Below, piece after piece: positions 1-14,868 of a DNA stretch of 14,868 nt. This DNA is from Candidatus Diapherotrites archaeon CG10_big_fil_rev_8_21_14_0_10_31_34 (GTDB taxonomy: Archaea; Iainarchaeota; Iainarchaeia; Iainarchaeales; 1-14-0-10-31-34). Under the pieces are notes generated by a model that worked only from the letters and a program-made list of their open reading frames with translations, ran no database searches and was not told the DNA's origin. Location: the NCBI GenBank assembly GCA_002763225.1, contig PFAI01000059.1:1-14868 (forward strand). Direction: 5' to 3'. A program made the position numbers and the translations under genes. The stretch's first letter is position 1. Every line of letters starts with the position of its first letter.

Positions 1-666
1 AAAAACTATTTTTTTGTGTCCGGCAGATTTTGCTGCAAGCAATGCGTGAGTTGAAATTCCTTGAGAAACCATGTTAAATACTCCAGCGCACAAGTCTTCT
101 TTTTTCCTGCTTTTTGTTTTTCCAAAATGGGCAACAGAAACATTTTTTTTAAGCAATCCTATTCCTTTTGGATAAACATCTTTTAGCATTAAATCCATTT
201 TTTTCAGGTTTCCTTTTTTTGCACAAGATTCTATTTCTTTAAAATCAGTTTTTTTTGTTAAAAAATAACTTAATCCTAGCAAAGTTCTTCCCCCTATTGC
301 TGTTCCTCCTATGTGTGCGTTTTTTTTTCTTTTAACTGAAACAAAACAGATTCCTGTTCCGGCTGAAGCAGCCAAAAACTCTTTTTGTTTTGATAAAAAT
401 GAAGCTCCTTTTGCTATTGCTTCAATTTCGTTTACCTTGATTATTTTTTTTCCTTGAATTTCTTTTATTTTTATTGAGTTTGCTCCGGTTAAAGCAATTG
501 TTTCTGCGTCAGAAAAAAATTTGTCTGAAAGAAATTCTTGTCTTTGCTTTGAAACACTTTTTTTTGGATTCAAAAAAACTCTTTTCTTTTTTTTGATTTC
601 TTTGTCTTCAATTAACACTGCGTTAAAAGAACTTAATCCTAGATCTGCTGAATACATAAACATCAT
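1..666 (-). CDS. Type II pantothenate kinase-like protein (Fumble/CoaW family, ASKHA fold), 3' end outside window
   Basis: Not in the ORF track; translated by hand from ATG 666 and open to position 1: MMFMYSADLGLSSFN...IALTGA...VNEIEAIAKGA...SAGTG...HIGGTAIGGRTLLGL...KGNLKKMDLMLKDVY...AHFGK...EDLCAGVFNMV. Motif order matches type II PanK. Confidence 0.8.
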   Translation of the reverse strand, partial: MMFMYSADLGLSSFNAVLIEDKEIKKKKRVFLNPKKSVSKQRQEFLSDKFFSDAETIALTGANSIKIKEIQGKKIIKVNEIEAIAKGASFLSKQKEFLAASAGTGICFVSVKRKKNAHIGGTAIGGRTLLGLSYFLTKKTDFKEIESCAKKGNLKKMDLMLKDVYPKGIGLLKKNVSVAHFGKTKSRKKEDLCAGVFNMVSQGISTHALLAAKSAGHKKIVF

Positions 667-699
667 TTTGCAGTATGGGCTTGTCCCGTACTTTTTGTT

Positions 700-719
700 A
701 AACCTTTTGTAAAAGGTTT
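700..719. repeat. Inverted repeat AAACCTTTT-GT-AAAAGGTTT in the tRNA 3' trailer
   Basis: Perfect 9-bp arms (700-708 and 711-719) directly after the tRNA discriminator base. Function unknown. Confidence 0.55.
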
Positions 720-837
720 TGCAGGCGGGAGGATTCGAACCTCCGAAGGCACTAAGCCACTAGGTGTTTTCGAATAAAAATCAAATAACTTATTATTCCC
801 CTAAACCTAGTCCATTTGACCGCTTTGGTACGCCTGC
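720..837 (-). tRNA. tRNA-Leu(TAG) with 34-nt intron at canonical position 37/38; CCA not encoded
   Basis: Acceptor stem GCAGGCG/CGCCTGC plus A73; D arm CCA..TGG; anticodon stem CTAGG/CCTAG with TAG at 803-801; long variable arm GGC-TTAGT-GCC; T arm GGAGG-TTCGAAT-CCTCC. Exons 837-800 and 765-720. Confidence 0.96.
766..799 (-). other. Archaeal tRNA intron with relaxed bulge-helix-bulge motif
   Basis: Intron G-GAATAA-TAAGTTATTTGATTT-TTATTC-GAAA-AC. Bulges are GGG and ACA; the central helix TTTA/GAAA has 3 pairs plus an A-G mismatch; outer stem GAATAA/TTATTC. Removing it restores a 7-nt anticodon loop. Confidence 0.9.
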
Positions 838-1833
838 AATAAGATTTATTGCTTTTATTCTGTCAGGATTTTTAGGTAAATAATTGTTGTCAAGAACGTA
901 TTTTAATCTTTTTATTTGATTTTTCTTTATTTTAAAATCAGTTTGAGGATATTTTTCTTTTATCAAGTATGTTCCGCTGTTTTTGGATTCAATATTTAGT
1001 TTTGCTAGCATTTCTACTAAGTCATTCACTAGCCTTTGACTTCGAAAGGTGCAACCAATTGAATTACCGTGTTTTCCTAGGTCACTGTCAATTAATCCTG
1101 CAAGAAAAGGCACTGCTTCATTTGGTTTAAGTTTTTTTATTGTTTCAGGAATGTGTGCTTTAATGCTTTTCTTTCCAGAAGGCAAACCCATAATTTGAGT
1201 AAAAAATCTGAATATTGCTTTATTTTTTATTGTCAATTCCCAAGCTTGATGCCTGAAACCGAATAAAATTTTTTCTATTTTAAACACTTTTTTCATTAAT
1301 GGAATTATTTTTTCAGTGACAAATATTTCTTTTCCACTGTAATAAATTACTTTATATTCAAAATTTTTTGTTCTCCTTTTTATTATTGGAAGACACCCGT
1401 CGCCCAATATTAATCCTGAGAGATATATAATATCTGGAGAAATTTTGTTTGGAATTTTTACTGTGCTTCCTGTTGTGCTTGAAACGTATTTCAAATTCTT
1501 TGCTATTTCTTTTGTTTCTTTTTCACATTCAAACTGGCGCAAAACAGAAATAGCAATAAGAGGAATTGACGCCCTTCCTAATATCCAATCATTGATAGTC
1601 TTTTTGGATACTTTATAAGGGATTATTTCTGCCCATTTTTCAGTCCAGTTTATTCCAATTTGTTTTTTGAGTTTTTTGTTTATTTGTCTCAATTCGATAT
1701 TTATTTTTAGTGCTTCAAAATTTTTTTTGGCCGGATTATTGCAATATTTGGGAATAATGTTGTATGCTCTTAAACAATGCCTCAATGTTGTGTCTTCTTC
1801 TGAATCATGCAAATCAAATAAATTGAATTCCAT
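793..1833 (-). CDS. Free-standing double-motif LAGLIDADG (DOD/intein-type) endonuclease-like protein with N-terminal HTH
   Basis: Motif 1 YLSGLILGDG, lysine block GLPSGKKS, motif 2 FLAGLIDSD, and XRE-like HTH VSKKTINDWILGRASIP. No intein splicing termini. The last 14 residues (AGVPKRSNGLGLGE) are read from the tRNA 5' exon and the start of the intron. Confidence 0.85.
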   Translation of the reverse strand: MEFNLFDLHDSEEDTTLRHCLRAYNIIPKYCNNPAKKNFEALKINIELRQINKKLKKQIGINWTEKWAEIIPYKVSKKTINDWILGRASIPLIAISVLRQFECEKETKEIAKNLKYVSSTTGSTVKIPNKISPDIIYLSGLILGDGCLPIIKRRTKNFEYKVIYYSGKEIFVTEKIIPLMKKVFKIEKILFGFRHQAWELTIKNKAIFRFFTQIMGLPSGKKSIKAHIPETIKKLKPNEAVPFLAGLIDSDLGKHGNSIGCTFRSQRLVNDLVEMLAKLNIESKNSGTYLIKEKYPQTDFKIKKNQIKRLKYVLDNNYLPKNPDRIKAINLIAGVPKRSNGLGLGE

Positions 1834-1854
1834 GATAAAATGAGTTTTTTCTTT

Positions 1855-1862
1855 TTTATAAA
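1855..1862 (-). promoter_or_regulatory. TATA box of LAGLIDADG gene (leaderless)
   Basis: TTTATAAA ending 21 nt before ATG 1833, similar to the spacing at other genes in this window. Confidence 0.55.
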
Positions 1863-1937
1863 CAATTTGAGGGCAGACTGCCGGTAAAGAGGATTCCCAA
1901 AAGTTTTTATTACAGAGTTTATTGTTTTATAGTTCTG

Positions 1938-1945
1938 TTTAAATA
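1938..1945 (+). promoter_or_regulatory. TATA box of DUF47-pit operon
   Basis: TTTAAATA ending 22 nt before ATG 1968. Confidence 0.6.
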
Positions 1946-1967
1946 TTTTTCTTGAAGCAATTCTTGA

Positions 1968-2608
1968 ATGAAAAGAGTAATTAATTTTTTTATGCCGAAA
2001 GAAGACATTTTTTTTGATTTATTGAAAAATCAGGCAAAAATTGTGTGTGAAACCAGCACTATTTTTGGAAGGTTTTTAAGGGATTTTGATGAGTTAAATG
2101 CAAAACAAAAAAAAAGAAAGTCAGTGAAATAAATGAAATGGAGCATAAAGCAGATGAATTGACTCATGAAATGGTTGCTTTATTGCATAAAAGTTTTATT
2201 ACTCCTATTGACAGGGAAGACATTCACCAGTTAACTGATTTGCTTGATGATTTGGTTGATGTAATTGATGATGTTTCAAATAAAATGATTCAGTATGAAT
2301 TAAAGGAAATTCCGGAAGACTTGTTTGATTTATCTGTTACTGGCTTGAAGTCTTTGAATGAAGTTTTTGAGGCTGTTTCCTGCCTGAAGAACCCTGTTTC
2401 AATTAATGTTCATTTAAGGAGAATCCATGATTTTGAGGATGAAGGAGACAGGATTTACAATAAGGCAATATCTGGTTTGTTTAAAAAAGAAAAAAACGCA
2501 ATTAAGCTGATTAAGTTAAGGGATATTTATGGGGAAATGGAAGACCTTTTGGATAAAAGCCAAAGGGTTGCTATTGTGATTGAAGGCATTGTGGTAAAGC
2601 ATGCTTGA
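1968..2608 (+). pseudogene. DUF47/PhoU-like phosphate transport regulator, split by a 1-nt frameshift at an A9 run (2107-2115)
   Basis: Upstream frame 1968-2132 reads MKRVINFFMPKEDIFFDLLKNQA..., a typical DUF47 N-terminus. Downstream frame reads ...EINEMEHKADEL...FITPIDREDI.... One extra A joins the two. Could be a sequencing error or a slippage site rather than a dead gene. Confidence 0.8.
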
Positions 2609-3608
2609 CCCTTTTATTTTGGTTGCAATAGGAATACTCACTGCCTTGATTTTTGATTTCGGCAACGGATTAAATGATGCTGCTAATGCGATTTCAACTG
2701 TTGTTGCTACACGGGTTTTGTCTTTGCGTTCTGCAGTACTGCTTTCTGCTTTCTTTAATTTTGTTGCTGCATTTGTTTTTTCTGTTGCTGTTGCCGCCAC
2801 AATAGGGAAAGGATTAATTGACTTTGAAGCCGTTACTACAACAATTGTTTTGTCCGGCTTGGTTGGCTCAATTGTTTGGGTTTATTTTTCTTCTTTTATT
2901 GGTTTGCCTGTGTCTGCTTCACATGCTTTAATCGGAGGCCTTGTTGGTTCTGCTTTGGTTGGCGCAGGATTTAATTCTTTGATTGTTTCTGGAATCTTGA
3001 TTGTTTTTGCTTTTATTTTTGTTGCTCCAATCATTGGAATGATTGGTTCTTTCCTGTTTTCTGCTCTGGTTTTAAGGCTTGTCAGGAACACTCCTCCAAG
3101 AAAAGTAAACAATTTGTTTAAAAGGCTTCAGTTGATTTCTGTTTCAGTTTATTCTTTAGGGCACGGAACAAATGACGCACAAAAAACAATGGGCATAATT
3201 TCTTTGATGCTTTTTTCCAGCGGATTTCTTGGAAACGAGTTTTTTGTTCCTTGGTGGGTTATAATTCTTTCTCATACTACTATTGCTTTGGGGACCATTG
3301 CAGGAGGCTGGAGAGTCATAAAAACAATGGGAACAAAAATAACCAAGTTAAGGCCGATTAACGGTTTTTGTGCTGAAACTTCTGGTGCAGGAGTAATAAT
3401 TGCAAGCACTGTTTTTGGAATTCCAGTCAGCACAACCCATGTTGTTTCAGGTGCAATTATGGGGGTTGGCTTAACTAAAAGAACTTCTGCTGTCCATTGG
3501 AGTGTAGCCAGAAACATTGTCTGGGCATGGGTTTTAACTATTCCTGTAACTGCTTTTGTCGGGGCAATAAGCTATTTAATTTTAAATCCAATAATTAATG
3601 CTCTTTAA
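2601..3608 (+). CDS. pit: Inorganic phosphate transporter, PiT/PHO4 family
   Basis: Signature motifs NGLNDAANAIST, PVSASHALIGG, HGTNDAQKTMG and PVSTTHV; hydrophobic; overlaps the DUF47 stop. Confidence 0.95.
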   Translation: MLDPFILVAIGILTALIFDFGNGLNDAANAISTVVATRVLSLRSAVLLSAFFNFVAAFVFSVAVAATIGKGLIDFEAVTTTIVLSGLVGSIVWVYFSSFIGLPVSASHALIGGLVGSALVGAGFNSLIVSGILIVFAFIFVAPIIGMIGSFLFSALVLRLVRNTPPRKVNNLFKRLQLISVSVYSLGHGTNDAQKTMGIISLMLFSSGFLGNEFFVPWWVIILSHTTIALGTIAGGWRVIKTMGTKITKLRPINGFCAETSGAGVIIASTVFGIPVSTTHVVSGAIMGVGLTKRTSAVHWSVARNIVWAWVLTIPVTAFVGAISYLILNPIINAL

Positions 3609-4156
3609 TTTTTTTCCAAAAACGTTTTCAATTTTTCTGCTGCTTTAGCCCTATGCGAAAACTTGTTTTTGCTTTTTCTTGAAAAAAATGCTAAAACTTT
3701 TTTCTTTCCTTTTGGAACAAAAATTTTTTCATAAGCCATTACTTTTTTGTTTTCCAGAAAAACCTTTTCAGTTATTTTTCCATAAAGTTTTCCTTCAAAA
3801 AATTTAGTTTTTTTGCCGTCAAAAAAACAGATTACTGTTTTATAAAAAGCATTTCTTTTTTTTCCTTCAAGTTTCTTTAACAGTCCAGCTAATCCTAATT
3901 TCAGATACTGCCTTTTTGGTTCTGTTCCAGGAAAATTCTTTAATGCAGTGAAATAAATTCCTGTGTCTTCTGCAATCAAAGGCTTTTTGATTTTCTTGAA
4001 TGCCTGTTTTGCTTTTGATTCAGCTATTTTTTCAACTGAATTGCTTTTTGGTTCATGCAGTTCAATGTTAATTTGTTTTAATCTGATTTTTTTTCCAAGC
4101 AGTTTTTTTATTTCCTGTACTTTATGCTTGTTGCCTGTTGCAATAATTAGTTGCAT
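3605..4156 (-). CDS. rdgB: Non-canonical purine NTP pyrophosphatase (RdgB/HAM1 family)
   Basis: ATGNKHK, AEDTG, FPG and SHRAKA motifs. True start taken as ATG 4156 (MQLIIATGN), because the longer track ORF overlaps the divergent gene. Confidence 0.92.
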   Translation of the reverse strand: MQLIIATGNKHKVQEIKKLLGKKIRLKQINIELHEPKSNSVEKIAESKAKQAFKKIKKPLIAEDTGIYFTALKNFPGTEPKRQYLKLGLAGLLKKLEGKKRNAFYKTVICFFDGKKTKFFEGKLYGKITEKVFLENKKVMAYEKIFVPKGKKKVLAFFSRKSKNKFSHRAKAAEKLKTFLEKN

Positions 4157-4176
4157 TAAAGTTTTGTTTTTGTAAA

Positions 4177-4186
4177 TGTTTAAATA
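4177..4186. promoter_or_regulatory. Overlapping bidirectional TATA boxes (rdgB and lipoprotein gene)
   Basis: TTTAAATA (+, 4179-4186) ends 22 nt before ATG 4209; TTTAAACA (-, 4184-4177) ends 20 nt before ATG 4156. Confidence 0.55.
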
Positions 4187-4208
4187 GTTGTTTATACTAT
4201 AATTTAGA

Positions 4209-5192
4209 ATGAATAAAACAGTTTTTGTTTCATTAATTTTTCTAATTATTTTTTCTGGTTGCTTATTACAACCCCAGATTACAATTAAGTCTGCTGTACT
4301 AAATGGAGACTTTATTAAAGTTAATTTGCATTCAAATAAACAAATTAATGCTGAAATACAATTATCTGATGAATCTGATTTAATTTTGTGTTCACAAAAC
4401 ACTGTTTTAAATTCTGGAAACAATGAGGTTCAATTAAAATGTTTTTCTTCTGATTCAAACATTAAAGTAACTGTTTTTGCTGATGGAACAGTTTTTTCCA
4501 ATGATTTGGAATTAGAGTTTGATGAAACTGATATTGAATCCAAAGTGATTTTTTTGGCTGAAACAAAGACTTTTGAAGGAGAAGCATTAAAGGTAATTGA
4601 AAACGGGACAGCAAAACAAAATCAATGCAATGCCCTGGATTATGTTGCCGGAATGAAAGCTTATTTCGGGTTTGCTTCAGTTTATTCTGATTCTTCTTCT
4701 CAGGATTTTATAAACACTCTTGATAATTTAACTTCAGAGCAACTGCAGTTATTGGATGAACAGCTAACTCAAACGAAAAACTGCAATATGTTTATTGAAA
4801 AAGAATTGACTGATTTTGGTGACGGAAAATACAGTGTTTCTTATTCTTGGGTTGGAAAAGGAGACTGTTTTTATGCTGGCCAGACAAGAAGATTTGAATA
4901 CCAGAAAAATGTTGTTGTAATTGAAGTGAATTTAAAGAATAATTCTGCTAAAACAACTTCTGGTGGAATTACTGATAGTTATACTGATGAAGAACAGGCA
5001 AGAAAAATGATTAAAGGATTTGAAGTTCTTGGAGGGTGCTTTAAGGCTTTAATTTTAGGAATCGACCCAATTTCAGGAATTATTTATGAAGAAATTGAAC
5101 CGTCAAAAGCATCTGAAGTTAAAGAAATTCAAATTAATTCAGAAGATTTAAATAAGTCATCCTGGGAAGACTTAAATGCAACAGTTTCTTAA
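4209..5192 (+). CDS. Hypothetical acidic secreted lipoprotein
   Basis: Signal peptide with lipobox-like IIFSG|C; acidic mature region with six further Cys; no family recognised. Confidence 0.75.
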   Translation: MNKTVFVSLIFLIIFSGCLLQPQITIKSAVLNGDFIKVNLHSNKQINAEIQLSDESDLILCSQNTVLNSGNNEVQLKCFSSDSNIKVTVFADGTVFSNDLELEFDETDIESKVIFLAETKTFEGEALKVIENGTAKQNQCNALDYVAGMKAYFGFASVYSDSSSQDFINTLDNLTSEQLQLLDEQLTQTKNCNMFIEKELTDFGDGKYSVSYSWVGKGDCFYAGQTRRFEYQKNVVVIEVNLKNNSAKTTSGGITDSYTDEEQARKMIKGFEVLGGCFKALILGIDPISGIIYEEIEPSKASEVKEIQINSEDLNKSSWEDLNATVS

Positions 5193-5197
5193 AAGTT

Positions 5198-6397
5198 TTA
5201 TTTGCTGTTTTTTTCAATGAATTCTTTTATTAGTTCAGTTCCTTTTTTGATGTTTTCATCTGATGTTGCAAAAGAAAATCTTAAGTGTTCGCCTTCTGAA
5301 AGAATTTTTTTTCCGAAATGAATGTCAGACAAAACCGCAACTTTTATTTCATCCAGTAATCTTAATCTTAATTCTTCTGCAGTTTTTATTCCAGTCATTT
5401 CACATGCTTTAGTTACATTAGGATAAACATAAAATGTTCCTTTTGGGCTTAAGCAACGAAATCCTGGAATTTCATTTAATAATTTGACTATTAAATCTCT
5501 TCTTCTGTGGAATGAATCAGTCATTTTTTTTGCGTCATTTCCTGCTTCATTTAATGCAGCTGCTGCGGCATACTGGTTTACATGCCCTGCACAGGCATTA
5601 GTGTTTATTACCCAAGTAGTAAAATCTTTTGCAAGTTTTTCGTTTATTATATACCCTATTCTCCATCCAGTCATAGCAAAAGTTTTACTTACTCCGGTTG
5701 AAATAATTGTTCTTTCCTGCATTCCTTCTAATGAAGCAATGCTTTCAAATTTTCCTTCAAATAAAATATGCTGGTAAATTTCATCTGAGTAAACCCATAA
5801 ATCGTTGTCTATTGCAATATCTGCAATTCCTTTTAATGATTCTTTAGTTAAAACTCCTCCTGTTGGGTTCTGAGGAGAATTAATTATAATTAATTTAGTT
5901 TTATCTGAAACTTTTTCTTTTAGTTCTTCTAAATCAAAGTTAAAGTTTTTTGATTCCAAAATATTGTATGGAACTGGTGTTGCTCCATGAACTATTGTTT
6001 GTGTGGAATAAATCGGGTAGCCTGGATTAGGGTACATTATTTCGTCTCCTTTACCATAATCAGTTGAAATCATAATTGAATGAGTGATAAAAGGTTTTGC
6101 TCCATTGTCCACTACAACTGAATCAGGGTCAATTTCTATTCCTCTTATTTTTCCTTCATATTCAGCTATTGCTTTTCTTAACTCTGGGATTCCGTTAGAA
6201 GAAGTATACCCTGATTTATTTGAGTCAATTGCTTTTTTTGCTGCGTCTCTAACCACTTTTGGTGCATCAAAATCCGGCTGACCAATACAAAAACTGATTA
6301 TATTCTGCCCTTTGGCAATTCTTTTATTGACTTCTCCTAAAACAACAAAAGCATTTTCTGTTCCAAGGTTTTTTGTTCTATTAGAAATTCCAGCCAT
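5198..6397 (-). CDS. PLP-dependent aminotransferase class I/II (aspartate aminotransferase-like)
   Basis: GQPDF, GYT, NSPQNPTGG, SDEIY and SKTFAMTGWRIGY motifs; SD-like GGATGTGA upstream. Confidence 0.95.
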   Translation of the reverse strand: MAGISNRTKNLGTENAFVVLGEVNKRIAKGQNIISFCIGQPDFDAPKVVRDAAKKAIDSNKSGYTSSNGIPELRKAIAEYEGKIRGIEIDPDSVVVDNGAKPFITHSIMISTDYGKGDEIMYPNPGYPIYSTQTIVHGATPVPYNILESKNFNFDLEELKEKVSDKTKLIIINSPQNPTGGVLTKESLKGIADIAIDNDLWVYSDEIYQHILFEGKFESIASLEGMQERTIISTGVSKTFAMTGWRIGYIINEKLAKDFTTWVINTNACAGHVNQYAAAAALNEAGNDAKKMTDSFHRRRDLIVKLLNEIPGFRCLSPKGTFYVYPNVTKACEMTGIKTAEELRLRLLDEIKVAVLSDIHFGKKILSEGEHLRFSFATSDENIKKGTELIKEFIEKNSK

Positions 6398-6469
6398 TTA
6401 ATCACATCCAAAAAAGTTCATAATTTTTCATAAAAAAGAAAGTGCAAAAGAATTTAAATGGTTTGTGGT

Positions 6470-8005
6470 TCATTTGTAAATCGATTCAACAATCTCCTTT
6501 TTTAATCCAGGGAATTGTGCTAACCATTGTTTTCTTTCTTCTAAAAGTTTATTGACTTTTTCTTCGAATTCTTCTTTTGAGTAATAGTTTGCAGGATCAA
6601 ATTCTGAGAAATCAATTCCTTCAATTCCTTTTGGCACTAAATAATTCCAGTTAGAATCTTTTTTCCATTCGATTTTTCCTTGTGCAATAAATTTCATTAT
6701 GTCAGTTGAAAGTTTAATGCTGATGTTTTTTCCTTTTTCAAATCCGGTTCTTCCGATTCCCCCGGTGTTCATTACAAAGCATTCAATGTCTTTATTGTTT
6801 TTGAGTATTTCATACAACCTGTTTCCTTCGTCTTCTTCTTTTCCTGTAATAAAAGGATTTGTTCCGACTTCTCTTTTTGACTGTCCTGCTTTTGTTGGGT
6901 CTCCTGCAGAAGTTTCAATGCTTTCTCCTAACATGAAATATGCTGCAGCCTGTTCTGGAGTTAGTTTTGCTATTACAGGAACAATGTCTTCTCTTCTTGT
7001 AATAAAAATTATTTTGTGTGCTTTTTCTAAGTCAATTTCTTTTTCTGCTCCTTCAACTGAATCTCTTGGCAAAACTCCTCTGCCGTTTGCTGTTAATTCT
7101 AAGTTTTTGAAATCAACTTTTCCGTTTTCACTTACTTTAACGTTTTCAAAAATAGCAGTTGGTTTTACTGATGCTTCATACAAAACTTTTTGGCTTTCAT
7201 CTAATCCTTCTGTTTTAATGAAAAAACCAAATTCTGTTCCTGCACAAAAACCTTTTTCATCCATAAAAACTACATCATCCTGTCTTATGCTGACCCCTTC
7301 TTCGCCAGTTAATTCATGATTATGAATTGTTAAAGTGGTTTTTCCTGTCCCACTTAATCCAAACATAATAAATCCAACTTCCTGTAATTCGTTGTTTTTG
7401 TTTTTGACTTTCAATAGTTTGCTTCCTGCATGTAATCCTAATCCTTTTGTTTTTTCTTTATGAAATAACATTCCCATTCTCAGAAAAGATTTTTTTACTT
7501 CTCCAAAGTAATCTGAACCCAGACAAAAAGTGATTTTTTGTTTTGGATAACAAAAGATTTTTGTTTCAGGCCATTCAGGGACATGGATTGAAATCATTTC
7601 AGGTTCTTTTTCTTTTGAAGGATAAAGCATGTAATTCCACATAAAAGCCAGTTTTGCCTGTTCTTTTGAAACATAAAGCCTGCACTCAATTTCATTTTTT
7701 GGGTTAAGACACATTGTTTTATTTATTTGAATTAATTCTTTGTCGTTTAAGTATTCAAAAACTTTTTCTGCTAATTCTTCTGCTTCTTTTTCTTTTATCG
7801 GCGTTTGTTTTATTCCTAATTTTATTTCAGGTACAATAAAAGTTTTTTTTGCGCTCCTGTTCCTGATTTTTGTTACATAAGAAGCAGAGCCAAATTCTGT
7901 TGTTGTTTCCATTGGCTTGGCTATTTCCCTTAATTCTTCCGGTGAAATGTTTTTGATTATTTTGCAGTTTTCTTCAAGTTTTTTTATTACAGTTTTTTTA
8001 TCCAT
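6470..8005 (-). CDS. pckA: Phosphoenolpyruvate carboxykinase (ATP)
   Basis: YFGEVKK, LHAG, P-loop FGLSGTGKTTL, QDD, FENV, NGR and NPF motifs; SD GGAGG upstream. Confidence 0.92.
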   Translation of the reverse strand: MDKKTVIKKLEENCKIIKNISPEELREIAKPMETTTEFGSASYVTKIRNRSAKKTFIVPEIKLGIKQTPIKEKEAEELAEKVFEYLNDKELIQINKTMCLNPKNEIECRLYVSKEQAKLAFMWNYMLYPSKEKEPEMISIHVPEWPETKIFCYPKQKITFCLGSDYFGEVKKSFLRMGMLFHKEKTKGLGLHAGSKLLKVKNKNNELQEVGFIMFGLSGTGKTTLTIHNHELTGEEGVSIRQDDVVFMDEKGFCAGTEFGFFIKTEGLDESQKVLYEASVKPTAIFENVKVSENGKVDFKNLELTANGRGVLPRDSVEGAEKEIDLEKAHKIIFITRREDIVPVIAKLTPEQAAAYFMLGESIETSAGDPTKAGQSKREVGTNPFITGKEEDEGNRLYEILKNNKDIECFVMNTGGIGRTGFEKGKNISIKLSTDIMKFIAQGKIEWKKDSNWNYLVPKGIEGIDFSEFDPANYYSKEEFEEKVNKLLEERKQWLAQFPGLKKEIVESIYK

Positions 8006-8141
8006 TTTCTTCCTCCAAAAAAAATCTAATTTAATGCCGGCAAAAAATTAGTTTATTTTTCGCTTTTTCTTTCACAAGAAAAAAATTAGCCTTCAAAAAT
8101 TATTTAAATAAACCGTTTGGATAACTTCTGGTTTTATTCTT

Positions 8142-8585
8142 TTAGGTTTTCTTGTTTTTGTTTATTCCGGCTGAAAATGATTCAATTTCTTCAAAGAGTT
8201 TTTCTGCGTCTTTTATTGCTTCCAATGAATCTTCTTTTGTACAGCCTGCCCCAATGTATTGTATTGCGTGCCTTGTAATCCTGTATGAATCCATTGTTTG
8301 CAGCAATTCTTTTAGCTTAACTTTTTCTTTATAGATTTCTTTTACTGCTGAAATCATTGCTGAATGGCTTCTTTCTTTTAAATTGTTTTTGAATAACAAT
8401 GTTCTGGCTGAATGAAACATTGACTGATAGGCAAGGCTGAAAGCAACATCAAAGAATTCTATTTTCTGGTTTCCTTTTGCTTTTTCAATGAATTTTTCTG
8501 CAATTGCCAGTGAACCAGAAACTTCTTGTTCGCTTGATTTGCTTTTAATCAGTAATCCTTTTTCAATCAATGAACTTATTTTCAT
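8142..8585 (-). CDS. HEPN domain protein (COG1895/UPF0332-like)
   Basis: AYQSMFHSARTLL...RSH...RHAIQY pattern. Start taken as ATG 8585, which forms an ATGA overlap with the MNT stop. Confidence 0.85.
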   Translation of the reverse strand: MKISSLIEKGLLIKSKSSEQEVSGSLAIAEKFIEKAKGNQKIEFFDVAFSLAYQSMFHSARTLLFKNNLKERSHSAMISAVKEIYKEKVKLKELLQTMDSYRITRHAIQYIGAGCTKEDSLEAIKDAEKLFEEIESFSAGINKNKKT

Positions 8586-9121
8586 ATTAATTCCCCTATC
8601 AGAAAAACATTGTTTTTTGATACAGCCAAACCAAAATCTTCTTTTGACTGCTTTCTCCATTCAGCTAAAGTAAAAACCTGGATTCTGGCTTCTTTTGAAG
8701 TTTTTTCTTCTATTTTTTTTATTGAGTTCAGCTTAATTTTTTTGGTTTGGCTTATTGCAATCAAATCAATATCGCTTTTTTTGTCAAAAGTTCCTTTTGC
8801 ATGGCTTCCATACAAAACCAAAGAACTTGCAAAAGGATTTTCTTTCCGGAATTCTTCAATAAAAGGCATTATTATTGAAAGAAAAAAAGTTTTTTTTAAT
8901 TCAAGAGTTAAAGGGGTTTCTTTCAGCGAATAACTTAACACATTAGCAGTTTTTTCTTTTTCTAAAACTCCTTGTTTTTCGTATTCCAAAAGGTATTTTT
9001 GGGCTGTACCAGAACTCACTTGCAGTTTTTTTGCAAGCCCTTTTACATGTATTTTCTGGTTATACTCCAAAAAAAACTCTAATATTTTCCATCCCCTGAA
9101 CTTACTCCAGTTAAATAACAT
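8582..9121 (-). CDS. HTH plus minimal nucleotidyltransferase (MntA-like antitoxin)
   Basis: N-terminal winged HTH (HVKGLAKKLQVSSGTAQKYL); catalytic motif LYGSHAKG-x5-SDIDL. Confidence 0.9.
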   Translation of the reverse strand: MLFNWSKFRGWKILEFFLEYNQKIHVKGLAKKLQVSSGTAQKYLLEYEKQGVLEKEKTANVLSYSLKETPLTLELKKTFFLSIIMPFIEEFRKENPFASSLVLYGSHAKGTFDKKSDIDLIAISQTKKIKLNSIKKIEEKTSKEARIQVFTLAEWRKQSKEDFGLAVSKNNVFLIGELI

Positions 9122-9136
9122 AATAAAATAAACTAT

Positions 9137-9164
9137 CGTTCAATATATAAAACGAACGTTTTAT
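9137..9164 (-). promoter_or_regulatory. TATA box and overlapping palindromic operator candidate of MNT-HEPN operon
   Basis: TTTATATA (9151-9144) ends 22 nt before ATG 9121; perfect inverted repeat ATAAAACG-AA-CGTTTTAT at 9147-9164. Confidence 0.6.
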
Positions 9165-9285
9165 GGGCTTTTTGCAGAAAGGTGTTTTGATGATAAAAAA
9201 TCAGGTAATAATCATCTATTGCTTTTCTTTCCTGTGCTTTTTTTTTCTGCAAAACTTTTTTTAATTGATGTGCCTTTTTATAATT

Positions 9286-9987
9286 ATGGCTGAAGCAGTT
9301 ATCAAGGCAGTTAATGTAGTTAAAACTTATAATATGGGTTTAGTGCAGGTTCATGCATTAAGCGGAGTCAGCTTTGATTTATTGAAAGGCGAGTTTGTTT
9401 CTATTATGGGGCCTTCTGGAAGCGGAAAAACAACTTTATTGGATGTGTTAAGTGTTTTGTCAAGGCCTACTTCAGGAGAAGTTTTTATTAATAAAAAACC
9501 GATTTCTAAAATGGATGATAATGAGTTAGCTAAAATTCGAGGACAGACAATTGGTTTTGTTTTTCAGACATTTAATTTAATTAACAGATTAAGTGCAAAA
9601 GAAAATGTTATGATGCCTTTATGGTTTCAGGGAGTGCCGAAAGGAGAAAGAGAAAAAATTGCTGAAAAAATTCTGAAAGATGTTGGTTTAGGTGACAGAA
9701 TTAATCACAAGCCAAGCGAGCTTTCCGGAGGGCAAAGACAGAGAGTTGCAATTGCAAGAGCTTTAGCTGTTAATCCTGATATTATTGTTGCTGATGAGCC
9801 AACAGGAAACCTTGATTCTGTTTCAGGAGACCAGATAATGGATTTGATTGTTGATTTGAATAAAAAGCACGGAAAAACTATTTTGATGGTTACTCATGAA
9901 GAAGATATTGCTGCTAATGCAGAAAGAATTGTCAGGTTAAAAGACGGAAAAATAATTGCTGATGAAAAAGTAAAAAAGAAAAAGTAA
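9286..9987 (+). CDS. ABC transporter ATP-binding protein (LolD/MacB/SalX family)
   Basis: Walker A GPSGSGKTT, GFVFQ, LSGGQRQRVAIARAL, ADEPTGNLD and VTHE. ATG 9286 preferred over TTG 9265. Confidence 0.96.
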   Translation: MAEAVIKAVNVVKTYNMGLVQVHALSGVSFDLLKGEFVSIMGPSGSGKTTLLDVLSVLSRPTSGEVFINKKPISKMDDNELAKIRGQTIGFVFQTFNLINRLSAKENVMMPLWFQGVPKGEREKIAEKILKDVGLGDRINHKPSELSGGQRQRVAIARALAVNPDIIVADEPTGNLDSVSGDQIMDLIVDLNKKHGKTILMVTHEEDIAANAERIVRLKDGKIIADEKVKKKK

Positions 9988-10228
9988 AAAAAACAAGGAA
10001 AAAAACAAGGAAAAAAAATAACTAATAAAATAATTAATAAACTAATTAAAAAAACAAATAAAAAACAAATGAGGTGTAAATGAAAAAATAAAAAAGAAAA
10101 ATCAAGGAATAGCTTAAAAATAATTAAAAAAAAGAAAACTAAATGGAGTAAAAATAAAAAGTAATTAATGAAATAAAATTAAGGAGTATTTATTAAATCT
10201 TTTGAGTTTAATTTAATGGGGTGTTTTA
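9988..10228 (+). repeat. A-rich low-complexity intergenic spacer with short degenerate repeats
   Basis: About 240 nt dominated by A runs; AAAAAAACAAGG twice and several AACTAAT/AATTAA variants. Confidence 0.7.
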
Positions 10229-11434
10229 ATGAAAAAGTTCGTATTTTTTTTGGCGGTTTTATTGTTTGCTGCAACGGTTAATGCAGTTAATCTGGATATT
10301 AATTCTGTTACTTATTCACCTTCCCCTGGCGTGCCCGGACAGTATGTTGATTTATGGGTTGTAGTAAAAAACACCAGTGGAGCAGAATCAGGCAATGTTG
10401 ATTTTATTCTGGATTTAGATTATCCTTTTTCTTTGGATCCCGGAATTTTGGCTGAAAAAAACCTTGGAAAAATCAGGGGGAATGACAGCATTTTAGTTAA
10501 ATTAAAAGTCAGAATTGATTCAGAGGCATTAAATGGAACTTATACTGTCAGAATGAGAACAGTTGAAGAAGGAACTTCAAGCAAAAGCACTCCATATAAT
10601 ATTGATGTTAAAAGAATTTCTCCTCAGATTGAAATTATTTCAGCTGAACCGGTTGAGATTGCTTCGGGGCAGGTAACAGGAATTAATTTAAACCTGAAAA
10701 ACATTGGTTCAGGAAAAGCATTAGATGTTTTGGTTGGAAGCATTGAAGACAGAACTGTTACTTCAACCGGAGTAGTGGTTGAAAGAGAAATAAAACAATT
10801 AGGAAGCAGTTTTGTTTATTTAAATGAATTAACCCAAGGACAGGAAGAAACTGTTGTAATTATTTTAGGGGTTAATCCTGAAGCAGACCAGCAAACTTAT
10901 ATGATGCCGATTACAATCAAATTCAAGGACGAAGAATTAACTGAATATTCTTCAACAAAATACATTGGAATCAAAGTAACCCAGAACGCTGAAATGGATT
11001 CAGTTATAAGCGGTTATTCAGTAAAACCTTTTTCCGGCGGAACAACTGAAATAACTTTTGATTTGTTTAATGTTGGGGCAGGAGACGCAAAATCTCTTGT
11101 AGTAGAGCTTTCAACTGAAGCAGGGGTTTTTGATAACACAAAACAGTTCATTGGAACAATGAGTGCAGATGACTTTGATTCATTTAAAGCAGAAATAAAA
11201 TTAAATAATGATTTACAAAAAGGAGAATACCCGGTTACAGTTGCAATGAAATACAAAGACCAGTATGGTGCAGAAGAAATTGCCGTAAAAACTTTAATGC
11301 TGAAAGTTTATGACATTACTGAAATTTCAACTGAAGAATTCAATATCTGGTTTTACATTGTAGTTTTAATAGTATTATTCTTTGTTGGAAGGTTTTTGTA
11401 CAAAAAATTTATCAAAAAGAATAATATGAAGTGA
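10229..11434 (+). CDS. COG1361-type S-layer-domain protein (Ig-like repeats, signal peptide, C-terminal membrane anchor)
   Basis: Signal peptide; repeated beta-sandwich motifs (VVKNTS, LKNIGSGKA, LFNVGAGDA, GEYPV..KYKD); C-terminal TM helix with basic tail; SD GGGGTG; typical partner of archaeal MacB-type ABC systems. Confidence 0.8.
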   Translation: MKKFVFFLAVLLFAATVNAVNLDINSVTYSPSPGVPGQYVDLWVVVKNTSGAESGNVDFILDLDYPFSLDPGILAEKNLGKIRGNDSILVKLKVRIDSEALNGTYTVRMRTVEEGTSSKSTPYNIDVKRISPQIEIISAEPVEIASGQVTGINLNLKNIGSGKALDVLVGSIEDRTVTSTGVVVEREIKQLGSSFVYLNELTQGQEETVVIILGVNPEADQQTYMMPITIKFKDEELTEYSSTKYIGIKVTQNAEMDSVISGYSVKPFSGGTTEITFDLFNVGAGDAKSLVVELSTEAGVFDNTKQFIGTMSADDFDSFKAEIKLNNDLQKGEYPVTVAMKYKDQYGAEEIAVKTLMLKVYDITEISTEEFNIWFYIVVLIVLFFVGRFLYKKFIKKNNMK

Positions 11435-11446
11435 GGAAAGGTTTAG

Positions 11447-12640
11447 ATGGTTCTAGAAACCTTTTCTGTTGCTTTCAATAACATCAGAAACCAAAAGCTC
11501 AGAAGCTATTTAACTTTGCTTGGGATAGTAATTGGGATTGCTGCAATTGTTTCTTTAATTGGAATAGTTCAGGGTTTACAAAATTTTATTGGATCTGAAT
11601 TACAGTCTTTGGGAATGAATTCTATTTTTGTTGAGCCTGGTTCAGAGATGGGAATGACTACTGCTGTTTCTAGAAGCCTTAAAGCAGATGATTTGGATGT
11701 AATCAGAGGAGTTCCCGGAGTAAAAGATGCAACTGGTTTTTGGGAAACTTCTGCTACAATGAAATTCAAGGATCAGGAAGCAGAAGTTTTATTGGTTGGG
11801 ATGGAACCAGATAAAATGTTTATGTTAGAAGACATGGGGTATGTAGAGATTACTGAAGGAAGGGAATTCACTAATACTGATATGTTTTCTGTCGGGCTTT
11901 ACTCTGATTTTGCTGAAGAAACTTTTGATGACCCGATTCAGTTAAGGCAGACAGTTGAACTTAATGGCAAAAAATTTCGGGTTATTGCGATAAGCAAACC
12001 AAATACTTTTGCATCGTCTTTTGGTGCTTCAAACATGGTTTTAGTTACAAAAGATGTAGTACAAAAAAATTTTGATGAAGAAGACCCTGTAGAACTAATT
12101 GTTACTGTAAACAATACATCTGAAATAACTGATGTTCAGGAAGAAATTGAAAAAAGATTAGAGAAAAAGCATGGTTCAAAAGACTTTTATACAATGACTT
12201 CAGAGAATTTGCTTTCCGGAGCAGATGCAATTTTAGGTCTTGTGGGTTTGGTTGTTTTTGTTATTGCAGGAATTTCTCTTTTAGTTGGAGGAATCGGAAT
12301 AATGAATACAATGCTGATGACTGTAATGGAGAGAACAAGAGAAATTGGAATAATGAAAGCAATTGGTGCAAGCAGTAATCTTGTTTTGTCATTGTTTTTG
12401 TTTGAAGCAGGATTAATTGGATTGATTGGAGGAATTCTTGGAGTTGTAATTGGTGCTTTGATTGGATTGCTTGCTTCGGTTGCAGCATCTTATGAGGGTT
12501 TTCCGTTTTCAGCTTTGCCTTCAATGGAATTGATTGGAGGCGCATTAATTTTTTCTTTGGTTGTTGGAATGATTTCCGGCTGGATTCCTGCAAACAGAGC
12601 AGCAAAAATGGATCCAGTGGAGGCATTGAGATTCGAGTAG
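11447..12640 (+). CDS. ABC transporter permease (MacB/FtsX family), paralog 1
   Basis: KLRSYLTLLGIVIGIAA, GGIGIMNTMLMTVMERTREIGIMKAIGA and PANRAAKMDPVEALR motifs. Confidence 0.95.
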   Translation: MVLETFSVAFNNIRNQKLRSYLTLLGIVIGIAAIVSLIGIVQGLQNFIGSELQSLGMNSIFVEPGSEMGMTTAVSRSLKADDLDVIRGVPGVKDATGFWETSATMKFKDQEAEVLLVGMEPDKMFMLEDMGYVEITEGREFTNTDMFSVGLYSDFAEETFDDPIQLRQTVELNGKKFRVIAISKPNTFASSFGASNMVLVTKDVVQKNFDEEDPVELIVTVNNTSEITDVQEEIEKRLEKKHGSKDFYTMTSENLLSGADAILGLVGLVVFVIAGISLLVGGIGIMNTMLMTVMERTREIGIMKAIGASSNLVLSLFLFEAGLIGLIGGILGVVIGALIGLLASVAASYEGFPFSALPSMELIGGALIFSLVVGMISGWIPANRAAKMDPVEALRFE

Positions 12641-12643
12641 CCC

Positions 12644-12711
12644 TGCTCTTTTTCTCTTTTCCGAAAGAGAAAAAGTGCAAGTTGCAATTTAATTCCAAAG
12701 GAATTAAATGC
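12644..12711 (+). other. Two tandem stem-loops after permease 1
   Basis: CTTTTTCTCTTT-TCCG-AAAGAGAAAAAG (12648-12675, 12 bp perfect) and ATTTAATTCC-AAA-GGAATTAAAT (12687-12709, 10 bp perfect). Confidence 0.7.
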
Positions 12712-12743
12712 ACATTAAAATCAAAAAGATTTTAATAGTGCCC

Positions 12744-12987
12744 AAAAAGAGAAAAGGAACTAGAAAAAGAAAAAAAAAGCAAAAAAATTAAAAAAATTAA
12801 AAAACGGAAAAAAGAAAAGAAAGAAACTGGAAAAAAATGGTTTTGGAATAAAAAATTTTTTGGAGAAAAAAAATAAAAGAAAAAGCAAAAAAAGAAAAGA
12901 AAAAAATGGGAAAGAAAAAATAAATGAAAAAACAAAATAAAAGAAAAAATTAAAAAAAAGTTTGGAAGAAAAAAACAAAAAAACAAA
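12744..12987 (+). repeat. Extremely A/purine-rich low-complexity spacer
   Basis: About 245 nt of A runs separated by short G, T or C patches; AAAAAAATT tandem repeat and TTTGGA three times. Confidence 0.75.
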
Positions 12988-13001
12988 TTTGGTTGAATAA
13001 A

Positions 13002-14195
13002 ATGGATTTAGAATTGTTTTCAAGGGCAGTGGAAAACCTGAAAAGGCAAAAGCTCAGAAGCGTATTGACTTTGTTAGGAATAATTATTGGGATTGGTTCT
13101 GTTGTTGCATTGATTTCAATTGGAGATGGTTTTAATAAATCAGTTGAAAAAGAATTTGAAAAACTTGGTTCAAATACTTTAATTATTCTGCCTGGCTCGT
13201 CTTTGGTGGGTTCAGCTTTTGCTAAACTGGATGAAAAAGATGTTGATATAATTGAATCAGTCAGAGGAGTTGAATCTGCTACTCCGATTTATTTGTCTTC
13301 TGGCACAGTGAAATTTAAAGAAGAAGAAAAAACTGTATTGCTTTTAGGAATTGATACAAAAAAACAAGATTTATTAAAGAGTTTAGGGATTTTAGAAGTT
13401 GGAGAAGGAAGACTTTTAACTCAATCAGATAATTTAGCTGTTTTAGTTGGTTCAAGGTTTTCAGAAAACACTTTTGAATCAGAATTAAAACTAAAACAAA
13501 ATCTTTTGCTTGGAACTGACTCGCTTAAAATTGTCGGCATAACCAAGCCGGCAGGCCAGTCTTTTGGAGCAATGTTTGACGGGGCAATAGTAATGAATTA
13601 CAGGGCATTAGAAGATTCAACTGGACAAAAATTAACTCCTTTCAGAATTTTTGCTAAAGCAGTAAACAAAGACGAAGTATTAGAAGTAAAACAAAGAATT
13701 AAAGACAGGTTAAAACGAGCTCACGGAAAAGAAGATGTTCAGGTTATGACTGCATCCCAGATACAGGAAACAGCTTTAAGTGTTTTAGGCTTGATTCAGT
13801 TAGTATTAGTTTTTATTGCAGCAATTTCTCTTGTAGTCGGAGGCATTGGAATAATGAATACAATGCTGATGGCAGTATTAGAAAGAACAAAAGAAATTGG
13901 AATAATGAAAGCAATTGGTGCAACAAATACTACTGTATTATCGCTTTTTTTGTCTGAAGCAGGAATAATTGGATTGATTGGAGGAATAATAGGTTATCTT
14001 TTAGGTTTGACTATTGCTTTAATCGGAGGAATTGCAGCAAGTTCTTCCGGAATAGATTTGATAATTGAATTTGACCCAATGCTTTTGTTCGGTTCCCTTG
14101 CATTTGCTTTTGGAGTAGGAGTAATTTCAGGTTATATTCCTGCCCAGAGGGCAGCAAACATGGAGCCGGTTGAAGCTCTAAGGGATAAAGAGTGA
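13002..14195 (+). CDS. ABC transporter permease (MacB/FtsX family), paralog 2
   Basis: KLRSVLTLLGIIIGIGS, GGIGIMNTMLMAVLERTKEIGIMKAIGA and PAQRAANMEPVEALR motifs. ATG 13002 preferred over TTG 12993. Confidence 0.95.
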   Translation: MDLELFSRAVENLKRQKLRSVLTLLGIIIGIGSVVALISIGDGFNKSVEKEFEKLGSNTLIILPGSSLVGSAFAKLDEKDVDIIESVRGVESATPIYLSSGTVKFKEEEKTVLLLGIDTKKQDLLKSLGILEVGEGRLLTQSDNLAVLVGSRFSENTFESELKLKQNLLLGTDSLKIVGITKPAGQSFGAMFDGAIVMNYRALEDSTGQKLTPFRIFAKAVNKDEVLEVKQRIKDRLKRAHGKEDVQVMTASQIQETALSVLGLIQLVLVFIAAISLVVGGIGIMNTMLMAVLERTKEIGIMKAIGATNTTVLSLFLSEAGIIGLIGGIIGYLLGLTIALIGGIAASSSGIDLIIEFDPMLLFGSLAFAFGVGVISGYIPAQRAANMEPVEALRDKE

Positions 14196-14235
14196 CATAT
14201 TCCGTTTTAAATATTTTTTTATTATAATAATAACC

Positions 14236-14538
14236 ATGCTCAACAAGGTTCTGGAAACTGAAACTTTTTCTCATTTATTTAATACTCTTGAAAGAGAAGA
14301 AAAGGAATGGATTAAAAAAATAATCGGGCAGTTGCAAGAGGATTCTAATGTTGGAAAGCCATTGCGTTTTAAGTGGTTTAGAGAAAAAAAGTTTGGTGGG
14401 AAACGACTATACTATTTGATTTATGAAAAATCAGGCACAGTTCTTTTAGTCGCTTTTGGAGCAAAAAAAGAACAGCAAAAAATAATCAGCCATATTCTGC
14501 AAAATAAGGAAAGATACAAGAAAATTGTTGAAAATTAA
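14236..14538 (+). CDS. RelE/ParE-superfamily toxin-like protein
   Basis: 100 aa, basic, with RelE-like layout: N-terminal strand and helices, GKPL, REKK, RLYYLI, VLLVAFG. Own TATA TTTAAATA at 14206-14213. Confidence 0.65.
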   Translation: MLNKVLETETFSHLFNTLEREEKEWIKKIIGQLQEDSNVGKPLRFKWFREKKFGGKRLYYLIYEKSGTVLLVAFGAKKEQQKIISHILQNKERYKKIVEN

Positions 14539-14675
14539 TGCACAGCAGATTTTACTTTGCCTGACTCAATATCACGCAGACTTGCATCTAACTGAACTAA
14601 AACATCATCTGCAAAGTCTGCTTTTTTCTTTAAAGAAAAATATTCTTGCTTAGAAATAACCATTGTTTCAGCCAT
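14535..14675 (-). CDS. Small RelB-like antitoxin candidate (46 aa)
   Basis: Not in the ORF track: MAETMVISKQEYFSLKKKADFADDVLVQLDASLRDIESGKVKSAVH. The IS..EY..L and SL.DI..GKV patterns resemble RelB/Phd-type antitoxins. Own TATA TTTAAATA at 14705-14698. Confidence 0.7.
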   Translation of the reverse strand: MAETMVISKQEYFSLKKKADFADDVLVQLDASLRDIESGKVKSAVH

Positions 14676-14830
14676 AACAAAATAGTATTTGTTATATTAT
14701 TTAAAACAACTGGTCGGGGTTTAGTTATTATTAAATTTATAAATTATTTCAAGGGGGCTACATTAACTACTCATTTTTGGGTACCTTAACATTTTTAAGT
14801 AGAATTTTATTTGATTCTTATTGTGAGTAA

Positions 14831-14868
14831 ATGAAAATCGGAGTAGCTGACACAACTTTTTCCAGAGT
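14831..14868 (+). CDS. ribC: Archaeal riboflavin synthase, N-terminal fragment
   Basis: MKIGVADTTFSR matches the characteristic GIxDTTFARV N-terminus of archaeal RibC; only 12 codons are visible. Confidence 0.8.
   Translation, partial: MKIGVADTTFSR

Follow-up and report, generated by a model that had tools for sequence, protein, structure and literature searches.

Background

Cellular homing endonucleases are thought to survive inside self-splicing introns or inteins, and the free-standing examples come mainly from phage. In the T-even phages, genes for such enzymes lie outside introns and inteins; these include SegB, which belongs to the T4 tRNA gene cluster and is tied to tRNA genes, SegF/SegG, and MobE. 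In the process called intronless homing, the enzyme cuts a nearby conserved gene in genomes that lack the cassette, and flanking markers are co-converted. In phage, the enzymes are of the GIY-YIG or HNH type, reside in viral genomes, and are encoded with normal intergenic spacing. Fungal mitochondria harbor mobile endonuclease ORFs that are also free-standing and that bring a substitute gene end with them, resulting in hybrid genes; these differ from the genes considered below in having protein-coding organelle targets and in encoding mostly GIY-YIG enzymes. For archaea, the origin of small tRNA introns is an open question.

The free-standing homing endonucleases of T-even phage and their intronless homing are the subject of PMC2790892 and PMC13096335. 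Unlike the phage genes, the gene described below is of the LAGLIDADG type, belongs to cellular archaeal chromosomes, has no spacing from its tRNA gene and reads into it, and falls into subfamilies that are each tRNA-faithful. A mobile-element model of archaeal tRNA gene disruption has been presented for tRNA-Thr(GGU) of Caldiarchaeum subterraneum (Sugahara et al. 2012, PMC3293823), where the element is 1.8 kb long with a predicted DNA recombinase and a plasmid-like composition. The two cases are alike in differing between populations or lineages at a single tRNA locus, in an upstream tRNA 5' fragment, and in an intron gain linked to the element; they are unlike in that the agent here is a homing endonuclease and the tRNA is intact and adjacent. 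The enzymes most similar in architecture, the archaeal single-chain LAGLIDADG endonucleases I-DmoI, I-Tsp061I, and the PI-PfuI/TliVMA intein endonuclease domains, share with the present protein two LAGLIDADG motifs in one chain and both acidic residues. However, I-DmoI-type enzymes sit in spliced-out rRNA introns or inteins, whereas this protein is free-standing, with its gene against a tRNA gene; it also has an extra N-terminal domain of ~128 aa, probably a helix-turn-helix (HTH), and identity to the I-DmoI-type enzymes is only 18-23%.

The window, that is, the whole stretch of DNA analysed here, comprises 14,868 nt of contig PFAI01000059.1 from Candidatus Diapherotrites archaeon CG10_big_fil_rev_8_21_14_0_10_31_34, a tiny archaeon from groundwater. 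It probably carries a mobile, free-standing LAGLIDADG homing endonuclease cassette whose target would be tRNA-Leu genes, with DNA cleavage, the target site and the homing mechanism inferred.

The endonuclease reading frame

The gene and its landmarks are as follows.

793..1833, minus strand: free-standing homing endonuclease ORF, 346 aa
1450..1833, minus strand: N-terminal domain of ~128 aa, helical, probably HTH (predicted structure, weak similarity score)
1396..1422, minus strand: first LAGLIDADG motif, LSGLILGDG, with catalytic D145 at 1401-1399
1075..1104, minus strand: second LAGLIDADG motif, LAGLIDSDLG, with catalytic D251 at 1083-1081
793..795, minus strand: stop codon TAA, intron bases 5-7

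The ORF is flanked by a divergent DUF47 gene on one side and by the tRNA on the other, and starts at its own ATG after a TATA-like box. As the initial annotation had stated, the reading frame spans the tRNA-Leu 5' exon and ends at a TAA (795-793) within the 34-nt intron, which is confirmed by the ORF and by ARAGORN -i. The claim that the gene resides in neither an intein nor an intron also stands: Pfam finds no Hint/intein domain in the ORF and there is no host extein, while the ORF lies upstream of tRNA +1 with just its last 7 nt (4 coding bases and the TAA) in the intron, and thus is not encoded by a bulge-helix-bulge (BHB) intron.

Both acidic residues of the LAGLIDADG motifs had been reported as retained, and indeed D145 and D251 are invariant across 35 aligned homologs, as are G146 of motif 1 and G253 of motif 2. 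The Pfam match to LAGLIDADG_3 scores 25 bits against a cut-off of 22.5 bits. An AF2 model (pLDDT 92, pTM 0.90) predicts a pseudo-dimeric alpha-beta-beta-alpha-beta-beta-alpha LAGLIDADG fold; with this model Foldseek returns 74 PDB chains at E<=1e-3, the best being the TliVMA intein endonuclease, I-DmoI, and PI-PfuI, and the predicted core superimposes on I-DmoI with TMt 0.80 and an rmsd of 2.7 A over ~200 aa. The N-terminal domain has a pLDDT of 88. Foldseek gives no match to this domain alone at E<=1e-3; VIA gives a Z of 5.5 to lambda cI, a weak score, with the top 50 rows mostly XRE/cI-type HTH domains, which points to a probable lambda-cI/XRE-type helix-turn-helix DNA-binding domain. By its motifs and its modelled fold the protein is a single-chain, I-DmoI-like double-LAGLIDADG protein with a probable HTH and predicted cleavage activity. 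Four pairs of intact copies have dN/dS values of 0.12-0.22, the mark of purifying selection.

Residues 1-333 constitute the folded protein; the 5' exon of the tRNA and the first 4 bases of its intron code for residues 334-346. At the DNA level, the final 13 codons (AGVPKRSNGLGLG E*) correspond to tRNA positions 1-38 and intron bases 1-7. Residues 339-346 have pLDDT values <50, and the tRNA-encoded tail is predicted to be disordered.

The tRNA-Leu gene

The tRNA gene that the ORF enters is divided as follows.

720..837, minus strand: tRNA-Leu(UAG) gene (boundaries set by eye; ARAGORN -i gives c[719,838])
837-800, minus strand: 5' exon
799-766, minus strand: intron, 34 nt
765-720, minus strand: 3' exon
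803-801, minus strand: anticodon TAG, in a gene without an encoded CCA

This is the genome's only tRNA-Leu(UAG) call, and it has the features of a class II tRNA-Leu: a long variable arm, a UAG anticodon, and a paired 7-bp acceptor stem. The intron occupies the canonical anticodon-loop site (ARAGORN -i), and the minimum free energy (MFE) fold is a cloverleaf plus an intron hairpin with z = -4.4. Within this fold a strict 3-4-3 BHB is not seen; there is an extended anticodon stem with two 6-nt internal loops and the intron hairpin at the exon-intron borders. Broad-specificity EndA accepts relaxed motifs. In the window, neither ARAGORN by default, without its intron option, nor Rfam at its gathering score finds a tRNA, and the Rfam match to the tRNA clan is weak because the intron is present.

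The overlap is not a chance event. Among the 40 ARAGORN tRNA calls of the genome, an open frame of at least 100 aa enters the tRNA start in three, all of them LAGLIDADG genes; for the remaining 37 the entering frame is at most 66 aa.

Homologs and paralogs

Homologous loci adjoin tRNA-Leu in all 28 evaluable cases (17 UAG, 11 CAG), and each has a complete tRNA that starts at the 3' end of the ORF. In none of the 28 does a stop codon lie wholly before tRNA +1. Both parts of the first refuting condition named in the initial annotation, homologs that stop ahead of the tRNA and homologs without a tRNA link, are thereby contradicted. The initial annotation had suggested that one transcript might serve as both mRNA and pre-tRNA, with tRNA maturation severing the stop codon and limiting nuclease output. 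On this view the overlap would be a selected regulatory device: a cut by RNase P at tRNA +1, or by EndA at the intron, would take the stop codon away, and the resulting non-stop mRNA would throttle the nuclease. With no complete stop before +1, any RNase P cut of a co-transcript would indeed leave a non-stop mRNA, and the genome encodes RNase P RNA (96.6 bits against a cut-off of 84 bits). In addition, occupied alleles have the native TATA-like box of the tRNA upstream of the cassette, which makes read-through transcription plausible. However, the details of the overlap vary, unlike those of a conserved coding or regulatory design: tRNA base 1 falls at codon positions 1, 2, and 3 in 15, 5, and 8 loci, respectively; the stop may be anywhere from -2 to +97 relative to tRNA +1; it is intronic in only 10 of the 28; and the tail is predicted to be disordered. 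(One apparent ORF through a whole tRNA, in L011 with a stop at +291, was an artefact of extending a BLAST hit across a stop; the true stop is at +10.) Moreover, of 16 ORFs in sister subfamilies, 6 end 5-47 nt ahead of their tRNA, and three others face a convergent tRNA. The persistence of gene stubs beside the tRNA fits a promoter or leader role of the ORF 3' end at least as well. A regulatory device thus seems improbable to us, and the best reading is that the ORF enters the tRNA as a by-product of the missing spacer.

The sister subfamilies come from 21 looser paralogs (20 second-tier matches from other genomes and L002, the genome's own copy at tRNA-Phe); one lacked a match, leaving 20 evaluated. 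Of these, 16 end at a same-strand tRNA, mostly Gln and also Phe, three overlap a convergent tRNA-Met, and one has no tRNA. The genome of the window itself has four such genes, at tRNA-Leu(UAG), Leu(GAG), Ile(GAU), and Phe(GAA). These subfamilies, each faithful to one tRNA species, make up a large and apparently undescribed group; a full-text literature search, taken at the level of listings and abstracts, returned no description of tRNA-docked LAGLIDADG genes in archaea.

The Leu-family gene is found in ~30 of the 215 genomes of the phylum. Six of the 28 copies are broken by stops or deletions and still adjoin the tRNA, and at five further loci C-terminal stubs, with just the last 45-95 codons, are flush with tRNA-Leu, forming a decay series. 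On the endonuclease tree there are 14 changes of family label, where 10 would be the minimum, so that vertical descent with loss could account for much of the pattern. The anticodon type changes only once, each clade keeping one isoacceptor, and copies from one host family partly cluster together. In five host families the gene comes with related introns. Every genome compared is a metagenome bin, with misassembly or misbinning possible.

Occupied and empty sites

The neighborhood of the cassette in the window contains the following features.

1..666, minus strand: pantothenate kinase (PanK) gene, Fumble family; host flank, downstream of the tRNA
700..719, minus strand: hairpin AACCTTTT-ac-AAAAGGTT, immediately 3' of the tRNA and present too at the empty site of G015
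1854..1862, minus strand: TATA-like box TTTATAAAA, ~20 nt before the ATG
1879..1886, minus strand: conserved motif yACCGGmA (TACCGGCA in the window), upstream of the TATA box at a fixed spacing of ~27 nt
1893..1913, minus strand: left insert edge; the empty G015 site is homologous up to 1893
1913-1903, minus strand: TATA-like GTAATAAAAAC, matching the native tRNA promoter box of empty alleles
1992..2608, plus strand: DUF47/PhoU_div gene, divergent host flank; frameshifted at an A-run in this assembly
2601-3608: PHO4 phosphate transporter gene, after DUF47

Within the genus of the window the order PanK - tRNA-Leu(UAG) - [gene] - DUF47 - PHO4 is conserved, and the gene position is occupied in three of six genomes (G000, G012, and G014) and empty in the other three (G011, G013, and G015), where the tRNA lies 14-55 nt from the shared flank. 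Together with the constant tRNA-Leu adjacency, these empty sites bear out the earlier suggestion of a tRNA-coupled selfish element; mobility is indicated by the three occupied and three empty syntenic sites, the six broken copies, and the five stubs. Two deep clades have used the one site: the endonucleases of G000 and G012 are 69% identical, and that of G014 is 39% identical to both. The G014 copy is instead 69% identical to the copy of G168, a member of another family, whereas a housekeeping aminotransferase is 75-77% identical within the genus versus 58% against G168; this argument for horizontal transfer uses one housekeeping marker and coded family labels. A mosaic G014 gene, with a native N-terminal third and the rest foreign, was considered and rejected, as G014 is nearer to G168 than to G000 over the entire gene and the N-domain is more conserved.

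An earlier alternative, a domesticated and vertically inherited DNA-binding protein that regulates or maintains the tRNA-Leu locus, was repeatedly lost and is not mobile, would account for the purifying selection, the predicted HTH domain, the fidelity of clades to one isoacceptor with its partial host-family clustering, and an upstream motif shared with the herA promoter region of the genome. It is nevertheless very improbable given the patchy occurrence of the gene (in the phylum and in half of the genus), the broken copies and stubs, the two deep clades at one site in one genus, the invariance of both catalytic aspartates, and the chimeric tRNAs of occupied alleles.

These chimeras are seen in six short alleles, read by eye. 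The variable arm TGGCTTAGTGCC is common to the three occupied alleles, and TCCCTTAGTGGG or TCTCTTAGTGAG is found in the empty ones; the T-arm and 3' acceptor strand of the G012 and G014 tRNAs are identical to those of the empty G015 allele. The 5' part of the tRNA is foreign in occupied alleles, amounting to the 5' two-thirds in G012 and G014. Such alleles are what co-conversion would leave, and the intron shared across five host families would fit the same process. The chimeric alleles and the travelling introns also fit a selfish element that inserts inside the tRNA, after the D-arm or further 3', and supplies a new 5' part, which may or may not contain an intron, while the original front portion is usually lost. 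Possible old tRNA-Leu 5' fragments upstream of the cassette, as expected from this process, end at tRNA position 21 in L003 (21 nt, with a TATA box) and at position 26 in L010 (26 nt). However, they occur at just 2 of the 28 loci, the first being a 16-nt exact match plus 5 diverged bases and the second lying at a contig end, and ordinary co-conversion from a cut near tRNA +1 yields identical chimeric alleles. Insertion inside the tRNA is therefore possible but somewhat doubtful.

Near-identical flanks with and without the cassette would show recent movement. None were found in four DNA runs against window positions 1-3200, which matched short fragmentary contigs only, and no contig among these matches bridges an empty site; joints at 759/812-813 in these contigs proved to be other, intron-less tRNA-Leu genes. 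Among RNA runs, none was found that covers window positions 600-2100.

The TATA-like box TTTATAAAA has a counterpart at the matching place in nearly all homolog and paralog loci, and presumably is the cassette's own promoter. The yACCGGmA motif belongs to the insert and is absent from empty sites; it also precedes paralogs and, in the genome of the window, herA. It was considered as a remnant of tRNA-Arg or tRNA-Leu and this was rejected, because it starts ~10 nt past a complete tRNA-Arg in L016 and L018 and also lies before the paralogs and herA. A conserved hairpin at the motif was also considered; inverted repeats are present in some loci and lacking in others. The native-type box GTAATAAAAAC is now 1 kb away from the tRNA in the window. 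Transcription of the tRNA may depend on read-through followed by RNase P processing, or on a promoter that possibly lies within the 3' end of the ORF. Conservation of the NYLPK segment does not reflect a tRNA TATA box in the DNA: its codons differ at synonymous sites, indicating that selection acts on the protein. Hairpin repeats, not a fixed TATA box, precede most other tRNA genes of the genome, and a promoter consensus could not be derived from them. The hairpin at 700..719 may act as a terminator, or it may be one of the genome's family of hairpin repeats.

A probable mobile cassette

Taken together, these comparisons argue for a mobile cassette of ~1.06 kb, consisting of the upstream motif, its presumed TATA box, and the ORF, that sits flush with the 5' end of the single-copy tRNA-Leu(UAG). 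The enzyme, with its probable HTH and I-DmoI-like single-chain nuclease, probably cuts tRNA-Leu genes that lack the cassette. Repair from a cassette-bearing allele would then transfer not just the cassette but also the 5' portion of the tRNA next to it and, in some cases, the tRNA intron. As the tRNA is left whole, the insertion would cost the host little. The last structured helix of the protein ends at the base before tRNA +1, leaving no spacer, and the ORF would simply continue until the tRNA or its intron happens to give a stop. Homing alone does not explain why Leu-family ORFs never leave a spacer or place a stop ahead of tRNA +1.

A broader reading, which we regard as unlikely, is that tRNA-docked endonuclease cassettes are a principal driver of tRNA gene disruption in archaea, with each subfamily cutting one tRNA gene and replacing its 5' part. 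Small introns (at 37/38 in tRNA-Leu, and in the D-loop of docked tRNA-Gln and tRNA-Phe) would ride along, and would persist because breaking the enzyme's target immunises the allele. In DPANN and other archaea, many tRNA introns and fragments would then owe both their spread and their maintenance to homing endonucleases, and RNase P 5' processing would act as splicing does for intron- and intein-borne endonucleases.

Significance

The locus belongs to a radiation of free-standing LAGLIDADG genes that archaea with very small genomes carry, zero-spaced on essential single-copy tRNA genes. For annotation, such tRNAs are missed by default ARAGORN and Rfam, and gene callers add tRNA-encoded tails to proteins. 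If the enzymes cut tRNA genes, they would represent a third 'safe harbour' strategy for selfish nucleases and could be mined for natural nucleases that have long targets and an additional HTH reading head. They would also provide a testable explanation of how chimeric tRNA genes and leftover tRNA fragments arise and how small tRNA introns spread.

A LAGLIDADG reading frame that enters a tRNA-Leu gene

On the minus strand of the window, an ORF at 1833..793 codes for 346 amino acids. No tRNA was reported in the window by ARAGORN in default mode or by Rfam at the gathering score; with introns allowed, ARAGORN finds a tRNA-Leu(UAG) at c[719,838], its anticodon loop interrupted by an intron of 34 nt. 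Its parts, read by eye, are:

837..720, minus strand: tRNA-Leu(UAG) gene
837-800, minus strand: tRNA-Leu(UAG) 5' exon
799-766, minus strand: tRNA-Leu(UAG) intron
765-720, minus strand: tRNA-Leu(UAG) 3' exon

Folding of this RNA gives a cloverleaf and an intron hairpin (-42.1 kcal/mol, z = -4.4). The ORF ends with the codons GCA GGC GTA CCA AAG CGG TCA AAT GGA CTA GGT TTA GGG GAA TAA, which are tRNA bases 1-38 followed by intron bases 1-7; this codon-by-codon reading bears out the initial annotation, which had placed the stop (TAA, 795-793) inside the intron. The gene is the single tRNA-Leu(UAG) call in the window's genome. When, as a control, the open frame entering the tRNA start was measured for the 40 ARAGORN tRNA calls of this 1.04-Mb genome, frames of at least 100 amino acids were seen at three, all of them LAGLIDADG genes; at the remaining 37 the frame is 66 amino acids or less.

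The encoded protein

The LAGLIDADG homing endonucleases are a known class, and the window protein carries two of the motifs (LSGLILGDG and LAGLIDSDLG), although its match to Pfam LAGLIDADG_3 is weak. The acidic residues of these motifs, D145 and D251, had been noted as retained and are indeed invariant in an alignment of 35 sequences. A search of a large protein collection gave 38 relatives (40-69% identity), of which the few that are named all come from Micrarchaeota or Diapherotrites bins; the family is also present in genome records of Candidatus Iainarchaeum / Diapherotrites. The AlphaFold model made from the 35-sequence alignment is confident (pLDDT 92, pTM 0.90), with a last helix at residues 323-333 and a pLDDT below 50 for residues 339-346, which are encoded by the tRNA. 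In this predicted structure, residues ~130 to 333 match I-DmoI (Foldseek; TMt 0.80, rmsd 2.7 A over ~200 residues), as well as the TliVMA intein endonuclease and PI-PfuI. The N-terminal ~128 residues, modelled separately (pLDDT 88), resemble lambda-cI/XRE helix-turn-helix (HTH) domains with a weak score (VIA Z 5.5), such domains making up most of the top 50 VIA rows; Foldseek with this model gave no match at E<=1e-3. In four pairs of intact copies dN/dS is 0.12-0.22, with dS near saturation.

Overlap in homologous loci

When 215 genomes of the phylum were searched with a profile (E<=2e-50, counting full or partial copies), 30 had the family. These 30 loci were oriented and run through ARAGORN with introns allowed; two (L015 and L023) are cut by contig ends, leaving 28 that can be evaluated. 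The tRNA calls needed manual correction: five 'Phe' or 'Pro' calls are tRNA-Leu with a misplaced intron, and two tRNAs (L007, L021) were read by eye because their introns are long. A complete tRNA-Leu starts at the 3' end of the ORF in all 28, so that the overlap, whose recurrence the initial annotation had proposed to check, is general. The anticodon is UAG in 17 and CAG in 11, and the tRNA has an intron in 19 and lacks one in nine.

At none of the 28 loci is there a complete stop before tRNA +1 (the nearest case is L016, where the G of a TAG stop doubles as tRNA base 1). The first base of the tRNA falls at codon position 1 in 15 loci, position 2 in five and position 3 in eight. Stops start at -2 (1 locus), +8 (4), +10 (1), +13 (8), +20 (1), +35 (2), +42 to +51 (8), and at +64, +88 and +97; ten lie within the intron, and in two the TAG anticodon of the tRNA itself serves as the stop. 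The copy in G012, another genome of the genus, is the closest relative (69% identity), yet it enters the tRNA in another frame than the window's. Public gene calls for the family (P0003, P0006, P0008, P0010, P0020, P0021 and others) have artefactual ends, namely tRNA-derived C-terminal tails and N-terminal extensions (MNPPAL.., ..SGNPLSQ..) that come from translating the conserved upstream DNA motif.

Empty and occupied sites

Positions 1-4500 of the window were compared with the five other genomes of its genus (G011-G015). The gene order PanK, tRNA-Leu(UAG), DUF47, PHO4 is identical in all. The endonuclease gene is present at the syntenic site in G012 and G014, as in the window; a search for an empty site, also suggested initially, succeeded in G011, G013 and G015, where the gene is missing. 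In these three, the distance from the end of the DUF47-side homology (window 1893-1933) to an intron-less tRNA-Leu(UAG) is 14-55 nt, and a TATA-like box precedes that tRNA at about -38..-26. The limit of this homology and the position of the empty-site tRNA delimit the insert in the window to about 1892 to 838. Occupied alleles retain the native TATA-like box upstream of the insert and share its layout: TTTACCGGCA, a spacer of ~25 nt, TTTATAAAA, ~20 nt, and the ATG. Nearly all of the tRNA-docked endonuclease genes, those of the wider class below included, carry the motif yACCGGmA ~27 nt before a TATA-like box.

The tRNA itself differs with occupancy. Among the three empty alleles the D-arm, anticodon stem and variable arm (TCCCTTAGTGGG or TCTCTTAGTGAG) are nearly the same; the three occupied alleles differ from these and have in common the variable arm TGGCTTAGTGCC. 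In T-arm and 3' acceptor, however, G012 and G014 do not differ from the empty G015 allele. Such chimeric alleles, read by eye from short sequences, are the pattern that would be expected if the cassette had come in through a gene conversion ending inside the tRNA. In the acceptor stem of the chimeric G014 tRNA (L017), T6 and T67 are mismatched (5' GCAGGTG versus 3' CTCCTGC), which would fit a 5' strand of foreign origin combined with a native 3' strand.

Signs of movement, decay and possible leftovers

A tree was built from 24 copies, 22 intact and two partly broken (L012, L016); L013, L014, L030 and L031 were excluded as broken. It has two deep clades, each with 100% SH-aLRT. In clade A, a UAG group with the window's genome (G000) and G012 stands beside eight CAG copies that are monophyletic; clade B, which includes G014, is UAG throughout. 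Both clades thus occur at one site in one genus, with 39% identity between them at that site. The anticodon type changes once on the tree, so the lineages are faithful to their tRNA. Identity between the G014 copy and the one in G168, which belongs to another family, is 69%, just as between G000 and G012, but for a housekeeping aminotransferase the values are 75-77% within the genus and 58% against G168 (PEPCK: 78% within the genus). This likeness, set against one host marker between families, points to transfer. The family label changes 14 times on the tree versus a minimum of 10, and vertical descent with loss therefore explains part of the pattern. In clade A a conserved NYLPK motif lies 48-50 nt from tRNA +1; synonymous positions in its codons differ between copies, so it is the protein sequence that is conserved.

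Stops or deletions are found in six of 28 copies. Five further genomes keep just the final 45-95 codons, still flush with tRNA-Leu, and at L068 the space from tRNA-Arg(GCG) to tRNA-Leu(CAG) is taken up by a stub of 135 nt. The 37/38 introns of the window, G014, G168, G161, G151 and G074 (five host families) have a mean column identity of 73%, with compensating stem changes; the intron is absent from the cassette-free alleles of the genus and also from occupied G012. Apparent tRNA-Leu 5' fragments, likewise read by eye from short sequence, lie upstream of the cassette at L003 201-224 (21 nt, 16 identical, behind a TATA-like box) and at L010 1-26 (at the contig end). All genomes compared are metagenome bins. 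A family member with stops (L082) is on a contig of a Candidatus Falkowbacteria (CPR bacterium) bin, which may reflect either misbinning or cross-domain carriage.

Neighbouring sequence features

The upstream motif (CACCGGCA, ~20 nt, TTTAAA) also precedes herA and the next gene in the window's genome (G000:C24:1714 and 4656; L063). This herA codes for 851 amino acids, including an intein bearing LAGLIDADG motifs, and its neighbor for 490 amino acids with no Pfam match; the motif may be a shared regulatory site tying the endonucleases to DNA-repair genes. In several loci (L003 380-520; L005, L010, L024, L049, L057) a small conserved ORF of ~45-60 amino acids (..EEI..A....NPEDLDD.ELW.L.E..) ends right before the motif, possibly as a component of a larger cassette. 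One contig has almost identical copies of it in front of two distinct endonuclease genes (L005, L049), and other loci have a small hydrophobic ORF in its place.

Short hairpin repeats (AACCTTTT..AAAAGGTT and relatives) directly adjoin many of the tRNA genes in the window's genome at their 5' or 3' end, including one beside tRNA-Leu at window 700-719 (minus strand); in G011-G014 a different hairpin (TCGCGA..TCGCGA) lies behind the same tRNA-Leu. A tRNA-Arg(GCG) precedes the endonuclease gene at six fetched loci (L007, L014, L015, L016, L018, L031) and also at the stub locus L068, with a gap to the ATG of ~70 nt where the spacing was read (L016, L018). At L007, tRNA-Arg(GCG) and tRNA-Leu(CAG) flank the endonuclease gene, and their introns contain an identical 24-nt stretch (600-623 and 2541-2564). 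The DUF47/PhoU_div gene of the window (1992-2608, plus strand) has an apparent start ATG at 1992, a stop after 46 codons and another frame from 2138, the break falling in an A-run; contigs of two other runs have one extra A behind 2106, which indicates a 1-nt frameshift in the present assembly or strain.

A wider class of tRNA-docked endonuclease genes

Paralogs were taken from 20 second-tier matches (24-33% identity) plus one from the window's own genome; one gave no match, and 20 were evaluated. Sixteen end at a same-strand tRNA, mostly tRNA-Gln(CUG) (several with a D-loop intron missed by ARAGORN) and in two cases tRNA-Phe(GAA). Of these 16 frames, ten continue into the tRNA and six terminate 5-47 nt ahead of it. 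Three others overlap the 3' end of a convergent tRNA-Met, and one has no tRNA. The window's genome has four docked LAGLIDADG genes, the one at tRNA-Leu(UAG) and these free-standing ones:

G000:C47:17393-18143, minus strand: at tRNA-Leu(GAG), 249 aa, without HTH domain, end AGVP*
G000:C13:9962-11008, minus strand: at tRNA-Ile(GAU), 348 aa
G000:C9:20213-21199, minus strand: at tRNA-Phe(GAA), stop 8 nt before the tRNA, which has a D-loop intron missed by ARAGORN

The initial annotation had suggested that tRNA maturation, through an enzyme such as RNase P, would sever the stop codon and thereby limit nuclease output. The lack of an earlier stop in 28 of 28 loci leaves room for this, but it is unneeded to explain the overlap and fails for the sister subfamilies.

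Proposed mechanism

In T-even phages, intronless homing is carried out by free-standing endonucleases, including SegB in the T4 tRNA cluster. Full-text searches of the literature brought up no paper on LAGLIDADG genes of archaea that are docked on a tRNA gene. For Caldiarchaeum, tRNA disruption by a mobile element has been proposed, the element being one with a recombinase (PMC3293823).

The observations in the window and its relatives fit a homing endonuclease cassette that is free-standing and has tRNA-Leu genes as its target. With its HTH domain and I-DmoI-like core, the enzyme would bind alleles that lack the cassette and cleave them at some point between promoter-proximal region and variable arm, and repair from a cassette-bearing allele would copy the cassette together with the adjoining 5' part of the tRNA, sometimes with its intron. 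Because the tRNA is complete and is the genome's single tRNA-Leu(UAG) call, it must still be expressed. One route could be a transcript that starts at the native and cassette promoters, reads through into the tRNA and is then cut by RNase P, whose RNA is found in the window's genome. Another could be a promoter within the last ORF codons; the persisting stubs would fit a promoter role for the ORF 3' end. The ORF enters the tRNA because its last helix ends at base -1 with no spacer, and tRNA genes would supply a stop quickly, through U8-A9-G10, N13-A14-R15, the UAG anticodon or an AT-rich intron. Judged from the varying frames and stop positions, the overlap of ORF and tRNA is a trait of the family without being a coding design.
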